Assembly (NCBI GenBank): GCA_000826855.1 | Contig: JTLS01000062.1 | Location: 1-35,878, forward strand | Length of the DNA: 35,878 nt | DNA from: Basidioascus undulatus | Lineage: Eukaryota | Direction of reading: 5' to 3' | Shown: piece by piece, positions 1-35,878 of the stretch | How positions within the stretch are numbered: position 1 is the first letter of the stretch | Layout of the letters: each line of letters opens with the position of its first letter | Position numbers and translations under genes: made by a program | The notes under the pieces: generated by a model | What the model saw: only the letters and a program-made list of their open reading frames with translations | Database searches by the model: none | Told to the model about the DNA's origin: nothing

Positions 1-33
1 AATGAGAATACTGAGCGGCCAAGACCTGTTAAA

Positions 34-361
34 GGCTGTCAACAATGGCTGTGCTGGGAGAGTGAGTGTCTAGCTTGAGTGGGGAGGTTTTAGACGCTGA
101 GTGGTGGTGGATTGGTGATAAAGGGTCCTCGAGTCCCTCATTTTGCTCGACCGCTTCCTCTATCTACGCGAGAAGCTCGGCGACGGCGCAGACGTGCGGC
201 TCACGAATGTGTTCGACCAGTCGACGGGGTCGTCCCGGTGCGTTTGGTCGTTTTTTTGGTTGTTGTCGGGGTGGAGGAGGGGGCAGGAGGGAGTTGATTT
301 GGCTGACTGGAAGGCGATGCACAGGAACGTCGCTATTGTTGTGGATCGCAAGAAGCAATAA
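34..361 (+). CDS. 3' exons of a METTL25/RRNAD1-like methyltransferase (partial, 5' end outside the window)
   Basis: Removing introns gtgagt..taaag (62-123) and gtgcgt..cacag (~238-324) gives LSTMAVLGEVLESLILLDRFLYLREKL..VRLTNVFDQSTGSSRNVAIVVDRKKQ*. This matches, from memory, the 'ESLILLDRxxYLxE...FDP..SPRN.A' C-terminus of the METTL25/RRNAD1 family. Confidence 0.7.
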
Positions 362-713
362 ATGCAGTTTGTGTCTGCCGTTGGCCATGCTGCGCCTGCG
401 GGCCCGGCTTTTTTTTTCGTCGGATGGCTCGTTTGGATCATCAATCCTTTGCCCGGTCGCCTGGTTTCCGGTATCTGACATCGACTGATCGGAAATCATT
501 CGACTCACTCGCTTTGGCGCTGGTCGCCGTCGAGCTTGTTGCATTCGCCAAGCGCACTTCGAATTCCGGGACTCGAGCGTAGATGGGCTTGGCTGATATC
601 GATTTCGGCCATTGATGAAATTGCTTGTCTAACTAACGTCCTTTCGCTGTCTCGCAACTGAAGGCAAATTTTTCATATCACCGCGCACGCCATTCGCATC
701 ACAACAGGCAGTA

Positions 714-1903
714 TTAATCGCGAACGACAACGGGAGACGGGGGTCGAGGCGCCGAGAAGACGTGGAAACGCATCGAGCCCGGTGGGGTGGCTAGCATCTC
801 CTCGAGCACCATGGACCTCCGCATCAGCTTGAGCGTCGCCACGTCCGCATCGTCATCCTCCGCCGGCAACGCCTCGTCCGCCTCCGTCATCTTCTCCTCG
901 TCCTCCTCTCCCACTTCACCCTCCCCTCCCTCATTCCCTACGTCCTCCCCCACATCCAGTGGACCCTCCCCGCTCTGCGGCCGCGCCGCAACAAGCAGGA
1001 CGCTCCCACGCGCGTCGCCGTAGCGCGGCGCGGGCTCGCGCAGGATGTACGGGTCCTCGACGTCGCCCGTCCCGCGGCGGCCACGGCGGTATGGCGGGGG
1101 CGCGAGACGCGTCCATGGGGCGAAGAGTGTGAAGATGCGGTCGAAGGAGGGGTACCCGGGGTCGTCTGGGTCTGGGTGGAGCGCTAAACGATGCTCGACG
1201 AGCGCCCGGAGGAGGGTGAGGGAGAGGAGAAGAATCTCGAAGAGAAGAGCGGCACAGAAGCCTGGGAGGTATGCGAAGCTTAGCACGAGCGACTCGGAAT
1301 CTTGAATAAGGAGATTAACTCACCGAAATGCACTAGCGGTTGGCTACTAATGTGGGGAGGAACGGAGAGCGGGACCGGCTGCAGGCCGTCACTGTCGTCC
1401 TTTCCTTCCTCCCTCCCCGTTTCCTGCTGCGGCTGCAGCTGCGAGCGCAGATGTCGATGGATGCTCCCATGCACATGGAGGACCACGAACGCGTACATCC
1501 CGGCCGTCGCACCGAGGACCACGAACCACGCAGCGAGGAACCACAGCGTGCGCGCCGGGACGCCGCAGACCTTGGCCTCCGCGATCTTGTGGATGCACCG
1601 CCTGAGGCGCGACGGTGGGCTCTCCGGGTGCGGGACGCCCTCGGGGTGCTGCTGTTCGGGGAGGGGTGCCCCGGAGTGGTCGGCGGCGTGGCATGGAGGT
1701 GGAGAGTCCGGATACCCGATCTCCCCCGGCTTTGTGGCCTGCACGAGGACTGGCAAGCGTTCTGGGTGGAGCGCGGCGGGCTCTGGCGGGTGGAGAAGTG
1801 CGACTGAACTGCGTGGGGAGGGAGACGGTGACGGGAAAAGTGAGAGTGCGGAGAGGGAAGGCGTAGGCGAGGCAGAGCGGAAGGTTGACAGCGTGGACGA
1901 CAT
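714..1903 (-). CDS. Basidiomycete hypothetical membrane protein (about 2 TM segments; GTGDVED and YGDARGS motifs)
   Basis: ORFs 1280-1987 and 714-1286 join in frame through a 62-nt GT-AG intron (1262-1323). There are two hydrophobic helices (LWFLAAWFVVLGATAGMYAFVVL and GFCAALLFEILLLSLTLL), and PPPY..GTGDVED..YGxxRGS motifs that I recognise from basidiomycete hypothetical proteins. Confidence 0.7.
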
Positions 1904-2456
1904 GAGAGAGCAAGGACAAGACTCGAGAGGTGCGAGGACGGATGGGTCTGGCCGGAGTGTGATATTGTTGTTATTTTGCATGAGCAAAGGGACAGGCCAA
2001 GAAGCCGCATAGCGCGAGGCCTGTGATAGGCGACATTCAAGGGGCAGCGAGCATGCGAAGGGGAAGGGAAAGTGCCACAGCCAAGATCTATGGGGAGAGC
2101 CCGGGGAACTTTAAACAATCCCACAAGAGTGGATCTTGAGAGTGGATCTTAAGTAAATGTTTTCGTAAATTTCTACAATATTAATTGAGGAGTGGCACAA
2201 CTGGGGCGTCACAGCCGGGAGAAAGTGCGAATGGAGCGCATCCTAGAGTTAAATGCTTTGACGTTGATAACCCTGAGTATTGGAAAGTTCACCCTGTCCA
2301 AAGCAATCCCTTGCTCTTGATTAGGAATGTGCCCGACAGCCCATCAGAAGTGTTGATAGAAAAGGTGGTGTACCTGGGCTTTGGTGCTGCCCTCTTTACA
2401 TGCTCGCCAGCCCTGCTTCCGTCCCTCCCACTTGCGGGGGTTCTGCCTGCGATTCA

Positions 2457-2708
2457 CCATCTCGCGTTCTTGGAGTATCCCACGGGTAGAACTTTTTGGG
2501 TCAAATGCTAACGCAAAACGTGTTTCTGTACAAGGCATCCCACTCCTCGAGCGATCAAAGGTAGGTCTCCACGGCGATAATCAAGCTGGAATGAAAAAGG
2601 AGTTCCAGCCGCGTGCGGTGCAAGGGTCAGCAGGATGCAAGGCGGCGCGGTGGCTATTCTCCTCTGCTCTGACCGTCACCTCCTCGACCGTCGTCCCCTG
2701 GCAACAAG
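2457..2708 (+). repeat. About 250-bp dispersed repeat, copy 1 (upstream/promoter region of the F-box gene)
   Basis: Reverse complement of 32451-32702, with roughly a dozen or so differences counted by eye. Confidence 0.95.
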
Positions 2709-2749
2709 CGTCAACGCTCTCAAACTCGCTTCTCAACCCCAAACGAGAA

Positions 2750-3741
2750 ATGGCACCTCAATCGCTGGTTTCTCTGCCCCTCGAGATCCTCGAGCTGGTC
2801 CGCGACGAGCTCCCGCTGCACAGCCTCACCGCTCTCTCGCAGACCTGCGCACGGCTGAAGCAGTCTTGCGACCAGTCTCATCTCGTACGTCGCATGAAGC
2901 AATGCGGCTACGGAGCACCGCTGCTCTTCGGGCACGGTGTTGACGGCTTGATAGGGGTGCGCGCGGCGCTGGCTCAGCTTGGTCGTCCTTCATGCGAGGG
3001 AGAGGCGACATGCGAGTTCTGCAGGCAGCGCCAGTCCGGCAAGTCCCGTGGTTCCATTGCAGTCCATGTTCCATTCAACTTCCAACAGGTGTATCTCTGT
3101 CATGAGTCCGTGTGTTTCATTGGTGTTCACGGCCGTTCGCGTCGCGCGGGACAAGCTCTCGCTCAACCTGCATCCTTTACTGGAGCACAACGAGGTTGTC
3201 GTCCCTTTCGATTATACCCGGTCGGAATCGATCAAACTCGAATGCTTGCTTGACTACTACTGCAGAAACTGCGACGAATACCACGACGATACCTCCAGGC
3301 CTTCGTTGTCCTCCCTCCTTGCTCACAGGTGTCTCGCGTCCGCCTTTGCTACCGTCCCGCCCGTCAGAGAGCCCGACCTACTGCTCGGATACTTTGGCTT
3401 GGGGGTGTACTGGAGACGCACGATCGAAAACGTTATTAGAGTTACCGTACTTGACTTCTGTATCGGTCTCCCGCAGCTGTTGGTCCTTGACTTGCTTTTA
3501 TCGTCAAAGACCTTCGCTGATCTCCTACCGGTTTGCTTCATACAGCATGGCAATCCCTCTTACGTCGGGCGAGCTTTCGACTCTAAGAAGCCTCCTTAAC
3601 TTGCCTCATCTGCCGCCGGGCACGTCGCGCCGTTTGCGTGAGTGCAGGGAGGACTCCTCCGCGGGGCGGAGGACAGCTCACCAGAGTTTTGCCCTTTCAG
3701 ACGCACGAGCCATTTGGTCTAAAAGGATCTACAACGACTGA
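2750..3741 (+). CDS. F-box domain protein (middle splice junction unresolved; possibly a pseudogene)
   Basis: The N-terminus LVSLPLEILELVRDELPLHSLTALSQTCARL is a typical F-box. Downstream exons read LHPLL...AFATVPPV...TVLDFC and LMAIPL...IYND*, with GT-AG introns at ~3479-3546 and 3638-3700. I could not find a clean in-frame junction at ~3039-3150. Confidence 0.65.
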
Positions 3742-4063
3742 AATTAAGTGGGAGTGGTATTAGACCTACAATGCGGGAGCAGTCGGAGGCTTGCATCGTG
3801 GCGATTTTGCAAGCCTTGCTGCTTTTCGCATCATGCATCCGTATGCTAAAAGCATAGCTCTCCCTAAGGTTAGAAAGGCAAAGCAAACTCGCGTGCGGTG
3901 AACAAGTCCAGGTTGATTCAGGCGTGCCCCGGCAGTTTCTCCTACACGTCAGCTCGAATCGAACGTCACCAACTCCCCGACTACAACTTCGACCCAACTT
4001 ACACAAAGCGCATTCTTGTGAATTAGAGCATGAGCTGGTCTTCTTCACCATGCGGCGGCTCGA

Positions 4064-4687
4064 GTGGCCCAGGGCAAGCTCACGCTCGAGCTGCACCCGC
4101 TGCTGCAACATAAAGAGAGATTCATCCCATTTCATTGGGCCGGTCAGGCGTCGATCAGCCTTGAAATCTGGCTTGACCATGTCTGCGTGGCGGCTACCGT
4201 GACAACCAACACTGTTCGACGTCCTCCTTTCGCGCTCACCCCCGCCTCGCCGCCGCCTTGGCTACATGCCCGCCCGTCGCGGAGAATCGACGTCCTGCTC
4301 AACACTGTCCTGGATAATTGGAGGCTTACTGTCCAACGTCACTTTGGTCACCGTCTTAGACTTCTGCCACGGTGTGAAGCAGCTGTCTGCGTCCCCGACT
4401 TGCCTCATTTGTCTCTACGTAGGACCTTTGTGCTGATCCCCTGCCGGTTTGCTTCATTCAACCGTGGGGTGCCTTTCATTTGGGAAGAAATCAACACTCT
4501 CAGAGATATCCCTAACTTGTCTCATCTATCGCGGGGCACGCCGCGGCGCTTAGTTTTTGAGAACGCGTAAGTGCTGAACAAACCCATCCGCGGCGCGCAG
4601 GTAAACTCACCAGAGTACTGACTTTTCAGGTGCATGGACGAGTTGCACGCTGAAAGGAACGAATTTGCTACGATTGAAGGCTTATAG
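4064..4687 (+). pseudogene. Degenerate tandem duplicate of the 3' two-thirds of the upstream F-box gene
   Basis: GKLTLELHPLLQH aligns to DKLSLNLHPLLEH. AHPRLAAALATCPPV and VLDFCHG match in shifted frames. Nucleotide blocks such as ccggtttgcttcat, taacttg-ctcatct, gggcacg-cgcg and ctcaccagagt..tttcag are shared. Frameshifts are present and no F-box exon is visible. Confidence 0.75.
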
Positions 4688-5212
4688 AAATTCTTCAAAG
4701 ACCGAGCTGGTGCACCTCGCTTATTTCACGCGACGACTTCCCCCCCCGCCGCTTCCCATATACGTTTGCAGGTCAAAAATAATGGGAACATGTATTTCAG
4801 ATAACTCTGTGACATCTGGGCTTTCAAAACCTTGAAGAAAGTCAAGATGGTAAGGCAGACATTGCACTTGTTTTCAAGGCTTTGACCACATCGGTCGCGG
4901 ATCACAGAAAGACACACACACGCACCGTTGCAAGGTCTTTCAATGCGTGCTGCAGTGTGCATAGTTAGCGCGTGGAAAGAGTCGCACATCTTTGAAAGCT
5001 ACTCCGTTGACGGAAATAACACCAGGCATCTAGAGTCGGTGCAGTCGAGTTAGTCGGGCGGACGGATGTCATGCCGCAAATTACAGGAAGTGGTATATCT
5101 ATACCTAGTAATTAAAATATGATCGTCTAGAGATGCTTGAAGAATACCCGCCTCCCGGCTTGTCCGATAAGACCAGAAATCCCCGCAACGTCAACCCCTG
5201 GTCACGTCTACT

Positions 5213-6588
5213 CTACTTCGCCGGTGCAGGGACGCTTGCCTTCGGCACCAGCCAAAGACCAGCCTGAATGAGCCTCAGCCCCGCGACAACCGCCATTCCG
5301 CCCCGTAGCCCGGCAGGCGAGAGCAGGAATGATTCGCCGATGCCTCCGCCGATACACAGGGAAACGATAGCGATCAGACGACTGCAGTAAACCGCGTCAG
5401 TTAAGTTAAGCTTTGACTCGGAAGGACATTAATTTACCGGTTGCGGCCTTTCACGGTCTTGGAGGGATGCAAGGCGAAGAGATAAGGATCAGAGGCGATT
5501 TCTGCCAATGAAACGCAGTCAGTCTCGGTCCGTTCTGATCCCAGGTATGAACGTACGGCTTAGGGTGGCGGTGAACGCGACCGTCTGAAGCGTGATTTGT
5601 TAGAACGCAAAGTTGCAGAAGAGCGGATAACCGGAGTGTACGCACAGTGGCAAAGGCCGGGCTGACGATCTTTTGTGCTTGGATGCTTTGCATGCCCATC
5701 GCGAACGCAGACTGGTTACATAACGATCAGCTTCACTTTTCGCACAAATTGGCAGGGAGTAAAGGACATACGCAAACAAGTACTGAAACGAACAACTGTC
5801 AGTCGAATCTTTCGTAGACAGTGGTAAGGAGTAAGACTGACCAACAGGTGTGTACCGGAATGTCGGGTCCTCGTCTTCGGGTCGCGACAGCAAGATTGCC
5901 GCAGCAATCCAGAGGACGACACTTTGTATAGAGCTGGTAAGGATAAGCCAAATCCGACGGCGGTCTCCGAGGGTCCGGCCTCCCAAGGCACCAAAAAAGG
6001 AACCCAAGAAGAAGGCGAGGACGGAGAGGATGCGCTCGAGCGTGAGCAGCGGGTATCGCTCAGAGCCGGGGATGATGTATTGCGCACTGGTAATACAGCG
6101 GCTTCAGTGGGGGCTTCAAACTTTTCATGGCGCAGAGAATACGTACACGTTTCCTGAAAACTGAACCATGTTGCTGCCTCGATCCCCGTCAATGCATCAC
6201 TACAACGGGCAAAACTTCAAAGATTGGCGCACCCCGTCTGGAAGCCCACCCAGACCTGCGTCTTGTGGTATAGAAGTGCGTCGATCATTCCTGTAGATTG
6301 AGGTTTTGGCTCAGCAACATAGGAAACATGCCGCAAAATTGTACTCTGCACCCGTGATGAAGACCTGCCACGCGAGTGGGACAGATGCGTCGGCATGGTC
6401 GACCTGCTCCTCCAGCCTGCGGAAAGAGGGTGCATTTTCAGCACATCATCCCCAACCGCACCCTATTATAATCTTTTCACATACCGCTCCCTCAACCAGC
6501 TCGTCCGTTGCAGAGTCACCTCAGACTCGCCCCCTCCGAGTCGCGCTCCTTGCTCCACTGAGTCCTGGTCGGGTGACACCGGGCTCAT
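5213..6588 (-). CDS. DUF1275 (YoaK-like) multi-pass membrane protein
   Basis: Exon peptides include VWVGFQTG(N), LAFFLGSFFGALGGRTLGDRRRIWLILTSSIQSVVLWIAAAIL, FAMGMQ..SPAFAT and RLIAIVSLCIGGGIG. These are hallmarks of fungal DUF1275 proteins. Several GT-AG introns; stop TAG at 5213-5215. Confidence 0.85.
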
Positions 6589-6972
6589 AGCAAATGAGTT
6601 GGTTATTACAGGTTCTGTTGAGAGCACCGGATGGAAAAGAGAAGGATGTGGATGGTGGGCAAACTTGCGGATGTCGCTATCTTTGCCTTCGATGGCGGCA
6701 TTGCCTTTCGGGAGCCCGTCCGACGGCGTCCTCAAGCGCGGTAAGCGCAAAGTACGGGCCCCCGCCGCCTTCAGCACTTCCTCGCGCCGGTTACGATAAG
6801 CGATTGCCTCTCACTTGCTCTCATCTCGCTTTCACGCTTTCTCACGTCGACGTTTACGAGCATTGAACACCGTATATTTAAGCAGCACTCAGTCGCAACA
6901 TGTCGATCTACGTGGCGACGGTCGCCTTTTTCCAAGCGGCCCCACCGCACTCTAGCCTGAACCCGCCGGGGA

Positions 6973-9034
6973 CTATCCACCTGCCCGGTCCAGCGCCCAT
7001 CCTCCGGAAGATCCGAACTGCGCTACACTCGAAGTAGGCGGTGGATGGGCCAGCCGCCGCGAGGGCGTTGAGTCGGAAGAGGAGAGCGTGAAGGGAGGGA
7101 GGAGCGCGGCCTGCGGGGTCGAACGCGAGACGCTGGGCGACTCTGCGCCATTCAGAGGCGTGGGACAGCTCCTCGGAACGAACGCTCGCTCGACAGGCTT
7201 GGGAAGAGGCGGAGGGAGGACGGCTGGCTTTGGAGGGGCTCGAGTCGGCGTGATGGGTACGCTCAGAGACGGCTCTTTTCCGGCAGCCGGGAGCGGGGGC
7301 AGCGAAACGTCGCTCTGAGGTGGGACGTCTTCCTGAAGACGAGCGGCAAGTATCTCGGCTCGTAGCGGCTCGCAGAAGAGGCGGTGTCTGTTGCCCATAG
7401 AGAGAGCTAGTTCAGCGACAAAATCACAGCTAGACCGCTGTGTTCATCGACGCGTACCTCACCCACTCTCGGGCCTGGCAGCTTTCGGAACAGTAGTAGG
7501 CGGCACCGCTACACAAGGAAAGGGTAAGTTGAGATGTCGTGCACTGGTATATTTGGAACGCTTGCCAGTTCGAGCACTGTTTCGAAGTGAACGGTCAGCA
7601 ACAGCGGAGTGAAGATGACTGCGGGTAACGGACCTTGTTAATCGTTGCAAGATCGAAGGACCGCTTCTCGCTCTCGCACTGCCACCCGCCTTCTAAGTTA
7701 GCCGTACCCGGGAGCCTTTGGTTCTGTAGCGTCTGTAACGCACGTAAGGCCATGCCCCGCAAACAAATCCTCCCCTCGCTCCAAATAGCCTGATGCTCTG
7801 AGCGTCTCCAGCGCGCCCGAGCGTCTCGTACAGCCGTCCGAGCAGCTCTCGAGTCTGTCCGGCCAGCTCGGCGTTCTGGACGAGAGAAGGAGAAAAGGAA
7901 CGCGAATGTGTTGGTAGCGAAGCCCGAAGGGAGAACGGGAGATTAACGAACGGCGATATCTTCCGCTCTGATGAGGAGCGCATGCAGCAGAGTCGCTTCG
8001 GCTTCGGGAAAGTTCCCCATCTGAAGCTATAAGGGACGAAGAGTGAGATCCCTAGTCGGGCAGCGCAGGCACTTTTTGTCCAGGTACTGACCTGAAGATA
8101 TCCAAGCTCCTGCAGCGACATGCCGATGGACGGATCAAGAGGGTGTAGCAGCCGGACTTTCATCTGCTCCACATCCCCTGGTTGAGTACTACTCAGAAGC
8201 ATGAAACTTAAAAAATGGCCTAACCTCCAGCGCAGCTTTGAGCAGCTGCTCGGCCTGTTCGAGATCCATGGCGGCCAGGCGGTTGCAGCCGTCTGCTTGC
8301 CCCGCCCGTCAGCAATAGACCGACATGCCGCGACCGCAAATGCAGAGAGGGGACATGCGCACATCGATGCAGCCTCAGCGCTTCTTTGACCTCTTCTTCG
8401 TGCGGCTTTGCGCCTTCCGGAAGCGGCAGCGGCGTCGGTACGGACTCTGGGGAGCTGTCGGGACTGGAGCGGGGGTGCGTCGAGGGAGCGTTGAGGGGGC
8501 TGGGGTCCTAAAGGAAAGGGAGTAGGAGTTTATTTTGTTACTTCCATTCTATATAGAGCGCCGGTAGGTGCAGGTCCACAGCCCTCCCCACAGACTCATC
8601 GCAGTCCGCCTCTACCTCCCATCGAGCTCCGCCAAAGAGATGGCCGTCTCGGATTTTGGAAGAAGCTCACGTGAAGGTCCGTAGAGTCTTTGAGGCGTTC
8701 TTTCCAGCTCAGGCCGCCGACCCAGCGGGGTGCACGAGCTCGCTTGTCGGGCCTGTCCACGAGACACCAGTGAAGAGTAAGTAATCTAGCTGCGACAGCT
8801 GCTCAGTTAGGGACACAAGACGATCAACTACCTGACATATTCTGCCTTGATCTGAGGCTTTGAGTAAGCTGGGGACAAACAAATCTTCTCAGTACTCCGT
8901 CGCCAGCTGCACAAGCGGCCTGGTGGCTCACCGCCCGTTGCGCCTTGCGTGATGGGCGACGCCCATGTGCTTGACCATCTCGGCGGATTGGATGAAGGCT
9001 GCTGGCTGCTGGAGTAGAACGCTGGTGTGCCCAT
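6973..9034 (-). CDS. TPR-like helical region + MYND zinc finger + Pro/Ser-rich tail
   Basis: Spliced peptides LEQAEQLLKAALE, SIGMSLQELGYLQ and GNFPEAEATLLHAL are TPR-like. FVCGAWP..WQCESEKRSFDLATINK-CSNCGAAYYCSESCQAREWVRHRLFC is a MYND finger and needs a GC-AG intron (7509-7565) and an 11-nt exon (7566-7576). The start codon is tentative. Confidence 0.75.
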
Positions 9035-9407
9035 TGCGGCTATGAGGCAGGCGATGGTGCAATTGGGATGATGGCGGTGGGAGCGGAGAAGGGACCTTGC
9101 GGGTGTGGTAAGCTGAGCAACGTGTCGGAGTCCGCCGACGACGATCAGCGGACTCGGGGCGGTCTAAGCATTCCGTCCACCGGGTATGCCTTCAACAGCC
9201 ATGGCGTTTCTTCCTAGATTTCAAGTTGGCATTGTGAAGTTTATTCACCCGCCAACAAGCATCAAAACAAGCATATTGGTCGTGAGAAGTCGTTACAGTC
9301 ATGAAACGAGAAACAGACTGGCCAAGAAGAAATGGGCACACAAATTCGTATAAGAAAGGGAACGGGAGAGTGGAAGAGTGTGGGAAGATGTAAAGCCCGG
9401 ACGTACA

Positions 9408-12400
9408 CTATGCGAGACTACGCAAATGGAGAGCTTGGTCAAGAGCATGGTAGAGCGACGGTACCCCGACTTCCGGGATGTAGCTGGCGTCCGACCCGGC
9501 AAGCTGCGCTGTGAACGCTTGCTCTTCGCTTGCGCTGCGGAAGAACGACCCGACCGTTGACCGCTGGTCCACTTGGCAAAGAGAGCGGATGCGGCTGATG
9601 GATGGGAAGAAGGTAAAGGCAGTCAGTGAAAACGCTACAAATTCAAGGGTCTGAACAGACCGCAGCGCACCTTGACAGCAGGACCTGACGCTGAGCGGAG
9701 GTAAAGGGGAGAAACGGAATAAGGAGGTCGATGAGCGGCTGAAGTGCAGGCTGCATGCCCTCAACCGTGTCATCAGCACACGACAGGAGAACTAGACTCT
9801 GAACGAAGCACTCACCCCGAAGTGTTGGGACAGCAGCCTCAACACAGCAGTCTCCAGATGCTTGGCTGTTGCGGTAGCCGATGCTGTCGAGACTTCCCCC
9901 TCGGCGCGAGTACCTTGAAGAATGGCGGTCCCGACGCGGGTCGTAACGATGAAGATAATACGGGAGACGTCGACTGGAACGCCCGTGCGACGATCCGTAT
10001 AGGCGCCTACAATCGGGTAAAATATAACAGCGGCTCAGTCCTCCACAGAGGCGAGGGGTTCAAACAGCCGTTTGGAGGTAGATGGACTAACCACTTCGAA
10101 CTCGAGAGAGGACGTCCACCAGGGTGAATGATCCATGGAGGCGCTCCGGCGGGTTTGTGAAAACGACGACTGCGCGCCGAGCGTGATGTGCCGTCAAGAA
10201 GTCGCCCAGGACCGAGCCCTACAGAAAAATAAAAAAAGAATCAGTTAAGAACAAAGAGGCAAGTTATGTAAATGAGGTTGCGCACGCGTTCATAGCCTGG
10301 CAACGGATACGGGATGCCGAAGAGTCCATGGTCTGTCAGAGGCTCGGTGTCCAGATCCAGCTGGAGCAGTCCGACACCGAGGGCGTTGGCAACTGAGTAG
10401 GTCGAGATTTCACGTTAGAAGGTTCTTGAGAAAGTGAGAGGTACAGAACTTACTGTGCGTTGAGAGTTGTCGCTTGCCATGGCCAGCCATGCCTTCGAAG
10501 GGATGACCGCGTCAGGTCGAGCTCGTACGACCAGTGCATTAGCGACAAAAACATACCGGAAAAGACAAGAACAACTGGATTAGGTCGACGTTGCTGGGAA
10601 TGTCCCGCGATAGACTCTGTGAGTGCAGCCGCCGCGTGTTCTTGACCAACGATTCCGATGGCTGCGTCGCCGAGGTTCTGGAGGCCAGCGTCCCGAAGTG
10701 CGCGCTCCAGCTGGGGGCGCAGGACGAGCTTCTGGGCCGTCTTCCACAGCAAGTACCTTCATAAAATGGGATTGGACGTCACTGTGTTTGTCCGCAAGAG
10801 GAAAGGCTGATAGCACTACGTACCGGATCTCCACAGTGAGGCGTTCCACCGAGTTACGCGCCAGAGCCGGCGTGCACCAGGCTGTCAAGATCTTTGGGGA
10901 CCGGTCGTCCACGCCTGACAGGGGCTGCGCGTACTTCTCCCATGCAGAACGCGGAATCACCCGAGGGTTCGCGTCGTACTGGAGCAGCAGCAGGACGATC
11001 GCAGCCCTATCGATGTCGTAGTCGCAAACGAGCGCGAACGCGAGCGGCGGAAGCGTTCCGGCTGGTCGCTCTATGGAAGCGCCATGCAGAAGACAAAAAC
11101 GGACGAGCTCGAGCCGTCCGGTCGCGATGGCCCAAAAGATGGGCGGAAAGCCGAAAAATGCGTCGTTGAGCAATGCGCTGCCATATGTCGCAGCCAGACG
11201 CTCGAGCTGCCTTGACACGGCGCCATCCGGGTCGGGCTGAAGAAAGAGTTGGACGAGGGCCTTGACCGGGCTGAGGGCCGAGCGCGATGTGGAGTTCGGA
11301 ATATCGGGGAGTAGGACAGCCAACGAGCTGGAGGTGGGCCGACTGCACCTCACAGCAGTCTGCGTCGCGGCCTGCCGAAAAGTTGTCGCTTAGATAAATT
11401 AATGCGAGATGGCTGAATGTGTGGACAAACCTCCGGCGAAGACCAAGCCCGACGCTGTAGAAATAAGCTGCCATGAGCAACGATTCCCTCTGCAGGTATG
11501 AGGAAGGTTTGAGAACTTGCAGTGGGAGGTCTCTGCTCGCGGACAACGAGATCTTGCCGTGCAGTGTGCCCCTCCACCTCGACTTCGCTGATTGCCATGC
11601 TCCCGAACGGAGGAAGAAGGCCTCCCGTCGAGAAAGAGTTAGGATCTCCCGGCGGCATGTGCCCTTGCGGCAGCATCTCGCGGTGAAGCCGATGCGATGT
11701 CTCCCAGATCGGGTTGAGGCCGGGGGCGACGGGTTGTGCGAAGGAATGCGCGCTTGTCGATATGCTTGACGCTGGCGAGATGAATTGCGATTGTGGTGAA
11801 GAGTGGATCTGAGCGGATCGTGCATCCAAATCTCGCAAATGAGCACAAGCACTTTCCGACGACTGACTGCTCTGGCTCACGTAGTCGCATTCTGGGCCAT
11901 ACTCGCAATGGCCGGCTATCCCAACAGCTCGGTCAAATAAAAGGTAGAGCTGGTGATGAGGAATATAGGTTACCGATCCAGTATTTGCATCTGGGTGAAT
12001 CCGTGGTCGTTAGTTGTACGTCAGATCGGCAAGCCAAGAAGAGAACACGCACACTTTCGTTCTCCACTTGGCGTGCTTGCCGGGAGGCATCGTCGGCGAG
12101 ACTGTATGATGGCTAGTACCGGGCGCGTCGTATTGGATACGAAGCGGTGCGAGAGGAGGAGGATGAACCGCGGGAGGGCGGCGTGGAGGGGTTATGGGGA
12201 GACGCGGGATTTTGGATGGTGGCTGGGTGTAATAGCCCGGCTGCGGGGGAGAGACACGAGCCATCTGCTGTGGAAGAGCCGGGGCGTGATCTGCAGAGAA
12301 TGCTTAAATCTCACCAGCCATTGTCAAGAACATGTATGAGAAGACGTACGCAGAAATGAGCAAGCCTCGCCAGACGGACAGAGGCCAGCTGGACCCGTTC

Positions 12401-12757
12401 TATCAGCATGAGCAGCGGCCTTTCCACTATCAAAGACTTTTTCAAACTCACAGCGATTCCAGAACTTGCAGACACGAGTGCGCCAGTTGCGGTCCGGCGG
12501 GTCAGATGCTTTGGATCTGTCGAACGAGTTCCGAATTAAGCATCACATTTCACGATGCGAACGTCGATCCTTCCCGCTTCACTTACTCGTGGCCCATGAT
12601 GTGCAGGAAATTGCAGGCGTCACCGTCAGGACAGGTGCTGCTGCTCTGCCAGAACCTGCAGGGGCGAGCTGTAGGAAATGTGATCGTCAGTCTTACCGTC
12701 CACAAACACGCATCATCGTAGCTCACTCCTCCAGTTGTTCAGTCTTTGAGGTTCCAT
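9408..12757 (-). CDS. Triple CCCH zinc finger + ankyrin-like + degenerate ClpB/Skd3-type AAA+ protein
   Basis: Phase-consistent exons 12727-12757, 12587-12668, 12452-12516, 12350-12388, 12053-12290, 11974-11990, 11881-11915 and 11431-11808 continue from 11371 into ORF 10580-11353. They give three CCCH fingers, an ankyrin-like region (PPIFWAIATGRLELVRFCLLHGA; PPLAFAL..IVLLLLQYDANP) and ClpB-D2-like segments (IVGQEHA, PVVLVFSGMAGHGK, LFG..PGY, YTDRRTG..VDVSRIIFIVTT, LIPFLPF). Confidence 0.8.
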
Positions 12758-13624
12758 GAGAAGATTCCGACACTCGAGAAGGCAATCAATCAATAAGATG
12801 CGGTATAGGATGATCGAGCAGCCGAGAACGAGAAGGCAAAAGCGATCGAGTAGGCAAGGGGATCTAGCGCCACAGCCTCCGAAGTGAAGCGATCCTTATG
12901 AGCGCGAGCATTCGAAGGTCGTTGTTTGAAGAAGTGGGGCAAGTTCGGTCAGCTCAAAGCTTCTGATGGGGCCAGGATACATTGAACGCGTCTGCGAACG
13001 ACGAAAAACTCGTTGGAGCCGAAGATGCATTCGCGAGATGGTGAGAGGACGAAGCGAGGAAGCGCATCAAAACGCCACGGCAGCAAGTGCAAGGTTTAAT
13101 TAAGGGGATGAGTTGTTGATTGGGCCGCGCGTAAGTCCTGTTGCACGACTCGAGGGAGGCAAGGTGAGGCACGGTGTGCGAAAGCATGTCATGGGGCACG
13201 CCGCGTTCCCAACGTTCAGCTTGAAATGCCCGAACCACGTGTTTTATCTTACCTATCTTACCGCCGGCTGCTGCGGGACTTTTCACTGAATGTGCTTAAA
13301 CGTTCAGCGATTGGCGAGCTTATCTGGTACAGCTTCAGCACAGCGAGCTTCGAGCTAGCGATGCTAGTGATGCGCTGGGCGAATCGTGAAGAGAAGTGAA
13401 ATCATGCGTAACGTTATTGCGTACACGGTATCGGGAAGAAAGAAGAAAAGTCAAGACTATGTCGCGCTGCGACTCAAAAAGACCTAACAAGGCGGAGATA
13501 AAAGACCTCAAAGTGTTCATTCTGTGCACCTCGCTTTCGATCAGACGTGCCCCTGTGACTCGCTCTCCGAACCAATCGACGCACCAAAAGCACACACCCA
13601 TGTCCGTTGGTCCTACCCGACCGG

Positions 13625-15992
13625 TCAGACCTCAACCGTCGCCACCTTCCCTCTCAAGTTCTCGATCTCCTCCTTGGCCTGGTCGTCCGCGGGCAGCTCC
13701 GGCTGGCGGTCCAGACTGGGGCGCCCAGCGCTCTCGCCTGCGGTGTGGTACCCCTCATCGTCTGACTCCTCCGTATCGGAATGAGGCGTCGCGGCTTGGC
13801 GCTGCGCAGCGGCGGCGATAGACGCGAACGAAGAAGCGCCAGACGCGTCGGACGAGCCGGCGCCGCTGCGCAGCCGTGAGGTAGCAGTGATGGCGCGGTA
13901 TGCCGAGCGCCACCTGTAGCGAGCAAAAGTGATGGTGAGAAGGGTGAAGTGTGAAGTGCGAAGCAGGATCACGATGCGTACTTGGCTCGGGAATTGAAGT
14001 TCTCGCGCAGCCCGCCACCGATGTCGTGCTCCGAGCTTGGATCGTGCTCCGTCAGCCACTGCGCGTTACTGAACTGATCAGCTTCATGGCGCGTGTCAGC
14101 ATCTCCGGCATGGTCAAGAACGGACCCTATGCTTCCAGGCCTGTTCCGCGGTCAACCGCTCCTCCGGGTCCGGCTGCAGAAGCCCGCGAACAAAGTCCTT
14201 TGCTGTACCCCGCACACCGACAGGTTAGAAAGCAGAAAGGACGTCGGGAGGAAGCGTGTTGGCCGCACCTTCCTCCGAGATGTTTTTCCAGTACTTGTCG
14301 TGGAACTCCACCTTGGCGCGCGTCGTCTCCTTGATGAGCTCCTTGATGTCCTCGGAGCGGAAGGGGGAGTATCCGCAAAGAAGAACGTCTGTCATATCGA
14401 TTTGGCATTAGTGCCAGAGCGATAACCGCTCTTCCGTCTGACATGAGCGTACAGGTGATGACGCTGGCGTGGATTCAAAGATGGTCAGCTCGAATATGTG
14501 CCAAGAGTCCCTTGAGCGCAGCCTACCCGATGGACCACATATCGACGGCCTTGCCGTGACCTTTGTTGTTCAAGATCTCGGGTGCGGCATAGCCGATCGA
14601 GCCAGCTAAGGAGTTGAGGATCTGCGACTCGCCCTCCAGGTGCTTCGCACTGCGTGTTTGCCGGTCGTCAGCGCCCTTCAAACCAGTTCTGTTCTGAGAG
14701 AGATTTCCCGACGCACATCCCGAAGTCCGCGATGACGACGTCAGCGTCTTGGGCTTTCGAGCGGTACAAGATGTTCTCGGGCCTGTAGAGGAGTTGCGGA
14801 TCAGTTCGGTGCATCAGTGTACGACGCTGTCAGAACGGACTTGAGATCCCGGTGAACGACCTCTCGCTGTGGGGGAGAAAAGGTCAGAAGGGTAGTCGCG
14901 AGAAGGCAAGTGCAACAGACGGACCGAGTGCAGATACCGAACGGCGTTGACGATCGATTGAACCACCGTCACCGCGTCCTTTTCCTGTTCTCTAAGGGCC
15001 TGTCAGCGCAGCCTCTCTCGCGTGTGAAATCGAACTTGTGGCTTACGCTGAACTTCCCTTGCTTCGTGATCCGCTCGAACAGCTCGCCACCGGTGGCTAG
15101 TTCGAACGTGAGGTAGTACTGTCCGCCAGTTCAGATCTGTCGACCAGCGTGACCAAAAGATGCGAGTGCATTCGGACAGACCTTATCCCGCGACTCGAAC
15201 CACTCATAAAACTTGACGATGTTGGGATGATCGAGGCCTCCAGGAAGGAGCGGCATGTAAGCTTCCAGAGCGCAAGGGGCAGGCGGAATCGGGCGTGAAA
15301 GCAACCTTTCAGGACATTCATCTGTTAAAAGTCCAGTTCAGCGCGTAGGTCTTGAGTTTGAACGGACCAAACAAAGCGCACCTCATCCCAGATCGCCCGC
15401 TCGTTGCCCTTGACCTAGAGCACCCCCCAAGATCAGCGCTACCCCAGTTGGCCGTCCAGAACCCAGGCCGTACCTTCTTCTTCGGAATGACCTTTACGCT
15501 TCCCTCCCTTCAGCATCTGCGCACCAGCCGACCCGTACGGACGGCTCCGACGCACCTTCATAGCGACATCCTTCGGTTCCCCCGGCGCCGTCTTCCAGGT
15601 CGCCCTCACCACCTGCCGCCAACAGCATGAGGATCCACCCCATACCAAGGATCCATGCGTGTTTCTCGCTCACCTTCCCGAACGACCCCTCGCCTAGCTA
15701 CACGCCAGCACCAGCACCCACCACCGCCACTGCATCAGCATCTCCGAGTCCAAGCACGTGATAGACGACGGCGACCGACCGTCTCGCCGAAGTGGTAGTC
15801 CTGCGTTACACGGATGCTTGAGATATGCACGGATAGAGTGAGTTAGGCATCGTCGCTCACCTTCTTCTTCTGGAAGGACTCTGGCTGCTGGAGCATGTGG
15901 CTGGAAGAGATTCACCAAGGGTTCCAATCGCTCAGCGTGTGCTCCAGCGCTGGAGACGCCCTGCACCCCACTCACTCGCGCAAAAGACCCAT
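13625..15992 (-). CDS. CMK1: Ca2+/calmodulin-dependent protein kinase (CMK1/CmkA family)
   Basis: Spliced motifs: QPESFQKKK, LGEGSFG, VAMK, LDHPNIVKFYEWFESRDK, FELATGGELFERI, HRDLKPEN, IADFG, AGSIGYAAPE, GHGKAVDMWSIG, and the regulatory segment GLRENFNSRAKWRSA. Confidence 0.93.
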
Positions 15993-17110
15993 AGTGATTG
16001 TGTTGTTACTGGGGTATCCGACAAAAAGTACGCTGTTGGACCTGATGAAAGATGGTGAGGATGGTGAGGACACAGAGGAGAGCTCGCCAGGCGTGCGGGT
16101 CGAGATGGAAGGCCAGAATGGAAGCGCGCGCGTCACCGCCCTGACCCTGCCAGGGTCCGCAGCGTCGAAGTGTCTGTCAACTGGAGTCCGGGGAAGTCCC
16201 TGGTTCTTTTGCTTTCGAGCCCAAACGCAGGCTGTATTCATTAAATATTTCTCCAACATGAACATTACAACCGGTACGGTGAGCACCTTCGCTATTGTGC
16301 CCAGCACGGATCTTCATTGCCTCGCGAGTCGCGAAAGCTGCACGCAAGTTAATGCAAGCAATGGCTTCCTTCCCCTGCAGTACACAAGACGTGCTTCTCG
16401 AACACCCGCCTGAGGGCTCTTTTACAAGCATCCCCTGGAGTGATCGAGTGCGGGAAACCGGGCAGGCTGAAGGTGGGCCGACCGCAGAGTCTGCGACGCT
16501 AGGGGTGGGTGCGTTGCGTCTCACAGCCGGTACACACAATGCGACAGGTCCATTGGTGCGCTATCGGGGCTTGTTTTCGTCAATGATACTTCTAAGTCTC
16601 AAAACAGCTCCTGCAGCAGGTGAAAAATCTTGCCGTGGTTCTCTGTTCTCAGTGAGCTCAGTTTCGGCCCTCTTCGAGCCGGGGTGGAACGTGAGCGGCG
16701 AAGAATAGAGCGATAGTCGGGAAGGGTGAGCATTTTCTAGGAATCGGAAACGGCATCCGTGCTGAAGCTCAATTGAGCACTGGTTGAAGCTCAGCCAGCG
16801 TGAACGATCGATACGAATGACAGAGAAGACGCCCTCCGGAGGGCCGGCGGAGAGAAAAGGGATATAAGGAGCCACAATGCCGGCGAGCGGCGATACGTAT
16901 GGCGAAAGATTCTCTTGCTTGTGCAAGCAGACATCTTGAACTCGTTTCGATCGAATGGGTTGATCGAATGCGTGGGTTTCGGTGGATTAGCGACGAGCTC
17001 GGGCGTGACCGGAACAGACGCAAGCGGTGAAGCACTCGCGAGTGCTAACGAGTGCAGTGATTTCCTTCTGCTGTCTACGACCCATCCACCTAGCAATATC
17101 CGTCCGGCAT

Positions 17111-18296
17111 TTACACTGCGGACGACCCGTTCTGTCAGCCTTTGTCACTTATTCGACGGAAAGAAGCGGGACTGACTGAGGTTGAGGTCGCCGACTGTTC
17201 ACGCCCACCCACCCGGCAGTCAGCACACCACGTCCTACCTGGCCAACAAAGAAGACGAAAAACGAACACTTCTCCTTGTACTGTACAGAGAATGCGAAAA
17301 GTGAGCTAACGGCCTGTTGTCGAGGGGAGGAACTATGCACGTACGCCCGGCACGGTCCACTTGCCCTTCTTGAGCATCTCGCCGATGGACTTGACCATCT
17401 GAGGGCGGGCCTGCGCAACCTCGTCGGTCTGGCAAAGGCACATTGTCAGTGAGCGGCACGAGAAAGAGGGATCACGGGGGAACTTGTGTGCGCACGGTAA
17501 GCTGGTCGAACGGCCGGGCCTGCTCGATGTTGGCGAGGGTGGCCTGCAGGTCCTTGAGCTCGGCGTCGATCTTCTTCTCAGTGGAGACGGCAGCCTCGAC
17601 CTGGAGTGAGGAGGAGTGATGCGAGTGAGCATGTGAGGCGGGATAGAGTGGACGTGTTGGAGCTAGGTTGTCGTGTTCCATCTTGCAATATGCGTCCCAC
17701 GCAGCCGCCCAACCATCTCGGTTGGCCCAACACACTCTTGCCACACCAAAGCCGCCTTGCTGCCGTCTGCCCCCTCCGCCGCCCCTCGTACCCTCCGTCC
17801 TGAGATTCCATCGCACGACTCACAGCCTTGGCCTCGAACGCGTCAATGGCTTTCTCGACGGCCTTGACGTCGTAGGTCACGGCCTTGAACTCCTTGAGGG
17901 TGCGCTCAGCCTCGTCGACAACGGCCTTGTTCTTGAGGATGGAGCGGTAGTGGGCGATGTCGACGTCGGTCTTCTGCTCCTGGAGCTGGGAGAGCACGCG
18001 CTTGGCGTCCTCGTTGCGCTTGCGGAAGGACTGGAGCGCGGCGATGGTCTCTGTTGAAAAACGATTCCACGTTCAGTCATCCCCAACACCCGCTCTAACA
18101 GCGAGAAGCCAACTGGAACGCACCCTTGCCGAGGCCAAGGGAAGAGTAGATGCGCGAGAAGTCCTGGCCAGCGAATCCCCAGCATCAGCACCCCTGTTCT
18201 TCCGCCCCGGGTTCTCCACGCTGCTGCATCAGCGTAAATATATTATTCGGATGATCGACTGACGACGGCGGCGCGGGTGACCCGAGTAACCTGCAT
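17111..18296 (-). CDS. ATP7: Mitochondrial F1Fo ATP synthase subunit d
   Basis: Peptides DFSRIYSSLGLGKETIAALQSFRKRNEDA, VDIAHYRSILKNKAVVDE, LKDLQATLANIEQARPFDQLT and KGKWTVPGYKEKFGDLNLM*, spread over about 8 exons. Confidence 0.95.
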
Positions 18297-18972
18297 GATG
18301 GCGGTGACGAGGAGGAGGTGATGAAGGTGAGCGCTTGAAGCGAAGGCCGATTCAGCAGGCGTAACTCGGCGTCGCGCCCCGAACTTTCGGTCTTACCAGT
18401 AATCTCACTCCGACTAACCTATTAATACCCCTTTGCATTGTCTCTGCGATACTCACCACAACTCTACTCAATCACAGAAATTTACAGATAACAAAAATAC
18501 AAAAGAGTTTAGGCAAACCAGAGCCCTAATTCATTTCTCAGTGGACTTGGAAGCTGGAGGCGTACGGTCACTACCAACCGGCAGTCTGTGGCAGCGGGAA
18601 ATCACTTGCAGACATTGAACAAAGTATGGAAAGGGAATAGAAGCTGTTGGATTTAATTCGCATGGCTTCTTCGGGACATGGGGTTCAAGCTTATACAAAC
18701 GAAAGGAAACCGCACCATGACACACTGCCCTCGAGTCCGCTGTCGGTAGCCGCTACGTTTTACTAGTGCCACATCCTTGATAACGTCGCGATTTGGAACT
18801 TTTTCATATCATGAGAGGAGCTGAACAATCCCTCTATGGAACATTGCAACCTGTAAGGCGTCGTTAATTGCAGGCAGAACCCATCATAGCACACAGCACA
18901 CGAATGGTACACGCCGTCGACAAGGCTGATTTCCAGCCGAAAGATACGGGGGGTGCAAACAAAATTGAATCA

Positions 18973-19836
18973 TTACGGAGAAACTGTACCCACTCCTGTA
19001 CTACCCGACATCCTCATCGGCGACCCAACAAAACTGTCATGGAAAAGCGGACGGGTGGACAGCCCGGCTCTCGGCACCTGCGGGAAGACTGCGTGCGGGC
19101 GCTCAGTCAAGAAGCTGGACGAGCGCGTGCGGCGGTGTTGCAGGTAGCGGTGGGCGGCCGAGGTCTGAGTGGAAGTGGACGTCGAGGGCGAACCCGATCC
19201 TTTGTCCGCGAGCGCGAGGCGGAATGGCTTGTTTGTCTGCTCCTGCCGCTGCTGCTGAACTGCCTGGGAGAACTTCGGGTTGGAAGGGGAGGGGAGCGAG
19301 TGGAAGTCCTGTACGCGGATTGCGAGAGCTTCGAGCTGCACAGAGTGGGGTGTTGGGAGATGAGTAATCGCGATGCGGACACCCGGAAGCACGGGTGGGC
19401 GCACCTTGTTGAAAATGCTCGAGATGGCCTGTGCCTTTTCCTCGAAAGCCCTCGCAAGCCCATGAGGCGTCTCCTCCGCTGACGTTCCCTTGAGCTTCCC
19501 CGAGTCCTCCTGGCCCATCTGCTCCATCGCCTCATGCTCAAAAGCGATCTCCATCTGAAGGGCCCGTATAGCCTCGAGCTGCGTCAGGATTTCGCGACTC
19601 GCACTCTGAGTCGGTGCCTCGTCGCGGGCGGCGACATGCGAGTGCCGCGGACCAAGGAGGTCAGCGTCGATGGCGGAGAAGCGGGCATCCAGGCTCAGGG
19701 CGGACTCGGCGTGGACGTCAGGGAAGGTGTGCTGGCCGTAGCGCGGGCGGCGCGGGATGCCCATCGGGGGGAAAAACGGGTTGTCCTCATGCAACGACGT
19801 GCGTACGGAAAGCGAAGGTCGTCGGCTGGTGGACAT
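18973..19836 (-). CDS. Basidiomycete hypothetical protein with a predicted coiled coil
   Basis: Long ORF containing one in-frame intron (~19280-19345..19405 region; gtgcgc..gtgcag). The helical core LEAIRALQMEIAFEHEAME..AFEEKAQAISSIFNK-LEALAIRVQDFH resembles basidiomycete hypothetical proteins I recall. Confidence 0.7.
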   Translation of the reverse strand: MSTSRRPSLSVRTSLHEDNPFFPPMGIPRRPRYGQHTFPDVHAESALSLDARFSAIDADLLGPRHSHVAARDEAPTQSASREILTQLEAIRALQMEIAFEHEAMEQMGQEDSGKLKGTSAEETPHGLARAFEEKAQAISSIFNKVRPPVLPGVRIAITHLPTPHSVQLEALAIRVQDFHSLPSPSNPKFSQAVQQQRQEQTNKPFRLALADKGSGSPSTSTSTQTSAAHRYLQHRRTRSSSFLTERPHAVFPQVPRAGLSTRPLFHDSFVGSPMRMSGSTGVGTVSP

Positions 19837-20183
19837 GATGATGGGTTCGTTCAAGCATTGGGGTGGTAAGGGTGGTGTTTTGTGCGGGCGAAGCTCATGA
19901 CGGCTAGAGACGGCGGACGGAGCGGCGCCGAGCACGGGGCAAATGGAAGCTCACAGCCTTACTTTGGAACCCACAACGCAATTGGGCCACCTCACCAGAG
20001 CGTACCTTTTTTGTTTGATAATGGCAGACAAAATTTTGGAACACTGACGGCCAAAGAGCTCTAGACACCCGTCCAGCAGGCAGATCCGTAGAAAAGTACA
20101 GGGCGACAGACACTACGTTCTAACGGTGGAGAGGTCCATCCCATAACGCTTCTGACCCCTCGGAGTACGCGTCTTTGGGGCCT

Positions 20184-20808
20184 TTACTGAATCCGTGTAG
20201 TATCTAGTGTGCGGTACGTAGGAAAGGGAAGGAGGTTGAAGAGTAAGATGGGGAGAAGAGGGCAGAAGGGCGGCAAGCAGCTCGTCGATCTCCTGGAGAA
20301 GTAGGGAGGCAAGACGTCAGAACAGGTACTGAAGGCATGAACGATAGAGAGGACATACCTGCGAGACGATACAGGGAGAAAGGGGGGATGCGGGCGGCAG
20401 CTCGGGCACAACAGGCAATTTGCGGTTTCGGCGGCCCGAGGACGCAGCGGCGAGTGAGGAGAGGTGCTTGGGACGACCGGTCCGCGTCGGCTTCGGGGTG
20501 CGAGAGTGGATGATAGTCTGCGTTGCCGAGTGACCAACGGAATCAGATATGGACTGCCCCATTCCTCCGCCCTAGTGTCAGGAAGGGAGACCACCAGACT
20601 CACGACCTTGCCCCTGTATGCAAAAGGATCGTCGTCGATGAGGAAGCTGAGGTTGGGCGAGGCGGGAGGCTGCGGCGGGTCGAGGCTCTCGAGGGTCGAG
20701 AGCGAGGAGTTGGAGGAGCACAAAAAGAAGAAAGAGGGGACCGAGCTCAAGCTGGAGGAGGACGACGTCGAGCTGTAGATCGAGTCGAGCGAGGTCGACG
20801 ACAACATG
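20184..20808 (-). CDS. Hypothetical Ser/Pro-rich protein (start uncertain)
   Basis: Part of ORF 20184-21137. It is low-complexity, contains LIDDDPFA, and has a probable intron near 20300-20358 (gtatgt..ctccag). No recognisable domain. Confidence 0.4.
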
Positions 20809-21654
20809 GCCTGCCGCGAAGCGCCGCGCGTTGGTCGGGCGGCCGTGGAAGAGCCGAACAGGCCGAGGACTTTGTTGAGGGTGGGTATTTTTGAGTGCAG
20901 TGGAACTGAGGGTTGAGGGACCGGGAATTCTAAGGGCAACAGAGAAGGGGCAGGGAGGAAGGGAAGAGGGAAGACGGACAGGGAAACGCCCTCGCCACTT
21001 TTGAAGGCAAGCAAGCAATGAACGAAGCTGACCATAACAGGGTGGTGTCGGATGCGTTGTAAACAGCCAAGCCAGGGCGTGTAGGCACAATCTGCGCCGC
21101 ACGAGTGAGCCGGTCGGAGGTGGAGAGCACGAGGCACACAGCAACGCGGACTGACCCAGGCTGGACAGCGAGGTACGTTTCAAGTCGCCTTGTCAGCATC
21201 CTGAGTATTCTTCGTGTTGACATTACTAGTATACAATGTCCGAAATTGAATCCGAGATGCAATTGGGGAAACATGGAAGAGTGATGAGAAGAGGGAGCTG
21301 GATGTCGGCCGTTGTGGACTGCCAATGCGGCTCGGTGGTTCGTGTGCCTGGCGCACACGTAACAGACAGCATTGCCCAGCGGGGACAAAACCAGTCCATT
21401 CCTGACGACATCATAGGTCGTCGGGCAAGGCGGAGCCCTCGGTCTGGTGCATGAAGCCAACAGTGTACACCATTCACAGCATTGAAGCCAGCACTGCGGT
21501 GTGTTGATGGATAGTCAATCCGCCGGGAATACACACAAACAAACCTCGGCCTATTCGCAAAATCGGAAATCGAAAAGTCAAGTCGTCGCTGCAAGCCGGA
21601 CGGAAACCCCTCCGCCAAGTCCGCGTCCTCCTCGCTCCTACACACGCGCCGTCC

Positions 21655-23261
<1,607 letters not shown>

Positions 23262-23740
23262 GATAGCGACAATGGAGACTTGAACGACGACGACGACGGT
23301 GGGCAAGCTGAACTGGACAACTTCGAAGTCGGAAGGGGAAGACGGCGTGGGAGTTGGCCTGGCTCGGAGGAAATCGGCCGCATATCGCACTCTGCCTTCA
23401 AAATACACCTTTCCATGTTTTGATGTTCACAATCGTGATACTAAATTTGATACGATACTATGAAATGCGGGCAAAGGTAGTGTGCAACGGTGTGACCTAT
23501 ACTGCACGCGGACGTTGCACTCTGAAAGTCCGTTGCGTTGCAGCCTGGAGCTCTCTGTTGTCGTAAATCCCAAGGTGGCTAACACAGATCTTTTATCTGG
23601 CGTACGCGACCAACGCAAGTGTCGAAAAGCGAGAGGGGCAAGGTCTTTGTATCCCGTCAGGCAGTCGGGGGACACAACTGGCCGCGACATTCTGCAGCAG
23701 GACAGCGACTGAGAGTAGTGCTCTGGAAAATCTATTGCGT

Positions 23741-24602
23741 CTAGCTGATAGTGATCTCCGGGACCATGACCTCGTGTACGTTAAAGTACCTGCGAGCCCA
23801 GCCAGTTCTTCATCAGTCCAGTCTTCCCAGCACGCCTGCGTGGAAACGCTCAAACTCACCTCTCGACCTTGCCCTCCTTCTTGACCTCGCCCTTCAGACC
23901 GCCCTGCATCTCCGGGTCCTTTTCCCAAACTACTGTCCACCTGCCGACGCTCTTCCCCGTCTTAATCTCCCACGTCTCCGCCACGACCTCCTCCTCGCCT
24001 GCGGTCCTACCGCCCTCGCCCTCCCCGACGCGGAGCATGTCGTCCCTGATCTCCCACACGGCGAGAGGCCTGCTAGTTGGCCTGAACCACCGCGTGTCCG
24101 CAACGTGCGTGCGCAGCTTGCGCATGAACAGCGTCATGTTCTCGAGCTCGACGGGCTGCCTGCCTGCCTGCGCCTTGGGCGGGGGGATGAGGTTGAGCGT
24201 GGAGACGTACGGCCGGCCACACCAGCCGATCATGGAGGTTGAGATGCCTGACAGGCCGATGGCGGAGACGATGAGGAAGGAGCGCGCGGAGGTGGGGAGC
24301 GCCGCGGGGAGGAGGTAGATGAAGGGGGAGAGGGCGAAGGCGAGGCCGATGGAGGAGAGGGAGAAGACCTTGAGGCGCGCGAAGGAAGTCGCGAGCGGAC
24401 CGGTATAGGTTGGCTCGGTGGCAGGGGAGGAAGAGGGAGTGGGAGTGGAGAGATGGCGGATGGAGAGGGGGCCGAGGGTGGGTGCGCGGCTGAGGACGAC
24501 GGGAGCCAGCAGCGCGGGGCGAAGAGCGGAGACGGAGATGGGCACGCTCATGGAGCGAGCACAGAGCACGGGTATAGAGCGCATCGCGACTGTGGGAGCC
24601 AT
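23741..24602 (-). CDS. TMEM70/TMEM186/TMEM223-family mitochondrial inner-membrane protein
   Basis: Presequence-like Arg/Ser/Leu N-terminus, then YTGPLATSFARLKVFSLSS, two TM helices and WCGRPYV. One intron precedes YFNVHEVMVPEITIS*. Confidence 0.8.
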
Positions 24603-25663
24603 AGCAAGTGGACGTGTAGGTCGAGGACAAGAAGGAAGCAGCAAAGCGAGAAGACCGCCAGAGCAGCCGGAAGCGAGACGGACTTTCCCCGGTAATTTTC
24701 CGGATGCATCCAGCTCTTGACCCGACAAGTGCTCGATAATAATAGCCTTGGTGCCAACACACACCAGCACCATGAGTCGTTTTTTTAGCATAAAAGAGAT
24801 TAAACAATCTTCGAGATATTTCTGCAGGCGCAGATGAGACGGCCTTCACCAAAGTCTGGCAGTGTGCACGGCTGTTTGCATTACCGGTGGAAGTCGAGCT
24901 CGGTCTAGGTATCGCTGAAGTTAGACAGCTTCATACTACCTAGCTGTGAAGGAGACAGAGCAGGTCCGGAAAATAGACTTCGTTGAACGGGTATACGATG
25001 AAACAGGTAGTGGGCGCGGCGAGCAGGTGCTGTGAAATGCGCAGGTAGGTACGGAGGGTACGATAACCACCCTGAAGACCTTAACTTGTGAAGAGCAATG
25101 CATTTTCTACCGAAAGGCCCACCTATCTATGAATCTCACATGCCAGCACAGGATGTACTTGAGGCTCCCGCACTATGGGGAACGTCACGTATTCGCCGAC
25201 CTGGCCCACCCAAATCTCCGCTACTGTTTTCCACCCCAAATGCTCTAGACGGGCAACCCAACCACAGAGGCCTCCAAGTAGGCGGGCAGGCCGCGCGGAT
25301 CCGCTCACGTGAGCCCCCAGCGCAAAAGGCGCAAGCCGGCCCATGAAAATTAGACAAATAAGAACGGTTTGAACTCATGCAAGTTTCGACATCTGGACTT
25401 GAAGGGATATTGTTGCTGCTGAGTGCCAACGCTGCCGACAAAGCGCTCCACAGCGCTTAACCAGAGTACTTACCCTTAAAATTTAAAAGGAGTGGAAAAC
25501 CTTATTAATACCACCAGAACGAGTAATGCGAAGCGAGGTCGGGTAGTTATGTAGAGTCTTGTTTGGCGAACTCAGCCTCCTCGCCTGCGTCATCGGGCCA
25601 TCCGCCTTCTCTCCACTCCAGCCTGGCCTTTTCCCTTCACCGTCTCCTGATCCTCGCAGCACG

Positions 25664-27131
25664 ATGCTGTCCCTCACCGCACTACGCCATACCATCCGGG
25701 CCTCTCCCTCACTCTCCCTCTTCTCCCGGGCGCCCAGTACCATCCTCCGACCCAATCCCCGCCCATTCTCCACCTCCCGTCCCTCCCTCGTCCACCCCAC
25801 GCCCGAGCGCGCATTGCGCACAACCTATTTCCAGCGCCCGGGCGGGGGTGGGTACAGCAGTGGTGGGCGTGGAGGGGGTCGGCGGGGGAACTCTGTGCGT
25901 TGCGTTCTGAAAGAAGTCGAAGTTGTTGAGCGCTGAACGAGGCCTGGTTGCAGTTCTTCGACTGGCTCAATCGCATGGACGAGCGCAAGATCCTTTATGG
26001 AATCATGGGCGCGAATGTGGCGGTCTTCCTGGGGTGGCAGTATGCGATCTCGAGCTAGTGAGTGGGCATCCTGTGAGGAAGAAGGAGGAAGGCGCAGGCG
26101 CTGATGAGCTTTTGGAGCGCACGACAGTCAGCGGTTTAGGGACCCGCACTTGCTCCTTTGGATGCAGCGCAACTTTTTGGTTAGCTGGGAGAACTTGAAG
26201 CAGGGGCGGCTGTGAGTTTCATTTCGGGTCACCAAGTTCCTGAGGTAACTAAAGGCTCACGCTTGCCGTGGCTTGTCCAGATGGACGCTCGTCACCTCCG
26301 CCTTTGTGCGTCCTGTGCCTCTCCCTCTACTCTCAAGCACCCTAATTTTTCCCCTCATTTACAGTCGCACAGTGACCTGGGCCACCTAGGCATCAACCTC
26401 CTCGGCCTTTACTTTGTGTGTCCCCTCGCTGCCCTCCCTCAACCCGCACTGCTCATTCTCCTCCCCTTCCACTAGATGGCGCCCCCCGTCCTCTCCATCC
26501 TTGGCGCGCCGGGATTCCTCGGTCTCTACTTCGGTGGCTCGCTCGTCGCGAGCGCGACAAGCCTGATCTGGCACCGCGCGACGGGGATGCGCGGCGCGAG
26601 CCAGGGCGCGAGCGGTGCGTGTTTTGGTCTCCGCAGCAACTGTGTATTAGCTTTAGAGGATAATCTAGACTGTGGGGATTGGAACAAGGCGCCATCTACG
26701 CCGTGATGTCCTTTTTCGCTGCGACCTACCCGAACGCAACTTTCCTCGTGTTTTTCGTTATCCCGGGTACGTTTTCTCTCGTCACCCCTGAAACGGACTC
26801 GACTGACGGCGAAATCACACACTCAGCGCCTGCATGGGCCTGTGTAGCTGGCATCGTACGTTTCCACCTCTTCTCTCGAATCCCATCTCAGTGCGACCAG
26901 CTAACGCAAGAATCTCCTCCGTACAGGCTGGCTGGGATCTCTGGCAGACTTTGAACAACCGGGGAAGCGCTGTGGACACGGCCGGACACTTGGGTGGGAT
27001 CGCAGCAGGTATCTGGGTGAGTTTCCAACTATACGAAAATCGCTACAAAGCGCGAGGCTGACTGATAGGCTCGCCGGCCGCCGCAGTTTGCCATGACGCG
27101 TGGACGGGCCCCAAGGGTCCCTTGGCGGTGA
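25664..27131 (+). CDS. PCP1: Mitochondrial rhomboid intramembrane serine protease (PCP1/PARL-like)
   Basis: Presequence-like N-terminus, WTLVTSAFSHSDLGHLGIN, catalytic GASG (SQGAS|GA) and the AGHLGG His motif, across about 9 exons. Confidence 0.85.
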
Positions 27132-27518
27132 TTGGATTGTATTTGCGGCATGAGGTGCATGCACGCATTGATGGGAATTGAATAGAAAAGAGTGCGGCTA
27201 AGAGGATGGCAGGGCTGTTGGGAAGGGTCGTACGCAGGGCGGCGTGCACCGCGCGCAGTCGGGCGGCTCTCACCGGCATGTCTCACCCTTCTTGCATGAT
27301 GGTCAGCGACGTTATACTGCGTGGTTGAAATCCACATGTAAACATTTGATACCGCAGTGACGAAACAGTGCTTAGGCGCGTGGCGATGTTGATCTGAATC
27401 CGAAACACAGACAATTTGCGCGAGTTGCCGTTCATCTCTCATCTCTATCTTCGATCTCGAAACTAGTCCTATTCCAGCAACTCAATATACCACACTCGAC
27501 TTCTCTCAGACCAAGACC

Positions 27519-28904
27519 ATGCCTGACATCGAGCAATTCGCGCTCTTCGACCTTCCGCTCGAGCTCATCCATGGCGCGGTCTCGTTTATGCCTCCGAGCG
27601 ACGCGGGCAACTTCGCGCTTGCGTTCAGGGCGTGCCACGAGCTCGCAATCCCCCCTCTCTTTTCTGGCTTCCGTCGCCGCATCATCTTTGGTGGTTCCTC
27701 TGGGAAGTACGACGACCCCGTGGCTGATCTAGAGGCAACGATTCGACAAAACGATGTCATTGAGGCGAACCCTGCTATTCTCACACATATTCTGTGCATG
27801 GTTCCCGGGTTCAAAAGTTCGCAACGCATTTGTTTGAAGCGAATCATACTGATCCACCACCTTTTCCATCTCCTTCTGCGTTCTCACCGTTCAGCTCGCT
27901 TCACCTTCGATTCGAACTGGCGTCGCCTGCGTCGGGGCGGGACCGCGCCGCCTTCCGCCTTCTGGGAATTCGAGCTTCGCCTCATGGACGGACCTTTTAA
28001 AGACGTCGCGATGCTCACTATGGTTGGCAAGCCCATGCGCTCCTCATGTCCCCGACTGGGGAGCATGTCTCTTCGGATCTCCTTCTACAACGGGCGATTC
28101 GCAATCTAGGTTCTCGACGAGATGCAACTGGTTCGGAACCTCAAAAACTTGCATATCGCGTTCTTACAGAAGGACCCCCGCTTCGTTCAGGGGTCGGCGC
28201 ATCCTTGTGTCCGGGTCGTGCTGAAAGCCCTCTTGGGCTGCTCGCTCACCTCGCTCCAGGACCGAACGATTCGCAGGAGTCGCCGGTTGACTTTGCGGCT
28301 TTCGATCCGCTGCCGTCGCTCCGCATGCTGTGCCATAGCTTCAGCAACACACCCACGACTTGTCTTGCCGACATCGCTGCAGCGTGCCCGCGTCTCTCTC
28401 ACCTCCGTCTCTCTCACCTCCGTCTCTCTCACCTCCGTCTCTCTCACCTCCACTTGCACTTTTCTGCGGCTTCCCAAGGGGGATGGGCAGGGTCGGCATG
28501 AGGTGCGTTGACCACGCTTGAAACCCATGCGTCCCAATACTGACGTTCCCGAGTTCACAGGACTCTGGCGCGGTCTTTTTCTCCTGTCTGGGGTGCTCTT
28601 GACCCTCCGCCTCCACCTCGACCTCGACCTCGACGCCGAAGCAGACGATAGGATTCCTGGAGTCGATGACACCAACATCGACGACGGCTGCAGCGTACCT
28701 CGCAAGTTCAGCGCTTGGTTCCAGCGCAGCAAGAAGCGGCACGTCGACAACGACTGCTCTCGCTCGGCAGATGCCCATTCTCGAAATGGTTTATTGGGAG
28801 AAGGGGACGATTGCTTGCCGGTGTTTCATAGTTCGCGCCGCCGAGTCGGCGGACGGGAGCATGCAGTGGAGCATACTTTCGAGGTTGCCGGTGGGAATGC
28901 GTGA
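27519..28904 (+). pseudogene. F-box/LRR-like gene with premature stop and frameshifts
   Basis: F-box LFDLPLELIHGAVSFM at the start. An in-frame TAG at 28107-28109 is followed by same-frame coding-like sequence (VLDEMQLVRNLKNLHI). The LRR-like pieces LPSLRML, CPRLSHL, LLTLRLHLD and LARQMPILEMVYW lie in different frames. Confidence 0.6.
28391..28450 (+). repeat. 15-nt tandem repeat (CGTCTCTCTCACCTC)x4, encoding RLSHL x4
   Basis: Four perfect copies read directly from the sequence. Confidence 0.95.
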
Positions 28905-29433
28905 TTGGGGCCGATGTTGTGGTTGGAGCAGCATTATTGAAAGTCCGTATTTTCTTGTGGATTCCTCATCAACAATACAAGCCAGATTGGTCGCCGGATT
29001 TTTGCCTAGTTGCAGTCAGCTGCGAACTTTGAAAGCCTCAAACGCCGCATTCAGCCTCGGACGACTCCATCCATCAATGAACTGTTCCGTGACTGCTATT
29101 GCTCGAAGTAATAGCCCTGATAGGATGAGGTGCGCAGCATCGGGGATCGATGTCCACTGCTTGATTTCGCGGTATTCTGCACGGTGGCAGCCGAGTGCGG
29201 TCAACGCTCACGCAACGGAACGCCGACGATCTTACCGGTGTGCAATGCTCTTCCAACGGAAATATGGTCCTTTATATAGCTGAATGTCAAGATGAAGTAT
29301 CCCAAATTGAGGTGCTGTTTTTGGCGTTAAACATGACTTCGAAGGTCATGCGCTGACCAAACAATGTCTTCTGCCTTCCCTTTTCTTGCCTTGCGCCTTT
29401 CTGGGTTGGCCACAAACCGCATTCTTTTTCGCG

Positions 29434-31626
29434 ATGGCGACCTCTACTGACAGCGCGCCGCCTCCGAAGCGGGCGCGGTTTGATCTTCCTTCCCCGCCGC
29501 CATCCGCGTCCGTTTCTCCCGATCCCCCACCCCGCCCGCGCTCCTCGACCCTCCATCGTCCTCACCCGCTCCTCATCAAGCCCTCCGGCAATGCGCTCCT
29601 CGACCCCGCCCGCGCAGCGCGTTCCAGGCGCTCCTCCCTCGGCTCGCTCGCAACGCTCTCGGACGAGCTCATCCTCGAGATGCTCGCGCTCCTCCCCGCC
29701 CCCGCGCTCTTCCGCCTGCAAGCCGTCAGCCGCGCCCTCTTCGCTTTCACGCGGCACCAGGCGCTGTGGAAGGTCCTCTACGTCGATCGTACGGAGGGGA
29801 ACATGGAGTGCTGGGATGGCGACTGGCGAAGAACGTACTGGGCCCAGTTCATGGCGCCTGCGGAGGTTGTAGAGGAGGGGCAGTTGGACGATGAGGATCT
29901 CGAGATGCCCGCAGACGGCATCACGACGCCCGACGTATTCTCCGACGTCCTTTTCCAGCCCCACCTGTGTTCTGCCCCACTTGCACACCACTTCACAGCC
30001 CCCACCGCACTCTCTAACATCGTCTCCCATCCCGCTCCCACCCTTACGCCATTCACTTTCGCATCCCTCTACGCGGCCACCTCGACACCCGTCATCCTCA
30101 CCTCCCTCATCCCCCACTGGCCATGCTTCTCGCCCTCCTCCCCTTCCTCCTCCTCCTGGAGCCTCCCCTCCCTCACGCGCCGCTTCGGAGACACCGCCTT
30201 CCGCGCCGAGGCCGTGACCGTGCCGATGCGCGTGTACGAGCGTTACTGCGCGAGTGTCGAGCGCGCGCGCGGTGCGATCGACGAGAGCCCGCTTTACCTC
30301 TTCGATTCGGAGTTTGTCTACCGCTCGGGCGGGGAGATGGGGCGCGAGTACGAGGTCCCGCCCATCTTTGGGGAGGACCTCTTCGGCGTGATGGGCAATG
30401 AGCGGCCGGACTACAGATGGCTAGTGCGTCCGTTTCTCGTTTCCTGTTTCCGGCGACAGTTCTGCTCACAGTCCGACGCAGATTGTAGGCCCCTCCCGCG
30501 CTGGCTCCTCATGGCAGTGCGTTTCACCCTGTTTCCATCGTCTTCAAAACCAGCCTTCTGAAAACCGCTCTTTTCACCCATTCACAGCAAGGACCCCAAC
30601 TCTACCTCCGCCTGGAACGCAGTGATCACCGGCGCCAAGGGCTGGATCCTCTTCCCGCCCGATATCCCCCCTCCAGGCGTATTCGTGTCCGACGGTGCGT
30701 GGGGCCTGTTCTGACTCTTGCCCAAACCCCGAACCTCGAGCCTTCGTGGATCTATCAGTAATGTGTTCTCATTCTCAACCACACTTGCAGACGAATCCGA
30801 AGTGACCTCCCCGCTTTCCATTGCCGGTGCGACCCCTTTCCCTCTTTCGCCCTCCCATCCCCAGTCTTTTCATTGATGTTGAGCATCCACACCTTCAGAA
30901 TGGTTTAACTCTTACTACACCGCCGCCCTAGGGCAGTACGGACCGCGCGCCAAGGACCCCAAGACGCGCGGGAGGATGCTGCAGGGCGTGTGTCGGGAGG
31001 GAGAGGTCATGTACATGTGCGTTGCCGTTCCGTTTCGCTTTATTTCTTGTGCACTCTCTCCCGGATGTACTGATGCGGTAAGGTGTGGGCAACAGTCCAG
31101 CGGGATGGTGGCACCTCGTCTTGAACCTCTCGCCATGCGTCGCAGTAACGCAAAACTTCGTATCCCGCTCCGAAGTCCGTCGTCCCCGCCCTCTCTCTCC
31201 CACATCCCGCCGCAAACCTCGCACACTCACCCTCTCAACGTCCCGCAGCTCCCTCAAGTCCTCAACTTCCTGCAGCACAAGCCGGACCAAATCAGCGGCT
31301 TCAAGCTGCGCCCCGCGTCCACGTCCTCCGCGCAGGACGCCGACGAGGCGTGCGTCAACTCGGCGGTGTATGAAAAGTTCTGCGCGGGGCTCGAGCGCGA
31401 TGTGCCGGGCGCGCTCGAGGAGGCGCGGGGGAAGATGAGCGCGAGGGAGAGGGAGAGGTCGAAGAGGGAGGGGAAGAAGGACCTGAAGAAGGACGGGAAG
31501 GGGTGGTGGGACAGGTTGAAGGAGGAGGGAGAGAGGGAAGCGGCGGGAGGGGGAGGCGGGTTCAGCTTTGGGTTCGCGATTGGGGAGGACGAGGAGGAGG
31601 AGGGGGACGGGGCGGGGGAGGCATAG
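29434..31626 (+). CDS. F-box + JmjC domain 2-oxoglutarate/Fe(II) oxygenase (JMJD6-like)
   Basis: HPLLIKPSGNAL and F-box LSDELILEML..LWK; PLYLFD; RPDYRWLIVGP.RAGSSWHKDPNSTSAWNA; PAGWWHLVLNL..AVTQNFV. The HxD...H metal triad is intact. Confidence 0.9.
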
Positions 31627-32353
31627 ATTTCTACTTCCCTTGCACGGGTCGTCTGCGTTTGGCGTGGACGAGGAATCGAGGAACAATAGCCGGACGGAGG
31701 CGGTGTGGACGGACGATACTGCTGCGGCTGAAGTGGGCTTTCCACGGCAGCCCATATCGGTGAGTTTACAGCAATGGACCACGATGGTTGCCGCGAGGGG
31801 GGGAGCACGCAGAAAACGCTGGCTGCCATACAAGGCCATGGCGAGATCTTGGAGTGCCTTGCTCGCTGCCTACGTGACTCTAGCTGAGCACCTCAAGCTT
31901 CGTAACGTACAGAAAAAGGTACAGGAAAGGCTCGGAAAAAGTATGCCAAAGACGATATGGTCAACTTCCGGCGCTAGGAAGAACTGGCAGGAGCAAAGCA
32001 CATTGCCCAACTTTCACACCCACTGCAGCTGCGAGGCAGCTCTCCGGTTCTCAATGGAACTGCACTGTTACAGGTCTGCCTAGTATCTAATTGTTTAGAC
32101 ACTACCCTAATAACTGTTCACCTTCTCACACGCGGGTATGACTGCGTCGTGGCCCATCGAAATGCGATCAAGGGGCCCATCTTCAGAGCTCACCAAGACA
32201 GAGTACAACTGCGCGAACTCGTGCACTGTAATTAACCGGGCAGTTTCCAAGGCCATGAGGAGGGATGGGCTCATCCGGTCTCTCAAACTATCCAGACGAA
32301 TTGGGAGGTACACGGGGTGAAAGGGGTCGCATAACCGACGACTTGCCGCAGGC

Positions 32354-32702
32354 CCTCCGACTGCCTCCTGCATTAGAATTCTAATACCACTCCCACTTAA
32401 TTTCAATCGTATTAGATACTTTCCCCTCGAAAACCAAATTGCTCATGCATCTTGTTACCAGGGGTCGACGGTCGAGGAGGTGACGGTCAGAGCAGAGGAG
32501 AATAGTCACCGCCCGCCTTGGATCCCGGCTGACCCTTGCACCGCACGCGGCTGGAACTTCTTTTTCATTCCAGCTTGATTATCGCCGTGGGTACCTACCT
32601 TTGATCGCTCGAGGAGTGGAATGCCTTGTACAGAAACACGTTTTGCGTTAGCATTTGACCCCAAAAGTTCTACCTGTGGGATACTTCAACAACGCGAGAT
32701 GG
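32354..32702 (-). repeat. Inverted, internally deleted copy of the 2457-3790 F-box locus
   Basis: 32451-32702 is the reverse complement of 2457-2708. It is joined directly to 32354-32450, the reverse complement of ~3701-3790 (shared tgaaattaagtgggagtggtattaga and gcagtcggagg). Confidence 0.9.
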
Positions 32703-33111
32703 ATAACCAAAGGCCGCCTCCCAGAACAAAGCAGCCAATCAATTGACCCCAAGCTGCAACAGGCTGCGTCGCGATGGCCCATGTTTCCCTTCCGCACTTT
32801 CGGAGCCTGTTGCATTTATGTAATTGCGCGTTGTCGCCGGTGTATCGCGCGCCTATCAAGTATTTTCGGGCGATACTCGTTGGCTCTCGCCATTCTCTCG
32901 GTATTCACGCCTTGCCCATAATGCGACTTTTCGTAGATCTGGCACAGGGAGAGAAGTGTGACATGAACGAGCAGAGCAGGCGAGGAACGGCAACATGCCG
33001 AGGGCAGAAAGAAAAGCGAGTCAAGTCTACGTCCTCCATCGCAAAGACAACAACAGCGAAACAGGCAGGCGGACTCAGTCCAGCCCACCCCCTTCGATCC
33101 TCTTCCCACCC

Positions 33112-35829
33112 TTACTCCTGGATGGACAGCGCCGCAACAGCGTCCTGCACGCCCGTGCTCACGTCCGCGAGCTCGCCGGTCTCGGTCTGCGCAATCACTG
33201 CAGAACATACGTTATCAGCACGGAGAAAGTGGACGATGTCAACGCGTATCCTCGACATACGCTTGGTGACCTTGCCGATGGCGATCGTCTTCCCTTCGTC
33301 GCGGAGCGTGAACCGGCCGAGCTGCGGGTAGTCGGCGAAGCGCTCCATGCAGATCGCGCCCGTCGCCTCGATGAGCGCGACAATCTTCTGGCCTGTGTGA
33401 TTGATACCGCAGCGACTCAGCTTCACAAAATCGCCTCCTATCTGCCACGACTCTTCCGATACGCACCCTTCTTGGCGAACTGGGGCGGCTTCTTCGACTT
33501 GCGGCCAGTCTTCTTGTCGTAGTAGTGCAGCAGAGCCTGTCATTGCGCCCACAAATGCAAAGTCAGCGAATCGCGGATGGCCATCACCTCTTTCCTCACT
33601 CCCGACTTACGGAAAGCGTGATCTCCTCCGCAGCAGTGTGGATGTGCATGACGGCGCTGTAGCCCGCGCAGATGATGTTCTTGTGGTCGAGGATAGCGAG
33701 CTGTGCCTCGAACTGGCGGACAGTCTTGACGGGCTTGGATGGGTCCGTGAGAACGAAACCGGGCTGGACGGCCTCGTCCTCGACGCCACGGAGGCGGATC
33801 CGGACGTTGTCACCACAGAGCGCGACCTGCGTCTCCTCCTCCATCTCGTTCTCGATCGCTTGCACTTCGACGATTTCCTGAACGCGCGCCGATCGAGACC
33901 AGCGGTAAGCTGCGTTGGACTGCGAAGCACCAATATTAGACATACCTTGTTGGGCATGAGCATGAGCTTGTCGTTGACCCGGAGCTTGCCGGACTCGATC
34001 TTGCCGACGACGATGGTGCCCATGTCCTTGTACTTGTCCGAGATGGGCATCATGAGCGGAGCCGATATCTTGCGATCGACGATGGGCATCGCGTCGAGGA
34101 AGGGGATGAGGGCGGGACCGCTGCACGGAACCCGACGCACGGCGTTAGGACACCAAAAAGTGTAAAGGCCCAGAGTAGAAAGGGGAGAACAGGGAAAGGA
34201 GCTCAATACGCACTCATACCACGGTGCGTCCGCCTTCTTAACGACCTCCTTGAGGTTTGCGCCGGTGTAGGCCGAGACGGGGATGTAGGTGATGTCCGTC
34301 TTCGGGTTAAAGCCGGTGCCGCGCAGGAAGGGCGTAAGCTTGTCGTGGATCTCGTCGTACCTGGCGCCACGTAGGACTCCTCGTTAGCGGTTGCCGCTGG
34401 CTGCGATAGAGAATATAAGGTGTACTCACCGAGCCTTGTCCCAGCGGACGGTCGGGTCGTCCATCTTGTTGACAACGACGATGAGCTTCTGCACACCCGC
34501 CGTCTTGACAAGCATCGCGTGCTCGCGCGTCTGGCCGCCCTTCTCGAAACCGGTCTCGAACTCCCCCTTGCGCGCGGAGATGACCTGCACAGCGCCCGCA
34601 CGTCGACGTAAGCTCGTTGTTCCCGACTCCGCCTGAAAACAATGGGAAGCGTGACATACCAGCACGGCAACGTCCGCCTGCGCCGCACCCGAGATCATGC
34701 TCGGCACGAACGTCTTGTGACCGGGAGCGTCGAGGATGGTGTACCGCCGTGTGGAAGTCTCGAAGTACGCACGACCGACTTCGACCGTCTTGCCCTGTTG
34801 GACCCCACATGCTCAACTTGTCAGACCCCGCTTGGAGCAAATGACAGATCGGAAATGACACGGACCTTGGCGCGCTCCTGCGGCGTCGAGTCGAGCGCCC
34901 AGGAGAGGTACCAGCTCTCACGACCGGCCTCCTTGGCATCGCGCTCGTACTTCTCCATCGTACGCTTGTCGACCATGCCGGTCAGGTAGAGCAGCTGGCC
35001 ACCCATGGTCCTGCAGTGCCATAAAACAAGTTCAGCCAAGTTTTCCAGCTGAACGATCGCCGTTGATGCCGCAGAAGAGGCCAAATGTAAATGGAGGGAG
35101 ACGCACGACTTGCCGGCATCGACGTGCCCGCAGAAGACGATGTTGAGGTGCTGCTTGGCTGGCGGGATCGGAACCGAGACGTGTGAGCAGGTAGCGAGGT
35201 CGAAGGGGAAAGGGGGCGAGACGCACGAACTGCACCATCCGTGCCGAAGAGGTCCTTGAGCGTCTCTTCGTCCGCAGCGGCAGACGTCTCGCGGAGGATT
35301 TGGTCCTAGATCCGACCATTCCGCCGTCAGCCTCTCCCGCCCTTCGCAGTGTTATCGCAGACAGCCAAGTAAAGTCAGCACTCACCGCCTTAGCCTGAGC
35401 AGCCGCGATGGCGGCCTTGCTCGGGGCAGCGGCAGACTTGGAAGCGCCCTTGGAAGCAGAGGCGACAGGGGCGGCAGCAGCGGGTGCGGCGGCCTTGGGA
35501 GCAGCAGGAGCGGCAGCGGGGGCAGGGGTAGACGGCTTGGACGGAGCGGAGGAAGAGGAAGCGGGGGTGGCAGGGACGTCTGCCTTTTTGGGGGCGGGAG
35601 AAGTGGGAGCAGGGGAGGCGGTGGGCTTGGGCTTGGAGCCGCCGATAGAGAGGGAGATGGTGGCGGGCTTGACGTTCTCCTCCTTTGGCGAGGCCGGAGC
35701 GGGAGCGGGGGCGGGAAGCTTGGAGCCACCGATTGAGAGCGAGATAGTCGGGGGCGGAGCGGGAGCGGGGGCAGCGTCGTCGACGGGCTTGCGCTCGAAG
35801 GGCTGAGCGGGAGCGGCGGGTGCGGAGGG
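33112..35829 (-). CDS. SUP35: Eukaryotic release factor 3 GTPase (partial; 5' end beyond the window)
   Basis: Motifs [108 protein letters not shown]. Pro/Ala-rich M region. The window ends inside an intron. Confidence 0.96.
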
Positions 35830-35878
35830 CTGGATTCCGTGAAGGGGGTAGGATATATGAAGGGTGCAACGCAGAAAG

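What the first reader, a model, noticed from the sequence alone, without database searches (positions are those of the whole stretch)
9408..12757. Hidden fusion gene: three CCCH zinc fingers + ankyrin-like region + ClpB/Skd3-type AAA+ module
Seen in sequence: eight short exons with canonical GT-AG sites and consistent phases spell NWRTRPCRFWQSSSTCPDGDACNFLH, NWRTRVCKFWNRSGLCPSGEACSFLH and KWRTKVCKYWIAGHCEYGPECDYIH (C-x8/x8/x7-C-x5-C-x3-H, each with a WRT[RK] lead-in). None of these fingers appears in the ORF track. After a Pro/Ser linker, intron 11372-11430 joins them in frame to the ankyrin-like ORF and the ClpB-D2-like exons. Established: CCCH fingers with a (K/R)YKTxL-type lead-in (TTP/Cth2 class) bind RNA, and ankyrin plus a single ClpB-type AAA+ domain is the Skd3/CLPB architecture, with related proteins in fungi. 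Inference: I do not know this combination from any characterised protein. It could be an RNA-sensing oligomeric scaffold or RNP remodeller, possibly with a defence or granule role.
Basis: partly seen in the sequence, partly recalled or inferred. Interest (0 to 1): 0.88.

Follow-up and report, generated by a model that had tools for sequence, protein, structure and literature searches.

The report
Triple zinc-finger, ATPase-dead Skd3-like gene
This is a real, intron-rich fungal gene that joins three RNA-type zinc fingers to an ankyrin plus ClpB-like module; mushrooms commonly have this unstudied design, but this copy has lost the residues needed to use ATP.

Summary
On the minus strand, 12757..9408, 16 exons and 15 GT-AG introns (58-85 nt) give an uninterrupted 787-codon frame. 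It encodes three CCCH fingers, a Pro/Ser linker, about three ankyrin-like repeats and a ClpB-D2/Skd3-type AAA+ module.

The fusion is supported by comparison, not by RNA. A profile of 54 full-length Agaricomycete proteins matches the model at both ends, in order. Exon 9 contains no methionine.

Two parts of the interpretation fail.
- The architecture is not unknown. 59 of 120 Agaricomycete relatives carry an N-terminal CCCH finger, and at least 23 are named "C3H1-type domain-containing protein". My searches found no characterised member.
- This copy cannot be an ATP-driven remodeller. Walker A Thr/Ser, Walker B Asp-Glu, sensor-1 Asn, the Arg finger and the sensor-2 Arg are all replaced. These are conserved in 124-126 of 126 relatives.

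Best reading: an RNA-binding pseudo-ATPase scaffold or regulator. It is a three-finger, catalytically dead variant of an uncharacterised fungal Skd3-like family. Expression is untested.

The parts
9408..12757 (-). Whole gene model: 16 exons, 15 GT-AG introns, 2364-nt CDS, 787 aa. Exons, written high to low: 12757-12727, 12668-12587, 12516-12452, 12388-12350, 12290-12053, 11990-11974, 11915-11881, 11808-11431, 11371-10824, 10756-10557, 10492-10454, 10392-10286, 10218-10092, 10006-9816, 9750-9671, 9594-9408.
   Evidence: model, phases, intron ends. (GC of exons against introns). (collinear match to relatives).
12601..12736 (-). CCCH finger 1 (aa 8-33), split by intron 1 (12726-12669). It is the counterpart of the single N-terminal finger of the Agaricomycete relatives.
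   Evidence: Pfam zf-CCCH 32.6 bits on exon 2 alone. 23.0 bits on the family finger profile. PDB matches to TTP-type tandem fingers, CPSF4 and TIS11d.
12289..12488 (-). CCCH finger 2 (aa 48-73), spread over exons 3, 4 and 5 (introns 12451-12389 and 12349-12291).
   Evidence: Spliced translation. 17 of 26 residues identical to finger 1. 11.5 bits on the family finger profile.
11803..12072 (-). CCCH finger 3 (aa 146-171, C-x7-C-x5-C-x3-H), spread over exons 5, 6 (17 nt), 7 and 8 (introns 12052-11991, 11973-11916, 11880-11809).
   Evidence: Spliced translation. Only 3.6 bits on the family finger profile, which is not significant. The spacing and lead-in are read directly from the sequence.
11321..11802 (-). 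Ser/Pro-rich linker (aa 172-312), crossing intron 8 (11430-11372). This intron joins the finger half to the ANK-AAA half in phase 0.
   Evidence: Intron 8 starts GTTTGT, ends CAG and has GC 0.42, against 0.59 and 0.63 in the flanking exons. Exon 8 has no Pfam match.
10937..11269 (-). Ankyrin-like region (about three helix-pair repeats, aa ~330-440), inside exon 9.
   Evidence: Pfam Ank_3 23.5 bits, cut-off 22.3. AlphaFold2 model of exon 9 has pLDDT 84. Every listed Foldseek PDB hit is an ankyrin-repeat protein, but E is 0.018-0.07 and none reaches 0.001.
9843..10674 (-). AAA+ large subdomain (ClpB-D2/Skd3 type, aa ~506-690), in exons 10-14, with degenerate motifs. Walker A G-H-G-K-R is at 10557-10470 (spans intron 10). 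The Walker B place V-V-V-F-T-N is at 10170-10150. The sensor-1 place T-T-R is at 9950-9933.
   Evidence: Every substituted motif lies inside a single exon, so none depends on a splice choice.
9411..9842 (-). Region at the ClpB_D2-small place (aa ~691-787), in exons 14-16. The Arg-finger place reads Q-P-L (9741-9730). The sensor-2 place reads G-V-P-S (9467-9456) where relatives have G-A-R-S.
   Evidence: ClpB_D2-small is found by Pfam in 29 of 75 relatives. It was not found in the window's own exon pieces.

Best explanation
One protein-coding gene on the minus strand (12757..9408) encodes a 787-aa protein. From N to C it has:
- two closely spaced CCCH fingers and a third one,
- a Ser/Pro-rich linker,
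- about three ankyrin-like repeats,
- a single ClpB-D2/Skd3-type AAA+ module.

It is a divergent member of an uncharacterised fungal family with an ankyrin-like region plus AAA_2. The basidiomycete branch of that family carries an N-terminal TTP-like CCCH finger.

This copy differs in two ways. It has three fingers instead of one. It has also replaced every residue class needed for ATP hydrolysis, while keeping most structural positions.

Most likely mechanism (inferred):
- The fingers bind single-stranded RNA, as TTP/TIS11 and CPSF30 fingers do.
- The ankyrin plus pseudo-AAA+ body serves as a nucleotide-independent protein-interaction or oligomerisation platform.
- The protein would then act as an RNA-bound scaffold. 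Alternatively it could be a regulator or decoy of ATP-active relatives. It would not act as a motor.

Shown here: gene structure, domain content, family membership and loss of the catalytic motifs. Inferred: RNA binding, oligomerisation, any partner, and expression.
For: Gene model:
- 15 canonical introns and an intact 2364-nt frame.
- Exon GC 0.57-0.63 against intron mean 0.475.

Fusion:
- The profile of 54 full-length Agaricomycete proteins matches finger 1 (aa 9-35) and ANK+AAA (aa 371-732) in the same order.
- 59 of 120 such proteins have a CCCH finger, 54 of them within the first 40 residues.
- Methionines occur only at aa 1, 35, 82, 140, 214, 220, 240 and 546. Exon 9, where family homology begins at about aa 306-313, therefore cannot start a protein.

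Family membership:
- 203 bits against the 75-sequence profile A1.
- In the tree the model is sister to all 78 Agaricomycete sequences, support 1.0.

Skd3 likeness of the family:
- The A1 profile scores 154.7 bits on human CLPB, against 114 on the next best, ClpC1.
- The AlphaFold2 model of relative P0181 has Skd3/CLPB as all ten top Foldseek hits, E 1e-19 to 1e-15.

Dead ATPase:
- 46 columns are at least 90% conserved in 126 relatives. The model keeps 28 of them.
- It loses all 5 catalytic columns: Walker B Asp 126/126, Glu 125/126, sensor-1 Asn 124/126, Arg 126/126 and GAR Arg 126/126.
- It loses 13 of the other 41 columns, hypergeometric p = 0.006.
- The Walker A Thr/Ser position is Arg.

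Fingers of the RNA-binding type:
- Exon 2 matches solved TTP-type tandem fingers (9y10, E 3.6e-7), CPSF4 (1.8e-5), TIS11d (3.5e-5) and TTP (5.8e-4).
Against: - No transcript evidence of any kind: no RNA run was listed.
- No close orthologue was found, so purifying selection (dN/dS) could not be measured.
- The terminal branch is very long, 2.0 against a median of 0.137. This fits relaxed constraint or decay, and it makes the tree placement sensitive to long-branch effects.
- Fingers 2 and 3, and the AAA+ module of the spliced protein, could not be scored against Pfam. Joined sequences cannot be submitted, so they rest on my local profiles.
- AAA_2 on the window's own exon pieces reaches only 14.5 bits, cut-off 27.
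- Finger 3 does not match the family finger profile (3.6 bits).
- RNA binding, oligomerisation and the existence of an active paralogue are untested. No genome is held for this window.
Confidence: 0.6

Rival explanations
1. One reading: an ATP-driven RNP remodeller or disaggregase that uses the fingers to find RNA-protein substrates and the AAA+ ring to unfold or remodel them.
For: - The family body is Skd3/ClpB-D2-like.
- Relatives keep intact Walker A and B: 185 and 164 of 194, the remainder being truncated calls.
- The G-H-G-K part of the P-loop is retained here, so nucleotide binding is not excluded.
Against: - Walker A Thr/Ser is Arg.
- Walker B Asp-Glu is Thr-Asn.
- Sensor-1 Asn is Arg.
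- The Arg finger is Leu.
- The sensor-2 Arg is Pro.
- Each change lies inside a single exon.
- These positions are conserved in 124-126 of 126 relatives.
Confidence: 0.05
2. Two adjacent genes on the same strand: a small CCCH-finger protein ending near 11350 through retention of intron 8, and a separate ANK-AAA gene with its own start.
For: - Retaining intron 8 gives a stop 26 codons later.
- In-frame methionines at aa 214, 220 and 240 in exon 8 could start a shorter ANK-AAA product.
- Ascomycete relatives mostly lack a finger: 73 of 75 have no CCCH match.
- There is no RNA evidence either way.
Against: - Exon 8 is a 378-nt open frame continuous with finger 3.
- Intron 8 has canonical ends, phase 0 and a GC dip to 0.42.
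- There is no methionine in exon 9.
- No non-coding gap is left for a terminator and a promoter.
- Finger 1 and the ANK-AAA body occur in one polypeptide in at least 59 Agaricomycete proteins and in P0198. The model matches that profile at both ends.
Confidence: 0.1
3. A decaying or functionless duplicate: a former active family member that lost its ATPase and is drifting, whether or not it is still transcribed.
For: - All catalytic residues are lost.
- 18 of 46 highly conserved columns are changed.
- The terminal branch is about 15 times the median.
- No close orthologue was found in 5.8 billion clustered proteins, 1.84 billion representatives or the metagenome contigs.
Against: - There is no stop or frameshift in 787 codons spread over 16 exons, and all 15 introns keep GT-AG.
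- 28 of 46 conserved, mostly structural, columns are kept, against about 25% overall identity. The losses are concentrated on catalytic columns, p = 0.006. This is the pattern of a pseudoenzyme rather than of uniform drift.
- Finger number has increased, and all three fingers keep perfect ligand spacing.
Confidence: 0.15

Closest known systems
Agaricomycete 'C3H1-type domain-containing protein' / 'AAA+ ATPase domain-containing protein' family (for example P0224 of Mycena venus, P0286 of Galerina marginata); automatic annotation only
   Same: - An N-terminal CCCH finger with the same lead-in and end (W-R-x-K-T-R-P-C ... C-N-F-L-H).
- A low-complexity linker, a short ankyrin-like region and an AAA_2 module, in the same order.
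- The model is sister to this clade in the tree.
   Different: - They have one finger: 0 of the 59 with a finger have more than one.
- Their linker is about 600-1200 aa, against about 140 aa here.
- They have an intact P-loop (G-P-S-G-H-G-K-S) and Walker B Asp-Glu.
- Identity to the model is only about 24-26%.
Human Skd3/CLPB (the 'ANKCLP' fusion), a mitochondrial intermembrane-space disaggregase
   Same: - Ankyrin repeats sit N-terminal to a single ClpB-D2-type AAA+ domain.
- It is the best solved match of the fungal family by profile: 154.7 bits, against 114 for ClpC1.
- It is also the best match by fold: the top 10 Foldseek hits to the P0181 model.
   Different: - The window's product begins with a zinc finger seven residues after the start codon, where Skd3 has a targeting sequence (Skd3 organisation recalled).
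- The catalytic motifs are lost here.
- The ankyrin part of the profile did not align to the Skd3 ankyrin region as a separate stretch.
- Orthology is untested, because no Skd3 sequence was available for a tree.
- Published passages place the origin of this fusion in choanoflagellates or stem holozoans (PMC7343390 and PMC4339202; passages read).
Pezizomycotina ankyrin-like + AAA_2 + ClpB_D2-small proteins ('P-loop containing nucleoside triphosphate hydrolase protein'). This is probably orthogroup OG0007227, which was set aside in a Sordariales NLR survey.
   Same: - The same ANK-like/AAA_2 body: 26-29% identity over about 400-450 residues, E down to 1.5e-36.
- The N-terminal additions vary: Clr5 in 1, UBA_4 in 2 and CCCH in 2 of 75. 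These are the domains named for OG0007227 (PMC12258605; one passage read).
   Different: - They mostly have no finger.
- Their Walker A (G-H-G-K-T) and Walker B Asp-Glu are invariant in 75 of 75.
- The model does not group with them.
TTP/TIS11 tandem CCCH zinc-finger (TZF) domain
   Same: - C-x8-C-x5-C-x3-H fingers.
- Fingers 1 and 2 form a close pair.
- Best PDB matches are 9y10 (E 3.6e-7), 1rgo (3.5e-5) and 1m9o (5.8e-4).
   Different: - The gap between fingers 1 and 2 is 20 residues. The TZF gap is 18 residues, as seen in 9y10 and 1rgo, where the fingers lie at 10-29/48-68 and 9-28/47-66.
- The lead-in is not (R/K)YKTEL.
- There is a third, distant C-x7 finger.
- The rest of the protein is unrelated.
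ClpB/Hsp104/ClpC second nucleotide-binding domain (HCLR clade AAA+)
   Same: The family profile matches D2 domains at 95-114 bits over the whole AAA+ module, including the small subdomain.
   Different: - There is a single AAA+ domain, with no N-domain, D1 or middle domain.
- This copy lacks all the catalytic motifs.

Membership tests
zf-CCCH (Pfam PF00642) | Score above the Pfam gathering cut-off | tested here: met
   Finger 1 (exon 2 alone): 32.6 bits, cut-off 20.5. Fingers 2 and 3 span introns. They could not be scored against Pfam because joined sequences cannot be submitted.
zf-CCCH (Pfam PF00642) | Ligand spacing C-x7/8-C-x5-C-x3-H | tested here: met
   All three fingers in the spliced translation have it: x8, x8 and x7.
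TTP/TIS11 tandem zinc-finger family | Two fingers 18 residues apart, each preceded by (R/K)YKTEL (definition recalled) | tested here: not met
   The gap is 20 residues and the lead-in is N-W-R-T-R-[PV]. Only the register (aromatic, basic, Thr) is shared.
Ankyrin repeats | Pfam ankyrin model above cut-off | tested here: met
   Ank_3 scores 23.5 bits, cut-off 22.3, for one repeat. Ank, Ank_2 and Ank_4 fall below their cut-offs.
Ankyrin repeats | Stacked helix-turn-helix repeat fold | tested here: inconclusive
   The AlphaFold2 model of exon 9 has pLDDT 84 and three helix pairs. Every listed Foldseek hit is an ankyrin-repeat protein over about 105-117 columns, but E is 0.018-0.07 and none is at or below 0.001.
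AAA+ ATPase, ClpB-D2 / AAA_2 type | Sequence homology of the whole module | tested here: met
   203 bits against the family profile, aa 313-779. 75 of 75 family members match Pfam AAA_2. The window's own exon 14 alone reaches only 14.5 bits, cut-off 27.
AAA+ ATPase, ClpB-D2 / AAA_2 type | Walker A G-x4-G-K-[ST] | tested here: not met
   It reads G-M-A-G-H-G-K-R. 185 of 194 relatives match the motif.
AAA+ ATPase, ClpB-D2 / AAA_2 type | Walker B hhhh-D-E | tested here: not met
   It reads V-V-V-F-T-N. Asp is present in 126 of 126 and Glu in 125 of 126 relatives with a complete module.
AAA+ ATPase, ClpB-D2 / AAA_2 type | Sensor-1 Asn, Arg finger and sensor-2 Arg (G-A-R). Names of these positions are recalled from ClpB. 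| tested here: not met
   Asn (124/126) is Arg. Arg (126/126) is Leu. Arg of G-A-R (126/126) is Pro.
Skd3/CLPB (ANKCLP) | Ankyrin repeats N-terminal to a single ClpB-type AAA+ domain | tested here: met
   Domain order in the model. For the family.
Skd3/CLPB (ANKCLP) | Orthology (common origin of the fusion) and mitochondrial targeting | not tested
   No tree with Skd3 could be built, because no Skd3 sequence was available to the scripts. No targeting prediction was run. The product starts with a zinc finger.
Skd3/CLPB (ANKCLP) | ATP-dependent disaggregase activity | not testable with these tools
   The catalytic motifs are absent, so activity is not expected.
Fungal CCCH + ANK-like + AAA_2 family (Agaricomycete 'C3H1-type domain-containing protein') | N-terminal finger of the family type together with the C-terminal ANK-like/AAA_2 body in one polypeptide, in that order | tested here: met
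   The full-length family profile hits aa 9-35 and aa 371-732 collinearly. The finger profile gives 23.0 bits. The model is sister to the clade, support 1.0. That it is one polypeptide rests on the predicted intron 8, not on RNA.

The most novel reading that the evidence does not exclude
Fungi carry a Skd3-type lineage (ankyrin plus a single ClpB-D2 AAA+ domain) that the literature assigns to holozoans only. In basidiomycetes this lineage is wired to RNA through a TTP-like CCCH finger, which would make it an RNA-directed disaggregase or remodeller family. The gene in this window would be its first pseudo-ATPase derivative. It would have triplicated its fingers, lost catalysis and now act as an RNA-bound regulator, cap or decoy of the active machines, or as a static RNP scaffold.
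Probability: 0.3. Interest if true: 0.65.

Novelty: new variant of a known kind. Interest (0 to 1): 0.42.

Why it matters
- It shows that a well-formed 16-exon gene, invisible to ORF scanning, can be recovered from raw sequence.
- It puts the 'novel fusion' in context. CCCH finger plus ankyrin-like plus AAA_2 is a recurrent, automatically annotated and apparently unstudied fungal family. It is Skd3-like in sequence and fold. That bears on the published view that the ankyrin-ClpB fusion arose in the holozoan stem.
- This copy is the only one of 127 comparable sequences with every catalytic motif replaced while the frame and the structural core are kept. It is a candidate pseudo-AAA+ with RNA-binding fingers.
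- If expressed, it would be a natural separation-of-function allele. It could show what the non-catalytic parts of this family do.

Tried and rejected
- RNA evidence: no RNA holder was listed for window 9300-12900.
- Whole genome: none is held for this window, so a search for an active paralogue was impossible. tblastn of seven relatives found no second copy in the window.
- Word-index search with exon 9, 'longer' lengths: only one weak generic ankyrin hit.
- Exhaustive HMMER search with exon 9: 966 hits, nearly all generic ankyrin proteins. Only P0129 of the 150 listed also matched the AAA part.
- Single AAA exons against PDB: only Lon at E about 0.8, or nothing.
- Metagenome contig scan with exon 9: 313 pattern matches, none confirmed.
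- Earlier findings of this scan: nothing by place, sequence or words.
- The sigma-70 promoter and intrinsic-terminator scan is a bacterial model. It gave counts at the shuffle level and says nothing about a fungal gene.
- Literature: searches found no paper describing a CCCH-AAA_2 fungal protein. The closest is a one-sentence exclusion of an ankyrin-AAA orthogroup. Supplements were not opened.
- Considered and rejected: that the missing catalytic residues are splice artefacts. Each lies within one exon.
- Considered and rejected: that dead relatives were hidden by my filter. The 68 sequences left out are truncated gene calls ending before or just after Walker B.


Full report
**1. What is in the sequence**

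The feature lies on the minus strand. I read 8800-13600, printed the reverse complement and built a splice model independently.
- The ATG is at 12757 and the TAG at 9410-9408.
- There are 16 exons and 15 introns. Every intron is GT...AG and 58-85 nt long.
- The CDS is 2364 nt with no internal stop, giving 787 aa.
- Exons 1-8 encode three CCCH fingers (aa 8-33, 48-73, 146-171; spacings x8, x8 and x7) with a W-R-T-[RK] lead-in.
- Between fingers 2 and 3 is a stretch with 29% Pro. After finger 3 comes a linker rich in Ser (16%) and Pro (11%).
- Exon GC is 0.57-0.63, lower in the 17- and 31-nt mini-exons. Every intron is lower, at 0.33-0.54 with a mean of 0.475.

**2. Is it more than chance?**

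- Finger 1 sits almost entirely in exon 2. That exon alone passes Pfam zf-CCCH at 32.6 bits, cut-off 20.5.
- It is the only unspliced CCCH pattern in the six frames of the 35.9-kb window.
- Finger 2 needs introns 3 and 4. It then reproduces finger 1 at 17 of 26 positions.
- Finger 3 needs three introns, including a 17-nt exon. Unspliced, the frame hits a stop shortly after the lead-in.
- As a control I spliced all 14,515 GT..AG pairs of 45-100 nt in the window. This gave one unrelated junction-spanning CCCH pattern and three artefactual variants of finger 1.
- Exons 9-16 are validated by homology. The spliced product aligns without breaks to P0129 (26% identity, aa 306-741, E 2e-35) and to a 75-sequence family profile (203 bits, aa 313-779).

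**3. Finding the relatives**

- Pieces of the gene are poor queries. Exon 9 gave only generic ankyrin proteins in the word-index search. It did so in almost all of the 150 listed hits of the exhaustive search.
- Local phmmer with the spliced C-terminal part picked out one true relative among those hits, P0129.
- P0129 carries AAA_2 at 57 bits.
- Searching with P0129 gave 154 hits. I took 75 of them as the family. The rest listed were bacterial ClpB/ClpC/ClpA/Lon proteins.
- These 75 come mostly from Pezizomycotina. All 75 match AAA_2. Among them, 29 match ClpB_D2-small and 8 match Ank_2. Clr5 occurs in 1, UBA_4 in 2, and a CCCH model in 1.
- A CCCH pattern is present in 2 of the 75: P0198 and P0224 of Mycena venus, which its source names 'C3H1-type domain-containing protein'.
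- Searching with the ANK/AAA part of P0224 gave 135 hits, of which 120 were listed. All the named ones are Agaricomycetes, and they are 561-1719 aa long.
- At least 23 rows carry the source name 'C3H1-type domain-containing protein'.
- 59 of the 120 have a CCCH pattern, 54 of them within the first 40 residues. None has more than one.
- Four of the proteins lacking a pattern begin inside the finger, and three more keep the lead-in but break off.

**4. One gene or two?**

There is no RNA evidence, because no RNA run was listed. Several lines of evidence favour one gene.
- A profile of 54 full-length Agaricomycete proteins hits the model at both ends in the right order. The finger (profile 16-41) matches aa 9-35, and ANK/AAA (profile 819-1177) matches aa 371-732.
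- A profile of their N-terminal fingers scores finger 1 at 23.0 bits and finger 2 at 11.5 bits. It hits only the exon-2 ORF among the 1014 ORFs of the window.
- The product has methionines only at aa 1, 35, 82, 140, 214, 220, 240 and 546. Exon 9, where family homology starts, has none.
- Exon 8 is a 378-nt open frame continuous with finger 3.
- Intron 8 is canonical and phase 0, with GC 0.42.
- A shorter isoform could arise from a start at aa 214-240, and a finger-only isoform from retention of intron 8 (stop 26 codons on). Neither can be excluded.

I put the single fused gene at about 0.85.

**5. What the C-terminal body is**

- Exon 9 passes Pfam Ank_3 at 23.5 bits, cut-off 22.3.
- Folded with the family alignment, it gives a confident model (pLDDT 84, pTM 0.80) with three helix pairs.
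- Every listed Foldseek hit is an ankyrin-repeat protein. However, E is 0.018-0.07 and none reaches 0.001.
- The family profile A1 finds human CLPB/Skd3 first in the PDB at 154.7 bits. ClpC1 follows at 114, Hsp104 at 113 and ClpB D2 at 106.
- A model of relative P0181 (pLDDT above 90 for residues 190-734) has Skd3/CLPB chains as all ten top Foldseek hits. The alignments of 503-531 columns include the ankyrin part.
- Passages I read in two papers place the origin of the ankyrin-ClpB fusion in choanoflagellates or the holozoan stem (PMC7343390; PMC4339202).
- I could not build a tree with Skd3, so common origin against convergence stays open.
- One passage of a Sordariales NLR survey sets aside an orthogroup with ankyrin repeats N-terminal to an AAA domain plus UBA_4, Clr5 and ClpB_D2-small (PMC12258605). 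That matches the ascomycete branch seen here.

**6.

- In the 75-sequence alignment, G-H-G-K of the P-loop and the Walker B Asp-Glu are invariant.
- I aligned the model with the 126 relatives that have a complete module. That is 126 of 194; the other 68 are truncated gene calls.
- 46 columns are at least 90% conserved. The model keeps 28 of them and differs at 18.
- The five catalytic columns are all changed:
  - Walker B Asp (126/126) is Thr.
  - Walker B Glu (125/126) has no acidic counterpart.
  - Sensor-1 Asn (124/126) is Arg.
  - The Arg aligned with the ClpB D2 arginine finger (126/126) is Leu.
  - The Arg of G-A-R (126/126) is Pro.
- The Walker A Thr/Ser is Arg.
- That is 5 of 5 catalytic columns lost, against 13 of 41 others (hypergeometric p = 0.006).
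- Each change lies inside one exon, so none is a splicing artefact.
- The names sensor 1, Arg finger and sensor 2 for these columns are recalled from ClpB. They were not computed here.
- In a FastTree of 139 sequences (406 columns, rooted on 12 bacterial Clp D2 domains), the model is sister to all 78 Agaricomycete sequences, with support 1.0.
- Its terminal branch is 2.0, against a median of 0.137. The long branch is itself a caveat for the placement.

**7. How it most likely works**

Established knowledge (recalled): CCCH fingers of the TTP/TIS11 and CPSF30 type bind single-stranded RNA. Walker B Glu, sensor 1 and the Arg finger are required for hydrolysis in ClpB-type AAA+ proteins.

Shown here:
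- Finger 1 is most like those RNA-binding fingers: 9y10 at E 3.6e-7, CPSF4 at 1.8e-5, TIS11d at 3.5e-5 and TTP at 5.8e-4.
- Fingers 1 and 2 form a pair 20 residues apart. The solved tandem fingers that finger 1 matched are 18 apart.
- The AAA+ body keeps its structural positions but lacks the catalytic ones.

Inference: the protein binds RNA through its fingers and uses the ankyrin plus pseudo-AAA+ body as a nucleotide-hydrolysis-independent interaction or oligomerisation module. It would be a scaffold, or a regulator or decoy for active relatives, if the genome has any. Confidence in this overall reading is 0.6.

Rivals:
- An active remodeller (0.05).
- Two genes (0.10).
- A decaying relic (0.15). 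The intact 16-exon frame and the selective pattern of loss argue against it. The long branch and the lack of any close orthologue argue for it.

**8. Verdict**

- The gene is a real fusion of CCCH fingers, an ankyrin-like region and an Skd3-like AAA+ module.
- The architecture is already widespread and automatically annotated in Agaricomycetes.
- No paper describing the architecture turned up in my searches. I did not open supplements.
- What is new at this locus is the three-finger, short-linker, catalytically dead form, the only such one among 127 comparable sequences.
- I rate it a new variant of a known but unstudied kind, with interest 0.42.

The source organism is not identified. The intron density and the tree suggest a basidiomycete outside the sampled Agaricomycetes, but that is inference.

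Noticed in passing
Relatives P0129, P0152-P0225 and P0271-P0389 (not in the window): The fungal ankyrin-like + AAA_2 family matches human Skd3/CLPB better than any other solved AAA+ protein. By profile it scores 154.7 bits, against 114 for ClpC1. By fold, the top ten Foldseek hits are all Skd3/CLPB. Passages read in PMC7343390 and PMC4339202 date the ankyrin-ClpB fusion to choanoflagellates or stem holozoans. Whether the fungal family shares that origin is open.
   Followed up: partly
P0283, P0284, P0288, P0358 (start inside the finger); P0287, P0292, P0354 (lead-in present, finger broken): Several public Agaricomycete gene models of this family appear to have mis-called N-termini. They seem to miss the intron-split exons of the CCCH finger, so the finger is probably more common than the 59 of 120 counted.
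   Followed up: partly
P0167 (Clr5 N-terminus), two relatives with UBA_4, P0198 (CCCH in an ascomycete-type member): The N-terminal region ahead of the ankyrin-like repeats is a swap site for different small domains across the family. This suggests adaptor-like targeting of a common ANK-AAA body.
   Followed up: no
window 17581-18072 (-), 22346-23107 (-), 5603-6103 (-), 33610-34383 (-): The neighbouring ORF fragments match housekeeping families: mitochondrial ATP synthase D chain, isocitrate/isopropylmalate dehydrogenase, DUF1275 and EF-Tu domain 2 (the last below its cut-off). All appear as short exon-sized pieces. This looks like an ordinary intron-rich chromosomal region, with no sign of a mobile element or gene cluster around the finding.
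   Followed up: partly
window 11974-11990 (-) and 12727-12757 (-): The gene has very small exons (17 nt and 31 nt) and 15 introns in 3.35 kb. This intron density is more typical of basidiomycetes than of most ascomycetes (recalled), and it fits the tree placement.
   Followed up: no
window 12389-12451 (-) and 11809-11880 (-): Introns 3 (63 nt) and 7 (72 nt) are multiples of three with no in-frame stop. Retaining them would keep the frame open but would destroy finger 2 or finger 3. That is a possible route to isoforms with fewer functional fingers.
   Followed up: no

Follow-up and report, generated by a model that had tools for sequence, protein, structure and literature searches.

Can a protein built on the fold of the ClpB ATPases lose every residue needed for ATP hydrolysis and still be kept by its host? 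The gene summarised in Table 1, on the minus strand of the window (the whole 35,878-nt stretch of DNA analysed), raises this question. A preliminary description made from the letters alone had seen in it an AAA+ module with altered catalytic motifs inside an intact frame. Spliced according to our model, the gene has an open reading frame of 787 codons, with no internal stop and a stop codon at 9410..9408. All 15 introns are GT-AG and 58-85 nt long, with the 30 splice dinucleotides intact, in agreement with the earlier claim of an unbroken frame and preserved splice sites. The exon structure is our own prediction, of which 4 of the 15 introns are matched exactly by transcript contigs of run X3. 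As predicted, the protein begins with three CCCH zinc fingers, continues with an ankyrin-like module and ends in a ClpB-NBD2/Skd3-like AAA+ module.

Table 1. Position of the predicted gene, its modules and its motifs in the window.
Feature	Coordinates	Strand	Basis or remark
Whole predicted gene	12757..9408	minus	16 exons, 15 introns, our splice model
CCCH zinc finger 1 (C-x8-C-x5-C-x3-H)	12601..12660	minus	Pfam zf-CCCH PF00642 and pattern; one exon
CCCH zinc finger 2, two introns inside	12289..12470	minus	pattern C-x8-C-x5-C-x3-H only, residues 54-73
Predicted 17-nt micro-exon, first Cys of finger 3	11974..11990	minus	our splice model
CCCH zinc finger 3, three introns inside	11803..11989	minus	pattern only, residues 153-171
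Ankyrin-like N-module, residues about 331-473	10838..11266	minus	profile of 41 family N-modules
AAA+ module (ClpB-NBD2/Skd3-like, large and small subdomains), exons 10-16, residues about 478-787	9411..10756	minus	family profile
IVGQEHA	10653..10633	minus	motif located in spliced model
Walker A G-M-A-G-H-G-K-R, residues 545-552	10470..10557	minus	spans intron 10493..10556; family alignment
Pore-loop region	10213..10324	minus	spans intron 10219..10285
Walker B region RRAVVVFTNPPE	10179..10144	minus	single exon; profile alignment
YTDRR	10001..9987	minus	motif located in spliced model
Sensor-1 strand IIFIVTTR	9959..9936	minus	single exon
Arginine-finger region and conserved P-F-x-P-F (LIPFLPF in the window)	9703..9818	minus	spans intron 9751..9815
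Sensor-2, EVGVPSL	9473..9453	minus	single exon

The AAA+ module is recognisably of the ClpB-NBD2 type (HCLR clade). It matches a profile of 53 fungal relatives at 128.6 bits (E 1.6e-41) over model positions 2-313 with few gaps, and phmmer aligns it to one of these relatives, P0168, at 104 bits. Single window exons gave no AAA match in Pfam better than E 0.042 and, in a PDB search with one exon, chance-level Lon matches only (E about 0.8). The family members themselves match AAA_2 (PF07724) at 1e-15 as well as ClpB_D2-small in Pfam, and the best solved match of P0168 is human Skd3 chain 7ttr_A (E 6.2e-18), with bacterial ClpB NBD2 at E 2.1e-13. An ordinary active ClpB/Hsp78/Hsp104 orthologue was rejected on the single NBD, the ankyrin module and the dead motifs; a Torsin-type protein was also rejected, Pfam Torsin matches in family members being only weak. 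The N-module scores 72.8 bits (E 1.2e-24) against the profile of 41 family N-modules and is thus shared with these fungal proteins, while Pfam Ank_3 on the window reaches E 2.5e-4, just below its cutoff. Together the two profiles bear out the earlier reading of a ClpB-NBD2-type module behind an ankyrin-like one.

The fungal ankyrin-like + AAA_2 family combines an ankyrin-like module with a single ClpB-NBD2-type AAA+ module and is homologous to the window protein end to end. We retrieved 85 fungal relatives, of which 54 full-length proteins were used for column counts, 53 for the AAA profile and tree, and 41 for the N-module profile. Examples are P0168 from Ramalina farinacea, P0153 from Pycnora praestabilis, P0177 from Fusarium kuroshium and P0390 from Loxospora ochrophaea. 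In the tree the window protein falls outside all 53 members, on the longest stem. Judged from sequence comparison, it is a highly diverged member of this family. It differs from the others in its three zinc fingers and its long, Pro/Ser-rich linkers, although P0390 also carries one N-terminal CCCH-like finger, ahead of an ankyrin-like module and intact catalytic motifs.

The main difference lies in the catalytic set, which is kept in all 54 full-length members and lost in the window protein. As read from the aligned columns, all elements for ATP hydrolysis are replaced there: the Walker A Thr, the Walker B Asp-Glu pair, the sensor-1 Asn, the arginine finger and the sensor-2 Arg. In Walker A the glycines and the Lys are retained, while the Thr has become Arg (T and K are each found in 54/54 members) and the residue that follows has changed from Glu to Gln; the P-loop micro-exon lies at 10454-10492, exactly where it had been placed before. 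The Walker B strand, previously put at about 10145-10180, reads V-V-F-T-N-P-P-E-R against hhhh-D-E-F-E-K in the family, with Asn for Asp and Pro for Glu (D 54/54, E 54/54). The sensor-1 Asn, again present in 54/54 members, is Arg. Ahead of IPFLPF, the family G-R is P-L, which replaces the arginine finger (R in 52/54) by Leu. The GAR-type motif that had been read as EVGVPSL aligns as G-V-P-S-L with the family G-A-R-S-L, so that the sensor-2 Arg (51/54, the other 3 being gaps) is Pro. Finally, the pore-loop aromatic column (Y 43, F 8, W 1; 52/54), whose residue serves to thread substrate, holds Leu. Tyr residues stand 2 positions before and 3 after this Leu.

The preliminary description had named Walker A, Walker B and sensor-1 as altered, and both the motif strings and their coordinates were reproduced here, in columns that are invariant in 54 relatives. 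Its span of 9930-10575 does take in the losses from Walker A to sensor-1; it missed those of the arginine finger and the pore loop, and the arginine-finger and sensor-2 changes lie downstream of it. The scaffold motifs that it listed as kept are indeed present (IVGQEHA, YTDRR, LIPFLPF, and the LFG and G-S flanks of the pore loop), except for the pore-loop aromatic itself. The IxGQ that precedes the P-loop in this clade is likewise retained. The changes go beyond chance variation. In a cruder alignment of all 85 retrieved members, 85/85 retain K-T and 84/85 retain D-E; only the window protein has any of its catalytic residues exchanged, and there every one is exchanged. The alignment to fungal ankyrin-AAA_2 homologues that had been proposed as a check found all six catalytic columns changed. 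Of 50 columns conserved in at least 90% of members, the window protein loses 6/6 catalytic ones against 18/44 others (Fisher p = 0.0085). Part of the residue loss may nevertheless be the general divergence of a distant, poorly sampled lineage, as only 26/50 of these columns (52%; 66% in the lowest family member) are kept and the tree stem is the longest.

A wrong exon choice could mimic such losses if the true mRNA encoded canonical motifs, and our exon model, being predicted, is already contradicted at one upstream junction by an X3 contig. Within the AAA module, however, transcription and splicing of the exons follow the model. Precise removal of introns 9751-9815, 10007-10091, 10219-10285 and 11809-11880 is seen in X3 contigs. 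The first three of these lie inside the module, where the confirmed junctions flank the Walker B and sensor-1 exons and precede the arginine-finger exon. A fourth junction, at 10392|10454, is probably used as well, as it fits the depth of bins 10353-10586. The library kind of run X3 is not on record (it is listed as 'DNA?'), yet it carries spliced contigs, at a depth of 2-4. The run has no cover at 10587-10937, 11289-11522 and 12225-12800. Moreover, Walker B, sensor-1 and sensor-2 each fall within one exon, and two genomic assemblies agree with the window letter for letter at the gene. The patterns GxxGxGK[ST] and hhhhD[DE] occur in none of the three minus-strand frames of 9300-12800, so alternative splicing, which had been named as an outcome that would overturn the reading of a dead module, cannot restore GKT or DE from this locus. 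An artefact of the gene model is therefore very improbable.

Alternatively, the module, though atypical, may still work as a nucleotide switch or NTPase: the kept P-loop would bind nucleotide, and either other residues would catalyse or binding would be independent of Mg. The G-x-x-G-x-G-K scaffold fully matches that of the family, as does the conserved IxGQ; a Glu remains in P-P-E-R, three residues beyond the Walker B pair that is lost, and the newly acquired arginines are other candidates. Set against these are five separate catalytic elements lost together, among them the Thr that serves as Mg ligand and both arginines, trans and cis, and a Pro in the column of the catalytic Glu. In Skd3, by the account in PMC7343390, single Walker A or Walker B substitutions are already fatal: neither K387A nor E455Q leaves any ATPase or disaggregase activity, and Y430A, in the pore loop, impairs activity. 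On balance, we consider a working NTPase unlikely.

A different concern is that the motif losses merely record relaxed constraint in a gene that is young or partly disabled and is being lost, one that is transcribed while its ankyrin-AAA part goes untranslated. In neutral simulations that started from the present-day sequence and ignored indels (n=2000), a stop codon first appeared after a median of 23 substitutions, or about 0.01 per site, and 0/2000 still had an open frame by the time all six catalytic codons were altered. The window gene has diverged far beyond this point, yet its frame of 787 codons is unbroken and all 30 splice dinucleotides survive. Since no orthologue was found, purifying selection is inferred here from frame integrity and this simple simulation, not from dN/dS. 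Conservation along the protein gives a mixed picture. The ratio of AAA-module to N-module conservation is 1.44 +/- 0.24 over 820 pairs of members and 1.04 for the window protein. The extra conservation of the AAA module is gone (24.2% identity, against 42.2% among members), which, with the loss of nearly half of the highly conserved columns, fits decay. On the other hand, conservation of the N-module is close to the family norm (23.8% identity; members 30.2%), and the family profile still matches the whole AAA domain.

The transcript evidence also concerns the N-terminal part of the protein. Finger 1 matches PF00642 at 31.0 bits (cutoff 20.5; E 2.2e-7), and 12/12 zinc-ligand residues are present across the three predicted fingers. 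The W-R-T-K-x-C-K-Y-W lead-in of finger 3 parallels those of fingers 1 and 2. Finger 3 exists only when the 17-nt micro-exon is included, because the micro-exon encodes its first Cys, and the sole X3 contig that crosses exons 5-7 skips it, joining 12055 straight to 11915. With the predicted acceptor, the skipping isoform reaches a stop at codon 296, upstream of the ankyrin and AAA modules, as expected of a gene being lost. Whether the observed mRNA yields the AAA module consequently hinges on the unobserved exon 8/9 junction, with candidate acceptors at 11371 and 11342, and since the one contig skips the micro-exon, the fusion of zinc fingers to an ATPase-like module is predicted only. However, contigs prove the presence of one isoform and not the absence of others, and a junction scan indicates that nearby alternative acceptors could restore the frame of the skipping isoform. 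Codon-usage scores for the frames of exon 8 (-2.5, -12.9 and -8.0) are too weak to choose between the isoforms. In the full-length form as predicted, the CCCH fingers at the N-terminus may bind RNA; of the three, the first two are arranged in tandem.

The searches for orthologues could also be taken as a sign of a gene being lost. A word-index search with a 68-aa exon gave 505 candidates, none at E <= 0.001. In a full HMMER search, the 182-aa ankyrin exon was compared with 1.84 billion representatives; the 150 matches listed of 966 held no orthologue and were generic ankyrin proteins save P0128, the sole AAA-bearing one, which aligns over both modules. With the same exon, a metagenome scan yielded 313 pattern matches and 0 confirmed, and an Atlas search returned only generic bacterial ankyrin clusters. 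Two metagenome loci, L001 and L002, found with a 66-aa exon query, were judged non-orthologous (44% identity over about 33 residues). The 35,878 nt hold no second member of the ankyrin-like + AAA_2 family. The host lineage is poorly sampled, as its LYS12 gene has no match above 59% identity, and missing orthologues are therefore expected. The intact frame, the simulation, the GC contrast between exons (0.608) and introns (0.475) and the spliced transcripts support a gene that is maintained, as had been proposed at the outset, and we regard ongoing loss as an outside chance.

These observations make it probable that the locus encodes a pseudo-ATPase, a highly diverged fungal ankyrin-like + ClpB-NBD2-type protein kept as an ATP-independent RNA-protein adaptor. 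Such a protein would be unable to hydrolyse ATP or thread polypeptides. The P-loop scaffold, many structural residues and the ankyrin-like module are kept, and the protein may be retained for binding, as a protein-interaction platform made up of the ankyrin part and the inactive AAA fold. In the predicted full-length form, RNA bound by the three CCCH fingers would complete the adaptor. If it co-assembled with active family members, it would be expected to silence the neighbouring active site, because it lacks an arginine finger, and would then act as an inhibitory or targeting subunit and not as an activator.

A more daring reading, to which we give little weight, is that of a fungal Skd3-like protein turned RNA-guided, ATP-independent regulator. 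Here the fingers would bring RNAs or RNP granules to the ankyrin and dead-NBD platform, which would co-assemble with rings of active ankyrin-NBD2 paralogues and silence or target them locally, and the micro-exon would switch the fusion on or off. As a corollary, the ankyrin + NBD2 (Skd3-type) architecture would not be exclusive to Holozoa but widespread in fungi, whether by ancestry or convergence. The predicted fusion to tandem CCCH fingers does point to an RNA-linked role, on which the literature searched held nothing relevant for the ankyrin/ClpB-type clade. If this protein keeps the fold, it would offer a naturally occurring separation-of-function variant, from which one could learn what the ankyrin-NBD scaffold achieves without energy input.

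Several known systems offer partial parallels. In degenerate AAA+ rings, such as Pex1/Pex6 D1, NSF D2 and clamp-loader subunits, the hydrolysis motifs are lost while the fold is kept for assembly, and all of these are domains or subunits of known hetero-oligomers. Here, by contrast, a protein that stands alone has a single AAA module, and this is the dead one. Dead AAA+ modules are familiar as parts of larger machines; a stand-alone ClpB/Skd3-type protein that keeps the fold without any of the five hydrolysis elements or the pore-loop aromatic would differ from them. LAP1 and LULL1 themselves have an AAA+-like fold. They are described as catalytically inactive partners of Torsin, an AAA+ ATPase related to Clp/Hsp100, which they activate by donating an arginine (PMC7175109). 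They work by protein-protein contact and have no sequence relationship to the window protein, which could not activate a partner in this manner because its own arginine finger is lost. The plant SMXL/D53 proteins ('atypical Clp-ATPases') are ClpB-family members repurposed for a regulatory, non-chaperone role in transcriptional co-repression (PMC9133912); they differ in being confined to land plants and in having neither a CCCH nor an ankyrin module.

The closest likeness is to human CLPB/Skd3 (ANKCLP), in which, as in the window protein, a single ClpB-NBD2-type AAA+ module with a D2-small domain stands behind an ankyrin-type module. A putative kinship with Skd3 is suggested by the best PDB match of a family member and by an Atlas observation, a lead only, that arthropod CLPB clusters lie near P0390. 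Skd3 is described as an active ATPase and mitochondrial disaggregase (PMC7343390) that originated on the stem-holozoan lineage (PMC4339202), and the accounts given in these two papers place the ankyrin + NBD2 architecture in holozoans only. The present analysis exposes a large unnamed group of fungal ankyrin-like + NBD2 proteins with human CLPB as its nearest solved relative, and provides disaggregase research with active fungal comparators and one natural dead variant. Compared with Skd3, that variant is fungal, lacks the catalytic residues and the pore-loop aromatic, and has N-terminal zinc fingers in place of a targeting peptide.

The gene model, built from the minus strand of positions 8500-13700 by reading and by locating splice junctions, comprises 15 introns of 58-85 nt, all of them GT...AG and 8 with a CTRAY branch-like motif, and its exons join into a frame of 787 codons without interruption. 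Intron density is high, and GC content is 60.8% in exons versus 47.5% in introns. The intact frame and splice sites of the preliminary description are therefore confirmed, and every motif string it quoted was found at its position in the spliced model. The encoded protein begins with CCCH zinc fingers, each of the three preceded by a common lead-in, W-R-T-[RK]-x-C-[RK]-[FY]-W; finger 1 lies within one exon and passes the Pfam zf-CCCH threshold (31.0 bits, threshold 20.5). Pro/Ser-rich linkers, an ankyrin-like module (Pfam Ank_3, E 2.5e-4, slightly short of the cutoff) and the AAA+ module (exons 10-16) follow in that order.

Features of the predicted gene, with catalytic residues of the window protein and of 54 full-length family members
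Feature	Position	Strand	Pattern or basis	Family	Window protein
Predicted gene, 16 exons	ATG 12757 to stop 9410..9408	minus	own splice model		
CCCH finger 1	residues 14-33		C-x8-C-x5-C-x3-H		
CCCH finger 2	residues 54-73		C-x8-C-x5-C-x3-H		
Predicted CCCH finger 3	residues 153-171		C-x8-C-x5-C-x3-H		
Walker A micro-exon	10492..10454	minus	string in spliced model		
Walker A Gly, Gly, Gly, Lys				52, 54, 54, 54 of 54	four kept
Walker A Thr				54/54	Arg
Walker B stretch	10179..10144	minus	string in spliced model		
Walker B Asp				54/54	Asn
Walker B Glu				54/54	Pro
Sensor-1	9959..9936	minus	string in spliced model		
Sensor-1 Asn				54/54	Arg
GAR-type (sensor-2) motif	9473..9453	minus	string in spliced model		
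Sensor-2 Arg				51/54, 3 gaps	Pro
Arginine finger				52/54	Leu
Pore-loop aromatic				52/54 (Y 43, F 8, W 1)	Leu

When 1.84 billion representatives were scanned by HMMER with a 182-aa ankyrin-exon query, one protein among the matches listed (P0128) also matched the AAA part, the remaining listed matches being mostly generic ankyrin proteins. With P0128 as the query, 85 fungal proteins sharing both modules were retrieved, and bacterial ClpB, ClpC and ClpA ranked below them. Named members are Pezizomycotina (e.g. Ramalina, Pycnora, Fusarium, Venturia, Penicillium). Roughly 30 of the 85 proteins are gene-call fragments, either breaking off shortly past Walker B or lacking aligned C-terminal motif columns in some other way. 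In local full-length comparisons against the retrieved sequences, the AAA module matched a profile of 53 full-length members (128.6 bits, E 1.6e-41, model positions 2-313) and the N-terminal module a profile of 41 family N-modules (72.8 bits, E 1.2e-24); by homology, these two matches identify the gene as a true full-length family member. No orthologue was found by word-index search with a single-exon query, among the listed matches of the ankyrin-exon HMMER scan, or in metagenome scans with the ankyrin and 66-aa exons. Two metagenome loci (L001 6001-6102 and L002 2139-2273) showed 44% identity over about 33 residues to the IVGQ-containing exon and are probably ordinary Clp-type ATPases from other organisms. 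The Atlas offers, as a lead only, Basidiomycota clusters of 87 and 58 members near the family.

Residues were counted in the 53 members of the AAA profile plus P0390. Against these relatives, the alterations of Walker A, Walker B, sensor-1 and the GAR-type motif recognized in the preliminary description were borne out, while the losses of the arginine finger and the pore-loop aromatic had been overlooked. In a rough alignment of all 85 members, the Lys-Thr pair is present in every other sequence, and P0233 is the sole member departing at the Walker B Asp. For human CLPB/Skd3, single substitutions of the Walker A Lys or Walker B Glu are described as abolishing ATPase and disaggregase activity, and a pore-loop Tyr mutant as impaired (PMC7343390). 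Because five hydrolysis elements are lost, the AAA module is presumably unable to hydrolyse ATP, and because the pore-loop aromatic is lost it is likewise expected not to thread substrate. Since the P-loop glycines and lysine are fully kept, nucleotide binding without hydrolysis would be possible.

Could these losses simply reflect a decaying gene? When unconstrained substitution was simulated on the coding sequence (2000 runs, without indels and starting from the present sequence), the median number of substitutions before the first stop was 23 (0.01 per site), and the median needed to change all six catalytic codons was 1.34 per site. The frame was still open at that point in 0 of 2000 runs, so in this simple simulation we infer that the motif losses arose while the reading frame was maintained. 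Of the earlier proposal of a selected pseudo-ATPase rather than a pseudogene, maintenance is supported by the frame, the simulation and spliced contigs; no orthologue was found for a dN/dS estimate of selection.

Two genomic assemblies from public runs are letter-identical to the window at the gene. Contigs of a further public run (X3), which shares its sample with one of these assemblies and is listed as 'DNA?' with library kind unrecorded, join exons exactly at introns 9751-9815, 10007-10091, 10219-10285 and 11809-11880, all GT..AG. X3 is therefore transcript-derived, and the gene is transcribed and spliced; this run is the sole expression evidence, with a depth of 2-4 and 20 of 30 bins covered across 9300-12800. 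Three of the four confirmed introns lie within the AAA module and settle the frame in which the exons with Walker B, sensor-1 and the arginine finger are read. X3 depth in bins 10353-10586 fits, by arithmetic rather than by a listed joint, a further junction, 10392|10454, leading to the exon with Walker A. The minus-strand frames of 9300-12800 contain neither GxxGxGK[ST] nor hhhhD[DE]; their only GK[ST] tripeptides are two stray, off-frame ones. Alternative splicing at the locus therefore cannot restore the Walker motifs, which agrees with the earlier reading.

One X3 contig, spanning exons 5-8, is the only one to cross the region of a predicted 17-nt micro-exon (11990..11974); it joins 12055 straight to 11915 and skips the micro-exon, using a donor 2 nt upstream of the predicted one (intron 11916-12054, minus). 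Finger 3 takes its first cysteine from the micro-exon; we consider this finger real because, as reconstructed, it closely matches fingers 1 and 2. The skipping isoform is frame-shifted: if the predicted acceptor (11371) is used, a stop follows at codon 296, upstream of the ankyrin module, while with the next AG (exon start 11342) the frame stays open to the same stop as the full model, giving 771 aa. The contigs show this isoform's presence, not the absence of others, and the exon 8/9 junction is without transcript cover. Because the observed isoform is frame-shifted and this junction uncovered, the finger-to-ankyrin-AAA fusion, and translation of the ankyrin-AAA part from the observed mRNA, stand as predictions. 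Through inclusion or skipping of the micro-exon, splicing may switch the gene between the full fusion and a product with zinc fingers only. Among the 85 members plus P0390, a CCCH-like finger pattern occurs only in P0390 (Loxospora ochrophaea, an ascomycete; 603 aa) and in its fragment P0207. In P0390 a single such finger stands at the N-terminus, ahead of the ankyrin-like module, and the ATPase is fully intact; active enzymes, too, thus occur with a zinc finger fused to this module. In another member, P0180, the N-terminal domain is of the Clr5 type.

Targeted catalytic loss and general divergence both occur in the window protein. It is the most diverged of the set (mean identity to members 24%, versus 42% among members), retains 26 of the 50 columns with 90% conservation or more (members: mean 94%, minimum 66%), and in a FastTree tree rooted with six bacterial NBD2 sequences falls outside all 53 members as their sister, with a long branch (2.17 versus a mean of 1.83). 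Within these conserved columns, however, loss affected 6/6 catalytic versus 18/44 other positions (Fisher p = 0.0085). The ratio of AAA to N-module conservation is 1.44 +/- 0.24 in 820 member pairs and 1.04 for the window protein, with 2.7% of member pairs at or below 1.04. Judged from these sequences, the extra constraint usual on the ATPase is gone, and the ankyrin-like module is conserved nearly normally. The neighbouring homoisocitrate dehydrogenase (LYS12-type, Pfam Iso_dh; exon at 22343-23107, minus) has best database matches of 57-59% identity, its best named relatives being Wallemia, other Basidiomycota, chytrids and Mucoromycota, so close relatives of the source organism are missing from the protein collection. 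Together with the high intron density, this marks the host as a poorly sampled fungus, probably a basidiomycete; some of what separates the window protein from the Pezizomycotina members is simply phylogenetic. Elsewhere in the window, long open frames at 2360-3253 (+) and 29311-30561 (+) have weak F-box-like matches (21.7 and 19.6 bits, below the Pfam cutoff), and an open frame at 33607-34383 (minus), probably an exon of a translational GTPase, gives a weak sub-cutoff match of 23.9 bits to domain 2 of elongation factor Tu.

The window protein is most likely an ATP-independent binding protein, in which the conserved ankyrin-like module and kept AAA fold would form an interaction platform and the predicted CCCH fingers would bind RNA. 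If it joined rings of active paralogues, the dead protein, lacking an arginine finger, would inactivate the site next to it and could serve as an inhibitor or a targeting subunit. Searches of the literature by title and abstract gave no relevant description of a CCCH, ankyrin and ClpB combination, and nothing for pseudoenzyme, AAA+, ClpB and inactive together.

The best solved match of the family is human CLPB/Skd3 (member P0168, E 6.2e-18, versus 2.1e-13 for bacterial ClpB NBD2). The Skd3-type architecture of ankyrin plus a single NBD2 is described as holozoan (PMC4339202, PMC7343390), and the fungal proteins retrieved here (P0128, P0151-P0234) constitute a large unnamed fungal family that shares it. 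Degenerate AAA+ domains are described as common inside larger machines. LAP1 and LULL1 are reported to activate Torsin by donating an arginine (PMC7175109), whereas the window protein has lost its arginine finger. The plant SMXL/D53 'atypical Clp-ATPases' are described as ClpB-family proteins put to another use, as co-repressors (PMC9133912).
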